Notes: generated from the sequence alone by a model not told the origin. DNA of 51,156 bases from Promethearchaeia archaeon (GCA_029856155.1 JAHQWL010000029.1:1-51156); one strand, 5' to 3'. Numbered from the stretch's first letter, positions 1-51,156 are shown. Numbers and translations are program-made.

Positions 1-648
1 CCCTCTATCAATTTCAAAAATGGTTTCCCACCAACATTTATCACCAACATCATAAAAATAATTATTATAATCTCCAATCAATAATTGTAAGCAATCAGCT
101 CCATCAGATCCAGAATAAGCATCGTCAAAATAATTACCACTCATGTAATTAGTCTGACCTGTATCCATCGTTTTAAATGTCCAATTGGCAACATAATTAC
201 TATCATTATCGTCTCTAGCATCATTATTATCATCCGGACCAGCATGAAATGTTCCATTTATCCAATTTCTTGTATCATATAGATTTGTTATTGTGGAATT
301 TAATTGATATCCATTCCATCCATATAATTCTACTTGAGCATGAGTATCATCATAGGAATTATTATAAAAGCTTACTGCTAAATCAGTTTTTGTTCGATTA
401 GCATAGTGGGTTACGTTCCAAGGAGTGCCAATCCCGGTGAAAGTATTATCAACGGTTAGAGCTTGAGTTTTTAAATTTCTAACTCCTATATCTTCATTAA
501 TTGGTTCATTTTGATTAATAATACGATTTATATTAAAATTATTTGAAAAAGTAATAAAGATGAAACTAAAAAATAAGAATGACAATATTAAAACCTTCTT
601 TTTATTAATTCTATTAACCTGTAGATACCTATTCTTTTTTAGGGGCAA
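1..648 (-). CDS. 5' part of a large secreted or membrane-anchored protein (runs off the window edge)
   Basis: Manual translation from TTG at 648 (or GTG at 654): MPLKKNRYLQVNRINKKKVLILSFLFFSFIFITFS... This is a basic N-terminus plus a hydrophobic signal/TM segment, followed by N/D/T/W-rich sequence with many NxS/T sequons. The frame stays open to position 1. Not in the ORF track. Confidence 0.8.
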   Translation of the reverse strand, partial: MPLKKNRYLQVNRINKKKVLILSFLFFSFIFITFSNNFNINRIINQNEPINEDIGVRNLKTQALTVDNTFTGIGTPWNVTHYANRTKTDLAVSFYNNSYDDTHAQVELYGWNGYQLNSTITNLYDTRNWINGTFHAGPDDNNDARDDNDSNYVANWTFKTMDTGQTNYMSGNYFDDAYSGSDGADCLQLLIGDYNNYFYDVGDKCWWETIFEIDRG

Positions 649-872
649 TCTCACTCACTTCTTAAATTATAATATTATTTAATTCTATAAATCTAATTTA
701 AATTAATATTTAAAAGACTATCAATATATATATTATTAGAATAAAATATAAGATAATAATATCAATATGATATATTAAAATCTTTTTTGCTATTCTATAA
801 TTTTCAATATTAGTTATTATTTCATGGTTTAAATATCTAAATTATAACGGGGATATCTCAATAAATTTAGTT

Positions 873-1676
873 TTAAAAAATACTTCTTACAAATCCACCA
901 TCTACTTGAATAACTGTTCCAGTAATATAACTAGCTCTTTTAGAGGCTAAAAATACTACTAAATTTGCTAATTCCTCAGGTTTTCCTAATCGTCCTAATG
1001 GTATAGGATTTATCCATGTTTTCTCAACTTCATCATAAGATTTTCCTGTATTTTTTACTGTTGTGTTGATTAATTCTTTCATACGATCAGTAAGCGTTGG
1101 TCCAGGACATACAACATTTACTAAAATGTTATTTTTTCCATATTCATTGGCTAATGTTTTAGCAAACCCAACGACACCCAATCGAGTAGTATTAGATAAC
1201 ACCAAATTTTCCAATGGTTGTTTAACGGATACAGAGGTTATAGCAATAATTCGTCCATTCTCTTGCTTTTTCATGATAGGAAGAACTAAATCAGTTATCT
1301 GAATAAATGAACGTAAATTTAAATCAATTGAATTTGACCAATCTTCTTTCGTAATCTTACTAATAGGTCCTGAAGGGGGTCCACCAGCATTATGAATAAG
1401 AATATCTATCCTCCCAAATTCTTTCAAAGTTTGTTCCACAAGACTCTTTATTTGATCTTCATACATTAAATCTGCAACGACTGGAAAAACCCGATTATTT
1501 AAATTAACTGATTCTAAAGATTCAATTTGCTCCTTTGCATTATTTAAATTATCTTTAGAACGGCTACAAATTACTACATTAACACCCTCCTCGTAAAGCC
1601 CACTAGCACAAGCTAGCCCTAATCCTTTACTAGATGCCAATACTAAAGCAACTTTATTTTCTAACTCTAAATTCAT
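873..1676 (-). CDS. SDR-family oxidoreductase (FabG-like)
   Basis: ASSKGLG nucleotide-binding motif, HNAGGPP, SNTTR in place of YxxxK, NVVCPGPTLT and the C-terminal ITGTVIQVDGG. ATG at 1676 is the likely start (track start 1682). Confidence 0.9.
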   Translation of the reverse strand: MNLELENKVALVLASSKGLGLACASGLYEEGVNVVICSRSKDNLNNAKEQIESLESVNLNNRVFPVVADLMYEDQIKSLVEQTLKEFGRIDILIHNAGGPPSGPISKITKEDWSNSIDLNLRSFIQITDLVLPIMKKQENGRIIAITSVSVKQPLENLVLSNTTRLGVVGFAKTLANEYGKNNILVNVVCPGPTLTDRMKELINTTVKNTGKSYDEVEKTWINPIPLGRLGKPEELANLVVFLASKRASYITGTVIQVDGGFVRSIF

Positions 1677-1694
1677 AATCAATAACCTCTATAG

Positions 1695-1865
1695 TTATTT
1701 GGAATCTGAAATGAAATTGGCAAAAATAGCGCATTTATTATAAAATGTGTTACATCTATTACAATTTTCAGCAATTATACAATCCTTTGCGGAAGGACAA
1801 GTAATATTTCTTTTATCTAATTTTATCTTTACTCGGTGTAATCTCTTTTCTATTTCATTTTTCAT
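1695..1865 (-). CDS. small Cys-rich hypothetical protein (56 aa)
   Basis: MKNEIEKRLHRVKIKLDKRNITCPSAKDCIIAENCNRCNTFYNKCAIFANFISDSK*. It has 5 Cys and lies just upstream of the SDR gene in the same orientation. Below the ORF-track length cutoff. Confidence 0.65.
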   Translation of the reverse strand: MKNEIEKRLHRVKIKLDKRNITCPSAKDCIIAENCNRCNTFYNKCAIFANFISDSK

Positions 1866-2141
1866 AGGTGAAAACCTTGTTTAAGAGCAGTTCTCTATTC
1901 TGATTTTATTTCTGAATATACTTACATTTTAATAATATAAGAAAATAAGCTTCCATTAAAATTATTAGGATCTTAGTATACTAATTAATAGAACTTGCAC
2001 GTAGAAATTTCAATTTCCTAAATTTCAGATGACAGATTTTAAAAAGATAATTTTATAAATTCAAATAATTATAATAGTTTTAAAGATTGAAGAATATATT
2101 ATAATCATTATACAAAAAATAAGATAAAAAGGTGTGTAGCG

Positions 2142-2597
2142 ATGAGTATTGACACCAAAAGTTTCGATAACATTCTCAGTAAAATAATTAAAAGCGAGAG
2201 TGGTATTAAAAAGGTAATATTGGTTGATAGAACGGGTCTTACTATTGCAAGTGTCTCTAAATTCTCATACTTCCCTGCCGATGTTGATGGGATTGGTGCT
2301 ATTGCGAGCGCTGTCTTCTGTGCTAGTGAAGAACAAGGTAAGAATCTGGAATTAGGCAATCTTGAAATTGTAACATCAGAATTTGGTGGAGGTAAGATTT
2401 TTGCATCAAGTTGTGGCCCTAAGGGAGTACTTACACTTATCTCAGATCCAGACATTAATATTGGTTTGATTCGATTAATTTTAAAGAGATCTGGTGATGA
2501 GCTAAAAGATATTTTGGATGAATTTTTATCAGAGACTATGGAAGTTATGGACAGTGGTTTAGATTTATCCGATCTCGACTCACTCACACCTGATTAA
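2142..2597 (+). CDS. roadblock/LC7 (MglB-like) domain protein
   Basis: Pattern VILVDRTGLTIAS...GAIASAVFCASEEQGKNLELGNL...LTLISDPDINIGLIRL, with an acidic tail. Confidence 0.85.
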   Translation: MSIDTKSFDNILSKIIKSESGIKKVILVDRTGLTIASVSKFSYFPADVDGIGAIASAVFCASEEQGKNLELGNLEIVTSEFGGGKIFASSCGPKGVLTLISDPDINIGLIRLILKRSGDELKDILDEFLSETMEVMDSGLDLSDLDSLTPD

Positions 2598-2771
2598 GAT
2601 AAGCAACTTTTTTCGCTAATTCTTTTTATTTAAAGTTGTAAATAGTCTTACAATTAATCTTTATTGAATTAGTTGTATTTTAATGGTATTATTCTAAGTT
2701 TTTATATGAATTTACAAAAATAAGAAAAAATATTCACAAAACTTTTTCAAGAGTATATTCCAAAAAAATTT

Positions 2772-3719
2772 ATGACATTTGATTTTGTTAAAAAATTGGA
2801 TTTTGAGTCGGACTTCTTTGACTTGTATAAACTCTCAGAAAGTGCATATGGAGCTATTGGTAAAGAAAATTCTGGTATGGGAGGGAATGCGGGATTTATT
2901 GATATTGGAGATTATTTGATAATGATCGATACTACTGGAGATGTAGATGCTGCTAAAGATTTAAAGAAAGCTGCTACACAATTTACTCAAAAAGAGCCTA
3001 ATTTTATTGTGATAACTCATTATCACATGGATCATCTTATGGGAACCTCTCTATTTGATATATCAACTCAAATAATGACATCTGATCGAACTTTAAGGAA
3101 TATTCAAACAGTTGGCAGAAAAAGACTTGAAGAATTTAAGAATATGGATTTAATAGAGATAGAAGAATCTCTTAAAACAGAAAAAGACGAGGAAAAAAGA
3201 AAAGATATTGAAAATGATCTTAAATTTTTTAAAACAATCCGTTCAGATAGTTTTTTAATTCGAGAACCCAATCTAACTTTCAAAGAAGGTTGTGTTATCC
3301 ATGGAGATGAAGCAAGTGTTCACATGCGAGTGTTTAAAAAAGCTCATACAGATGGTGATGTTATTGTGTATATCCCCGAAGAAAAAATACTTTATGCAGG
3401 AGATTTATTATTTGCAAAAAGTGATCCTTGGTTAGGTTCTGGCAATCCTGAAGGATGGATCTCTGTAAATGATGAAATACTGAAGCTTGATTTTAAAGTT
3501 GCTGTTCCAGGTCACGGAGATTTATCATCAAAAGAATTATTTTCCCTAGAAAATAAATACATAAGGGAAATAATTGATTTAGTAAAAAAACGGATTGATT
3601 CAGGAGAAGATCCAACCCAAATAAAAAGAGAGGATTTCTCTGAAGAGATACAATCTTGGAAAAGTCCAGTATTAGAAATGAATCTTAAATTCCTTACTGA
3701 AATGTTGAAAAAATCTTAA
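2772..3719 (+). CDS. MBL-fold metallo-hydrolase (cyclase-like)
   Basis: THYHMDH, AHTDGD, YAGDL and VPGHG motifs. Confidence 0.9.
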   Translation: MTFDFVKKLDFESDFFDLYKLSESAYGAIGKENSGMGGNAGFIDIGDYLIMIDTTGDVDAAKDLKKAATQFTQKEPNFIVITHYHMDHLMGTSLFDISTQIMTSDRTLRNIQTVGRKRLEEFKNMDLIEIEESLKTEKDEEKRKDIENDLKFFKTIRSDSFLIREPNLTFKEGCVIHGDEASVHMRVFKKAHTDGDVIVYIPEEKILYAGDLLFAKSDPWLGSGNPEGWISVNDEILKLDFKVAVPGHGDLSSKELFSLENKYIREIIDLVKKRIDSGEDPTQIKREDFSEEIQSWKSPVLEMNLKFLTEMLKKS

Positions 3720-3920
3720 TAAATATTTTGTTTTTATATAAATATTGAGTTCATTTATTATTTTTAACTATTCAGTTTAATTAATCCAATTTGAGTTAAT
3801 TTTTTTCTAAATGGAAATAATAAGTTCAACTACTAGGAATAGTTCATTTGAAGTTCATGAAATCAATCTATATATAAATTTATTACATTTTATCAATTAC
3901 TTAACCAATTTTGATAAATT

Positions 3921-4775
3921 TTGTTGAAAAATGATATGAATTACAAAAGAATAGATTTTGAATCGACTTATTTTGATCTTTTCGAATTATCAGAAGGTGT
4001 TTATGCTACAATATCTAAAAAAGATTCTGGAGCCAGCGTAAATGCTGGATTTTTTGATTTAGGAAATTATATAATTGTTTTTGATACTCATATATATCCA
4101 GGCGCTGCTCGCGATTTACATAATGCAATAATAGAATTATATGATAAAGATCCATCATTTATTATTAATAGCCACTTTCATATTGATCACATATTAGGTA
4201 ATTGCCTCTTTCCAGAGAGTATTCCAATTATGAGTACCCAAGTTACATTGGAAAAAATTAAAGAAGTGAGTTTTGATCAACTTAAACGTTATCGGGAAAC
4301 GGCAGAAGAAGAAATTTTAAAACGTAAGGAAATGTTAAATTCTGAAGATGCTCCTTTTGGCGAGATTGAAATATATAATGATTTAGAATTCTATAAATAT
4401 GTTACAGATCCAAATTTCAAAATTATATTACCAAATTTCTTGATTAAAGATGAAATTATAATAAATGGAATAAACAAGACTGTTCATCTGATTCCTTGCG
4501 GTGTTGGACATACGGAATCTGATATTTTAGCTTATTTTCCGAATGAAAAAATTTGCTTTATGGGAGATTTATTATTTGCAAATTTGGATGATAGCTGGGC
4601 ACCAAGTGAATCTGGAAGGTTTAATGCTGTTGATCCACCAAAACTATACGAAATTTTAAAGGCTATTATAGAGAAAGATATTAAGATATTTGTGCCCGGA
4701 CATGGAGAATTATCTACCAAAGATGCAGTTCAGATGAATATGGACTTTATAAAAGAGAACTTTCTTAAAACATAG
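3921..4775 (+). CDS. MBL-fold metallo-hydrolase, paralog of the upstream gene
   Basis: SHFHIDH, GHTESD, FMGDL and VPGHG motifs. The N-terminus (DFESTYFDLFELSE) matches the upstream paralog. The true start may be the ATG a few codons downstream. Confidence 0.9.
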   Translation: MLKNDMNYKRIDFESTYFDLFELSEGVYATISKKDSGASVNAGFFDLGNYIIVFDTHIYPGAARDLHNAIIELYDKDPSFIINSHFHIDHILGNCLFPESIPIMSTQVTLEKIKEVSFDQLKRYRETAEEEILKRKEMLNSEDAPFGEIEIYNDLEFYKYVTDPNFKIILPNFLIKDEIIINGINKTVHLIPCGVGHTESDILAYFPNEKICFMGDLLFANLDDSWAPSESGRFNAVDPPKLYEILKAIIEKDIKIFVPGHGELSTKDAVQMNMDFIKENFLKT

Positions 4776-4795
4776 CCACTCTCTTTGAAAAAAGA

Positions 4796-5842
4796 TTAAA
4801 AAGGTTTACTTCCTTTCACAATTTTATAGTACCGATCGCGCTCTTCTCGCACAATTTTAATATCATTTTGCAAATCTGTTAATAATCGTCTCATATTCTC
4901 CTTTTCGTTAGTTGCTCCCAATATTTTATCTTTTAATTGGTTGATCTCGAGTTCTAAATTCGGAATCGACTCACTATCCCTCTTTGCTTTTAAGAGCTGA
5001 AATTTCAAATTTTTATTTGTTTCGTTTAATTTATTAATTTCTTGATTTAATTTTTCATTATCCTTTTTAATTTTTCTAATTTCTATGAGGATTTTTTCAG
5101 CACCTTTTTCAATTTCAACCGTATCTCCTATTTTTGCTTTCAAATTATTGATTCGTTCCTCTTTCTGATCTAATGCTAATTTTTGCACATTTGTTAATCT
5201 AGTTAATTCTCTATTTTTTGAAGTTAAGTTTGCATTATATTCATTTAAATCAGCCATTTGACCACTCCAATTTTCTAATTTTGAATATAACTCGGCAACT
5301 TCAAGTTTCAGAGCTTCTACGTTTCTAAGATGTTCTGATCTATCGGAAACTAATAAAGAAACTTTTTGAGCTAAATCATCAATTCTTCCCTTTTTCTCTC
5401 CTATTTCATGTTCAAATTCCCGTCTTTCCTGCCAATAAGCATCAAGTTCCCCTCTTTCTAGCAATTGATAAGATTTAAAAAACAGGTCTTTGAACTTTTT
5501 ATCTTTTCTTTTAGGTAATAATTCATAAGCGATTCTTCGTACTTGACCTTCAAAATTTCTTGGAAGGATGTCCTCGTCAGAAAGAAACACTGTAATAACA
5601 TGATCTCCTTTTCCAATAAAGTGCCTTGAAGAATGACCTGTAAAAAAACTTGCAACACTAAGATCGCGTTTTATTTGCATTTCTAAATAATTAGGGCCTG
5701 TCCTTATCCTCTTGTGTTCCTCAAAAACTGTAGTCAACATTGATTCTGTTACTCCTAACTCCTCACATACATTTTGTGGATATTCAATATCTTTAGATAA
5801 TTCTGATTTTTTACCAAGATTTAGAATCACAATTCCTTTCAA
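4796..5842 (-). CDS. hypothetical protein: N-terminal alpha/beta (longin/uDENN-like?) domain plus long coiled coil
   Basis: About 135 aa globular N-terminus, then about 200 aa of heptad-rich K/E/L/N sequence. Confidence 0.75.
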   Translation of the reverse strand: MKGIVILNLGKKSELSKDIEYPQNVCEELGVTESMLTTVFEEHKRIRTGPNYLEMQIKRDLSVASFFTGHSSRHFIGKGDHVITVFLSDEDILPRNFEGQVRRIAYELLPKRKDKKFKDLFFKSYQLLERGELDAYWQERREFEHEIGEKKGRIDDLAQKVSLLVSDRSEHLRNVEALKLEVAELYSKLENWSGQMADLNEYNANLTSKNRELTRLTNVQKLALDQKEERINNLKAKIGDTVEIEKGAEKILIEIRKIKKDNEKLNQEINKLNETNKNLKFQLLKAKRDSESIPNLELEINQLKDKILGATNEKENMRRLLTDLQNDIKIVREERDRYYKIVKGSKPF

Positions 5843-6034
5843 GATATAATCTCTAATAATTACTCAATTATTTAATTCCTAATATGCAAATATAATGTTT
5901 ATTTCAATATTAATTAAGAATATCAAATTTTTTAAAATTGTTATAAATTATTAATGCATTTCAAAAAAATTGATCAAATAATCTGCATAAAAGCTTAACT
6001 TTAAAATGATAAAGTCTATAAATTTTTTGCGAAT

Positions 6035-6207
6035 ATGAATATTGACGAAGTATGTAGAGAATATTACTGTAGAGTTTGTAATGATATGCATAAAATTAAA
6101 TTACGTAAGAATCTGATTAAAACACATACTAAATTTCCTTTTCCACACATCTTTCTTCATGGAAAATTAAAAAATCTTATAACAACTCTTTATATAGATA
6201 AAGTCTC
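6035..6207 (+). pseudogene. probable truncated gene (CxxC...H Zn-ribbon-like N-terminus)
   Basis: The first ~56 codons look protein-like (YYCRVCNDMH...FPFPHIFLHG...TTLYIDK). The rest of ORF 6035-6400 is only the antisense of the kinase C-terminus. Confidence 0.5.
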
Positions 6208-8400
6208 TCAAATTTCTTCATTTTTTCTTATAGGGAGTAAAAGAAAGAAAATACTTCCTTTATTTTGTCCCTCAGATTTAACCCAGATTTTACCTCCATG
6301 TAAATCTATTATTTCTTTTGAAAGATGCAAACCTAATCCAATACCCTCAGAGATAATATCCCACCCTTTTCCATATCTCTCAATTTTACCAAAGGGTTGA
6401 AAGATTTGACTTATTTCTTCTTTTTGTAATCCTATTCCATTATCTTTAATTGAAATTAATATTGACTGTCTCTTAATCTTGGATTGGATAGTAATATTTC
6501 CTCCTCTAGGAGTATATTTTATAGCATTTATTAATAAATTAGCTATTACAGTATGAATTTTTTCTTTATCAATATAATTCAATAATTCATTATGAATTAG
6601 TAGATTAACCTCGTGATTTCTTAATTTAATTAGACCTTCCATTTCTAAGATACAATCTCTTATTATATTTGATATATTTTCATGAGTTAAATTTAGTTTT
6701 ACTAAGAATTTATCTAATTCTGAGCTTTCAATAAATTGATTTATAAGCAAATTCAATTTATCTGCTCCTTCTTTAACTTTTTCCAGAAAAGTTACCGCTT
6801 TTTCATCTAGTTTATCCCTATTTTCTGCTAATAAAAGGTCAGAAAATCCCTTAATAGATATAAGAGGAGTTTTGAATTCATGTGAGGTTCTCGTTAATAA
6901 ATTTGATTTTATTTCTTCTAATTCTTTCCTTTCCGTAATATCTTGTAACCATAATCTTAAATGTGTTAATTCGCCTTTAGTATTATAGTGATGAAGTGTT
7001 CTTCCCGATAACCAAATTATTTTCCCTTCCTTGTTAATAATTCTAAACTCTATATTTTTATCTTCAGGTGATTTTCTAATATCATCAATTTTTATTGGAT
7101 ATATCACATTATACACTAAATTTTCATCTCGCATCTCCTCAAGTGTATATCCAATAAGGCCTAATAATCTAGGATTTATATATACAATCCCCCCTTTTTT
7201 TATGTCGATCTCCAATAAACCCATTGATGATGTCTCTATTAAATTACGGTATTTCTCTTCCGATTCTTTTAATTTTTCTTCAATTATTTTACGATTAGTA
7301 ATATCTCTAATAAACAATACTGCTTGATCAGCTGTAAAGTAAAATATTCTAGCTTCAAAGTAAATTTTTTTGCCTTTAATTGACAAGGAATATTCTAATA
7401 TTCTTGGATTTTTACTTTCTAAGGTTTCTTGAATTGCATCTAAAAACAAATTTGCTTCTTTTTTTGGTAAAATATTAAGAAGATTTTTTCCTAAAAATAC
7501 TTCTGGTGTGGTATACAAAAAGTTGGGATTTCCTTTATATTCCAGATAGCTGCCATCCTTTCCTATAAGGAAAAATAAATCAGGGACAGCTTCAATTATT
7601 CCACGATATTTTTCTTCAGAATCTATTAATTTTTGCTCCGTTAATTTACGTTCAGTTATGTCTTGTATTATTAATTGTATGAATGTTTTGCTTTTAATCT
7701 CTATTAAGAAAGCTTGAATATGTGCCCATTTTAAACAATTCTTCTTATCATAAAACTGAAGTTCAAAGTTTTTTAAAGTTCCTTTTAATAAGAGTTCTTT
7801 AAATTTTTCTATAACTAAAGGAAAATTTCCTGCATAATTTTTATCAAAATTTTTAAAGTTTTTTCCTATTATGTTCGATTTCTTCTCTCCAGTAAATTTT
7901 AATAAAGCTTTATTAACCTCGATAATATTACCACTTAAATTCATTAGTACTATCATATTCAGGGAATTATTGAATAAATACTTATATCCTTCTTTAGATT
8001 GCTTTATTTTTTCCTCAATGTCTTTGAATCTTCTTATACTTTTTAAACTGAAAATTATTCTTATTTGGGCATTTTTCTCTTCAAACCTTTTGATTTTAAG
8101 TTCAAAACAGGAAAAATCATTGTTTTTACTTTTTATTCTTATTTCTGGTATAATAGCATTGGGTTTAGCCCATTTATTTAAAACCTTAATAACCATTTTA
8201 GCATCATCAGGATGAGTCAGATCAATAAAGTTTGTTCCTATAATTTCTACAGGATTATATCCTAATTCATTATTAATATAAGGATTAACATATAGGATAG
8301 TCCCATTTACATTTAATTCTCCTAAAATATCCATACAGTTGTTTATAAGAAAATGATATCGATCTTCATTAGAATCTGATGATATCTCACCATTTAACAA
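6208..8400 (-). CDS. multi-PAS sensor histidine kinase
   Basis: About four PAS repeats ending in DITERK-type linkers, H-box SHEFKTPL, N-box NLLINAIKY, G1 DNGIG and G2 GIGLGL. The start is uncertain (see the A11 tract finding). Confidence 0.93.
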   Translation of the reverse strand: MLNGEISSDSNEDRYHFLINNCMDILGELNVNGTILYVNPYINNELGYNPVEIIGTNFIDLTHPDDAKMVIKVLNKWAKPNAIIPEIRIKSKNNDFSCFELKIKRFEEKNAQIRIIFSLKSIRRFKDIEEKIKQSKEGYKYLFNNSLNMIVLMNLSGNIIEVNKALLKFTGEKKSNIIGKNFKNFDKNYAGNFPLVIEKFKELLLKGTLKNFELQFYDKKNCLKWAHIQAFLIEIKSKTFIQLIIQDITERKLTEQKLIDSEEKYRGIIEAVPDLFFLIGKDGSYLEYKGNPNFLYTTPEVFLGKNLLNILPKKEANLFLDAIQETLESKNPRILEYSLSIKGKKIYFEARIFYFTADQAVLFIRDITNRKIIEEKLKESEEKYRNLIETSSMGLLEIDIKKGGIVYINPRLLGLIGYTLEEMRDENLVYNVIYPIKIDDIRKSPEDKNIEFRIINKEGKIIWLSGRTLHHYNTKGELTHLRLWLQDITERKELEEIKSNLLTRTSHEFKTPLISIKGFSDLLLAENRDKLDEKAVTFLEKVKEGADKLNLLINQFIESSELDKFLVKLNLTHENISNIIRDCILEMEGLIKLRNHEVNLLIHNELLNYIDKEKIHTVIANLLINAIKYTPRGGNITIQSKIKRQSILISIKDNGIGLQKEEISQIFQPFGKIERYGKGWDIISEGIGLGLHLSKEIIDLHGGKIWVKSEGQNKGSIFFLLLPIRKNEEI

Positions 8401-8768
8401 GTTTTCTTCTCCTATTTTTTTTTTTACTCATAAAATATTTCTATCCTTTTAATATTAATAGTTCAAATATAAAAAACTAAATTTTTACTTTGAGTCGATT
8501 GGTGATAATATATAAAGTAAATTTGATATTTAAATTGACATGTGATATAAGAATCTTAATTGTCAATAAGGCTTAATGATTACACCAGAACAATCATAAA
8601 AGTTAAATCTGTGAATCTTCTCTAATTTATTAAGCTTTAACAATAAGTTTTACAAAAAGTTAGAATTCTTTACTACTAAATTTTAATATGTAAAATCTTA
8701 TTCAAAAATCTTGTAATAGATTTTATACAAATTAGATCTTCACTAAAATGTCTAAATTAATATTTGTT

Positions 8769-10316
8769 TCATGCATAAATATGTGTAAATGTGTCTAATG
8801 TTTTTGCCATATCTGTAGCTAAATAATTTTGCTTAAATACTGACGCAAAGAAAGCACGATCATCTGGATTGAAATATTTATATCCAAATTTTTTCCATTC
8901 AATATTCGCATTCAATGGTGCAAAAAGAGAAATCCGATCTTTCACTATATTCATCAATAGTAATTTTCTTTCTTGTTTAGTATTATTAGATATGATATTT
9001 AATAAAATATCTTCGCTAAAAAAATCCCAAGAATCTTTAAATTGAATACAGAATTTTTTAATGTCTAATTTATTATCTACTATTAATTTTGCTAAAACCA
9101 CTAATGACATATCATAAGTACTCATCTTGTTTTCATCAAATAATGGGTTAGAAAGGATTAAGCTAGGGGTGACTTTTTGTTCTTTCTGAATTTGAGGAAG
9201 ATTATACTCTGGTAAAAGCCTTAATTGATTTAACCCGAGGATATTTCTAATATCTGCAACAGTTCCCCCAGTATCAAAGAATTGTTTATTAATAATATAT
9301 TTTATCAATTTTTGAGCATGAGCATCTCCAAAATATGGATAATCTGAAGCAAAGAGGATATATTCAGACCAATCTCGATTATCCACACTTTTTTTGTTAT
9401 TAGATTGAAACCATTTTCTAAAGCTTTCAAAGAAATTTCCTGCACCTTCTCCATGCAACATTGAAAGATCTCCATATATATTTGGTTGAACAATAGTATT
9501 ATACACTTCATAATCATCAATATTTCCTTGGGCAAAATGAGCAATTATAACTTTAAAATGAGGCAATAAATCGGGATATTTGGACTGAATTACATTTCTA
9601 GCAGATCTTACTAATTTACCAATTTCTAAGATAGATCCTCTACCTCTTGTATCAAAAATTACTGGCAGAGAATAGCTTGCCGCTTCTACAAGAACGTTAA
9701 TTACTTTTTCAGAAGTTATTTTATCTATATATCCTTCTGATCGAGGATGCAATTTTAACCCGCGAAGTCCTAATGTTTCTCTTATATACTTCACTTCATT
9801 TACAGCTTTTTGCCCCTCCATTGGATCACAGCGACCATATCCAATTAATTTCATAGAAAAAGGGAATCTTGTAGTAAAACGTGAGACGTTAATATTACTT
9901 GCTCTATATAGCGCTTCGGGATGTTTATCTCTAAACACATCTTGAAACGGAAAGCATACCCCTTGATCTATGAACGAATAAAACTTAGATTTTGCTTTTA
10001 AATCAGAATGACTCTTTCCGAGTTTTTCAAGTTCAGAGTAAAGTCTGTCAGTAAAAGGAAAAGGAGTGAACGACCATGAGATTTTTGTAAATTTCCCCTC
10101 CATTGTAGTTGTAAAAGATTGTTCCCCTGTCTTCTCCCAATCTGCTTTTATTCTACCTTGCACATTACCCCAAAAATCAAAAGTTCCCGCTCCTGGAGCT
10201 AAAGGATTCATCATTGTAGCACCATCAACATCCTGACCTAAATGGGAGTGAGCATCAACGACAAGTAAATGTTCTACTTGTTTTTTTCCGTCTTGTTCTA
10301 TTGTACACGTTAGCAT
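8769..10316 (-). CDS. amidohydrolase family protein (Amidohydro_2-like) with C-terminal extension
   Basis: DAHSHLG, GLKLHP, IIAHF and LFASDYPY motifs. Confidence 0.85.
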   Translation of the reverse strand: MLTCTIEQDGKKQVEHLLVVDAHSHLGQDVDGATMMNPLAPGAGTFDFWGNVQGRIKADWEKTGEQSFTTTMEGKFTKISWSFTPFPFTDRLYSELEKLGKSHSDLKAKSKFYSFIDQGVCFPFQDVFRDKHPEALYRASNINVSRFTTRFPFSMKLIGYGRCDPMEGQKAVNEVKYIRETLGLRGLKLHPRSEGYIDKITSEKVINVLVEAASYSLPVIFDTRGRGSILEIGKLVRSARNVIQSKYPDLLPHFKVIIAHFAQGNIDDYEVYNTIVQPNIYGDLSMLHGEGAGNFFESFRKWFQSNNKKSVDNRDWSEYILFASDYPYFGDAHAQKLIKYIINKQFFDTGGTVADIRNILGLNQLRLLPEYNLPQIQKEQKVTPSLILSNPLFDENKMSTYDMSLVVLAKLIVDNKLDIKKFCIQFKDSWDFFSEDILLNIISNNTKQERKLLLMNIVKDRISLFAPLNANIEWKKFGYKYFNPDDRAFFASVFKQNYLATDMAKTLDTFTHIYA

Positions 10317-10579
10317 AAAAAAACCAATAATTGTTATTGTTTAGAAATTAGTAATAATTCCCTAATTAAAACTTACTTATTAATGCATTTTCGTGCAAAT
10401 TAATTCAAAATTAAATAAATTAATGAAGAAAAAAACAATTTTTTATTTTACTTTTACTATTCTAACGAGATTAATCGTAATCATTATAGTTTTATAGCTT
10501 AAATAAGACTTTTCTATTCTTGTGAATTTATGTTTTATATTTAGTAAATCTTTAAAATAAAGACCTTTTCATTTATAGA

Positions 10580-11875
10580 ATGAACGTTCCTGTAATAGTA
10601 TTAATCTTGGTTTTATTTGCTATTTTGATGGCATTTTTTTCTCAAGATAAAATTGATTACTTCCCTTTTGCATTAATTATAGGCGTTATTGCAGTATTTT
10701 TAATGGTTATTTTTGGTAATGTTGATGAGGTAGATATACTTGGATTTATCAATTTTAACACGTTAATCTTCATATTTGGTATGCAGATACTTATCTACTT
10801 TGCAGTTAATGACCAAGTGTTAGAATATACCGCGATAAAATTGATCCATATAACGAAAGGGAATAACCGTCTATTCTTTTATATGATTTGCCTTTTTACA
10901 GGTATAATAGTAGCCTTTATCGAGGATTTAACCCTTTCTTTGATATTGATCCCATTGATCTACAGGACATGCCGAGTATTAGAGATACCTGCGGGAACTT
11001 ATATGATGGGAATGACTATTACGATAAATATTGGTGCTATACTAACTCCTGTGTCTAGCTTGAAAAACTTAATTATAGGTCAGGAATTTGGGTGGGGTTT
11101 TGGTGAGTATTTTGCCAATATGGGCATTTTGTTTTTAATCACATTAATATCCACTATTTTTTTGTTGGATTGGTTTATTTTAAAAAAAGAAGAAAAACCA
11201 ACTGAACGAAATAAGAAGATATTACTGGAAATACTTGACCCAAAAATTGTGATCCAAAATAAAAAGTACTTTTTCATGACAGTTATTATTGTTTTAACTA
11301 CTTTTATATTCATGATCTTAGGATTCGGCCCTGCGCTTGTCGTGATCATATCTGCAGCTGTTCTACTTCTTATTCACTCTAAGGAAACGAATTTCTCGGA
11401 TCTTAAGGATGATATTTCGTGGAGAATCATCATTTTATTTGCGATCTTATTCATTCTTTCGAATTCTTTGTCATATTTCGGTTTCTCAGAATTAATCTCC
11501 ACAGGATTAGTAAACCTTCTAAATAATAACATTTATCTCGCAGTATTGATGACATTAAGCATCTCTTCCCTCTTATCTGCATTTCTTGCGGGTACACCCG
11601 TTACCATCATCCTTCTCCCAATCTTTTCGGCGGTCATAGGAGAAGGTTTTTTTCCTAACCCGATCATAATTGCGTTCATAAGTGGTGTTAATATGGCCGG
11701 TAATTTTTTACCACAAGGTTCTGCCTGTGATCTTCTCACTCTTTCATTGGCAAAAAAATATAAGGTAGCGAATTTGGATTATAGGCGCTTACTAAAATAT
11801 GGTGCACTTTTCGCAACATTTCATTTCTTAATCATACTGGGATATACAATGCTTTACACTATATTTTTGAGTTAA
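10580..11875 (+). CDS. ArsB/NhaD/SLC13-type ion transporter
   Basis: About 11-12 hydrophobic segments, with duplicated half motifs NIGAILTPVSSLKNLII and NMAGNFLPQGSACDLL. Confidence 0.85.
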   Translation: MNVPVIVLILVLFAILMAFFSQDKIDYFPFALIIGVIAVFLMVIFGNVDEVDILGFINFNTLIFIFGMQILIYFAVNDQVLEYTAIKLIHITKGNNRLFFYMICLFTGIIVAFIEDLTLSLILIPLIYRTCRVLEIPAGTYMMGMTITINIGAILTPVSSLKNLIIGQEFGWGFGEYFANMGILFLITLISTIFLLDWFILKKEEKPTERNKKILLEILDPKIVIQNKKYFFMTVIIVLTTFIFMILGFGPALVVIISAAVLLLIHSKETNFSDLKDDISWRIIILFAILFILSNSLSYFGFSELISTGLVNLLNNNIYLAVLMTLSISSLLSAFLAGTPVTIILLPIFSAVIGEGFFPNPIIIAFISGVNMAGNFLPQGSACDLLTLSLAKKYKVANLDYRRLLKYGALFATFHFLIILGYTMLYTIFLS

Positions 11876-11902
11876 GAGATTGAAAACTAAAAAGTAAATA
11901 TT

Positions 11903-13564
11903 CTAATCTCTCATTTCTTTTGGAAGTGTTAGAACACCAGTAAGGGGATTATTTAGAGGATCTTGGCAATATAATATCGTAAAATAAATTAAATCATATA
12001 ATATACTTGGATCCTCTCCATTTTGTAATTTAAAGTCATAAAGGGAAAGTTGATACTCCGCTTCCGTTATCGGGGGCTCAGCATAAGAAACATTACCAAA
12101 AACTGATTGTAATAGAGGTTTCATGAAAGGGGAATACAAGAATCCTAACTCTTTTAATACATCTTTTAGATAGAAAAACATTCGCTGAACTGCTTGCATC
12201 ATATATCTTATAGGTTGATTTTCTGGTCCAAGATATTGTTCTGCAAATTCAGGGTCGTATTGAGCAAGTTTTTCCCGTGTAATATTTATAGGTCGGAATA
12301 AAGAAATCAACCCCCTCTCTATAGCTCCTTCACGATTTGTAGCAATTGTCTCACTACCCGCATCAGGCACCCAAATTCCCTTTTCTAGCAGTTTTCTTGC
12401 TTTATAACACATAGCTTGAATCAACATTCCAACTCCTATACGACGACAAATAGAAATTTGTGCATCGCTAATTCGGACTTCTATTGTTCCCCAATCCGTC
12501 ACAGGAAATACATCTTGAAACCGTCCGTCCTCCAAGCTTGCCTTCTGAACAGTTTGAAGGAAGAAATTAACAGAATTCTCACTTAGATCAGTTAAATAAG
12601 GGATATAATATTTAGGGTCATTCCCACTTAACATAGTAGTGTTATACTTTAAACGTAAAGATCTAGTGCAGTTTGGTGCAGTAATTCTCCTATTAATAAT
12701 CTTAACTACATCTGTTGGTTTATTATTTAAAATTGGTGAATTACATGTAAGGGCAATAAGATGTGGGATAAAATTTCGAATCATACAATAAGCTTGAATT
12801 TTTTCTAATTCTGAATTAAAAGAACCTAAGTGTGAATGATCAGCTTGGGAGACTCCACGCATGTATTCTTTCGTTGCGGGATTAATAGCGGAAGCGATAA
12901 TATGCAAATCCTTTGGTAGGGTAGCTTTAGCTAATAAAAATAAAGTGCTCGCCCAATATGCTAATTCTTCAATATAAACACATGGTGGTGTGACTAATTC
13001 TAGTATATAGGTAATTGCAGTAACGTTTCCATCTCTTGCGAACGTATCTATATCAACAGAACTATCTCCTAAAGCATAACGAATATCCATTGCATACCCT
13101 TTTTCAAGATCATCTCGTCCCCAAGGTCTAGCTAAAACTTTTTGTCTAATATAATCTGGAACTGGTAGAAAATCCTCTCTTCCCTCGTAGAGCATTTCAT
13201 CCATAATTTTAATAGCATCCTTCACAATTTCTTTCATTCGGTAAACCATTTCTTCTCCGGGAGGATATTCACCACTATCATCAGCAATAATTAGTTCCAT
13301 TTCAATACCATGGGTGAATGGTAAAGGAGTCCAATGTTCAACATCAGCTAACATATCAGCCCATGGTCTTTCAGGGATGTTTACTTCCACATAATCTGTT
13401 CCTAAAAATAATTTATCACCTGATCTGTCAATACTTTGTCCCAATGAAATACCTACAGGTGCTTTTTCTTTTCCTTTTGTCGTATATAACTGAGAAAAAG
13501 TATCAACTGACTGATTGTTTTTTTTTTTCTTCTTTTTCTCCTTCTTTTTTTTGTCTTTTGCCAT
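11903..13564 (-). CDS. glutamate-cysteine ligase family 2 (GCS2/YbdK-like carboxylate-amine ligase)
   Basis: HGIEMELII, LELVTPP, HSHLG, LIALTCNSP, SLRL and WGTIEVRISD motifs. Poly-Lys N-terminus. Confidence 0.8.
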   Translation of the reverse strand: MAKDKKKKEKKKKKKNNQSVDTFSQLYTTKGKEKAPVGISLGQSIDRSGDKLFLGTDYVEVNIPERPWADMLADVEHWTPLPFTHGIEMELIIADDSGEYPPGEEMVYRMKEIVKDAIKIMDEMLYEGREDFLPVPDYIRQKVLARPWGRDDLEKGYAMDIRYALGDSSVDIDTFARDGNVTAITYILELVTPPCVYIEELAYWASTLFLLAKATLPKDLHIIASAINPATKEYMRGVSQADHSHLGSFNSELEKIQAYCMIRNFIPHLIALTCNSPILNNKPTDVVKIINRRITAPNCTRSLRLKYNTTMLSGNDPKYYIPYLTDLSENSVNFFLQTVQKASLEDGRFQDVFPVTDWGTIEVRISDAQISICRRIGVGMLIQAMCYKARKLLEKGIWVPDAGSETIATNREGAIERGLISLFRPINITREKLAQYDPEFAEQYLGPENQPIRYMMQAVQRMFFYLKDVLKELGFLYSPFMKPLLQSVFGNVSYAEPPITEAEYQLSLYDFKLQNGEDPSILYDLIYFTILYCQDPLNNPLTGVLTLPKEMRD

Positions 13565-13640
13565 AGATATTATCTCATTTTTATAGCTTACAATATATAT
13601 AACAAATCCTAATTTTAAATTTTAGTTAGTTTATTTCTTT

Positions 13641-15479
13641 TTAGAGTAGAGATTGTATTAAAGTCTTAAAAATGTCATAATCGTTAATGAATTCGTAAGA
13701 TAAAACTAAATTAATAATATTACATTTGTTAGAGGGTAAAATTTGCTTAAGATCATCAGAAATTTTACCTCCATCGAATAACGAATCATCAACAATCACA
13801 TTAATAGTTTCTCCTATTCTTTTAATTTTAGAGTAAACATTTTTATCTAAATCAGAGTCTTGCGATATAATCACAGTTGGTTTTCCTAAATAGGGGATGA
13901 AATCTAAATTAAAAATTGATACTTGACCACGGACATTTTCAAAATTTCTAAAAAATTGTTTTAATGAACTAGTTAATATCCTAAACTCATCCTGACTATA
14001 GTTACTTTTTGATGGAAAAGTGTAATATGCGATTGATTTGTTTTGAGCATATTTTAAATCGTTATATACACGATCTAGTATTGGAAAAATGCTGAAATCA
14101 AAAGCAAATAAGGACAAAAACACGTTACTAAAATTAAAATCATTTACAAGGACATTATTACTAATATTTCCCCCCGTTAGACTAAAATTTTTAATATCAT
14201 TCGTAATGGTGGAAACATAAGTATTTAATAGGAAGTATTGAGAAAAGGCTAATTCCGATTCAAATTTTGTTTTAATTTCATCAACCATTATATAAATATC
14301 ATTAAATAAATCTTTCGCTATTTTCTCTTTAACTTCTTGAATAGGTATATGTTCAATAATAGTGCTTGCTGAAGTGGGGCTATCAATCTCAGCTAGAGCA
14401 TATAGTGCATTTTTAAACATTTTATAAATTGACTTATCTAAACCTGCTACAAGAATTTTAAGAAGTGTCTTAATTATTAAGTTAATTACATTAATTAATT
14501 CTGTTTTTGCATCTTGTTCTTTTAATTTTTTGGCAATATTAAACAGAATCTTAATTCTTAGAATATTATTACCAATTAGTTCTCTTAATTTCAAAGCTAA
14601 TAAAGGATCTGAGTTGATAATTTGACTATAAATATTAATTAGAAGATTATCTTTGATAGATGGATTCTGAATTAGATTTCCAATTTTAATTGCTTGTTCG
14701 GGATTATTTAATACTTGATCTAATGCTAAAAATTTGAAGACATTTTGTCGTTTTTCTAAATCTGGTAAATTTGAAACTATTTGAATCATTGCATCGAGAT
14801 TTTTAAAAGCGTAAGCACGAATTAGATTAAGATAAAAATTGCTCTGTTCCTTCTTATCTGAAAGCATTAAAGCTAATTTTAATGCCCTTTGAGGATTATC
14901 GATTGAAAGATATCCTTTAGCAATTTGTTTTATATAAGCTTCCATTTTTTCAAGTAATTCAGAGCTAGATATGTCTGACGATTGTGATGATTTATATTGT
15001 TCTGTTAATGAACCTAATTGTTGTTCCGCCTGTTTTAATACTTTTTCCTTCATATCGATAATATAATCTTCTGGATTAAATTTTTCAACTGCTTCTGCAA
15101 CTTTAAATGCTTGCTTATCTAAAATTTTCTTAATTTTACTTGTTTGGATAGCCTCTCTCACTTTCTGTACTTTCACGGTATATTCAATAATCTTAAGCCA
15201 GTGGACATTAATTGTTAATTTGCCAAAACCATCGACAGTAGGATCTAATTTCAAATCGATACTCTTTGTTTCCCCTGGACCAAATTCAATATTACTCTTA
15301 AAATTATCGGGTTTTACACTAATATTTAAATTTTCTCCCTCAAAATCAAATTTGAAGTCCTCTTTTTTGCTCGAATAATTTATTGCCTGGATGATAATTT
15401 CATTATTGATTCCAGGTATTAATAAATTTTGCGGGAATTTTGTGATCTTCAAGGAAATAATTTTGTCTACATTTGCCAT
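13641..15479 (-). CDS. hypothetical protein (N-terminal Ig-like beta domain, central alpha-solenoid)
   Basis: 612-aa ORF. The N-terminus is beta-rich (IEFGPGETKSIDLKLDP), and the middle has helical repeats (PQRALKLA / PEQAIKIG / PLLALKL). Confidence 0.75.
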   Translation of the reverse strand: MANVDKIISLKITKFPQNLLIPGINNEIIIQAINYSSKKEDFKFDFEGENLNISVKPDNFKSNIEFGPGETKSIDLKLDPTVDGFGKLTINVHWLKIIEYTVKVQKVREAIQTSKIKKILDKQAFKVAEAVEKFNPEDYIIDMKEKVLKQAEQQLGSLTEQYKSSQSSDISSSELLEKMEAYIKQIAKGYLSIDNPQRALKLALMLSDKKEQSNFYLNLIRAYAFKNLDAMIQIVSNLPDLEKRQNVFKFLALDQVLNNPEQAIKIGNLIQNPSIKDNLLINIYSQIINSDPLLALKLRELIGNNILRIKILFNIAKKLKEQDAKTELINVINLIIKTLLKILVAGLDKSIYKMFKNALYALAEIDSPTSASTIIEHIPIQEVKEKIAKDLFNDIYIMVDEIKTKFESELAFSQYFLLNTYVSTITNDIKNFSLTGGNISNNVLVNDFNFSNVFLSLFAFDFSIFPILDRVYNDLKYAQNKSIAYYTFPSKSNYSQDEFRILTSSLKQFFRNFENVRGQVSIFNLDFIPYLGKPTVIISQDSDLDKNVYSKIKRIGETINVIVDDSLFDGGKISDDLKQILPSNKCNIINLVLSYEFINDYDIFKTLIQSLL

Positions 15480-15602
15480 AATTCAAATGATGTATTTATT
15501 CTTGTTAAAAATAGTAATTCTAAATCTCTCATTAATTTTTGGGTTTAACAATTATTAATGATTTATTTATTTTTGAGTTATGAAATAAAATAGAAACAAG
15601 AA

Positions 15603-16340
15603 TTATTGTCCCATTCGTCGATTTCTTCTTATATAATCTTTTAAATCCTCGATAACCATTTCTTTATTATAATCGGGCCAGAAATCATTTCTAAATTTAA
15701 ATTCAGCATAAGAAGAATCCCATAGCAAGAATCCAGAAATTCTTGCCCCATCACTCATTCCCGTTCTAATTACATAATCTAATGGAGGAAAATTTTTTGT
15801 ATAAAGATGTGCTTTAATTAAATCTGTACTAACTTGTTCTGGCTTTATTCCATTACTAACTATTTGCTTAACTGCGTCCACAATTTCTTCATGACCATCA
15901 TACATAATACAAAGATTAATGAAATTTTGACTGTGATCCCTAGTAAATTCAATTAATTCTTCAATTTTTCTTCTTACTTTATCTGGTAGCATTGAAATTC
16001 GACCAATAACAGTGAACTTAACCTTTTCCTCTTTTACAATTGATTCATTTATAATTGTATCGACAGCTTTAACCATAATCTTATAAATATACTTAAGTTC
16101 TTCATTATTACGCTTCCTCACATTTTCAAGCGATAAAATATATAGACTTAAGTAGTGGATCCCCGCATCAAAAAAGTCAAATAACCTCTTTTTAAGGTTT
16201 TCATATCCAATTAGATGACCAAAATTAATATCTAAGTTTCTTTTTTTCGCCCATCGACGATTACCATCTATGATCAGGCCAATATGCTTAGGTAGCTTAT
16301 CCTGTGCTGTTTCCTTTAATTCTTCTAAAGTAGTGACCAT
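15603..16340 (-). CDS. uppS: cis-prenyltransferase (polyprenyl diphosphate synthase)
   Basis: PKHIGLIIDGNRRWA, LSLENVRKR, IRTG...RISGFLLW and the C-terminal RNRRMG. Confidence 0.95.
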   Translation of the reverse strand: MVTTLEELKETAQDKLPKHIGLIIDGNRRWAKKRNLDINFGHLIGYENLKKRLFDFFDAGIHYLSLYILSLENVRKRNNEELKYIYKIMVKAVDTIINESIVKEEKVKFTVIGRISMLPDKVRRKIEELIEFTRDHSQNFINLCIMYDGHEEIVDAVKQIVSNGIKPEQVSTDLIKAHLYTKNFPPLDYVIRTGMSDGARISGFLLWDSSYAEFKFRNDFWPDYNKEMVIEDLKDYIRRNRRMGQ

Positions 16341-16735
16341 CTAACCCATTTTAACATTATATTCTTTTCAATATTAATATGAATATTAAAAATATTAAAT
16401 CTTCCTTATAATTTAAAGGAATTATAAATTATTGAGAGAATTTTTACGAGCAATAATAAGTAGATTATTATTAATTCTCTTAAAATTTGTCTTGTTTTAA
16501 GGTTTAAAGTTACATTTTTTAAATTTTAAGTGTTTGTAAAAGAGTAATAATAATATTAATAATATTTACCACTTATAAGAATTTGAACTATTGAGAATAT
16601 TAGTCCACTGAGAATTTTTAAATAAGCAATTCTTTTAATAAAACTAATTTTATATAGATAAGTTTTTGAACAAATAAACATTACATATAGAAAATATTTT
16701 AAAAAGAAGTATCATCAACTCGAGAGATATCATTA

Positions 16736-18412
16736 ATGCTTTCTAACGATTATTTATTTTCGAATATTGGAATTGATTCAATTGGCTTTCATGCTCCAAG
16801 ACATTATGTTAACTTAAAAGAACTTGCCTTAGAGAGAAACGTAGATCCAGAAAAATATGAAAAGGGTTTATTGTCTAAAGAAATGCGTTTAGCTGAAATC
16901 GATGAAGACATTATTTCTCTTGGATTAAAAGCAGGCTATAATGCCTTACAAAGGGGAGGTATACATCCCAAGAGTATAGACGCTTTATTTGTAGGCACTG
17001 AGACTGAGGTCTACGCCGCTAAGAGCATCTCGAATATATTCGCCGAAATGTTAGAGATTTCTTCCAATTCATTGACTCAGGATATCTACAACGCCTGTGC
17101 TGGTGGTACATTAGCAATTCTTAATGCTATCGCCTTAGTTGAAAAGGAAATAATAAATAACGCTCTCGTCATAAGTACAGATATTTCTTCATATCATCTT
17201 GGTTCTCCAGGTGAACCAACACAAGGATCAGGTGCTATTGCACTAGTAATTTCGAAAAATCCTCGAATAGCTAAATTTAGTAAGAACTTTGGAAAGGTTT
17301 CAGGAAATGTAAATGACTTTTTTAGATCTCATAATGATAAAAATGCTAGAGCATTTGGAAGTTATTCTCAAGATGCATATATTAAATTCCAACTTGCTGC
17401 TTATGATGATTTAATTAGAAGTATAGGGGATTTTCATGCAGATTTTTACACATTTCATGCTCCTTACTCCAAGCTTCCCCTTAAGATAATGCAGCAAATA
17501 ATATTAAAGCGTTGGATTAAACATATAAATGAATTACCTAAATTCGATAAGAAAAAGGTTCGTACTTCTATAATCAAGAAGCTTGATCATTTTTTACATG
17601 ATGTTACCGTTTTACCAGAATATCTATATTTAAAACTAAAAGAAAGGGGATTTTCATCCACAACTTTAGAGAGATTTTCATATTGGGTGAATACAAATGT
17701 AAAAGAGAGATTACTTCCTCAATTAAACGTTCCAATGCACTTTGGAAATATGTATAACGCTTCAATTTGGGCTCAGATTATATATCTTCTTGAAAATCAA
17801 GCTCGCGTTTATGATACAATCTATTTTGGCTCTTATGGTTCAGGAGCTACCTGTATTTCAGGTCTTTTAAAAGTTCAAGAGAGTTTTAATGAAATTATTC
17901 AAAAAGGACCTCATATAAATGATTTTATAAAATTAAAAGAAAAGAAAAGTGTTCAAGAATATGAATTAATTAAGAATGGTACTACTAAACCAGTTATATT
18001 ATTGGGTCATATTGTTGAACATGAATATAATAATAAAAGAGGATTTACACTTCATTTTTGCGATGAGGGATGCCTTATCCCCAATATAAAAGGATTAGAC
18101 CACTGTCCTAAAGGGCATTCAGGACTTCATAAAAGATTTTTCCCTCTCTTTGCAAAGTTAGATAGTGACCCAATTGCTCAATTAGACTTTAAGGACCTAA
18201 AATATTTGAAAGAAGGATTAGTAAGAGTAGCGAGTAACGTAAAAAAAGGCAGTACTTTAGAGTATGAAATAAGGAGAGTTGATAATGAATATGAGGAAAA
18301 TAATAACGCAAAGGGATTGTTAAATTGGAGTCCAATATATCTTCCAATACCTGAAAAATATTTGATGAATAGAGATTATCAAATCGAAGATCTTCCCATT
18401 CCTCTTGAATGA
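16736..18412 (+). CDS. mvaS: HMG-CoA synthase with C-terminal Cys/His-rich (DUF35-like?) extension
   Basis: VGTET (catalytic Glu), NACAGGT (catalytic Cys), GEPTQGSGA, FHAPYSKL, GNMYNAS and SYGSGA. About 140 extra C-terminal residues contain CDEGC...HCPKGH. Confidence 0.9.
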   Translation: MLSNDYLFSNIGIDSIGFHAPRHYVNLKELALERNVDPEKYEKGLLSKEMRLAEIDEDIISLGLKAGYNALQRGGIHPKSIDALFVGTETEVYAAKSISNIFAEMLEISSNSLTQDIYNACAGGTLAILNAIALVEKEIINNALVISTDISSYHLGSPGEPTQGSGAIALVISKNPRIAKFSKNFGKVSGNVNDFFRSHNDKNARAFGSYSQDAYIKFQLAAYDDLIRSIGDFHADFYTFHAPYSKLPLKIMQQIILKRWIKHINELPKFDKKKVRTSIIKKLDHFLHDVTVLPEYLYLKLKERGFSSTTLERFSYWVNTNVKERLLPQLNVPMHFGNMYNASIWAQIIYLLENQARVYDTIYFGSYGSGATCISGLLKVQESFNEIIQKGPHINDFIKLKEKKSVQEYELIKNGTTKPVILLGHIVEHEYNNKRGFTLHFCDEGCLIPNIKGLDHCPKGHSGLHKRFFPLFAKLDSDPIAQLDFKDLKYLKEGLVRVASNVKKGSTLEYEIRRVDNEYEENNNAKGLLNWSPIYLPIPEKYLMNRDYQIEDLPIPLE

Positions 18413-19620
18413 TAATGAACACTTCACTTTCAAAAGATCTTATTACAAAATTAGAAAAGGATCATCTCGAAATTTTAGACTTTTTAAAACGAAACGATTA
18501 TCAAATTCAAGATCTTCCTCCTAAAGACATTACTGCACAGAGCGAGGGGGAAGCTTATACTATAGCATATCCTATTCAAGGTATCCTAAAATATCACGGA
18601 ATTGTTAACATTAAACATCGAATCCCCTATTTTCCAAGTATCTCTTTAAATAATGATTGCGGATTTACAATTTCTTATTTAAAATTTGATAAAAATTTGA
18701 AGGAAGATCGTGCTTTTCTCAATGGTAAACCTGCTTTTAATGATGAATTAGAAAGAGTTAAATTTACTTTAGACTTTATTCGAAGTTATTCTAAAATACA
18801 CACAAAAGCTATGCTGATTTCTCGAAATTTTTTAAAAACAGAGAGAGAAGAACAAATAGGTAAGGGCTTAGGGACTTCAGCTTCGGGTTCTTCTGCCCTT
18901 TCTTTAGCAGCTGCAGCCATTATTTATAATAATCATGAAAATTATATGCATAACAAAAGATTATTGAGTATATTTTCAAGATATCTTGCGAGTTCTGGCT
19001 CTCGAAGCTCTACTGGAGGATTTTCTCTTTTACTCAGTCATCCAAATATTGATCCTTTTAACTGTTTTTCAATTCGATTGGATCGTAAAGAACATCAATC
19101 TTTTGTAGAACAGATTGCACTTTTGACAATTCCAATGAAATCTGATTTAAAAACGCATCAAGCACATGAAATTGTTCCTCATTCACTTTTTTTCTCTGCT
19201 TGGTTAGAACAGCGAAAACAGCTTATTTTCGAATTTTTTGAAGCATTAGAAAATTCTAACTTAAATAAAATCGGTGAATTAGCAGAATATGATACATTCT
19301 GTCTACATTCTGTAGCAATGTCAGTAAAAAATAATAACATTATCGCTTGGGAACCCGACACGCTAAAAATTATGCTTAAGATTCGTGAACTTAGAAAAAA
19401 AATTGGGTATAATGTTTATTTTTCCATTGATACTGGACCATCACTAGTCTTATTGACTTATGAAAATGAGAAACGCAAGATAATTGATGAATTAAAACCC
19501 TTTATACCTAATTATGAAATAATTGAGGGAAAAATAGGTGGTCCATCAAAAATAATTACTCCCACATCTCCAGAAGCTAAGAAAATAAAAGTTGATATAG
19601 AAAACTTTATTAATTTTTAG
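18409..19620 (+). CDS. mvaD: GHMP-family (di)phosphomevalonate decarboxylase, haloarchaeal PMD-like
   Basis: AYPIQGILKYHG, typical of the PMD type; GLGTSASG P-loop, SGSRS and YFSIDTGPS. ATGA overlap with the HMGS stop. Confidence 0.8.
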   Translation: MIMNTSLSKDLITKLEKDHLEILDFLKRNDYQIQDLPPKDITAQSEGEAYTIAYPIQGILKYHGIVNIKHRIPYFPSISLNNDCGFTISYLKFDKNLKEDRAFLNGKPAFNDELERVKFTLDFIRSYSKIHTKAMLISRNFLKTEREEQIGKGLGTSASGSSALSLAAAAIIYNNHENYMHNKRLLSIFSRYLASSGSRSSTGGFSLLLSHPNIDPFNCFSIRLDRKEHQSFVEQIALLTIPMKSDLKTHQAHEIVPHSLFFSAWLEQRKQLIFEFFEALENSNLNKIGELAEYDTFCLHSVAMSVKNNNIIAWEPDTLKIMLKIRELRKKIGYNVYFSIDTGPSLVLLTYENEKRKIIDELKPFIPNYEIIEGKIGGPSKIITPTSPEAKKIKVDIENFINF

Positions 19621-19636
19621 AATAGAGATTTTAATT

Positions 19637-20917
19637 ATGAAAGAATTCCATTCTGATATCTCCGGATTTTATAAATTATCATTAGAGGAACGTCAAAGAA
19701 AAATTTCTGAGATAGCTAACCTTAATAAAGAAGAAATCAAGATTTTGCAAAATCTAGGATATTTTGAGCCTAAACAAATTGATACTTTAGTAGAAAACGT
19801 TATTGGGAGTTATCAATTGCCATTTGGTTTAGCTTTCAATTTTAAAATCAATAATAAGGATTATATTATACCCATGGTCACTGAAGAACCATCAGTCATA
19901 GCCGCAGCTTCAAATGCAGCTAAATTTGCGAGAAAACATGGTGGGTTTCATTCAGAAGAAGTAAAATCAGTAATGATTTCACAGATACAGATAATTAATT
20001 TACCTGATATTAAAATTGCAAAAGAAAAAATATTAGATAATAAAAGTGAACTTTTAAAAATTGCCAATGAACAAGATCCTTTATTGAGTGAATTAGGTGG
20101 CGGCGCTTTTGAATTTGAAATTCGAGAGTTAACTACAAGAAAAGGAGAAATGTTGATTCTTCATATATTAGTTGATGTTTTAGATGCAATGGGTGCGAAT
20201 GTGGTAAATACTATGGCTGAAACTATCAGTCCATATATAGAAGAAATATGCGGTGGTAAAGTTTATCTTAGAATTGTATCCAATTTGGCAACTCATCGAA
20301 TAGCAAAAAGTAAGGCGACTTTTGATAAGGAGTTATTAGGTGGAGTAGAAGTTGTAGAAGGAATCTTAAATGCTTATGAGTTTGCGCTTGCAGATCCGTA
20401 TAGAGCTACTACTCATAATAAAGGTATAATGAACGGAATTGTAGCTTTAACATTAGCTACAGGAAATGATACACGCGCTATTGAATCTGGCGCTCACGCC
20501 TATGCTGCATTGAAGGGACAATATTCACCATTGACAAAATTTCAAGTTGATTCAGATGGAAATCTAGTAGGAGAAATAGAATTACCTCTTGCTCTTGGTA
20601 TTATTGGAGGTATGACTAAGATACATCCGATGGCTAGATTAGCTTTAAAAATCTTGAATATTAAAAATGCCAGTGAACTTTCTCAGATAGCAGCTGCTCT
20701 CGGTTTAGCCCAAAATGTAGCTGCTCTAAGAGCTTTAGCTTCAGAAGGAATTCAAAAAGGTCATATGACGCTACATTCAAGAAATATTGCAAAACTAGCT
20801 GGAGTACCCGAACAATTGATAGAAAAGGTAGCGAATAAATTGGTTAAGGATAAGAAAATTAGAGTTGATTATGCGAAAGAAATTTTAAAAAGAATTGATA
20901 ATAATGAAAACCTTTAG
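19637..20917 (+). CDS. mvaA: HMG-CoA reductase, class II type
   Basis: ENVIG, PMVTEEPSVIAAAS, DAMGAN, DPYRATTHNKGIMNG, GNDTRAIE and GIQKGHMTLH. Confidence 0.95.
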   Translation: MKEFHSDISGFYKLSLEERQRKISEIANLNKEEIKILQNLGYFEPKQIDTLVENVIGSYQLPFGLAFNFKINNKDYIIPMVTEEPSVIAAASNAAKFARKHGGFHSEEVKSVMISQIQIINLPDIKIAKEKILDNKSELLKIANEQDPLLSELGGGAFEFEIRELTTRKGEMLILHILVDVLDAMGANVVNTMAETISPYIEEICGGKVYLRIVSNLATHRIAKSKATFDKELLGGVEVVEGILNAYEFALADPYRATTHNKGIMNGIVALTLATGNDTRAIESGAHAYAALKGQYSPLTKFQVDSDGNLVGEIELPLALGIIGGMTKIHPMARLALKILNIKNASELSQIAAALGLAQNVAALRALASEGIQKGHMTLHSRNIAKLAGVPEQLIEKVANKLVKDKKIRVDYAKEILKRIDNNENL

Positions 20918-20988
20918 TTTTATAAAATGTGTTTCTGTAACTCAAAATATTAGTAAGGTAGATTATTCCAAGAAAGTTATTGAGATGA

Positions 20989-22299
20989 ATGAAATTTATG
21001 GGATTTAGAGAATATATAAATCAAATTGATGAGAAAGCACTTCTTCGAAATGTCAACATTGAGGTGTCGAAGAAATTAGAGATCTCTGGAATTTTAAAAG
21101 CGATTGAACCCACTCCTGTTATGTTTAATAACATAAAAGAATCAAAATTTCGTGTAATTGGTAATTTATTCTGTACAAAGAATGTAATTGCTTCATATTT
21201 CGGGGTAACTCCCGCAGATCTCATACCAATGCTCTCAAAGGCAATATCTAATCGTACAAAACCAGAAATTGTTACGAATGCTCCTTGTCAAGAAATTGTG
21301 GAAGCAAACGTCGAATTAAATAAAATTCCAATTTTGTTCCACTGTGAAAAAGATGGTGGAAATTATATCAGTTCTGCTGTTGTAGTCACCAGAGACCCTG
21401 ATTACGGCCAAAACTTAGACTTTCATCGAGCAATGCAATTTTCAAATGAAAAATTTGCTACTCGAATAGTTAAAGGACGTCATTTTTCCAAATTTTTAGA
21501 AAAGAATGGAGAATTAGAAGTTGCCTTTTGTATAGGAAATACTCCAAACATTCTTATTGCTGGAGCAACTTCTGTAGATATTGGTGTTGATGAATTAGAA
21601 ATAGCGAACGCTTTAGAACCTATTAAAGTTGTAAAAGCGAATTCTGTTGATCTTTTAGTACCCGCAGAAGCAGAATTTGTCTTGGAAGGTCGCGTTTATT
21701 TAGAAGAAAGGCACTCCGAAGGGCCTTTTGTTGATCTAACTGAAACTTATGATATGATTAGAGAAGAACCCGTTTTTGAAGTTAAAAAAATCACTCATAG
21801 AAAAGATGCAATTTGGCAAGCTTTATTACCAGGTGCTCTTGAACATAAGATATTGATGGGAATGCCTCGAGAACCTACTATTTTCAATAAAGTAAATGAA
21901 ATGGGTGTTAAGTGTCTTGATGTTAATATAAATCCCGGTGGATGCTCTTGGTTACACGCAGTTGTTCAGATTGATAAAAAAACTGAGGAGGACGGCAAAG
22001 AAGCAATAGAAGGAGCTTTTATAGGGCATACAAGCTGTAAACATGTTTTTATTGTTGATAACGATATCAATATTTATGATCCTTTATCTGTGGAGTGGGC
22101 GATGGCGACTCGCTTCCAAGGAGATAGCAGAATGATTATTAAAGATAAAGAACCAGGAAGCAGCTTAGATCCAAGCGCGGAACCAGGTACAAAAATGACA
22201 ACAAAAATAGGTTTTGATTTGACAAAACCACTAATTGTTAAAGGAAAAAATTTTGATATAGCAGAATTTCCTAAGGTGGACGTTAACAAATATTTATAA
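20989..22299 (+). CDS. UbiD-family decarboxylase, probable anhydromevalonate phosphate decarboxylase
   Basis: DGGNYIS, VPAEAEFVLEG, EGPFVD, VEWAMATR and SLDPS. It is adjacent to the AcnX subunits in the MVA operon. Confidence 0.88.
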   Translation: MKFMGFREYINQIDEKALLRNVNIEVSKKLEISGILKAIEPTPVMFNNIKESKFRVIGNLFCTKNVIASYFGVTPADLIPMLSKAISNRTKPEIVTNAPCQEIVEANVELNKIPILFHCEKDGGNYISSAVVVTRDPDYGQNLDFHRAMQFSNEKFATRIVKGRHFSKFLEKNGELEVAFCIGNTPNILIAGATSVDIGVDELEIANALEPIKVVKANSVDLLVPAEAEFVLEGRVYLEERHSEGPFVDLTETYDMIREEPVFEVKKITHRKDAIWQALLPGALEHKILMGMPREPTIFNKVNEMGVKCLDVNINPGGCSWLHAVVQIDKKTEEDGKEAIEGAFIGHTSCKHVFIVDNDINIYDPLSVEWAMATRFQGDSRMIIKDKEPGSSLDPSAEPGTKMTTKIGFDLTKPLIVKGKNFDIAEFPKVDVNKYL

Positions 22300-22317
22300 T
22301 ATAAGGAGTAAAATAAA

Positions 22318-23511
22318 ATGATATTAACATCAGAAGAACAAGATATGTTGGATGGTAAATACGGTAAAGCTGCCCAAAAATCTATGGAAATTTTAACCAC
22401 ATTGGGCGATATCTTTGAAGCTGAATGTATGGTTAATGTTTATGGTGTTCAAATAGCCGGGGTTTCATATGATAATCTTGGTGAAGCGGGTTTAGAATTC
22501 TTAAGTGAAATGGCAGAAGATGGAAAGGTTAGAGTCTTAGCAACTTTAAATCCTGCGGGAATGGATCGTGAAAATTGGCAAACTTTAGGGATTGATGAAG
22601 AATTTGCTAAAAATCAGAATCGAGCAATTAATGCGTTCGCTAAGATGGGCATAGTTACAACTTGTTCTTGTACACCATATTTAATTGGTAATACTCCTCA
22701 TTTTGGTCAACACATTGCTTGGGCTGAAAGTAGTGCGGTTTGTTATGCTAATTCTGTAATTGGTGCTCGAACTAATCGCGAGGGTGGACCAAGTGCTTTA
22801 GCATCTGCCATTACAGGGAAAACACCTAAATATGGGTATCATTTGGATGAAAATCGTCATGGGGAAGTTTTGATTAAAGTTGATGTTCCTGTTAAAGGTA
22901 CAGACGAATTTGGGGTATTAGGTAAAATAATTGGAGATAAATTGGTTGAATTAGGAAAGAAAATTCCATACATAACTGGAATTCCTAACGCAACTGTTGA
23001 AGAACTTAAGTCATTTTGTGCTTCTGTTGCGACTTATGGTGGAACTGCGTTATTTCATATGGAGGGAATAACTCCAGAATATAATAAATATCCTAAACCA
23101 AATGATATTATTCTTAAAATAGATCAAGATAATCTAGATAAAACGAGAATGGAACTTATTGATGATGATATTAAAATAGATTTTATTAGCATAGGGTGTC
23201 CTCATGCTTCAATTCACGAAATCGCAGAAATTGCGAACTTATTGAAGGGAAAAAAAGTAAAGAAAGAATTTTGGATTACAACAGCTCGACCTACAAAAAG
23301 AATTTCGGATGAAGCTGGTTATTCTAAAATAATTACGGATGCTGGAGCAAAATTTGCAGCAGATACATGCTGTGTTGTAGCTCCAATTAAAGGACGTTTT
23401 AAAGGAATTATGGTAGATTCAGCAAAAGCATGTTATTATGGTCGTGCAAAGAATAAATTTAAAGTAAAGATTGGATCAATTGAAAAATGCATTGAGGAGG
23501 CTATAAAATGA
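22318..23511 (+). CDS. aconitase X large subunit, probable phosphomevalonate dehydratase large subunit
   Basis: TLNPAG, CSCTPY, AWAESSAVCYANSVIGARTNREGG, IGCPHAS, DTCCVV and DSAKACYY. Confidence 0.92.
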   Translation: MILTSEEQDMLDGKYGKAAQKSMEILTTLGDIFEAECMVNVYGVQIAGVSYDNLGEAGLEFLSEMAEDGKVRVLATLNPAGMDRENWQTLGIDEEFAKNQNRAINAFAKMGIVTTCSCTPYLIGNTPHFGQHIAWAESSAVCYANSVIGARTNREGGPSALASAITGKTPKYGYHLDENRHGEVLIKVDVPVKGTDEFGVLGKIIGDKLVELGKKIPYITGIPNATVEELKSFCASVATYGGTALFHMEGITPEYNKYPKPNDIILKIDQDNLDKTRMELIDDDIKIDFISIGCPHASIHEIAEIANLLKGKKVKKEFWITTARPTKRISDEAGYSKIITDAGAKFAADTCCVVAPIKGRFKGIMVDSAKACYYGRAKNKFKVKIGSIEKCIEEAIK

Positions 23512-23897
23512 AGTTTGAAGGAAGGAAAATTTATAAGGGGATTGGTGAAGGAGAAGCAATTGTAACGAAAGATGCTATTTCATTTTATGGTGGTGTAGAT
23601 CCCGATACCGGTAAAGTTGTTGAGGTTGGGCACGAGTTAGAAGGTCAATCTCTCCGAGGAAAAGTTCTAGTTTTTCCAACCGGAAAAGGTTCTACAGTTG
23701 GATCATATACTATGTATAGAATGAAGAAAAACAATACCGCTCCAGTAGCAATTGTTAATAATCAAATTGATACAATCATAGCGGTTGGGTGTATAATCAG
23801 TGAAATTCCATGTGTTGACAAAATAGATATTAATAACATAAAGACTGGACAAAAAGTCATTGTTGATGGTTCAAAAGGCACTGTGGAGGTGAAATAA
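23508..23897 (+). CDS. aconitase X swivel (DUF126) subunit, phosphomevalonate dehydratase small subunit
   Basis: ISFYGGVDPDTG and GKVLVFPTGKGSTVGS. ATGA overlap with the large subunit. Confidence 0.92.
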   Translation: MKFEGRKIYKGIGEGEAIVTKDAISFYGGVDPDTGKVVEVGHELEGQSLRGKVLVFPTGKGSTVGSYTMYRMKKNNTAPVAIVNNQIDTIIAVGCIISEIPCVDKIDINNIKTGQKVIVDGSKGTVEVK

Positions 23898-24864
23898 ATG
23901 GGAACTGGAAAAGGATATGGAAAGACCATTCTTTTTGGCGAAATTTATATCCCCATTCGGGTGTAGACGCAATCATTTTGTAGTTTATGGTCTTCCAGCA
24001 ATCGCATCGGCGTTAGGATTTTTTACTACTGCAGATGTTAAAGTTGTGGAAGGACGCGGATGGTCTGTTGACGATCAGAGACCCGCAACACCAGGATACA
24101 AAAAAACGAAGTATAATGAGGCAATGCAATCAATTACAAATGTAATTAATCATTTAAAGATAGATATTGATAGTAAAAAGCTTGAAATAACATTTGGTGG
24201 TAATTTAATTGCTGCTAGTGGAGTTGGGGCTTCTGCCGCTCAATGCACATCTTTAGCTCGTGCCCTTAATAATAAATTTAATCTTAATCTAGATGATGAA
24301 AAGATAAACGAAGCAGCTTATGAAGGAGAAAAGGCTTACCATGGAACTCCTTCGGGCATCGATAATACCGCCTCTACTTATGGTGGTTTGATTTGGTTTG
24401 TTAAAAATTTGAGTGGGGGAAAAAATACTATGGACCTTTTAAGAATGCCAAAAAAGATGCCATTAGTTATAGCAAATTCAGGGATTACAGCCTCAACAAC
24501 AGAAGTAGTTGCTGATGTTCGAAGTTTAAAAGAGGAAAATCCAGAAAAATTTCAAAAAATCTTCAGTAAATATGAAAAATTAGCATATAAGGCAAAAAAT
24601 GCCTTACTTGAAGGGAATAGTGTCGCAACTGGAGCTTTAATGAATCAAAACCACAAATTACTTCAAGAGATCGCGGTTTCAGGAGAAGTAAACGATAAAT
24701 TGGTTGATATAGCGTTAAAAAATGGAGCAATAGGGGCTAAAGTAACTGGAACAGGTCGGGGTGGTTTGGTTATTTTTTTAGCTGAAAATGAAGAAATTCA
24801 AGAAAGGATTGCGAAAGCTATTGAAAAAGAAGGGTTTGATGCTTGGAGAACAATGATTGGATGA
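23898..24864 (+). CDS. mvk: mevalonate kinase, interrupted; join(23898..23942,23974..24864), 311 aa
   Basis: The ATG directly follows the upstream TAA. Exon 1 reads MGTGKGYGKTILFGE and exon 2 reads HFVVYGLPAIA..., continuing to GVGASAA, HGTPSGIDN and GAKVTGTGRGG. The track start at 23917 gives an N-terminus without the conserved motif. Confidence 0.9.
23943..23973 (+). other. candidate 31-nt bulge-helix-bulge (relaxed) mRNA intron in mvk
   Basis: Sequence ATTTATATCCCCATTCGGGTGTAGACGCAAT. It has a 9-bp internal stem (23944-52 with 23959-67), a central helix GGCG/CGCA and 3-nt bulges AA^A and AT^C. It contains an in-frame TAG, and removing it restores GE-H. Confidence 0.8.
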
Positions 24865-24877
24865 GTGTGAAATAAAA

Positions 24878-26770
24878 TTGAAAAGTAAAAATGAAATTAT
24901 TCTGTTAAAGTTAGGTGGAAGTTTATTAACTGATAAAAATAAACCTTTTTCTCTTAGGGAAGATATTTTAGAAAGTTGTCTCAATCAGATTATTGAAAGT
25001 AAAAAAGCAATCATTTTAATTCATGGAGGTGGATCTTTTGGGCATCCGATTGCTAAAAAATATCAAATTTCTCAAGGATTAAATGACTCCATAAAAGATC
25101 AAATTATAGGACTTTCCAAAACTCATAAAGCAATGAATGAATTTAATTCCATTATCATAAATAAAATGCTTGATAATGGTCGTTCAGCAATTTCCGTTCA
25201 AGCATCAAGTATTTTTATACAAGATTTTAATGAAATTATTTTTAAATCTATAGATCCTATTGAAAAGATGCTTGATCTCGGAATAATACCAGTCCTATAT
25301 GGTGATATTCTTCTGAGTTGGGATTCTTCATTTACAATTCTTTCTGGAGATCAAATTATTTTAAAATTATGTGAGAAGATTCAAAAATATAAAATCTCGA
25401 AAGTTATATTCGCAATTGAAGAAGATGGCATATATATCAAGGGCAATGGAAACGAAAAGCTGGCATTAAAATTAAGATCTAACGATTTGGTAGATTTAAA
25501 ATTAGCAGAATTAGATCAAAAAATTGATGTTACTGGAGGTATAAGAGGTAAACTAGAAACTATCAAAGAGATTATAAAACTTGGCATATCTGTTCAAATA
25601 ATTAATGGAATCAAAAATAAAAATATTCTTAAAGCTTTAAACAATGAATATTTAGAATGTACTAGTATTGAATCAACTTCTGAAAGAAAGATTGGGAACA
25701 ACATATATAATAGGAAGATAGAACACATAAAAATACCTTTAGTGCATAATGTGCAACATGTAAAGAACTATTTTGATGAGGTTAATCTAATTCATCATCC
25801 ACTACCAGAATATGAGTTAGAGGAAATTAATCTTTCTGTGGATTTCTTTAAAAAAAAAATATCAGCTCCTATATGTGTTTCAGCAATTACAGGAGGTCAT
25901 GAAATTTCTAAAGCAATTAATAATATCTTAGCAAACGCTGCAAGTTCAGAAAATATTATTATGAGTGTTGGTAGTCAAAGAATAGGATTAGAGGATCCTT
26001 CTACCGTTGATTCATTTAAAATTGTACGTGATATGGCACCTAATATTCCAGTAATAGGAAATTTAGGAATAGGACAGCTATGTGATCTCAATTTTAATAT
26101 AGATAATTTTAAGAATTGCATTGAGATGATTAATGCGGACGTAATGGCTATACACTTCAATGCTTTACATGAGCTTCTTCAAAGTGAAGGTAATATATCA
26201 TATAAAAATTTTGAGGAAAAATTTAAAGAAATAAGAAAAAATCTGAAAATTCCTATCATAGCTAAAGAAGTTGGAACAGGTTTTAATACAGATCTAGCTT
26301 TAAAGCTTGATTTACTAGGATTTGATGGATTTGATGTTGGAGGTTTAGGTGGCACAAATTTTGCTGCAATAGAGTCAATACGTGATGTAGACAGTTTTGA
26401 AGCATATACTCGAAAGATTGCAGACACTTTTTGTGAATGGGGTATTCCAACACCAGTTAGTATAATGAATGTTAGAAAAGTATCTAAAAAACTAATAATA
26501 GGGACAGGAGGATTGAGAACAGGTGTGGATATCGCCAAAGCAATTGTTTTAGGTGCTGATATTGGAGGATTTGCATTTAAATTTTTAAAAGCTGCCTGGC
26601 TAGATTATAAGAATAATTCTCAGTCGAATACAATCAAAGAAATAAAAACTTTGAAACAAGAATTAAGATCCTCATTATGGTTAATGAATGTTGAAAATAT
26701 TAATAAACTCAGGAGTAATAACGACAAGAGGGTTTTAGTGGGCGAATTATATCAATGGATAAATCAGTAA
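24878..26770 (+). CDS. isopentenyl phosphate kinase - type 2 IPP isomerase fusion
   Basis: N-half: KLGGSLLTDK, HGGGSFGH, PVLYGD, SGDQI and DVTGGIRGK. C-half: RKIEHI, AITGG, VGSQR, AKEVGTG, GGTNF, WGIPT and TGGLRTGVD. TTG at 24878 is the likely start (track start 24857). Confidence 0.92.
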   Translation: MKSKNEIILLKLGGSLLTDKNKPFSLREDILESCLNQIIESKKAIILIHGGGSFGHPIAKKYQISQGLNDSIKDQIIGLSKTHKAMNEFNSIIINKMLDNGRSAISVQASSIFIQDFNEIIFKSIDPIEKMLDLGIIPVLYGDILLSWDSSFTILSGDQIILKLCEKIQKYKISKVIFAIEEDGIYIKGNGNEKLALKLRSNDLVDLKLAELDQKIDVTGGIRGKLETIKEIIKLGISVQIINGIKNKNILKALNNEYLECTSIESTSERKIGNNIYNRKIEHIKIPLVHNVQHVKNYFDEVNLIHHPLPEYELEEINLSVDFFKKKISAPICVSAITGGHEISKAINNILANAASSENIIMSVGSQRIGLEDPSTVDSFKIVRDMAPNIPVIGNLGIGQLCDLNFNIDNFKNCIEMINADVMAIHFNALHELLQSEGNISYKNFEEKFKEIRKNLKIPIIAKEVGTGFNTDLALKLDLLGFDGFDVGGLGGTNFAAIESIRDVDSFEAYTRKIADTFCEWGIPTPVSIMNVRKVSKKLIIGTGGLRTGVDIAKAIVLGADIGGFAFKFLKAAWLDYKNNSQSNTIKEIKTLKQELRSSLWLMNVENINKLRSNNDKRVLVGELYQWINQ

Positions 26771-26775
26771 GTTTA

Positions 26776-27006
26776 TCATAAGTTCTCATACCTCACATCA
26801 AAAATCTTATTAACTAAATGGCATCCTCGATTATTCTCATCGCCAAAGATACATCTTTGGCGAATATCATTCTTTTTTTGTGAATATTTCATACACCCCC
26901 AACATTGTCCTTTAGCAAAACTGAACTTTTTTTTCTTATTCTCTTCTCTTATTTCTTCATATATTTCTAATGCAATTTCTTCAGTAATGGGTTTACCTTC
27001 TTTCGT
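26776..27006 (-). CDS. small CxxC/Cys-containing hypothetical protein (76 aa) with an apparent ACG start
   Basis: (M)KEGKPITEEIALEIYEEIREENKKKKFSFAKGQCWGCMKYSQKKNDIRQRCIFGDENNRGCHLVNKIFDVRYENL*. No ATG/GTG/TTG lies between the upstream in-frame TGA and the CWGC motif. Confidence 0.6.
   Translation of the reverse strand, partial: TKEGKPITEEIALEIYEEIREENKKKKFSFAKGQCWGCMKYSQKKNDIRQRCIFGDENNRGCHLVNKIFDVRYENL
26840..26863. repeat. perfect 11-bp inverted repeat, possible terminator of the MVA operon
   Basis: TCGCCAAAGAT-AC-ATCTTTGGCGA, followed on the plus strand by a T7 tract about 10 nt downstream. It sits 70 nt after the IPK-IDI stop. Confidence 0.5.
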
Positions 27007-27140
27007 AGTATATCACTTTATTTTATTTGGTTGAAAATTTAGTTTCTCAAATTAATTTTGAAGTCTATTTTATTAATATCTTAAGTAGTCTAAATCTTGA
27101 GAAGTTTGATAAATATAAGAAATGAGACAAATTGTGTAAA

Positions 27141-27527
27141 TTATTTGGGCTTTTCTTCTATAGTGTCCTTGATTTCATTTTTAAACTCAGAAAAAGCACC
27201 TATTTGACCTTTAAAATTTTTTAATTTATCAGAATATAGTTTAAAAAACTTATCTGAGATCTTTTTTAATTCTTTATTTACTTTTTTTTGATTAAATTCT
27301 CTTGAAGAGTTCGCTACGAATATTAAACCACTCTGCTTTATAATGGTAAATCTTGTATTCTGTAATTCAAAATTTGACAAGCCTCCTTCAGCTAATTGTT
27401 CAGCAAAATGATTTAACGCACTCATCATTGCTCCAAAAAGTTGGGGAGAGACTGCTTTATCGAACTCTCTGTGAAATATTACAATCCCAGATTTATCTAA
27501 AATCCAAATATCTTGGAGTACCTTCAA
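27141..27527 (-). CDS. stand-alone longin-like domain protein
   Basis: IWILDKSGIVIFHREF...QLFGAMMSALNHFAEQL...LIFVANS...FFKLY...FSEF, a longin fold pattern. Confidence 0.75.
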   Translation of the reverse strand: MKVLQDIWILDKSGIVIFHREFDKAVSPQLFGAMMSALNHFAEQLAEGGLSNFELQNTRFTIIKQSGLIFVANSSREFNQKKVNKELKKISDKFFKLYSDKLKNFKGQIGAFSEFKNEIKDTIEEKPK

Positions 27528-27692
27528 TTTTTATCCTCCTTGAATGCCTTCTAATATTTCAGATATCACTTATATTAATTTAGAAATGGAGCTTACTAAA
27601 TTAGTATTATTTTCAAATATTATAAATTATCATAAAGATTTTAATTTGCTTAATTGGTTGAAAAAATCAAATATTAGGAGTATATGTTCTCA

Positions 27693-28247
27693 TCACTCGT
27701 GATCCTCTCCCCATCTTTTTATCTCACTATCAATTCCAACATGGTCTAAGATCCTACCTACTATAAATTCTGTGAGGTCCTCTACACTTTTTGGTTTAAT
27801 ATAATATGATGGGATGGGTGGTAAAATCACAACACCTATTTTTGCTAGTTTAAGCATATTTTCAAGATGTATAGCACTGAAAGGAGTTTCTCTAACGACA
27901 AGTATTAATTTTCTCTTTTCCTTTATTATTACATCTGCAGCCCTCGTTATCAAATTATTCGCATATCCATTTGCAATTGCAGAAAGTGATTTCATTGAAC
28001 AAGGAATTACTATCATATTCTCCTCCTTATGAGAACCACTGGCAGGAGGTGCTAATAAATCATTCGCATCATAATTTTTATTCGCTAATTTTCGAATATC
28101 AGAAATATTGTAATCAGTCTCTACAGTTATTACTTTTTCAGCATTTTTTGAAATTATTAATTCTGTTTCAATTTTCTTTTTTCTCAGAGTTTCAAGAAGT
28201 TTGATTGCTAAATCAATTCCAGTGGCTCCGGTAATGGCGATTAACAT
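27693..28247 (-). CDS. ubiX: flavin prenyltransferase
   Basis: IAITGATG, APPASGS, PCSMKSLSAIANG, NLITRAADV, VRETPFS and HLENML. Confidence 0.95.
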   Translation of the reverse strand: MLIAITGATGIDLAIKLLETLRKKKIETELIISKNAEKVITVETDYNISDIRKLANKNYDANDLLAPPASGSHKEENMIVIPCSMKSLSAIANGYANNLITRAADVIIKEKRKLILVVRETPFSAIHLENMLKLAKIGVVILPPIPSYYIKPKSVEDLTEFIVGRILDHVGIDSEIKRWGEDHE

Positions 28248-28358
28248 TCAAGCTTTCTCATTTGTGTAATTAAAAAATAAAAAATATTATTGAACTTATT
28301 AATTCTTTTATGATTTTTAGTCTTTTCTTATTTTATATTGAACTGAAATTTTCACATT

Positions 28359-29426
28359 TCAGAATTTTCTCTCAAGTACAAAATTTAATAAATTTTCAAA
28401 GAATTCAGCTTCAGGCTGATTGATCTCACTATATAGTCTATCGAGAGATTGTTTAGCTCCATTGAAATATGACATTGCTAAATCTTTACATGAATTAACG
28501 ACGTCTACTTTAAGAAATAAATCTTTAACTTCCTGAACATCCTCATTTCTTATATATGGATTCTCTATAAGTTCTTCTAATCTAATCTTATCCTTTTGAT
28601 CTAATTTATTTAATGCTTCAATCAATAAACATGTCTTTTTTCCCTCTAATATATCTGAATCCGTTGGTTTTCCAGTAACTTTTTCATCCCCGAAAGTCCC
28701 TAAGATATCATCAATTATCTGGAAAATAATACCAAGATTGGTACCATAAATGGAAAGATCATTCATAAGCTTCTCATCTACTTTAGCATAATTTGCTCCT
28801 ATTAAAATAGATTTTTCGATTAATGCTCCTGTTTTTAGTGAAATCATCTTAATATAATCTGAAATTGTCAGATTTCTCTGGTTCACCATATCAGTTTCTA
28901 TTAAAACCCCATTTGCTATTTCTATAAACGCTTGTTCATAGTAATTAATTGCTCGAATATTAAGACTCTCTTCAAATTTGTTAAAAAAATATGCTTCTAA
29001 TCCTAAAAAAAATGCTGAATCACCACCAATGATCCCTATTGAATTACCAAAATCGATATCAGACATTTTCTTCAAATTGTATTGCTGATGGTAGTTACGA
29101 AACCTAAAATGAAAAGCGGGTTTTCCTCTCCTAAAATCATCCTTATCAATAATATCATCATGAATTAAGGAAGCATTATGAAGAAACTCTACTCCAATGC
29201 TAGGTAGAACAATTTTATCGTCTGATTTTTCATGGAAAGCATTAAATGTGGCAATACATAATAACGGTCGAATTCTTTTTCCCCCTGACAAGAAGTAGTT
29301 TTTTAATTCTGAATAGTAGTCTTTCAAAAAAGGATTTTGTACGCTTTCTAATTTTCGATCATAAACCATTTTAATTGCATTATTTATTTTAGGAATATAA
29401 TTTTGTGAATATTCCATAAATTTCAT
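28359..29426 (-). CDS. polyprenyl (geranylgeranyl) diphosphate synthase
   Basis: GGKRIRP, SLIHDDIIDKDDFRRG, KTGAL, FQIIDDILG and SDILEGKKT. Confidence 0.93.
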   Translation of the reverse strand: MKFMEYSQNYIPKINNAIKMVYDRKLESVQNPFLKDYYSELKNYFLSGGKRIRPLLCIATFNAFHEKSDDKIVLPSIGVEFLHNASLIHDDIIDKDDFRRGKPAFHFRFRNYHQQYNLKKMSDIDFGNSIGIIGGDSAFFLGLEAYFFNKFEESLNIRAINYYEQAFIEIANGVLIETDMVNQRNLTISDYIKMISLKTGALIEKSILIGANYAKVDEKLMNDLSIYGTNLGIIFQIIDDILGTFGDEKVTGKPTDSDILEGKKTCLLIEALNKLDQKDKIRLEELIENPYIRNEDVQEVKDLFLKVDVVNSCKDLAMSYFNGAKQSLDRLYSEINQPEAEFFENLLNFVLERKF

Positions 29427-29709
29427 TGTAAATCACAACTCTCTACTAATAAATGTATTTTTATAATCTTATACTACATTTAATTTGGTAAAATAAAAGG
29501 AATTTCAGATTTTCAATACTCTTAACAATTAGAGAACAAGTAATTGTAGTAAAATAACTAAATTTATTTATTATATTTCAGTTTGATTTTTATAAGTGAA
29601 ATTATCAGAGAAATTCAGAAAACTGAAATTATGATATGTTAAGGTGGATCTATTAGAGCATGGTAATAAAGATATTGAGATTAGGATGGAGAAAACCCTG
29701 TGATTAAAT

Positions 29710-30828
29710 TTAAAGTAATCTTTTCATTATAATTTCAGAACTACGATACTTTTCCCAAAGAGACAGGAATTTTTTTAAATTCTCATCATTTTGGAATATT
29801 TGATCGCGAGCTATTCTTTTAGCTTTAAGGACACGGAGAAATTTTTTATCTAAGTTTTTCTCATAATAAATACCAAGTTTATCCAATCTATCTCTTTTCT
29901 CGCAAGTCTTAATAGTCTCAATTGCGATTTGCCCACTCATCATTGCATAAGGAATTCCTTTTCCACTTATAGGATCTACGATTCCACCAGCATCACCTAC
30001 AGCAAACACATTATCCTCGTACAATTTAGGTCGTAGACCTACTGGAATGAGGTGCGATTTAAAAATTTTTAATTCAGTACCTTTTAGTGCGTTTTTAACG
30101 AAAGTCAAATTCTCAAATTTTTTAAATTCCTCCCGAGAATTATTAACTAAGTTTATTTGATTACCCCATCCTACGGTAATTGTTTCGGCTTTTGGAAATA
30201 ACCATGCATAACCAATGGGAATAAGATTTTTTATACCAAAAAATGCATGAACTGTATCACTGCCTAACATTTTACTAATAAATGCTTTAGAAGTTTTCAT
30301 TTCTTTAGTAATTGTTAAAATTAAATTTTTTTTTTCGAAATATGGCCATCCTAATAATTTCAGAGTTGTAGAGGTGGCTCCATCAGAAGCAATTATGTAT
30401 TTAACAATATATTTTCCCTTTTTGGTGCTAACCCTATAAAGACTATCTATTTTTTCAATATTAATTAAAGGTTCACTTTCCTTCAGAATTGCACCACTAT
30501 CCACTGCCATATCACTTAGAAATTTATCAAATGTACTTCGCCATATGGTTGCCCCTTTTCCTTTTTTAGAAAATCTATCCCCATCAACATGATGAAGCTC
30601 CAAGGATTCAAACTTACGACTAATTTTTTCCTCAGGATAATCTATCTTTTCTACTAACTCCCAACCTATAGCACCACCACAAGCTTTATATCGCCCTTTA
30701 TCTCCAATCATATCTTTTTCAATAATGCAGGTCTTATAACCATTTTCAGCAGCTATTTTCCCTGCAATAGAACCACCTGGACCTGCCCCTATGATAAATA
30801 CATCAAAATCAGTTTTTAAATTTTCCAT
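29710..30828 (-). CDS. geranylgeranyl reductase family FAD oxidoreductase
   Basis: IGAGPGG, KACGG, YAWLFPK and VGDAGGIVDPISGKGI. Confidence 0.88.
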   Translation of the reverse strand: MENLKTDFDVFIIGAGPGGSIAGKIAAENGYKTCIIEKDMIGDKGRYKACGGAIGWELVEKIDYPEEKISRKFESLELHHVDGDRFSKKGKGATIWRSTFDKFLSDMAVDSGAILKESEPLINIEKIDSLYRVSTKKGKYIVKYIIASDGATSTTLKLLGWPYFEKKNLILTITKEMKTSKAFISKMLGSDTVHAFFGIKNLIPIGYAWLFPKAETITVGWGNQINLVNNSREEFKKFENLTFVKNALKGTELKIFKSHLIPVGLRPKLYEDNVFAVGDAGGIVDPISGKGIPYAMMSGQIAIETIKTCEKRDRLDKLGIYYEKNLDKKFLRVLKAKRIARDQIFQNDENLKKFLSLWEKYRSSEIIMKRLL

Positions 30829-30994
30829 AATTTAACCTAATTAAATTATTGATAGTAAGAAAGATAGAATATATTACCCTTTTTAAGCAATTTCAAATAA
30901 AAACGATTATTAAAGTTTTCACTTCATTAAATTAAATCCAGATTTTGTTTCGTTCCCTTAATTCTAAAGGTTTATTGCCCTACATACCATAAAA

Positions 30995-33790
30995 TCACTC
31001 TAATATATCACAATCAATTTTAAATGTAGCAATGACATGTGGTTCTAAAGATACTTCAAGTTTATTCTTGAGATAATTGTCGATTGTAGCTTTAATTTTA
31101 TTTTTAGGTTTTTCTTCGAGAAAGTTAACAATTTCAACGTTTTTTATTGAAATCTCTTTAAAAAATTCCAACTTTGCTTTTTGTAAGGAAGGTGATATAT
31201 TATAAACTCGAATAATTAGATAATCTCCCTTTTCTGCTTTTTTCAAAGCACTTAAAATAATATTCTTGTTATCTATGTCTAAAAAGCTTAATTCACTTGG
31301 AAGAAAAGTGTTCATGTTCTTCTCTGATAGTTTATTAAATTCTGATAATACACCGTTTCGTGACAAAATTAATAATTCTGAACTTCTAAGAGTTGAGTTT
31401 AACATTAGAGGAAATATTGGTTTTAATGGACAATTAAACTCTTTTCCTTTAATATGAATTTCTGAATCCCACCAATTGGATTTAAATTCATCAATTATTA
31501 AAGATAACTCAAACTCATGATGTCCAAGACATTGAGCTTCTGGAGTATTAAGACTTGGTCCGGCATCGTTTCTTCTAGAATCTATATTATGTCTTGAAAG
31601 CCATTCAATGCAACGAAGAAGTGTAATTGCTATTTTAATTGTCCCATTTTCATCCATAATTGCTTCATATTCAGGTAATCCTCGATTCAAAACTGCAAAG
31701 CATTTTGACTTATCATGGGCTAGAATAAAATCCTTTTGATGGTTCGTTTTAGAAGGTTTTTGTGCCCAATGTCTCCCATTAGGCAACAAAATATTTCTAG
31801 GAACAACATAAAAATGGCCATCACAGAAAACCCTATCTGTTGTTATTTTGGAAGGAAAAATTACTCTAATTCTATGATCTTTACTATTATTTTCCAAATT
31901 TATTTTAAAATCAATACGATTAATACCTTTATACAAAGAGATATAAAGATTAATGATATTGTTTATATTTTTGTCTTCTCTTTGTAAACGATCTAATGTT
32001 AAAGACACAGGTAATTTCATTATCATTTTAATTTTTAATGTTTGTTGAGTTGGACCATATAGAAAAATTGAATTTTCTAAAATTTCTGTATCCTTAGTAG
32101 TATATTTTTTGTCTATTTGTTTGTGTGTGGGGCCTGAAAAATCATATTCATCTCCCCAATCACCTACATCCTCAAATTGACAAACATTTTCAAACCAAAC
32201 AGCATTTTTTTTATCATAGACATTGATTTGGCCTTGTTTTTTTACCTCTACCTTATAAAATTCATTTTCAATTTCATTTTCTTCCAAATTAATCTCAAAT
32301 TTGTCATTTTTATTTCTTTTAGGTTCATCTTTGAGTAAAATGTAATAGACTCTATAACCACATGCTGGAACATCAGCAATAAATGAAAACTGATAATTAA
32401 TATCATTTTCCGTAGAAAATCTGGGATTTATAGGAGTGGGAACACCTTGATATTCAATTTCCTCATCAAATGAATCAACTATCTTAAAATCTTTGGGAAA
32501 TCCATTCTGATTTTTTATCATTCTCGAAATGGCATTAAAAATTACAATATCTCTTCGCTTCCAAGGTAATGGATTAAATACGATTAAAGCAATTCTACTC
32601 TTCACTTGATTTTTAATTGAAATTAAATCTGAAAGATATTGAAATGAGATATTGAATATTTCATTTCCTATTTGTTCCGCCCAATCAAACCGAGTTGCCA
32701 TTTCCTTATGAACCTGATCAATACTACAACCACAAATCGAATCATGAGGATGATTTTTAATTAACCACTTTAACCCGCTTCTTATATAAGAATATGGGTA
32801 AGAAAACTTCTGGTATTTATCTAAGAGCCATGTAATTGCAGAAATTGGTTCAGTATACTTTTCAAAAATGTATTCTATTTTTGAATTTCTCTGTTTTATC
32901 CATATTCTAGCAGAAAATACCCCGGATAAAAGGTTTGAATATTTTGCACCTCTAAGTTCTCCTTGAAAAGATTTCAATTTTGGTTTTATAGTAAGAATTT
33001 TATTAATATAGTACTCAAAATCATTCTGTTCTAATAATACATCAGGATAGAGTTGATTCCATTGTTTAACGATATCTGCGATTTTTGGATTTGCCTCATA
33101 ATGATCTGAGCCATTATTGAGTAATAATAGTGGTGTTGCTGTATATTGTTCTAAATCAGCAATAACCCTCCTGATCTTTTCCAGAGCATTCTTATAGATT
33201 CCATCTTCTAAAGATATGTTTAAAAAAGCTAAAGATCCATAACCTCTTATGAGATGAATACCTAAAACTGATGCTGCATTTCCTGGAGAATCCCAAAAAA
33301 ATTCCATATTTAGTTCATTTTCTATAAATTCATTACCAAAACCTCTTTCAAAGATAATAGATGAATGATCAAATCCATAAGCGATTTGTGGTAATTGAGC
33401 TATATGACCGAACGGATCAGGAATATAAAGCGTATTCATTATCCTTCCAAATCCTCTAGCAATCTGATGTCCAATCATAAGATTTCTAATTAGTGATTCA
33501 CCACTTACTAAAAATTCATCTGGGAGAACGTACATAGGACCAATAGATAGTCTTCCTTGTTTCACATAATCTCTTACTTCCTCTTCTCTTTCAGGTCTTA
33601 CTTCTAAGTAATCCTCTAGTGGGATTACCTGGCCATCGAGTGTGAAATTTTTATAATCTAGATCAGTTTTTAGAATATTCAATAATTTATCCATCATAAT
33701 TACAAGTTTAGCACGAAACTCTTGAAAAGAGAGGTACCATTCCCGATCCCAGTGAGTTTCTGGAACGATTATTATATTATTAGCTTTCAT
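30995..33790 (-). CDS. GH38 alpha-mannosidase / mannosylglycerate hydrolase-like protein
   Basis: THWDREW, LDGQ, PDEFLVSGESLIRNL, PDPFGH, NGSDH and HPHDSICGCS. Confidence 0.93.
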   Translation of the reverse strand: MKANNIIIVPETHWDREWYLSFQEFRAKLVIMMDKLLNILKTDLDYKNFTLDGQVIPLEDYLEVRPEREEEVRDYVKQGRLSIGPMYVLPDEFLVSGESLIRNLMIGHQIARGFGRIMNTLYIPDPFGHIAQLPQIAYGFDHSSIIFERGFGNEFIENELNMEFFWDSPGNAASVLGIHLIRGYGSLAFLNISLEDGIYKNALEKIRRVIADLEQYTATPLLLLNNGSDHYEANPKIADIVKQWNQLYPDVLLEQNDFEYYINKILTIKPKLKSFQGELRGAKYSNLLSGVFSARIWIKQRNSKIEYIFEKYTEPISAITWLLDKYQKFSYPYSYIRSGLKWLIKNHPHDSICGCSIDQVHKEMATRFDWAEQIGNEIFNISFQYLSDLISIKNQVKSRIALIVFNPLPWKRRDIVIFNAISRMIKNQNGFPKDFKIVDSFDEEIEYQGVPTPINPRFSTENDINYQFSFIADVPACGYRVYYILLKDEPKRNKNDKFEINLEENEIENEFYKVEVKKQGQINVYDKKNAVWFENVCQFEDVGDWGDEYDFSGPTHKQIDKKYTTKDTEILENSIFLYGPTQQTLKIKMIMKLPVSLTLDRLQREDKNINNIINLYISLYKGINRIDFKINLENNSKDHRIRVIFPSKITTDRVFCDGHFYVVPRNILLPNGRHWAQKPSKTNHQKDFILAHDKSKCFAVLNRGLPEYEAIMDENGTIKIAITLLRCIEWLSRHNIDSRRNDAGPSLNTPEAQCLGHHEFELSLIIDEFKSNWWDSEIHIKGKEFNCPLKPIFPLMLNSTLRSSELLILSRNGVLSEFNKLSEKNMNTFLPSELSFLDIDNKNIILSALKKAEKGDYLIIRVYNISPSLQKAKLEFFKEISIKNVEIVNFLEEKPKNKIKATIDNYLKNKLEVSLEPHVIATFKIDCDILE

Positions 33791-33881
33791 CTCAAATAGC
33801 CTTTAGTCAAAAATCCTAATTGAGTTTGTTAAAGATTTGTCTAATATAAATTAATTGAATCTTATCAAAAATAAGGAATCT

Positions 33882-36044
33882 TTAATATTCCACCCAAATA
33901 GGTCCAGCATAAGACATTCTTCCATTCTCTCCAACAACACGGATCAAATAAAAATCATAACCATTTGTATTTAAAGTACTAGGATCAATCGGATTATCAC
34001 TATATTGATTTATATAATAATTATTTCCTCTTTTGATGCAACTATTTTCATACGATATCCCTGTAATAGGTTCCGTGTCAATTATAGTAATATTTACTAT
34101 TGGTGAAGATATTTGTTCAGTGTGCCATAACTTCCCGTTTTTAATAATTTCAATGGTTGCATTCCAATTTGGAATCCAATTTGGTGTGACTGAAGCAGCT
34201 TTAGACTTTTGTGCAATTGGAGCCCCATCTTGAGCCAGAAAGACATTTATTTCTCTATGTCCGGTTGAACTACTTGCTATAAATGTTGAACCATCTCCTA
34301 CATCGGTTCCATTTATCTGAAATATAAGAATCGGCCGCCCATGGTCTGAATTTGCATAAATTCTTTGGTTTTCTATTCCACTGAAAACTCCTTCTCTTGT
34401 AAGATTGCTTACATAAACAGCAGTTAAACCTCCAGGATAAGGATGTTCGTTTCGAGTATGCCATAAACTAAAAGGACGTTGATGTCCAATATATGCTCTT
34501 GTATGACTTAAACTATGACCTGGATGACCATCATGCTCATCACTATCAACATACATTGTCATTCTATACCCCATAGTAAATGCATCAACGACTGAAGAAC
34601 CATTAGTATAGATTGGAGGTGCATCAATAGCACCTACATAATTTAATTCATGGCGCTGTTCAAAGAGAAACTCTCCGTGAACAGAAGATACTTCTGCTAT
34701 TTTGACATATTTTGGATTATTATATGTCCAATCTTGAATATAAGCCTCTTTGGTGGAATGATGCGGTAGTGCTAATGCCCTTACCCCATGGGTTGATGTG
34801 AAATCATCAAGAACATTCCATAACGCTTGAGGAGACTTAACAGTAAAATATGAATCGAGTACGGGAGACTTTAATAATGTATTTCCACTGAAAATACAAA
34901 CGTAGTGACCTGTTCTGACACATGTCCATTCTATACCATGTAGTGTTACAAAATTATTAGGTTCATACCAATTATTAGTACTGGCTTCAAGATTATTAAG
35001 CGACCATGGAGTAAATAGCATAATCTCTGCATGATCTGTTAGAGCATAAAAATCAAGACATGCAATATGTTTTGCATAATAAAATGAATGACCAGGTGTG
35101 CCTGTACCATCAGAGAGTTGAGAGTGTGTATGAAGATCTCCCCAAACTATAAATGGATCTGATAAGGAATAATTATTTACTATAATAGGATTGCTATAAT
35201 ATGTATTTTTAGTTACACTATCATTTACTAAAATATAATGGAAGCCCGGAGTAGTAATACTAGCTTGAAATACATGTCTTCCGTTATCCTTACCATCTCT
35301 AATTTCATAAGCAATATCAGAACCAAATATTTGACCTGAAAATCTATATGGCTCTGGTAAATTTGCTTCAGCATTTATGATTATATCATAATTAGTGAGA
35401 TTGTATGATTTTATTGAGAATTCTACTTTTCCCTTATATACGGCACTTAAACGTTCAAAAGGATCCCAAGCTTCAATCGTGATATCAAATGTTTCATTAA
35501 TTTTAACCATAGTAGGAGCATTTACCCATAAAAGCCTAGGATTATTGTCAAACATTACCCCTAAATCAATACTAACAGAAGTCCATAAAGTAATCGGTAT
35601 GAATATAATAATTAACTCAATTGCTCTATGTTTTTTCTTTGATAATCTCTCATAACTCTGAGACCACTGAATTATTTTTTTAACAGTTATTTTTTTCCTC
35701 TTTAAAATCTCTAAAATAAGTAAAAATACTGAATAGGATATAATGAAAATAACTGAATACCAAATTACGATCTGAAGAGGAGCGATTTCTTTATAGAAAT
35801 GAACAAAAACCGTAACAATACCAATAGAAATCGCTAATATAATTCCATTTCGTTTCCAAGCGTTATCTTTTAAGAAAATATAATACATAACACCAATAAA
35901 TAAACCAATCACACACCAAAAATACCAAAAAAGTGTTACAATACCAAATCCGTAAATAATTAATCTAGGCATACGCCTTAAACGAGGCCATTGTCTATTT
36001 GATGATAATTCTTTATTATTATTTCGTTTCTTTGTTTTTTTCAT
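33882..36044 (-). CDS. membrane-anchored PHP-like (DUF3604/CehA-like) metallohydrolase
   Basis: Several N-terminal TM segments, then WGDLHTHSQLSDG, ALTDHA, GIEWT, LPHHS, DSDEHDGHPG and YAGPIWV. Confidence 0.82.
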   Translation of the reverse strand: MKKTKKRNNNKELSSNRQWPRLRRMPRLIIYGFGIVTLFWYFWCVIGLFIGVMYYIFLKDNAWKRNGIILAISIGIVTVFVHFYKEIAPLQIVIWYSVIFIISYSVFLLILEILKRKKITVKKIIQWSQSYERLSKKKHRAIELIIIFIPITLWTSVSIDLGVMFDNNPRLLWVNAPTMVKINETFDITIEAWDPFERLSAVYKGKVEFSIKSYNLTNYDIIINAEANLPEPYRFSGQIFGSDIAYEIRDGKDNGRHVFQASITTPGFHYILVNDSVTKNTYYSNPIIVNNYSLSDPFIVWGDLHTHSQLSDGTGTPGHSFYYAKHIACLDFYALTDHAEIMLFTPWSLNNLEASTNNWYEPNNFVTLHGIEWTCVRTGHYVCIFSGNTLLKSPVLDSYFTVKSPQALWNVLDDFTSTHGVRALALPHHSTKEAYIQDWTYNNPKYVKIAEVSSVHGEFLFEQRHELNYVGAIDAPPIYTNGSSVVDAFTMGYRMTMYVDSDEHDGHPGHSLSHTRAYIGHQRPFSLWHTRNEHPYPGGLTAVYVSNLTREGVFSGIENQRIYANSDHGRPILIFQINGTDVGDGSTFIASSSTGHREINVFLAQDGAPIAQKSKAASVTPNWIPNWNATIEIIKNGKLWHTEQISSPIVNITIIDTEPITGISYENSCIKRGNNYYINQYSDNPIDPSTLNTNGYDFYLIRVVGENGRMSYAGPIWVEY

Positions 36045-36155
36045 AAATCAAAGTTAATTAAAGATGTTAATAAAAATTATTTTTTGAAAAAACTTAGAAA
36101 TTTTTGTCTAATAATTATTTTATTTATCTAACTATATAAAAAAAAAATTAAAACT

Positions 36156-37691
36156 CTAGGGATAATTGAAGATAGAATTTCCAATAACACTTGAATGTGG
36201 TTTAATTCCTAATAATTCTAATAGAGTAGGAACCATATCTGTTGTTTTACAAAATTTTAATTCTATTTTTGGAATTTCAGACGAACCTCCAATAATGAAT
36301 GGGACGATCATACACTTTCTAAGTCCAATATCATGAATGTAAGGTGAAGCACTTTGAGTTACTCCATGATCATAATTAAAACCATATTCCTCTAGCGTTG
36401 AAATAATAATATCGCATGATCTAGGATTTTTAAAATAGCGTGGAATTTGATCTATAATTATTGGAAAATCAATGTGATTTGTAGCATCTAACCATTCATC
36501 TAAAGTATGAAATTTATTATCTAAAATTTTAGCTGATTTCTCATCATCATTATAATGATAAAAATCATTATCTTCAAATGTGTATTTAGTTTGTTGATCT
36601 CTCCCAAAACCTCGATATTCAATCATTCCATGTCTTTTTTTTCCAGAACTTTTTTCTAGATATTCAATATGAATGATTCCTTTTTCTGGTTTATTTTTAT
36701 CATCTCTATAGTACATATATTTAACTCCAGGAATTTTCCACAGAGTATTAAATAGATTAAATTCTTGCTTTCCCTTACCACTAACTTTAAAATCTTGCAT
36801 CTGTCGAATTGAAGGGTGATGATGCCAAGTATCCCCTGGAAAATTAAAAAACCCCACTGATCCAAAATTACAATCAAAATCTCCAGTTCCTTTTTTGGGA
36901 TTATATTGTATAAATCCTTTTTGTTGAAAGAATGGTTCAAGGTCATAAACTTTATTAGCTTTAAAATTACCGTGATCAGTAATTAAACCAATTGCAGTAG
37001 AATCATAATACCCAGTTTTTTTCAAAGTGTTCATTAAAGATCCGAGATATTTGTCGCATTCAATAATTAGATTGATATAATCAGGATGCTCAAATCCTTT
37101 TTCATGCATAATATCATCTGTATGCATAATATAACCTACGCTTATTAATGGAACTTCATTATTAGAGAAATACATACCGGGATTTTCAAAACCATTTGAA
37201 ATGTTTTTAAATATACCCTCCACATCAGAAACTATTTTAGATACAGTAAAATAAGCTCCACGATATAAGAAACAAAAGGAACTTAACATATTCCCTTCAG
37301 GAGCTTGTTCAAATATTGTTTTTACATTTTTTCCAATATCCTTGTTTATTTTTAATACTTGTGATCTATCGCTATAATTACGAATAAAAGGGGGTTTTTT
37401 ACTCTTTGATGGTGGATCTGTCCTATTTACCCAATGATACATTGGGGTACCATTTCCTTCTTTAGGAAAATATCCTGAATACGAGCCAGTAACTATATTC
37501 CCATAACATGGAAAAGTAATAGCGGGATACGAAGTAACACAATTCGAACATTTTATTCCATTCTCTGCAATTTCTGCTATATTTGGAAGCTTACCCTTGT
37601 TGATTAAATCAAATAAATGTTCAGCCCGAATATCATCAAGGATAATTAAAATTACTTGGTTGACCTTTGCGTCTCTAACCATGATAATCAA
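36156..37691 (-). CDS. alkaline phosphatase superfamily (nucleotide pyrophosphatase/phosphodiesterase) protein
   Basis: LIILDDIR, YPAITFP, DDIMH, ITDHG and TTDMVPTLLELLG. Confidence 0.88.
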   Translation of the reverse strand: MIIMVRDAKVNQVILIILDDIRAEHLFDLINKGKLPNIAEIAENGIKCSNCVTSYPAITFPCYGNIVTGSYSGYFPKEGNGTPMYHWVNRTDPPSKSKKPPFIRNYSDRSQVLKINKDIGKNVKTIFEQAPEGNMLSSFCFLYRGAYFTVSKIVSDVEGIFKNISNGFENPGMYFSNNEVPLISVGYIMHTDDIMHEKGFEHPDYINLIIECDKYLGSLMNTLKKTGYYDSTAIGLITDHGNFKANKVYDLEPFFQQKGFIQYNPKKGTGDFDCNFGSVGFFNFPGDTWHHHPSIRQMQDFKVSGKGKQEFNLFNTLWKIPGVKYMYYRDDKNKPEKGIIHIEYLEKSSGKKRHGMIEYRGFGRDQQTKYTFEDNDFYHYNDDEKSAKILDNKFHTLDEWLDATNHIDFPIIIDQIPRYFKNPRSCDIIISTLEEYGFNYDHGVTQSASPYIHDIGLRKCMIVPFIIGGSSEIPKIELKFCKTTDMVPTLLELLGIKPHSSVIGNSIFNYP

Positions 37692-37823
37692 CTAATGTTC
37701 AATTTAATTTTAAATTTTTTAACAGAATAAATAAAATTTTAAAAATCAGAGTTAAAAATTGAAATTTAAACTTTTCCTTTTTAATCGTAAAATTTTAGTT
37801 TCAGTACACATTTTTCAGATTTA

Positions 37824-38924
37824 ATGAATGAATCTGTAGAACATAATTTTATTGTAGGAATTTTTGGAGAAAATTTAGAGCACAATAAACTTATAGGACA
37901 AGCATTAGGTGCTCCCGGTACAAAATCAGATATCCAATTTTATAATAGACTTGATGCTGAGCTAAACCAAGTATTTTGTGCCTTAACTCCCTTAGATTAT
38001 CCTGATAAAATTAAGCCATTTTTACAAACACTGGTTTTAACTAATATTCACCTTTTGGTGTTAGATTTAGATATTGGCTTAAACTCTATTACCGGTGAAA
38101 TAATAGTTGGCATGGATTTATTTCACCAATTATTTAATACTAAAGCTTTAGTAATTATTTCCGGTATTAACTCAAGTAATGAATGGAAATTATTAGATTT
38201 TAAAAATAAGCTTAAGAAAATCCTTGATACAACAAGTTTAAAAGAAGCAAAAATATTCGATTTAAAGATTAAAGAAGACTACATTACATTGAAAAAGAAA
38301 ATAATTGAAATTCATTTACAGGTTCAAAAATTAAATGTGGAAATTAATGGAATTACCAAAATTTTGATAGATCATGCTTTTCCTGTAAAAGGTATCGGGA
38401 CAGTTATTTTAGGAATAATCAAGGAAGGAAAAGTAAATACTGGTCAGATGTTGGAATTAACAGGATATAATGGCCCAAGTAAAAAAGTTATTATTCGAAG
38501 TATCCAAAAACATGACAGAGATTTTAAAACCGCTATTAAAGGTGATCGGGTCGGTCTTGCTTTAAAAGGTAATATTTCCGCAGATGAGATCAGTAGAGAC
38601 AATATTTTAATTAATCAAGGATTATACAAATCAGAAAACCAAATTAAAGCAAGGATCTTTATCAATCAATTTTATAAACCAAAAAACAATATCCTTAAGC
38701 CAGGAAATGGAATTCAATATAATGCGTTAGTAGATTTAAAATCTACACCATTTAAATTTATCAATGGAGAAGAAATCCTTCCTGGAAGCTCTGGAATAGT
38801 TAATATGAAATTTGATAAATTTCTTTATCATAATGGCTCTGGATTAAAAGGAATTATAACAGATTTTAATCGATTTGAAAATAAATTGAGAATCGTAGGG
38901 TATTTTGATCAATTATTAAACTAA
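37824..38924 (+). CDS. SelB-like/EF-Tu domain II protein with degenerate G domain (aSelBL-like)
   Basis: IDHAFPVKGIGTVILG, IRSIQKHD and GDRVGLALK. No GxxxxGKT P-loop. Confidence 0.82.
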   Translation: MNESVEHNFIVGIFGENLEHNKLIGQALGAPGTKSDIQFYNRLDAELNQVFCALTPLDYPDKIKPFLQTLVLTNIHLLVLDLDIGLNSITGEIIVGMDLFHQLFNTKALVIISGINSSNEWKLLDFKNKLKKILDTTSLKEAKIFDLKIKEDYITLKKKIIEIHLQVQKLNVEINGITKILIDHAFPVKGIGTVILGIIKEGKVNTGQMLELTGYNGPSKKVIIRSIQKHDRDFKTAIKGDRVGLALKGNISADEISRDNILINQGLYKSENQIKARIFINQFYKPKNNILKPGNGIQYNALVDLKSTPFKFINGEEILPGSSGIVNMKFDKFLYHNGSGLKGIITDFNRFENKLRIVGYFDQLLN

Positions 38925-39113
38925 AAATTTTAAAGTCTTCCAAATACTAAGCCTATTAAATATTCAATAAGAATGTGTCAAGGATTATTAAAATTAGATG
39001 AATTATTTCGATGCTCAGACTTATCTTTATCTATTCTTTGATAATAATTTATATAAATTTTAAATGAAATATTGTTGTATAGCATTTGAATTTTTAATCT
39101 TTAATCATCGAAA

Positions 39114-40175
39114 ATGGATACTACTCATAAAGTATTTTTCAAAAATTCATCAGATATGAGTGAACTAGAATCTAATTCTGTAGATTTGATGATAACTTCA
39201 CCACCTTATCCTATGATTGAGATGTGGGATTCTTTATTTTTCACTCTAAATAATAAGATAAAACAAGTAATGGAAGAGGAAGATGGTAAAGAAGCATTTA
39301 ATTTAATGCATGCAGAGCTAGATAAAGTATGGAATGAAGTAGCAAGAGTTTTAAAATTAGGAGGAATTGCTTGCATAAATATTGGAGACGCTACAAGAAA
39401 AATTGGTAAAACCTTCCAGTTATTTCCAAATCATGCTAAAATAATCAATTTTTTCCAAAATCATGATTTTGTTGAACTACCTTGTATCTTATGGAGAAAA
39501 CCAACTAATAGCCCGAATAAATTCTTAGGTTCTGGAATGTTACCCCCTAATGCCTACGTTACTCTTGAACATGAATATATTTTAATTTTTAGGAAAGGAA
39601 TTATTAAAAGAGATTTACAACCAAGAGCGGAGAATAGATATCATAGTGCTTTTTTCTGGGAGGAGAGGAATAAGTGGTTTTCAGATATATGGGATGATAT
39701 AAGAGGAATTTCTCAAAATCTTGACAATTCTAATTTTGCTCAAAATGAATTGAGGGAACGATCAGCCGCTTATCCTTTAGAATTACCATATCGTTTGATC
39801 AATATGTTTTCATTATATAAAGATACTATTCTAGATCCATTCTGGGGAACCGGCACAACTTCATTAGCTGCAATGATTTCAGCTCGAAATTCAATTGGGT
39901 ATGAAATCAACCCGGAGTTTATGCAAATATTTAAAAAAAATATAAAAGAACTAAAACAAATGAATATTAATATCAATGAAAATAGATTGAATCAACATAT
40001 TAAATTTTTTGAGAGATATAGGAAAACTGGTAAAGATGTGAAATACTTTTCAGCTTATTATAGATTTCCTGTTGTTACAAAACAAGAAATTGAACTGTTA
40101 TTATATTCCATAAAAGATTATCGTGAAGATGAGAATAAATTTATTTTGCATCATCAAAAATTTGAATTTGAGTAA
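39114..40175 (+). CDS. DNA N4-cytosine/N6-adenine methyltransferase (beta class)
   Basis: ITSPPY precedes ILDPFWGTGTT. Confidence 0.92.
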   Translation: MDTTHKVFFKNSSDMSELESNSVDLMITSPPYPMIEMWDSLFFTLNNKIKQVMEEEDGKEAFNLMHAELDKVWNEVARVLKLGGIACINIGDATRKIGKTFQLFPNHAKIINFFQNHDFVELPCILWRKPTNSPNKFLGSGMLPPNAYVTLEHEYILIFRKGIIKRDLQPRAENRYHSAFFWEERNKWFSDIWDDIRGISQNLDNSNFAQNELRERSAAYPLELPYRLINMFSLYKDTILDPFWGTGTTSLAAMISARNSIGYEINPEFMQIFKKNIKELKQMNININENRLNQHIKFFERYRKTGKDVKYFSAYYRFPVVTKQEIELLLYSIKDYREDENKFILHHQKFEFE

Positions 40176-40192
40176 AAAAAAGATCTTGCATT

Positions 40193-40272
40193 AAAATCCA
40201 TTCTCGAGCAGAGTTTTCCTCAAATAACTTCCTATGAAAGGTTTTTTTATTTGAGTCATTAGTATGGATTTT
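40193..40272 (-). promoter_or_regulatory. SECIS-like (kink-turn) 3' UTR stem-loop
   Basis: Minus strand: AAAATCCAT ACTA ATGA CTCAAATAA AAAAAC CTTTC ATA GGAAG TTATTTGAG GA AAACTCTGCTCGAGA ATGGATTTT. Confidence 0.5.
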
Positions 40273-40273
40273 T

Positions 40274-41134
40274 CTATTTGCAATCTTCTGCTTCCTGGAG
40301 ATTAATTTTTAAGAAAGCCTCTTCTTGGAGATTACGGTTGTCTGATTTTACAGATCGATTGACTTGATGCAAGTGTTTCATAGCATCGTTTTTTCCTTCT
40401 TTAATGTTTTCAATTAGTTCTTTCTTACTGAACCCCCCAGATATCACTAGAGCGGTCTGAAAAGTATGTTCCGGTTCTAAAGTCATAAACTCAATCTGTA
40501 ACGCCGATAAAATCTCTCCTCTTCCTTTATGTAGCGTATTAGAAAGATTCATTTTACTTTGATCGATTTTAAAATCTTTGGTCAAACATGATTCGTAGTT
40601 CGTTGATTTAGATATGGGAGAAAAGCCCCCATATAAACCTGTATCATCATATTGATATATTATATCATTTTCTTCATCGTAACCAGACAAATCATTGTCA
40701 TATCCTGCAAGTCCATTTATATCAAAGTCAAAAACAAAATACATCGAAAAGTCTTTCATAGCAAAATCGGAAATATTTTTTATAGTAAAAAAAGTACCAA
40801 TATACGGTACTTTAGGAGGATTGAAAATGTCTTTGTACACACGTACAAATTGCTTTTTCACTAAGGATATTGGTTGAATTTTCTTTTGTTGAACCAGTTT
40901 CTTAAGATACTCTGTTATATTGAAATCTAAAGTAATCCTACTTAATGCTGTTCCAGCTTTAGTATTAACCATATTGTATATTGGAGTAGGCTCAATATTT
41001 TTTAGGATAATTGGGATTGAACCAATTTTTTCCCCTTCTAGTGTAAAACTGAACCAAGGACCTGTTAATTCTTGTTCACTTAGATAAATAAGATATTTTC
41101 CTTTGTATGTCAGCTCTTTAATTGAAAATCCCAT
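40274..41134 (-). CDS. hypothetical beta-sandwich protein; the real 5' end is probably further upstream
   Basis: 286-aa ORF (FTIKNISD...YFVFDFDING...LEPEHTFQTALVISGG). The frame is open for 18 more codons upstream, up to a TAG at 41189-41191. Confidence 0.75.
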   Translation of the reverse strand: MGFSIKELTYKGKYLIYLSEQELTGPWFSFTLEGEKIGSIPIILKNIEPTPIYNMVNTKAGTALSRITLDFNITEYLKKLVQQKKIQPISLVKKQFVRVYKDIFNPPKVPYIGTFFTIKNISDFAMKDFSMYFVFDFDINGLAGYDNDLSGYDEENDIIYQYDDTGLYGGFSPISKSTNYESCLTKDFKIDQSKMNLSNTLHKGRGEILSALQIEFMTLEPEHTFQTALVISGGFSKKELIENIKEGKNDAMKHLHQVNRSVKSDNRNLQEEAFLKINLQEAEDCK

Positions 41135-41328
41135 GACGTATCCGCGGCTGTTTCTTGCTTCAATTGAAGAAATTGAAGATTCAAGTGGCTAAAACATCAT
41201 GCCAAATAATTTTAAGAACTATTTTTATTTAACCTCCTTCAATTTTTTTTAAATTAATTATAAACTTGTTATAGTATACCAATTATTTAAAAAATTTTGA
41301 ACTCATAAAAAAGTTTGTAATGAGAAGA

Positions 41329-42309
41329 TTAAAGTGTTTCTACAACTCTATACGCTATATATAAAAAGCCATCATTAACATTCTCACCTGTTAGTGCTGA
41401 TGTGAGAATGTAATGGAAATCATATTTTTTAGCATATTCCTTAACTTCTTCTTCACTTATAACAATTTCATTAGTCAAATCGGATTTGTTTCCAACTATG
41501 ATAGTGGGAATATTATGCTTCACCGATTTTTGAATATCATTATACCAATTCTCAATACTATTCAAGTGATCAGAACGAGTTCTATCTACTACTATTAAAG
41601 CAGCATTAGCGCCATTATAAAATCTTGCTCTATTCAAATTAAAATGCTGTTGACCTCCAATATCCCATATAATAAAGTTCATCTTAGTATTTTCACTTAG
41701 ATGAATTGTTTTTTTACTAATTTGGACACCTAATGTGGAGATATAATCTGTCTCAAATCTATTTTCCACAAATCTCCTTATTAGTGATGTCTTTCCGACT
41801 TTAAAATCTCCACATATTACTAATTTGTTCGAATATTCTCCCGCTAAATTTGGAAGTTGACCTCCTCGAGTTTTTGACAACGCTTTTATTATTTCTGGGA
41901 TCTTTGGAGATACATCTTCATTTCCGTCTAAAACTAGTTCAATTTTAGAAGCGATATGTTCAGAATATACTTTTAATTCAATATCCGTTGTTGATTGATC
42001 TGCTACTGTGGTTAATATTGAATTTGGACCCATAGAACTAAACACAAACTTTTTATTTCCCGTTGAAGTAATATTGAAAAAGCTACCTGTTGTTCCAAAT
42101 TCAGTTTTAATTCTGTCTATATATGTGTCGAGTATAGCCGATAGTGCTCCAATTATAGCATCTGATTCCTCCTCATTTTCTTGTTTAGATTCTGAAGCTA
42201 TAATAAAACCATCTCTATCGCATATAGCAACGCCTAAAATCCCTTCGACTTCGTTGAAATAATTTTTTATAATCTCTTTTAGCAGCTTAGTACTGGGAAG
42301 CTTTTCCAT
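41329..42309 (-). CDS. roadblock domain - Ras-superfamily (Rab-like) small GTPase fusion
   Basis: N-terminal roadblock (VAICDRDGFIIAS), G1 GDFKVGKTS, G2 YISTLG, G3 WDIGGQ, G4 NKSD and G5 TSAL. Confidence 0.92.
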   Translation of the reverse strand: MEKLPSTKLLKEIIKNYFNEVEGILGVAICDRDGFIIASESKQENEEESDAIIGALSAILDTYIDRIKTEFGTTGSFFNITSTGNKKFVFSSMGPNSILTTVADQSTTDIELKVYSEHIASKIELVLDGNEDVSPKIPEIIKALSKTRGGQLPNLAGEYSNKLVICGDFKVGKTSLIRRFVENRFETDYISTLGVQISKKTIHLSENTKMNFIIWDIGGQQHFNLNRARFYNGANAALIVVDRTRSDHLNSIENWYNDIQKSVKHNIPTIIVGNKSDLTNEIVISEEEVKEYAKKYDFHYILTSALTGENVNDGFLYIAYRVVETL

Positions 42310-42449
42310 GGCTATTCATTGTTAAATTTTAATTTAATAATATTACGTTGGAAATATAAATATGAGTATTTAGGTAATATTAAAGTCATATTTACAACCA
42401 CATATACGTGCCATATTGTTTTATATTTATTTTTTAACTTCATTCATTT

Positions 42450-42617
42450 ATGATAGAAACTTCATCCCCCGATCCAGATATGTTGAGATATGAGGAAAGT
42501 ATTGCCAAAATCTTAGATAGAGCAGTGAAACTCTTTAGAAGAACTAATCTTGAAGAACTCGCTGATAAATGGGACAGGATTTTAAAAACCTACGATTCAA
42601 AAAAAAGGAACCATTAA
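42450..42617 (+). CDS. short hypothetical ORF or gene remnant (55 aa)
   Basis: MIETSSPDPDMLRYEESIAKILDRAVKLFRRTNLEELADKWDRILKTYDSKKRNH*. Helical, protein-like composition, filling an intergenic gap. Confidence 0.4.
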   Translation: MIETSSPDPDMLRYEESIAKILDRAVKLFRRTNLEELADKWDRILKTYDSKKRNH

Positions 42618-42633
42618 GACAAACACACACAAT

Positions 42634-44508
42634 CTAACTTTTCAAGGATTCCATATAATTCAAAATATGCTTTTGGTTATCAACTGAAATTTGATATAAA
42701 TCAAAAATTAATGAATCAATTTTTCTCTCGAGATCTTTAATTTCATTTTTTTCCATTAAGATTACTTTTACTAATTCCTTAATTTTTTTAGCCTTTTCTT
42801 TTTCCTCTTTAGATATGGGGATCTTAATAGGAAGATCTTTTATTTTTTCAATTAAAATTCTTGGAAATATTGTTTTATACGTTCCAAATGATTTAATGAA
42901 GTAATATGATAATAAGGTGGAATTAATAATTCCTAATAGATAAAGAATATTAAATTCAGGAATAGAAGATTTTTCTATTTTTAAATTATAAAATGACTGA
43001 GATGTTAGAGATAAATTCTCATCATAAGTCGCACAAATTTTGTTATTTTGGCTTATTTGTCGAATGATAATCCGATCTTCATAATTAGTAAAATCCTTAT
43101 AATTTATTCCTATTTTCGTTGTATCAATATATTTATATTGAGATTTATTATAACGTCTAATTGAGTGTAGGTACAGTTTGAAATTACTTTTTAACCTTTT
43201 GTGGGGTAATGATTTGTAAATAATGTTCTCAATATTGTGTTTATTTAAAGGCGAGTTGCATACGGGACATTTTAATATTTTTTTAGGAATTGGTAAATAT
43301 TTATTGCAGGATTCACAGAATATTATTTCTCCTCTTTTAGTTAACTCAACTCCCCGATTTAAAAGGAATTGAATACCATTTTTTTTAGGTAAATCTTTTA
43401 GTTTGGGGAATTTTGAATTTAAATGGTCAAGAATTAAAATATCCATATCATTTAAATGCACTAAAAATTTATAACCCCATTTTTCAATGATGTTTTGAGG
43501 GATTAGGTTTTCTTGTTGATTTTTTATTTTGATTTTGACTTGGTTTTTATTTCTCTCTAATGCATTGTCTTCTTTCTCTAAGATGATAATAATATTTGAA
43601 ACGACAGGATCATTAAATTTTGGGCCTGTATAATAAATTTCTCTGATCTTTGTATTATTATATATATATTTTCTAATAACGGATCGATTAGAAAGAGCCA
43701 GTAATGAATCTGGAACAATAAACCCGAATAAACCTTGATTTTTTAAAAATTTTAATCCAATTTCTATAAATATCTGATAATAATCATATTGACCTTTATT
43801 TGTTTCATAATTGCCATTTTCAATAATCTGTTTTTGATTAATTAGAATATCTCTAATAAATAAATAAGGAGGATTTCCTACAACATAATTATACTTTTCA
43901 AGAGTATCAATTGTTAGTGTGTTAAAATTATTTATATTGAATAATGGTAATTGATAATTAGGATCTATTTTTCGAATTAATTGCAAAATATCAAATAATA
44001 TATAGTGAATATTAATCTGACATAAAATACAAGCAGTTCGATTAACATCTATCCCATAAATATTATTTTTAATCCTTTCAATTACTATTTTAGCTTCCTC
44101 AACAGTAAATTCCGAAACTCCTTTCCGATCATAAATTTTAAGGTATCTTTTAATCAACCTTCTAATCGCTTGGATAAGAAAACTTCCAGAACCACAACTT
44201 ATATCAATTAATGTTTTAGTTTCAATCTCATTAAAATAATCATAACCTACTCCATCCAAAATATATTCAACTACCGAAAAAGGAGTATAAAATTCGCCTA
44301 ATTTCTTTTTCTCCTTATGCTTTCGCAGATTTTCATATAAACTAATAAAAATGTCGTAGTTTAGACCGATTTTATTTAATAAACTTAGATTTTCAATAAC
44401 CTTATCGATAAAATCTTCCTCATTATGATTATCTATACCTGACTTATAAGAATTCTTTAAATTTCGAATGATGTTTTCCTTATTCAGATAATCAATGAAA
44501 TCTAGCAT
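42634..44508 (-). CDS. N6-adenine DNA methyltransferase (gamma class, Eco57I/TaqI-like) with target-recognition domain
   Basis: GEFYTP, DISCGSGSFL, YGIDVN, VVGNPPY and YLLGIINSTLL. Internal CESC...CPVC. Confidence 0.9.
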   Translation of the reverse strand: MLDFIDYLNKENIIRNLKNSYKSGIDNHNEEDFIDKVIENLSLLNKIGLNYDIFISLYENLRKHKEKKKLGEFYTPFSVVEYILDGVGYDYFNEIETKTLIDISCGSGSFLIQAIRRLIKRYLKIYDRKGVSEFTVEEAKIVIERIKNNIYGIDVNRTACILCQINIHYILFDILQLIRKIDPNYQLPLFNINNFNTLTIDTLEKYNYVVGNPPYLFIRDILINQKQIIENGNYETNKGQYDYYQIFIEIGLKFLKNQGLFGFIVPDSLLALSNRSVIRKYIYNNTKIREIYYTGPKFNDPVVSNIIIILEKEDNALERNKNQVKIKIKNQQENLIPQNIIEKWGYKFLVHLNDMDILILDHLNSKFPKLKDLPKKNGIQFLLNRGVELTKRGEIIFCESCNKYLPIPKKILKCPVCNSPLNKHNIENIIYKSLPHKRLKSNFKLYLHSIRRYNKSQYKYIDTTKIGINYKDFTNYEDRIIIRQISQNNKICATYDENLSLTSQSFYNLKIEKSSIPEFNILYLLGIINSTLLSYYFIKSFGTYKTIFPRILIEKIKDLPIKIPISKEEKEKAKKIKELVKVILMEKNEIKDLERKIDSLIFDLYQISVDNQKHILNYMESLKS

Positions 44509-44722
44509 AAATTATTGGAACTTGATAGCATTTTTTAAAATTAAATCATATGAGTATTTCTTTTTTTTTATTTATAATTTAATAGTATCAATTATATATT
44601 GAGACAATGGTATAAAATTGAAGATGTAAGGAATTGATAAATAGACTTCTAAAATATAACAAATTTAAATAATATTGAACTATTAGTTTTTTGTTAGAGT
44701 AAAAGGAATTCATAGAAGAATA

Positions 44723-45823
44723 ATGATTATCGACATATTTGTGATTATAGCTTCAATAATAATTTCTGTATTCGATATTACTTATATTTACTATAAAAGA
44801 GAAAATTTTGGTAACAAAATTAATTTATATTTAAACAGTCTAATCTATTTATTTTTTGGAATATTCTTTTTTACATCTTTCATATTATCAACTGAGACTT
44901 ATTTTTCAGAAACTACTACATTAGTTCTTTGGAATCTCTCAATAATTTTTTGGGTATTTTCTCTAAGTTTGTTAAGTATTATTCATAGATTTATAATTAA
45001 TTTTAAGAAGAAAGTAGTTTTTTCAACTTTTTTTTATTCACTTATTATAGGGATAATTTTGGGTTTAATCTTCTACTCTCAAGCATTTACAATTAACTCT
45101 AATAGTGGAATTTATTCTTATGGATTTAAAAATATACTGTTGTTACTTTTCCTGTTATGTTATAACTTTATAATAATAGGCATTTTTTGCTGTAATCTTA
45201 TAAAGTATTATTCCAATATCCGTGATGATAGATCGAGAAAGATGTTAATTAATCTTACTTCTCAATTTTCCATTATTATAATATTGTATTCAGTATACAT
45301 TCTCACTCAAAATATTATTTTTAGGTATTTCTATGAACTTATCTACTTAATTGGTATATCGTGTGCATCCTATTACATAATCAAAAAACCATTTTTCTTT
45401 ATTGGACTAACTAATAGGATCTATGATTTTATCATATTCCATCGAAGTGGAATTCTTTTATATTCATATAATTTTGAGACAGGGGTAGAAACTGATGATT
45501 CTCTTTTAAAAGGGTCAATATTAATTGGAATCAACCACATCCTTTCGAATTTGATTAATAAAAAGGATCAATTAGGGCTTATAAAAATGCAAAATAGAGA
45601 TATTATACTTGAATACGATATTAGTCATGGTTATGCTATATTATTAACTACTGATCATAAAAATGCGTATATTGATAAAGCTGTGAATAATTTTATGGTT
45701 AAATTTACGGGATTAAATAAAGAAAAACTGCAAAAACTAACTGGTCTTATTGACATCTCAGAATTTAGAAATGCAAAAGATATTTTATTAGAATTTTTCG
45801 AACCTTTTATTATGAAAGGCTAA
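44723..45823 (+). CDS. multi-TM (about 7) membrane protein with C-terminal longin-like domain
   Basis: About 220 hydrophobic residues, then IIFHRSGILLYSYNF...ILIGINHILS...YAILLTT...ISEF. Confidence 0.8.
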   Translation: MIIDIFVIIASIIISVFDITYIYYKRENFGNKINLYLNSLIYLFFGIFFFTSFILSTETYFSETTTLVLWNLSIIFWVFSLSLLSIIHRFIINFKKKVVFSTFFYSLIIGIILGLIFYSQAFTINSNSGIYSYGFKNILLLLFLLCYNFIIIGIFCCNLIKYYSNIRDDRSRKMLINLTSQFSIIIILYSVYILTQNIIFRYFYELIYLIGISCASYYIIKKPFFFIGLTNRIYDFIIFHRSGILLYSYNFETGVETDDSLLKGSILIGINHILSNLINKKDQLGLIKMQNRDIILEYDISHGYAILLTTDHKNAYIDKAVNNFMVKFTGLNKEKLQKLTGLIDISEFRNAKDILLEFFEPFIMKG

Positions 45824-46012
45824 ATATATTTGTAATTTATTTTTTTTGAAAAAAATTTCAATTAACACTGTTTTTTTCAATTTATTTAGATATTATCACA
45901 AATAAAATAAAATTATATTTATGACTGTGTCTTCTAGATTCAATAACATACAATGGGTTAAAATTTTAATTATAGAAATCACAATATATGTAAAGACTTG
46001 TGAATAAATTCT

Positions 46013-47149
46013 ATGTTTAGCTTATTTTTAATGATATTTGGATACGTTTTTACTCTCTGTGTGAGTATATATACCTTGAATTTTATTTTTACTCATCCGG
46101 GTAAATACGGCATAAAATTCACAGCAATTTTAAATTTTTTAGCAATTTTAAATGCAGTTGTAATATATTCGACACTTTATATGTTGTCAGTACTAACTTT
46201 ATTTTCTGAAAGCATTAATATTTTGCTTTGGAAACTTTCCATTATATTCGGTTTTATCTCGTTATTTATTACTTCATTAATTTATACTTTTTTGAAAGAA
46301 TTTAAGAGGATTCCATATTTTCCTTTTCTTATTTTTACTATGCTTTTTGGTTTGTTAATAGGATCGTTTTTTTCACCGAATTCAGTCCAAATTTTGATTA
46401 ATTCTCTAAATTCTCCCCCTTTTTTAAATACAGATCTTTCTATAATAAATTTCAAATTTAATGTTTTAACTGGATTAATCATTGGAATTTTCCAAATTTC
46501 TTCTATGGGGTACTATTTCTTACTCTCTTATGTAATATATATTCGAGCAAGGAATAAAGAACTGGTAAAAGGTTTAATTGTCAATAATTTTATTCTTTTT
46601 ACTCCAATCTTAATGTACATTTTATATGTTACTTTTCAATTATCAATTTTCAGAGAATTGCACATGCTTTGTGTATGGATTAATGTCTTATTAATATGTT
46701 ATATCTTAGTAAAGAAACCCGAAATGTTTTCAGAATTAACTAATAAGCTATTTTATGTTAATATTTACCATAAATCAGGTATCTTATTATATTCTTATAA
46801 GTTTAGTACTAGTAATAATGAGATAGACTCAACTATATGGGGGAATATCCTTATTGGAATCAATCATATCCTCTCTGAATTTGTCGATCCAAAAGATCAA
46901 ATTGAAGTACTCCAGACGGATAACTCAGATATTATTGTAAACTATGATCAAGTAGGATTTGCAGTGGTATTAATAACAAATCATAAAAATGCTCTTTTGA
47001 AAAAATTAATGGAAACCTTTACAGTAGAATTTAAAGCTAAATACGAAAAAGAGTTAATTGAAATCCAAGATCTAAATAAATTAATTAACGTTTCAGAATT
47101 CAAAGAAACGAAAGATATTGTTGAGAAAACTTTCCAAATGTATCTTTAA
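46013..47149 (+). CDS. multi-TM (about 7) membrane protein with C-terminal longin-like domain (paralog)
   Basis: Same layout: IYHKSGILLYSYKF...ILIGINHILS...FAVVLIT...VSEF. Confidence 0.8.
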   Translation: MFSLFLMIFGYVFTLCVSIYTLNFIFTHPGKYGIKFTAILNFLAILNAVVIYSTLYMLSVLTLFSESINILLWKLSIIFGFISLFITSLIYTFLKEFKRIPYFPFLIFTMLFGLLIGSFFSPNSVQILINSLNSPPFLNTDLSIINFKFNVLTGLIIGIFQISSMGYYFLLSYVIYIRARNKELVKGLIVNNFILFTPILMYILYVTFQLSIFRELHMLCVWINVLLICYILVKKPEMFSELTNKLFYVNIYHKSGILLYSYKFSTSNNEIDSTIWGNILIGINHILSEFVDPKDQIEVLQTDNSDIIVNYDQVGFAVVLITNHKNALLKKLMETFTVEFKAKYEKELIEIQDLNKLINVSEFKETKDIVEKTFQMYL

Positions 47150-47260
47150 AATTTTTTTCAGCAAAATTGGACTATATAAATCTTATATGAATTATAAATG
47201 TTAATTTAATTAATAATTGAAATTTTATAATATTAAAAATAAAATTGGTGTTAATAAAAG

Positions 47261-47866
47261 TTGTCTTTAAAATTTTGCCCTAAATGTGGCAGTGAATTAG
47301 AGCCAGATTCAATGTTTTGTGTATCATGTGGCGCGAATTTAGGCACCAGAAAAAATGTTGCAGAAACTACCTCTTACGAAACAGTTCCTGAAAAGAAAGC
47401 TCAACAAGCTAAAATTGCATCTGAAACTGTAGATTATGGAGATTTTTGGCCAAGACTTGTTGCATTGATTATTGACGGAATTATAATCGGAATAATTGGT
47501 TCAGTCCTCTCTTTAATAATCTTTGTTGCGTGGATACCATTTAATATTTTTAATCCACTTAGTGGAGGTTGGTGGAGTGTATCTTTTCCTTTCGATTGGT
47601 TAATAGGATTTATATACTCTTGGGCTCTTGAAACAAATAATCAGGGTCAGACGCTGGGGAAAATGGCTATGCATTTGAGAACCGTAGATGAGCATACTTT
47701 TGGTCCAGCAAGTTCTGGTCATTATGCTATAAACAATCTTTTAAAACCTTCTGGGTTATTAATTTTAGATTTAATTATTGGATTTCTGAAAAATTCTGGT
47801 GATCCTAAGAAGAGATACCGTATTATGCAAAATGTCTCTGAAACTGTAGTAATAAGGACAAATTAA
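47261..47866 (+). CDS. zinc-ribbon + RDD family membrane protein
   Basis: FCPKCG...FCVSCG, FWPRLVALIIDG, GQTLGKM and SETVVI. Confidence 0.88.
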   Translation: MSLKFCPKCGSELEPDSMFCVSCGANLGTRKNVAETTSYETVPEKKAQQAKIASETVDYGDFWPRLVALIIDGIIIGIIGSVLSLIIFVAWIPFNIFNPLSGGWWSVSFPFDWLIGFIYSWALETNNQGQTLGKMAMHLRTVDEHTFGPASSGHYAINNLLKPSGLLILDLIIGFLKNSGDPKKRYRIMQNVSETVVIRTN

Positions 47867-47992
47867 AAAATCTCATCTTTTTTTTATAACATAATCTTAA
47901 AATTTATTTTCTTTCTTTTAATTCATTAGAAAATTATTACTATCTAAAGATTTATAAAGCAATATTTTTATGAATAACGCGAGGTAATAAAA

Positions 47993-48202
47993 ATGGAAGT
48001 ATTAGAATATCAACAAGATACTGCTTGGGCAAGAGATTGGGGTGTTATAGTTGGGATTTTTGATACTATTGACTATCTAAATTCATTATTCAAAAAATTA
48101 GATGTCCCTTATTTAAGGGAAATACAACAAAAAATGCTAATTCTCAATCTTGAGAAATATGCTTGGTCCTTACAAAATTACATCATTGAGAAATATTCCT
48201 AA
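47993..48202 (+). CDS. small hypothetical protein (69 aa)
   Basis: GAGGT SD-like sequence upstream, a clean ORF, and a short downstream hairpin AGCTATA-TATT-TATAGCT. Confidence 0.75.
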   Translation: MEVLEYQQDTAWARDWGVIVGIFDTIDYLNSLFKKLDVPYLREIQQKMLILNLEKYAWSLQNYIIEKYS

Positions 48203-48304
48203 TTAGCTATATATTTATAGCTTAATCTATAGAGAATATATTGCATAATCATATTCTTATCCTTTAAATTAAAACGGTATCTTTACCGGGTACAGAAATA
48301 AATG

Positions 48305-49027
48305 TTAAAGATTAATAGATTTACTCTTTTTTTCTTTAAATTTGCGAAGGATTTCTATTATATTTACCCTTAACATTAGATATACCATAATGACAGTGAA
48401 ATATAAAGTTACTATACTAAATAACCAATTTTCACCTCCTAGAAACGTACAAATATTGAGTATATTGTAGGCAAAAATAAGCATTAATCCAAGTTTTCCA
48501 AACCATACCCAAAAAATTGTTTTTTTAATATCATATTTAATTAATCCTAAAGGAATCGTTATCATATCATCATTCAATGGTGTTAGTCCAAATAGATATA
48601 TGAGAAGTGGTGCAATTTTTGGATGATCGACTAAATACTTTTGATAAGTTTTTAGATTTTCAGTTCTATCAAAAGAAATAATTTCTGAAGCCCCTCTGCC
48701 AATAAAATATCCTGCCATTTCTCCTACGAGACATCCCAAGGATGCTATGAATCCCACTAAAAGAGGGATAAAAATATTTAACTGGCGAAAAGGCTCGGAA
48801 CTAAAACATACTACAAATGTATATGGAGTAGGAACCGGAAGTAAGTTTCCAATCATACAGACCCAAAAAGTAATTAAAAGACCAGAATATATATCTTGAA
48901 ATTGCGGATATCTTGAAATATTTTCAATAGCTTCTCTATGGGAAGTATTTACTAAAAGATCTAGTGATAGAATTGTTAAAAGTACAAATACAATAATAAA
49001 GACAACGTCAATCTTTTTCAGTTTCAA
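48305..49027 (-). CDS. VTT/DedA (SNARE-associated) family membrane protein
   Basis: LLPVPTPY, ASLGCLVGEMAGYFIGRG, FGLTPLNDD and GKL motifs. Confidence 0.85.
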   Translation of the reverse strand: MKLKKIDVVFIIVFVLLTILSLDLLVNTSHREAIENISRYPQFQDIYSGLLITFWVCMIGNLLPVPTPYTFVVCFSSEPFRQLNIFIPLLVGFIASLGCLVGEMAGYFIGRGASEIISFDRTENLKTYQKYLVDHPKIAPLLIYLFGLTPLNDDMITIPLGLIKYDIKKTIFWVWFGKLGLMLIFAYNILNICTFLGGENWLFSIVTLYFTVIMVYLMLRVNIIEILRKFKEKKSKSINL

Positions 49028-49099
49028 TTTAAATTACCTTTTTTTTTTGTAATTTAAGTAAAGGATTCAGAATTATATAGTTAATGATTTAGAAGTATT

Positions 49100-49252
49100 T
49101 TAAGACATTGAAAGTGCTATAAAAAGAATTGAGATTATAATACTAATAAAAAGCACAGTAATAAGTACGAAACCAAGAGTTTTCCTTTTCTTTTGCCTTT
49201 TTGTTATAGTGGTTTTGCGCTGTGGCGATGGCCTACGTCTAACATGAGACAT
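49100..49252 (-). CDS. small tail-anchored membrane protein (50 aa)
   Basis: MSHVRRRPSPQRKTTITKRQKKRKTLGFVLITVLFISIIISILFIALSMS*. It fills the gap between two co-oriented genes. Confidence 0.7.
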   Translation of the reverse strand: MSHVRRRPSPQRKTTITKRQKKRKTLGFVLITVLFISIIISILFIALSMS

Positions 49253-49283
49253 TATTATTTATTCAATTGAGAAAATTTTGAAT

Positions 49284-49967
49284 TTAATTATCTTGTTTAT
49301 CAGATTTTTGTAGAAGTTCAGTTAATACAACATTATTATATGAGAAAAGCATCCTTGGGATATAATTTTCAGCTAAATATGGTCCATCGTCAATTTCTTC
49401 TTTTAATGGGAAGAGCTTTTTTTCTTTTATTACTGACCCTAAATAATTTCTATCATATTCTCTATAGCCAAATACTTTATTTTTAACTATGACTATTTTT
49501 CTTTCGTATCCTTCTGGTATTCCAGCCTTCTCAAGAAGTAATAGTATCTTTTCTCTAGATAAAGATTTAATTAATTCTAAATCTTCCTCAGTATCTTTAT
49601 ATGCCGGGCCGGTTTGTGCTTCTACATAATCGGGTTCTTCTTCTAAACCGGCAGCTACTTTGAAACCTAAAGTTTCATTACCTTCATCGACTGCTGAAAT
49701 CTTAAAACCAATTCCATATCTATCCCTGATACTAGGTGCCATTTTAGCTGCTATGAATTTCATCCTCGTAGTTGTATTGCTTCCATGCCAAATCCAGACT
49801 CTATATCTAGATGGGTCAACAATAAGGAGTACGAAATCTGGATCTAATAATTCAGTTAATTCAATGTCTTCTTCTACTTCTAATTCTTGAAATTCATTCA
49901 ATTCATCATTATATTGGAAAACGATTATTTTCTCTTTTTCTTTTACTGGAAACTTTTCATCTGGCAT
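49284..49967 (-). CDS. single gelsolin/villin-domain protein with C-terminal extra domain
   Basis: LLDPDFVLLIVD...VWIWHGSNTTTRMKFIAAKMA...VDEGNETLGF matches a gelsolin repeat pattern. Confidence 0.82.
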   Translation of the reverse strand: MPDEKFPVKEKEKIIVFQYNDELNEFQELEVEEDIELTELLDPDFVLLIVDPSRYRVWIWHGSNTTTRMKFIAAKMAPSIRDRYGIGFKISAVDEGNETLGFKVAAGLEEEPDYVEAQTGPAYKDTEEDLELIKSLSREKILLLLEKAGIPEGYERKIVIVKNKVFGYREYDRNYLGSVIKEKKLFPLKEEIDDGPYLAENYIPRMLFSYNNVVLTELLQKSDKQDN

Positions 49968-50049
49968 AATGTTGGTTGAACAGTGTTCGTTATATATAAC
50001 TATATAATTTTACTAATATATTATTATTTTGACTTTTACCAATATGAAA

Positions 50050-50134
50050 TGCGGGAAGGGAGATTTGAACTCCCGAACTCCTACGAGAATGGGTTCTGAG
50101 CCCATCGCCTTTGACCAAACTTGGCAATTCCCGC
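50050..50134 (-). tRNA. tRNA-Leu(CAG), intron-less, CCA not encoded
   Basis: GCGGGAATTGCCAAGTTTGGTCAAAGGCGATGGGCTCAGAACCCATTCTCGTAGGAGTTCGGGAGTTCAAATCTCCCTTCCCGCA. Acceptor stem GCGGGAA/TTCCCGC, anticodon arm ATGGG-CTCAGAA-CCCAT, long variable arm, discriminator A. Confidence 0.97.
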
Positions 50135-50205
50135 AAAGTTTTTGTATTTAATCCATTTTACTTATTTTTTTAAATAATAATTATTTAAAATTCCTAAAAA
50201 TTTTA

Positions 50206-50868
50206 ATGATTACTTTTAAACTTGATTCCTTTCACAGAAACATGCAAGAACTTTTAGATAAAATTCAAACGCTTAAAACTAGTGAAGTTAAAACTCATGT
50301 GGATGCTCGTATAACTGAGTTTAGTGAGATTAAAACTCACCCTATCCATTTGATATTTAAGGAGCTGTGTTTTTGTATTACTACGGCTAATTGCAGTGCA
50401 GAACGATGCATTGAGGTGCAAGAAAAGATGGGTAATGGATTCCTTACCTTATCCGAAAAACAGTTAGCGTCCAAGTTAAAAGAATATAAATATAGATTTC
50501 CAAATGTGCGATCCAAGTATATCTTTGAGGCTAGAAAAAAAATATCTGAATTAGAAAGCAATATTAAATCTGGTGATAATGGACCAAATTTACGAGAATG
50601 GATTGTGAACAACATAAAAGGGATTGGCTATAAAGAGGCCAGTCATTTCTTAAGAAATATTGGGTATAATGATTACGCGATTATTGATTTTCACATTATA
50701 GATCTATTAGTTAATTACAATTTAATTCAAAAACCAAAAACTTTGACTAAAAATAAATATCTCGAAATTGAAGAAATATTGAAAAATATAGGAGAGAAAT
50801 TAAATCTAAATTTATCTGAATTAGATTTATATTTATGGTATTTAGAAACGGGAAAAATTCTTAAATAG
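50206..50868 (+). CDS. ogg: 8-oxoguanine DNA glycosylase/AP lyase (Ogg2 type)
   Basis: ELCFCITTAN, YRFPNVR, IKGIGYKEASHFLRNIG, AIIDFHI and LDLYLWYLETGKILK. The start may be the ATG at 50242. Confidence 0.93.
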   Translation: MITFKLDSFHRNMQELLDKIQTLKTSEVKTHVDARITEFSEIKTHPIHLIFKELCFCITTANCSAERCIEVQEKMGNGFLTLSEKQLASKLKEYKYRFPNVRSKYIFEARKKISELESNIKSGDNGPNLREWIVNNIKGIGYKEASHFLRNIGYNDYAIIDFHIIDLLVNYNLIQKPKTLTKNKYLEIEEILKNIGEKLNLNLSELDLYLWYLETGKILK

Positions 50869-50918
50869 TCAAGATATTTAAAAATCAAATAGAAAAGAAA
50901 AATAAAAAGGGAAATGAA

Positions 50919-51156
50919 ATGGATCCTACGTGCCATAACTGTAATAGTTTAAATTTTTGTATCCGTGGAAAACCAAACAAAAACCTGGAAAACTGTCCTA
51001 TGATTGTGAGTCCTGAAATTGAAGAGGAAGCTTTCAATCGTTATAAAACTGACGAGGTCATAAAAAAAACCACAAAAATGGCATCAATTGTGGAAGCTTC
51101 AGGATACATTCATTGGCCTCGTTTAAAAGATACCATAGAATTTGCTACAAGAATGG
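50919..51156 (+). CDS. DUF1847-like Cys-rich protein, partial (runs off the window edge)
   Basis: MDPTCHNCNSLNFCIRG...NCPM...ASIVEASGYIHWPRLKDTIEFATRM. Confidence 0.72.
   Translation, partial: MDPTCHNCNSLNFCIRGKPNKNLENCPMIVSPEIEEEAFNRYKTDEVIKKTTKMASIVEASGYIHWPRLKDTIEFATRM

What the first reader, a model, noticed from the sequence alone, without database searches (positions are those of the whole stretch)
23898..23997. Candidate bulge-helix-bulge mRNA intron splitting the conserved motif of mevalonate kinase in an Asgard-like archaeon
Seen: the ATG at 23898 abuts the previous stop and reads MGTGKGYGKTILFGE. It then runs into 31 nt (23943-23973) that contain an in-frame TAG (23964-66) and shift the frame, after which HFVVYG resumes. 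Removing exactly these 31 nt restores the GHMP motif GKTILFGEHFVVYG and a 311-aa enzyme. The RNA folds independently of that argument. The intron stem UUUAUAUCC(23944-52)/GGGUGUAGA(23959-67) has 9 bp, three of them G-U, so it works as plus-strand RNA rather than as a DNA palindrome. The central helix GGCG(23937-40)/CGCA(23968-71) has three G-C pairs and a terminal G.A. The bulges are AAA(23941-43) and AUC(23972-74). An exon-exon helix AAGACCAU(23922-29)/AUGGUCUU(23987-94) closes the structure. Established: the archaeal tRNA-splicing endonuclease EndA cuts after the second nucleotide of each 3-nt bulge. That gives 23942/43 and 23973/74, exactly the boundaries required by protein homology. BHB introns in mRNAs are known mainly from crenarchaeal cbf5. 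Inference: this is an endonuclease/RtcB-spliced mRNA intron in a core lipid-synthesis gene. Splicing would be required for activity, could act as a post-transcriptional switch on the MVA pathway (conceptually like Ire1/HAC1-XBP1 splicing), and suggests a class of Asgard mRNA introns mis-annotated as frameshifts or false starts. The helix next to the 3' bulge is weak, so the motif is relaxed (HBh'/BHL) rather than strict.
Basis: partly seen in the sequence, partly recalled or inferred. Interest (0 to 1): 0.95.

Follow-up and report, generated by a model that had tools for sequence, protein, structure and literature searches.

The report
tRNA-type mini-intron in Asgard mevalonate kinase
The only mevalonate kinase gene of this Asgard (Promethearchaeota) archaeon is broken inside its active-site motif by a 31-base insert shaped like an archaeal tRNA intron, so the enzyme can almost certainly be made only after the mRNA is cut and rejoined, which papers I could search confirm for only one other archaeal protein gene (cbf5).

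Summary
Observation confirmed at the stated coordinates. Exon 1 (23898-23942, 15 codons) and exon 2 (23974-24864, 296 codons) are separated by 31 nt (23943-23973) carrying an in-frame TAG. Removing exactly these bases restores GKTILFGE|HFVVYG and a 311-aa mevalonate kinase, the only copy in the genome.

It is not an artefact: the identical insert occurs in five independent assemblies. It is not decay: 38 of 83 distinct Promethearchaeota orthologues carry a 30-31 nt insert at the same site, each with a stop in the exon-1 frame, while the gene stays under purifying selection (exon 2 dN/dS 0.12).

The proposed RNA structure is supported by compensatory changes and by synonymous-codon constraints seen only in intron-bearing lineages. 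The other 45 orthologues have exactly the junction predicted by the bulge cut sites.

The genome encodes an alpha/beta EndA pair and RtcB. At least two further genes here are split by 30-nt inserts of the same geometry.

The best reading is an EndA/RtcB-spliced, relaxed bulge-helix-bulge mRNA intron. No RNA data could be obtained, so excision is inferred. The regulatory-switch idea is untested.

This scan has already noted the same mvk intron in at least seven other genomes. I found no paper describing it.

The parts
23898..23942 (+). mvk exon 1: start codon plus 14 codons, MGTGKGYGKTILFGE
   Evidence: The peptide xGxGKGYGKTILFGE is conserved in intron-bearing and intron-less orthologues. pN/pS is 0.038 over the last 8 codons among intron-bearing sequences.
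23943..23973 (+). 31-nt intron with in-frame TAG at 23964-66
   Evidence: A same-site 30-31 nt insert occurs in 38 orthologues, all with a stop in the exon-1 frame. It is unique in the genome and identical in 5 independent assemblies.
23974..24864 (+). mvk exon 2: 296 codons plus TGA
   Evidence: TIGR00549, 204 bits, profile positions 11-276. dN/dS is 0.116 among intron-bearing orthologues.
23937..23940 (+). 5' strand of the central 4-bp helix (GGCG, the last exon-1 bases before the bulge). It pairs with 23968-23971.
   Evidence: C39-G69 changes to U-A in 4 sequences and to U-G in 1. G37 faces U in 13 of 37 sequences and A in the rest.
23941..23943 (+). 5' bulge AAA; predicted cut at 23942/23943
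   Evidence: Geometry. The cut rule (between the 2nd and 3rd bulge residues) is stated in PMC2738675.
23944..23967 (+). Intron hairpin: 9-bp stem (23944-52 / 23959-67) and 6-nt loop
   Evidence: Four stem pairs show changes on both sides.
23968..23971 (+). 3' strand of the central helix (CGCA, inside the intron)
23972..23974 (+). 3' bulge AUC; predicted cut at 23973/23974. Not closed by a stable adjacent helix, so the motif is relaxed.
   Evidence: Only U23936-A23975 can pair next to it. The Phe codon is TTT in 38/38 intron-bearing orthologues against 12/35 intron-less ones.
23922..23929 (+). 5' strand of the exon-exon helix (AAGACCAU). It pairs with 23987-23994.
   Evidence: Pairing is 97.4% in intron-bearing against 65.7% in intron-less orthologues. 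Ensemble probability is 0.83.
23987..23994 (+). 3' strand of the exon-exon helix (AUGGUCUU)
   Evidence: Same as above. In intron-bearing lineages Gly is GGT in 34/38 and Leu is CTT in 36/38.
23917..24864 (+). Mechanical 315-aa ORF that reads through the intron in the exon-2 frame. This is the form called in public protein sets and is a false start.
   Evidence: In 16 of 38 relatives this frame is blocked by a stop inside the intron, and in 8 the stop lies directly before the junction.
20989..23897 (+). Upstream operon genes: UbiD-type decarboxylase, AcnX large subunit and AcnX swivel subunit
24857..26770 (+). Downstream gene: amino-acid-kinase-fold domain (isopentenyl phosphate kinase-like) fused to an FMN-dependent domain. 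Its start overlaps the mvk stop.

Best explanation
23943-23973 is a tRNA-type (bulge-helix-bulge class, relaxed HBh'/BHL form) intron in the mRNA of the only mevalonate kinase gene.

Proposed mechanism:
1. The operon transcript folds so that an 8-bp exon-exon helix (23922-29/23987-94) brings the two junctions together.
2. A 4-bp central helix forms between the last exon-1 bases (GGCG) and the intron's 3' part (CGCA). It is flanked by the 3-nt bulge AAA and a 9-bp intron hairpin on one side and by AUC on the other.
3. The heterotetrameric (alpha-beta)2 splicing endonuclease cuts between the 2nd and 3rd residue of each bulge, at 23942/43 and 23973/74.
4. RtcB joins the exons, and the 31-nt intron is probably released as a circle.
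5. Only the spliced mRNA encodes the 311-aa enzyme with the intact GKTILFGEHFVVYG motif.

Shown here: the anatomy, conservation, covariation, exon-side constraints, precise loss in relatives, and the presence of the enzymes. Inferred: that cutting and ligation happen, and which enzymes perform them.
For: 1. Boundaries. Only removal of exactly 23943-23973 restores GE|HF. This is the junction found in all 45 intron-less orthologues and in solved mevalonate kinases, e.g. 2HFS, which aligns at 1.3e-70 across the junction. The same boundaries follow independently from the cut rule for BHB bulges (PMC2738675).

2. Conservation. 38 of 83 distinct orthologues carry a 30-31 nt insert at this site. All 38 have a stop in the exon-1 frame inside it, and 16 also have one in the exon-2 frame.

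3. Structure. 88.9% of cells pair in register, against 36-45% when slid. 24 cells show changes on both sides (0/500 shuffles reach this). In the central helix C-G changes to U-A in 4 sequences and to the U-G intermediate in 1. Four intron-stem pairs covary. RNAalifold independently predicts the central helix, the 3-nt bulge and the exon helix.

4. Exon constraint tied to the intron:
- Exon helix paired 97.4% in intron-bearing against 65.7% in intron-less orthologues.
- Thr ACC 32/38 against 0/35.
- Phe TTT 38/38 against 12/35.
- The Gly codon in the central helix is only GGC or GGT when the intron is present.

5. The gene is alive. Exon 2 dN/dS is 0.116 at dS about 1.3, and exon 1 pN/pS is 0.038. 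It is the single mvk in a 97% complete genome and sits inside a tight mevalonate-pathway operon.

6. Not an artefact or a repeat. The insert is identical in 5 independent assemblies and has no other copy in the genome.

7. Machinery.
- EndA alpha: 198 aa, 1e-34 to Aeropyrum 3P1Z_B, with the Y/H/K positions aligned to identical residues and the KPR-containing N-terminal loop aligned without gaps.
- A second paralogue of 202 aa in which Asp-Ser replaces the aligned Glu-His.
- RtcB.
- PMC5829648 reports (alpha-beta)2 EndA with the broad-specificity L1 loop in Asgard archaea.

8. History. The intron sits on the basal branches of the 71-row clade. The gene tree rejects a single intron-bearing clade (AU p 1e-40), which means repeated precise removal, as published for cbf5.

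9. Same geometry elsewhere in this genome. A Roadblock/LC7 gene and a nucleoside-phosphorylase-family gene are each split by 30-nt inserts within one Pfam domain or architecture.
Against:
- The 3' bulge lacks a stable adjoining helix. Only one U-A pair is followed by U.U oppositions, so the strict hBHBh' definition is not met.
- The outermost central-helix pair is G.A here.
- Thermodynamically the BHB fold is 3.8 kcal/mol above the MFE. A competing hairpin pairs GCGAAA with 23976-81, and the central helix has ensemble probability 0.33.
- Much of the exon-side conservation could in part reflect shared ancestry, since relatives are not independent.
- The group used in the AU test was defined after the tree was seen.
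Confidence: 0.85

Rival explanations
1. The insert is not removed. The functional product is the 315-aa protein that starts at ATG 23917 and reads through the insert in the exon-2 frame, as gene callers annotate it.
For: In this genome that frame is open from 23917. Public protein sets hold this form.
Against: - In 16 of 38 relatives the exon-2 frame has a stop inside the insert, and in 8 it lies directly before the junction.
- Exon 1 stays under strong protein-level selection in its own frame (pN/pS 0.038).
- The insert varies in the pattern of an RNA helix, not of codons.
- The read-through product lacks GKTILFGE, which aligns without a break in solved kinases.
Confidence: 0.04
2. The gene is a pseudogene, or the insert is a sequencing or assembly error or a recent mobile-element insertion.
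For: The reading frame is interrupted by a stop and shifted.
Against: - The insert is identical in five independent assemblies from different samples and pipelines.
- The same site is occupied in 38 diverged orthologues (dS about 1.3) with dN/dS 0.116.
- This is the only mvk in the genome.
- There is no other copy of the insert in the genome.
Confidence: 0.02
3. The ribosome skips the 31 nt (translational bypassing as in phage T4 gene 60) or shifts frame across it.
For: A hairpin follows the last exon-1 codon, and a stop lies downstream in frame.
Against: - There are no matched take-off and landing codons. GAA precedes the gap, while AAT, TAT, TAA, TAG or AAA precedes the CAT.
- The 30-nt inserts are in frame and still carry stops.
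- A frameshift would put about 10 unconserved residues inside the GE|H motif.
- Covariation in the central helix and the exon-exon helix has no role in bypassing.
Confidence: 0.03
4. The insert is excised from the RNA, but by something other than EndA/RtcB, such as another nuclease/ligase pair or self-cleavage.
For: The 3' half of the motif is weak and the BHB is not the MFE. No enzymology was possible.
Against: The boundaries fall exactly between bulge residues 2 and 3 on both sides of a covarying 4-bp helix. That is the specific signature of the splicing endonuclease. At 31 nt the insert seems to me far too small for a group I or II intron (my knowledge; not checked against Rfam).
Confidence: 0.05

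Closest known systems
cbf5 (pseudouridine synthase) pre-mRNA intron of Crenarchaeota (Watanabe 2002; Yoshinari 2006; Yokobori 2009, PMC2738675)
   Same: - A short intron inside an archaeal protein-coding sequence.
- Bounded by a relaxed BHB-like motif.
- Exon borders lie between bulge residues 2 and 3.
- Host has a hetero-oligomeric endonuclease.
- Lineage-specific precise losses.
- Routinely mis-annotated.
   Different: Different gene (mevalonate kinase), different site and different phylum (Promethearchaeota, Asgard). cbf5 in this genome is one uninterrupted 343-aa frame. Splicing of cbf5 was shown by cDNA and in vitro cleavage; here it is inferred.
Archaeal pre-tRNA and pre-rRNA BHB introns cut by EndA and joined by RtcB
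   Same: - Central 4-bp helix, 3-nt bulges and an intron hairpin.
- Size matches tRNA introns of this genome: 31-33 nt are among those ARAGORN finds.
- The enzyme set is present.
   Different: The substrate is an mRNA with no tRNA body. The 3' bulge is not closed by an adjacent helix; a distal 8-bp exon-exon helix appears to stand in for it.
HAC1/XBP1 unconventional mRNA splicing in eukaryotes (Ire1 cleavage, RtcB or Trl1 ligation)
   Same: A cytoplasmic, spliceosome-independent excision of a short mRNA segment with RtcB-type ligation, which changes the reading frame of the product (established knowledge; RtcB and HAC1 are cited in PMC5829648).
   Different: The nuclease (Ire1) and the recognition motif (paired stem-loops) are different. 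Regulation by stress is demonstrated there and is untested here.

Membership tests
Archaeal BHB-type (splicing-endonuclease) intron | Central 4-bp helix with a 3-nt bulge on the 5' strand, followed by an intron helix (the HBh' half) | tested here: met
   GGCG/CGCA (3 Watson-Crick pairs plus G.A; G-U in 13 of 37 relatives), bulge AAA and a 9-bp stem. C-G changes to U-A in 4 sequences.
Archaeal BHB-type (splicing-endonuclease) intron | A second 3-nt bulge on the opposite strand, closed by an adjoining exon helix (strict hBHBh') | tested here: not met
   Next to AUC only U23936-A23975 can pair, followed by U.U oppositions. The 8-bp exon helix lies 7 and 12 nt away. The motif is therefore relaxed (HBh'/BHL), a form that PMC5829648 says only (alpha-beta)2 and epsilon2 endonucleases cut.
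Archaeal BHB-type (splicing-endonuclease) intron | Exon-intron borders lie between the 2nd and 3rd residue of each bulge | tested here: met
   The predicted cuts at 23942/43 and 23973/74 are the only boundaries that restore GE|HF. The rule is stated in PMC2738675. Intron-less orthologues have exactly this junction.
Archaeal BHB-type (splicing-endonuclease) intron | Host encodes a splicing endonuclease able to cut relaxed motifs, and an RNA ligase | tested here: met
   Two PF01974 genes. The alpha subunit resembles Aeropyrum 3P1Z_B (1e-34), with the catalytic Y/H/K positions and the N-terminal loop aligned. The second paralogue has lost the His. RtcB scores 570 bits.
Archaeal BHB-type (splicing-endonuclease) intron | The intron is actually excised and the exons ligated in RNA | not testable with these tools
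No spliced-form contig carrying the intron-lineage exon signature was found in JGI metagenome contigs.
Mevalonate kinase (TIGR00549, GHMP kinase superfamily) | Equivalog score above the curated cut-off, and the N-terminal GKxILFGEH motif | tested here: met
   Exon 2 alone scores 204 bits against a cut-off of 163, starting at profile position 11. The motif is completed by exon 1 after removal of the insert. The full-length intron-less orthologue aligns end to end with solved kinases.
Programmed translational bypass (T4 gene 60 type) | Matching take-off and landing codons flanking the skipped segment | tested here: not met
   The take-off codon would be GAA. The codon before the resume site is AAT here and TAT, TAA, TAG or AAA in relatives.

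The most novel reading that the evidence does not exclude
Splicing of mvk, and of the many other mini-intron genes of these archaea, may be rate-limiting and regulated. EndA/RtcB activity would then gate entry into isoprenoid lipid synthesis. This would make Asgard archaea users of a widespread, regulated, spliceosome-independent mRNA-splicing layer that foreshadows eukaryotic HAC1/XBP1-type splicing. The intron lies only 45 nt from the start codon, and a competing non-BHB fold exists, which would allow competition between translation and splicing.
Probability: 0.12. Interest if true: 0.92.

Novelty: new member of a known kind. Interest (0 to 1): 0.75.

Why it matters
In the papers I could search, splicing inside an archaeal coding sequence by the tRNA-splicing enzymes is confirmed for one gene only (cbf5, Crenarchaeota). 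PMC2738675 states that other cases were only predicted.

Here an enzyme of the mevalonate pathway for membrane-lipid precursors cannot be made from the genomic reading frame. The organisms are the archaeal phylum closest to eukaryotes. The intron has been kept, with its RNA structure, across deep divergence.

This matters in three ways:
- Annotation: public protein sets carry a 315-aa false start.
- Metabolic reconstruction of Asgard genomes.
- How exon sequences are shaped by splicing signals. The synonymous-site constraint seen only in intron-bearing lineages is a clean natural experiment.

It also gives a concrete, short substrate for testing mRNA splicing by an Asgard endonuclease.

Tried and rejected
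- Spliced junction in metagenomes: I searched JGI metagenome contigs for the spliced junction with the exon codon signature of intron-bearing lineages and got 0 hits. This is uninformative about RNA. It does show that no intron-less DNA with that signature is held there.
- Spliced-form proteins: I looked for 311-aa forms in the 90% clusters of intron-bearing proteins. The window's own cluster holds only 315-aa read-through forms. The 311-aa members of other clusters differ in sequence, and several of them, including forms with the same N-terminus as the short-contig ones, come from 10-36 kb MAG contigs; I take them for intron-less lineages, not cDNA (nucleotides and sample types not checked).
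- Genome-wide scan for BHB-bounded inserts that join two open frames, with a mirror-geometry control:
  - At loose settings real and mirror counts are equal (12,096 against 11,906; 7,353 against 7,249). Adding a codon-usage filter did not separate them either.
  - Only for L = 30-33, a perfect stem and a 4/4 central helix is there an excess (16 against 5).
  - The scan has low power in a 30% G+C genome and gives no intron count. It did recover the mvk intron and two verifiable further cases.
- Mobile or repeated element: BLAST of the insert against the genome found no other copy.
- Thermodynamics alone: the BHB is not the MFE, so the energy argument by itself does not carry the case. Covariation does.
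- Rejected readings (see rivals): read-through 315-aa protein, pseudogene or artefact, translational bypass or frameshift.
- Split protein: also considered and rejected. The exon-1 frame would give a 22-aa peptide, and in the 8 relatives with a stop directly before the junction exon 2 has no upstream start in its frame.

Full report
**What is there**

- The upstream AcnX swivel-subunit gene ends with TAA at 23895-97. ATG 23898 follows directly and reads MGTGKGYGKTILFGE up to 23942.
- The next 31 nt (23943-23973) carry TAG at 23964-66 in that frame and shift the frame by one.
- From 23974 the sequence reads HFVVYGLPAIA... for 296 codons to TGA 24862-64.
- Exon 2 alone scores 204 bits on TIGR00549 mevalonate kinase (cut-off 163). 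The match starts at profile position 11, so the first ten positions are missing from it.
- An intron-less orthologue read by reference aligns end to end with solved mevalonate kinases. The best is 2HFS at 1.3e-70, with ...GKVILFGEHFVVHG... unbroken.
- Shifting the removed segment by one base in either direction gives GDH or GEN instead of GEH. The boundaries are therefore fixed by homology.
- This is the only mevalonate kinase in a 97% complete, 4.1-Mb genome. The other four matches are distant GHMP kinases at E of 3e-8 or worse.
- The gene lies in a tightly packed operon: UbiD-type decarboxylase, AcnX large and swivel subunits, mvk, then a fused kinase/FMN-domain gene.

**Not an artefact**

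- The 90% cluster of the protein called on this locus holds five distinct 315-aa sequences. All read through the insert, starting MERPF.LAKFISPFGCRRNHFVVYG.
- I fetched five contigs from ENA, Logan and JGI assemblies of different samples. They carry the identical 31 nt. Two of them have one synonymous change in exon 1.
- BLAST of the insert against the genome finds no second copy.

**Relatives**

- Named records place the relatives in Promethearchaeota (Lokiarchaeia-type Asgard archaea).
- From 54 genomes of the genus and 55 further loci I obtained 83 distinct orthologues. 38 carry a 30- or 31-nt insert at exactly this site. 45 have none and read GAR|CAY.
- All 38 inserts have a stop in the exon-1 frame. 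16 also have one in the exon-2 frame, and in 8 of these it lies directly before the junction. A read-through protein like the one annotated here is impossible in those species.
- Among intron-bearing sequences exon 2 has a median dN/dS of 0.116 at dS of about 1.3. The last eight codons of exon 1 have pN/pS of 0.038.
- The exon-1 peptide is the same in both groups.
- The gene has therefore been maintained as a coding gene, in two pieces, for a long time.

**RNA structure**

- 88.9% of cells pair, against 36-45% when the 3' partners are slid by one to three columns.
- 24 cells show changes on both sides, and 0 of 500 shuffles reach this.
- In the central helix C23939-G23969 becomes U-A in four sequences and U-G in one. 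G23938-C23970 becomes G-U in two.
- The outermost position is G.A here and G-U in 13 of 37 sequences.
- Four pairs of the intron stem covary.
- RNAalifold independently returns the exon helix, the three inner central pairs, the 3-nt bulge and the stem.
- The cut rule, between the second and third bulge residues, is stated in PMC2738675. It places the cuts at 23942/43 and 23973/74, the same boundaries that homology requires.

**Exon-side constraint**

This is the most telling result. All sequences encode the same GKTILFGE, except one intron-bearing sequence with GKIILFGE, but the synonymous sites differ by intron state.

| Feature | Intron-bearing | Intron-less |
|---|---|---|
| 8-bp exon-exon helix paired | 97.4% | 65.7% |
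| Thr codon ACC | 32/38 | 0/35 |
| Gly codon GGT (exon 2) | 34/38 | 5/35 |
| Leu codon CTT (exon 2) | 36/38 | 7/35 |
| Gly codon in the central helix | GGC or GGT only | all four codons |
| Phe codon next to the central helix, TTT | 38/38 | 12/35 |

- The Phe result fits a U23936-A23975 pair closing the 3' bulge.
- Relatives are not independent, so these counts overstate the case.
- However, the intron-less state arose several times. The quick gene tree needs at least six changes on well-supported branches, and the intron sits on the basal branches of the 71-row clade.
- An AU test rejects a single intron-bearing clade (delta lnL 253, p 1e-40). The caveat is that I named the group after seeing the tree.
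- Because the inserts are homologous (shared ...AAACGCAAU end), repeated precise loss is the economical reading, as published for cbf5.
- Precise loss at exactly the predicted ligation junction is itself indirect evidence that a spliced RNA exists.

**Weak points of the motif**

- The 3' bulge AUC has no stable adjoining helix. After one U-A pair there are four U.U oppositions, and the 8-bp exon helix lies 7 and 12 nt away.
- On the 79-nt transcript the BHB fold (-18.1 kcal/mol) is above the MFE (-21.9). The MFE extends the hairpin by pairing GCGAAA with 23976-81.
- The central helix has ensemble probability 0.33 here and a mean of 0.36 over the 38 relatives. The exon helix has 0.83.
- The energy argument alone would not carry the case.

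**Machinery**

- The genome has two PF01974 genes.
- One (198 aa) matches the catalytic alpha subunit of Aeropyrum pernix EndA (3P1Z_B, 1e-34). The Tyr, His and Lys positions are aligned to identical residues, and the KPR-containing N-terminal loop aligns without gaps.
- The other (202 aa) matches M. jannaschii EndA, but Asp-Ser replaces the aligned Glu-His. It looks like a structural beta subunit.
- RtcB is present at 570 bits.
- PMC5829648 reports that Asgard archaea have (alpha-beta)2 EndA with the L1 loop, and that only such broad-specificity enzymes cut relaxed motifs.

**Is it one of a class?**

- My motif scan of the whole genome, with a mirror-geometry control, has little power at 30% G+C. 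Loose settings give equal counts.
- At 30-33 nt with a perfect stem and a 4/4 central helix there are 16 real hits against 5 mirror hits.
- Two of the real hits are verifiable:
  - A Roadblock/LC7 gene (C72, insert 106002-106031). Its two pieces match Pfam profile positions 2-35 and 42-90.
  - A nucleoside-phosphorylase-family gene (C98, insert 57026-57055). It is split between its N-terminal bundle and position 11 of the catalytic domain.
- A third hit (C44, 81452-81481, AIR-synthase-related) is only half supported.
- ARAGORN finds only 23 tRNA genes, 11 of them with introns. This fits the report that Asgard tRNA genes are heavily interrupted (bioRxiv 10.64898/2026.10.13.758758).
- cbf5, the one published case, is uninterrupted here.

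**Known or new**

- Full-text searches found no paper on an intron in an archaeal mevalonate kinase, nor on BHB introns in Asgard protein-coding genes.
- PMC2738675 states that splicing was confirmed for no gene other than cbf5.
- This scan has noted the same mvk intron in at least seven other genomes, and many other mini-introns in Asgard genomes. I treated those notes as leads and repeated the tests on this locus.
- The kind (endonuclease-type intron in an mRNA) is known. This is a new member in a new gene and phylum.

**Verdict**

- An EndA/RtcB-spliced relaxed BHB intron, confidence about 0.85.
- The regulatory-switch idea is untested.

Noticed in passing
G000 C72:106002-106031 (+) = L117:165-194: A Roadblock/LC7 gene is split by a 30-nt insert with BHB geometry (central helix ACGU/GCGU). 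The two pieces match Pfam PF03259 profile positions 2-35 and 42-90.
   Followed up: partly
G000 C98:57026-57055 (+) = L118:537-566: A thymidine/AMP-phosphorylase-family gene is split by a 30-nt insert with BHB geometry. The split falls between the N-terminal helical bundle and position 11 of the catalytic domain (junction ...DKHS|TGGV...).
   Followed up: partly
G000 C44:81452-81481 (+) = L116:500-529: Candidate 30-nt BHB-bounded insert in an AIR-synthase-related gene. Exon 2 starts at profile position 43 of PF00586, but exon 1 gave no Pfam hit.
   Followed up: partly
whole genome G000: ARAGORN finds only 23 tRNA genes in a 97% complete genome, 11 of them with introns of 9-529 nt. Most tRNA genes are probably hidden by non-canonical or multiple introns.
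   Followed up: no
G000 C83:46113-46454 (-): cbf5 (TruB_N), the only archaeal gene with published mRNA splicing, is one uninterrupted 343-aa frame in this genome.
   Followed up: partly
window 24857-26770 (+): The gene after mvk is a 637-aa fusion of an amino-acid-kinase-fold domain (isopentenyl phosphate kinase-like) with an FMN-dependent domain (type 2 IDI-like). Its TTG start overlaps the mvk stop.
   Followed up: partly
L009-L013, L016, L021, L022, L039-L045 and others, upstream of mvk: In about half of the intron-bearing species mvk is not preceded by the AcnX swivel gene. Instead it follows a different, AT-rich spacer with GGTGA and a TTG start (TTG in 19 of 38). All intron-less species seen in the genus keep the AcnX-mvk junction.
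   Followed up: no
window 23938-23981 (+): A competing fold extends the intron hairpin by pairing GCGAAA (23938-43) with 23976-81. This would bury the 5' cut site. It is the predicted MFE and could compete with the splicing-competent fold.
   Followed up: partly
window 41135-41242 (-): Another first-reader note proposes a 42-nt intron at 41186-41227 at the 5' end of a gene. I read the sequence and saw no obvious BHB, but ran no test.
   Followed up: no
L019, L053, L095 (relatives): Three orthologues have a 30-nt rather than 31-nt insert. These are in frame but still carry a stop. The length difference lies in the hairpin or at its 5' base (L019), not in the central helix or bulges.
   Followed up: partly
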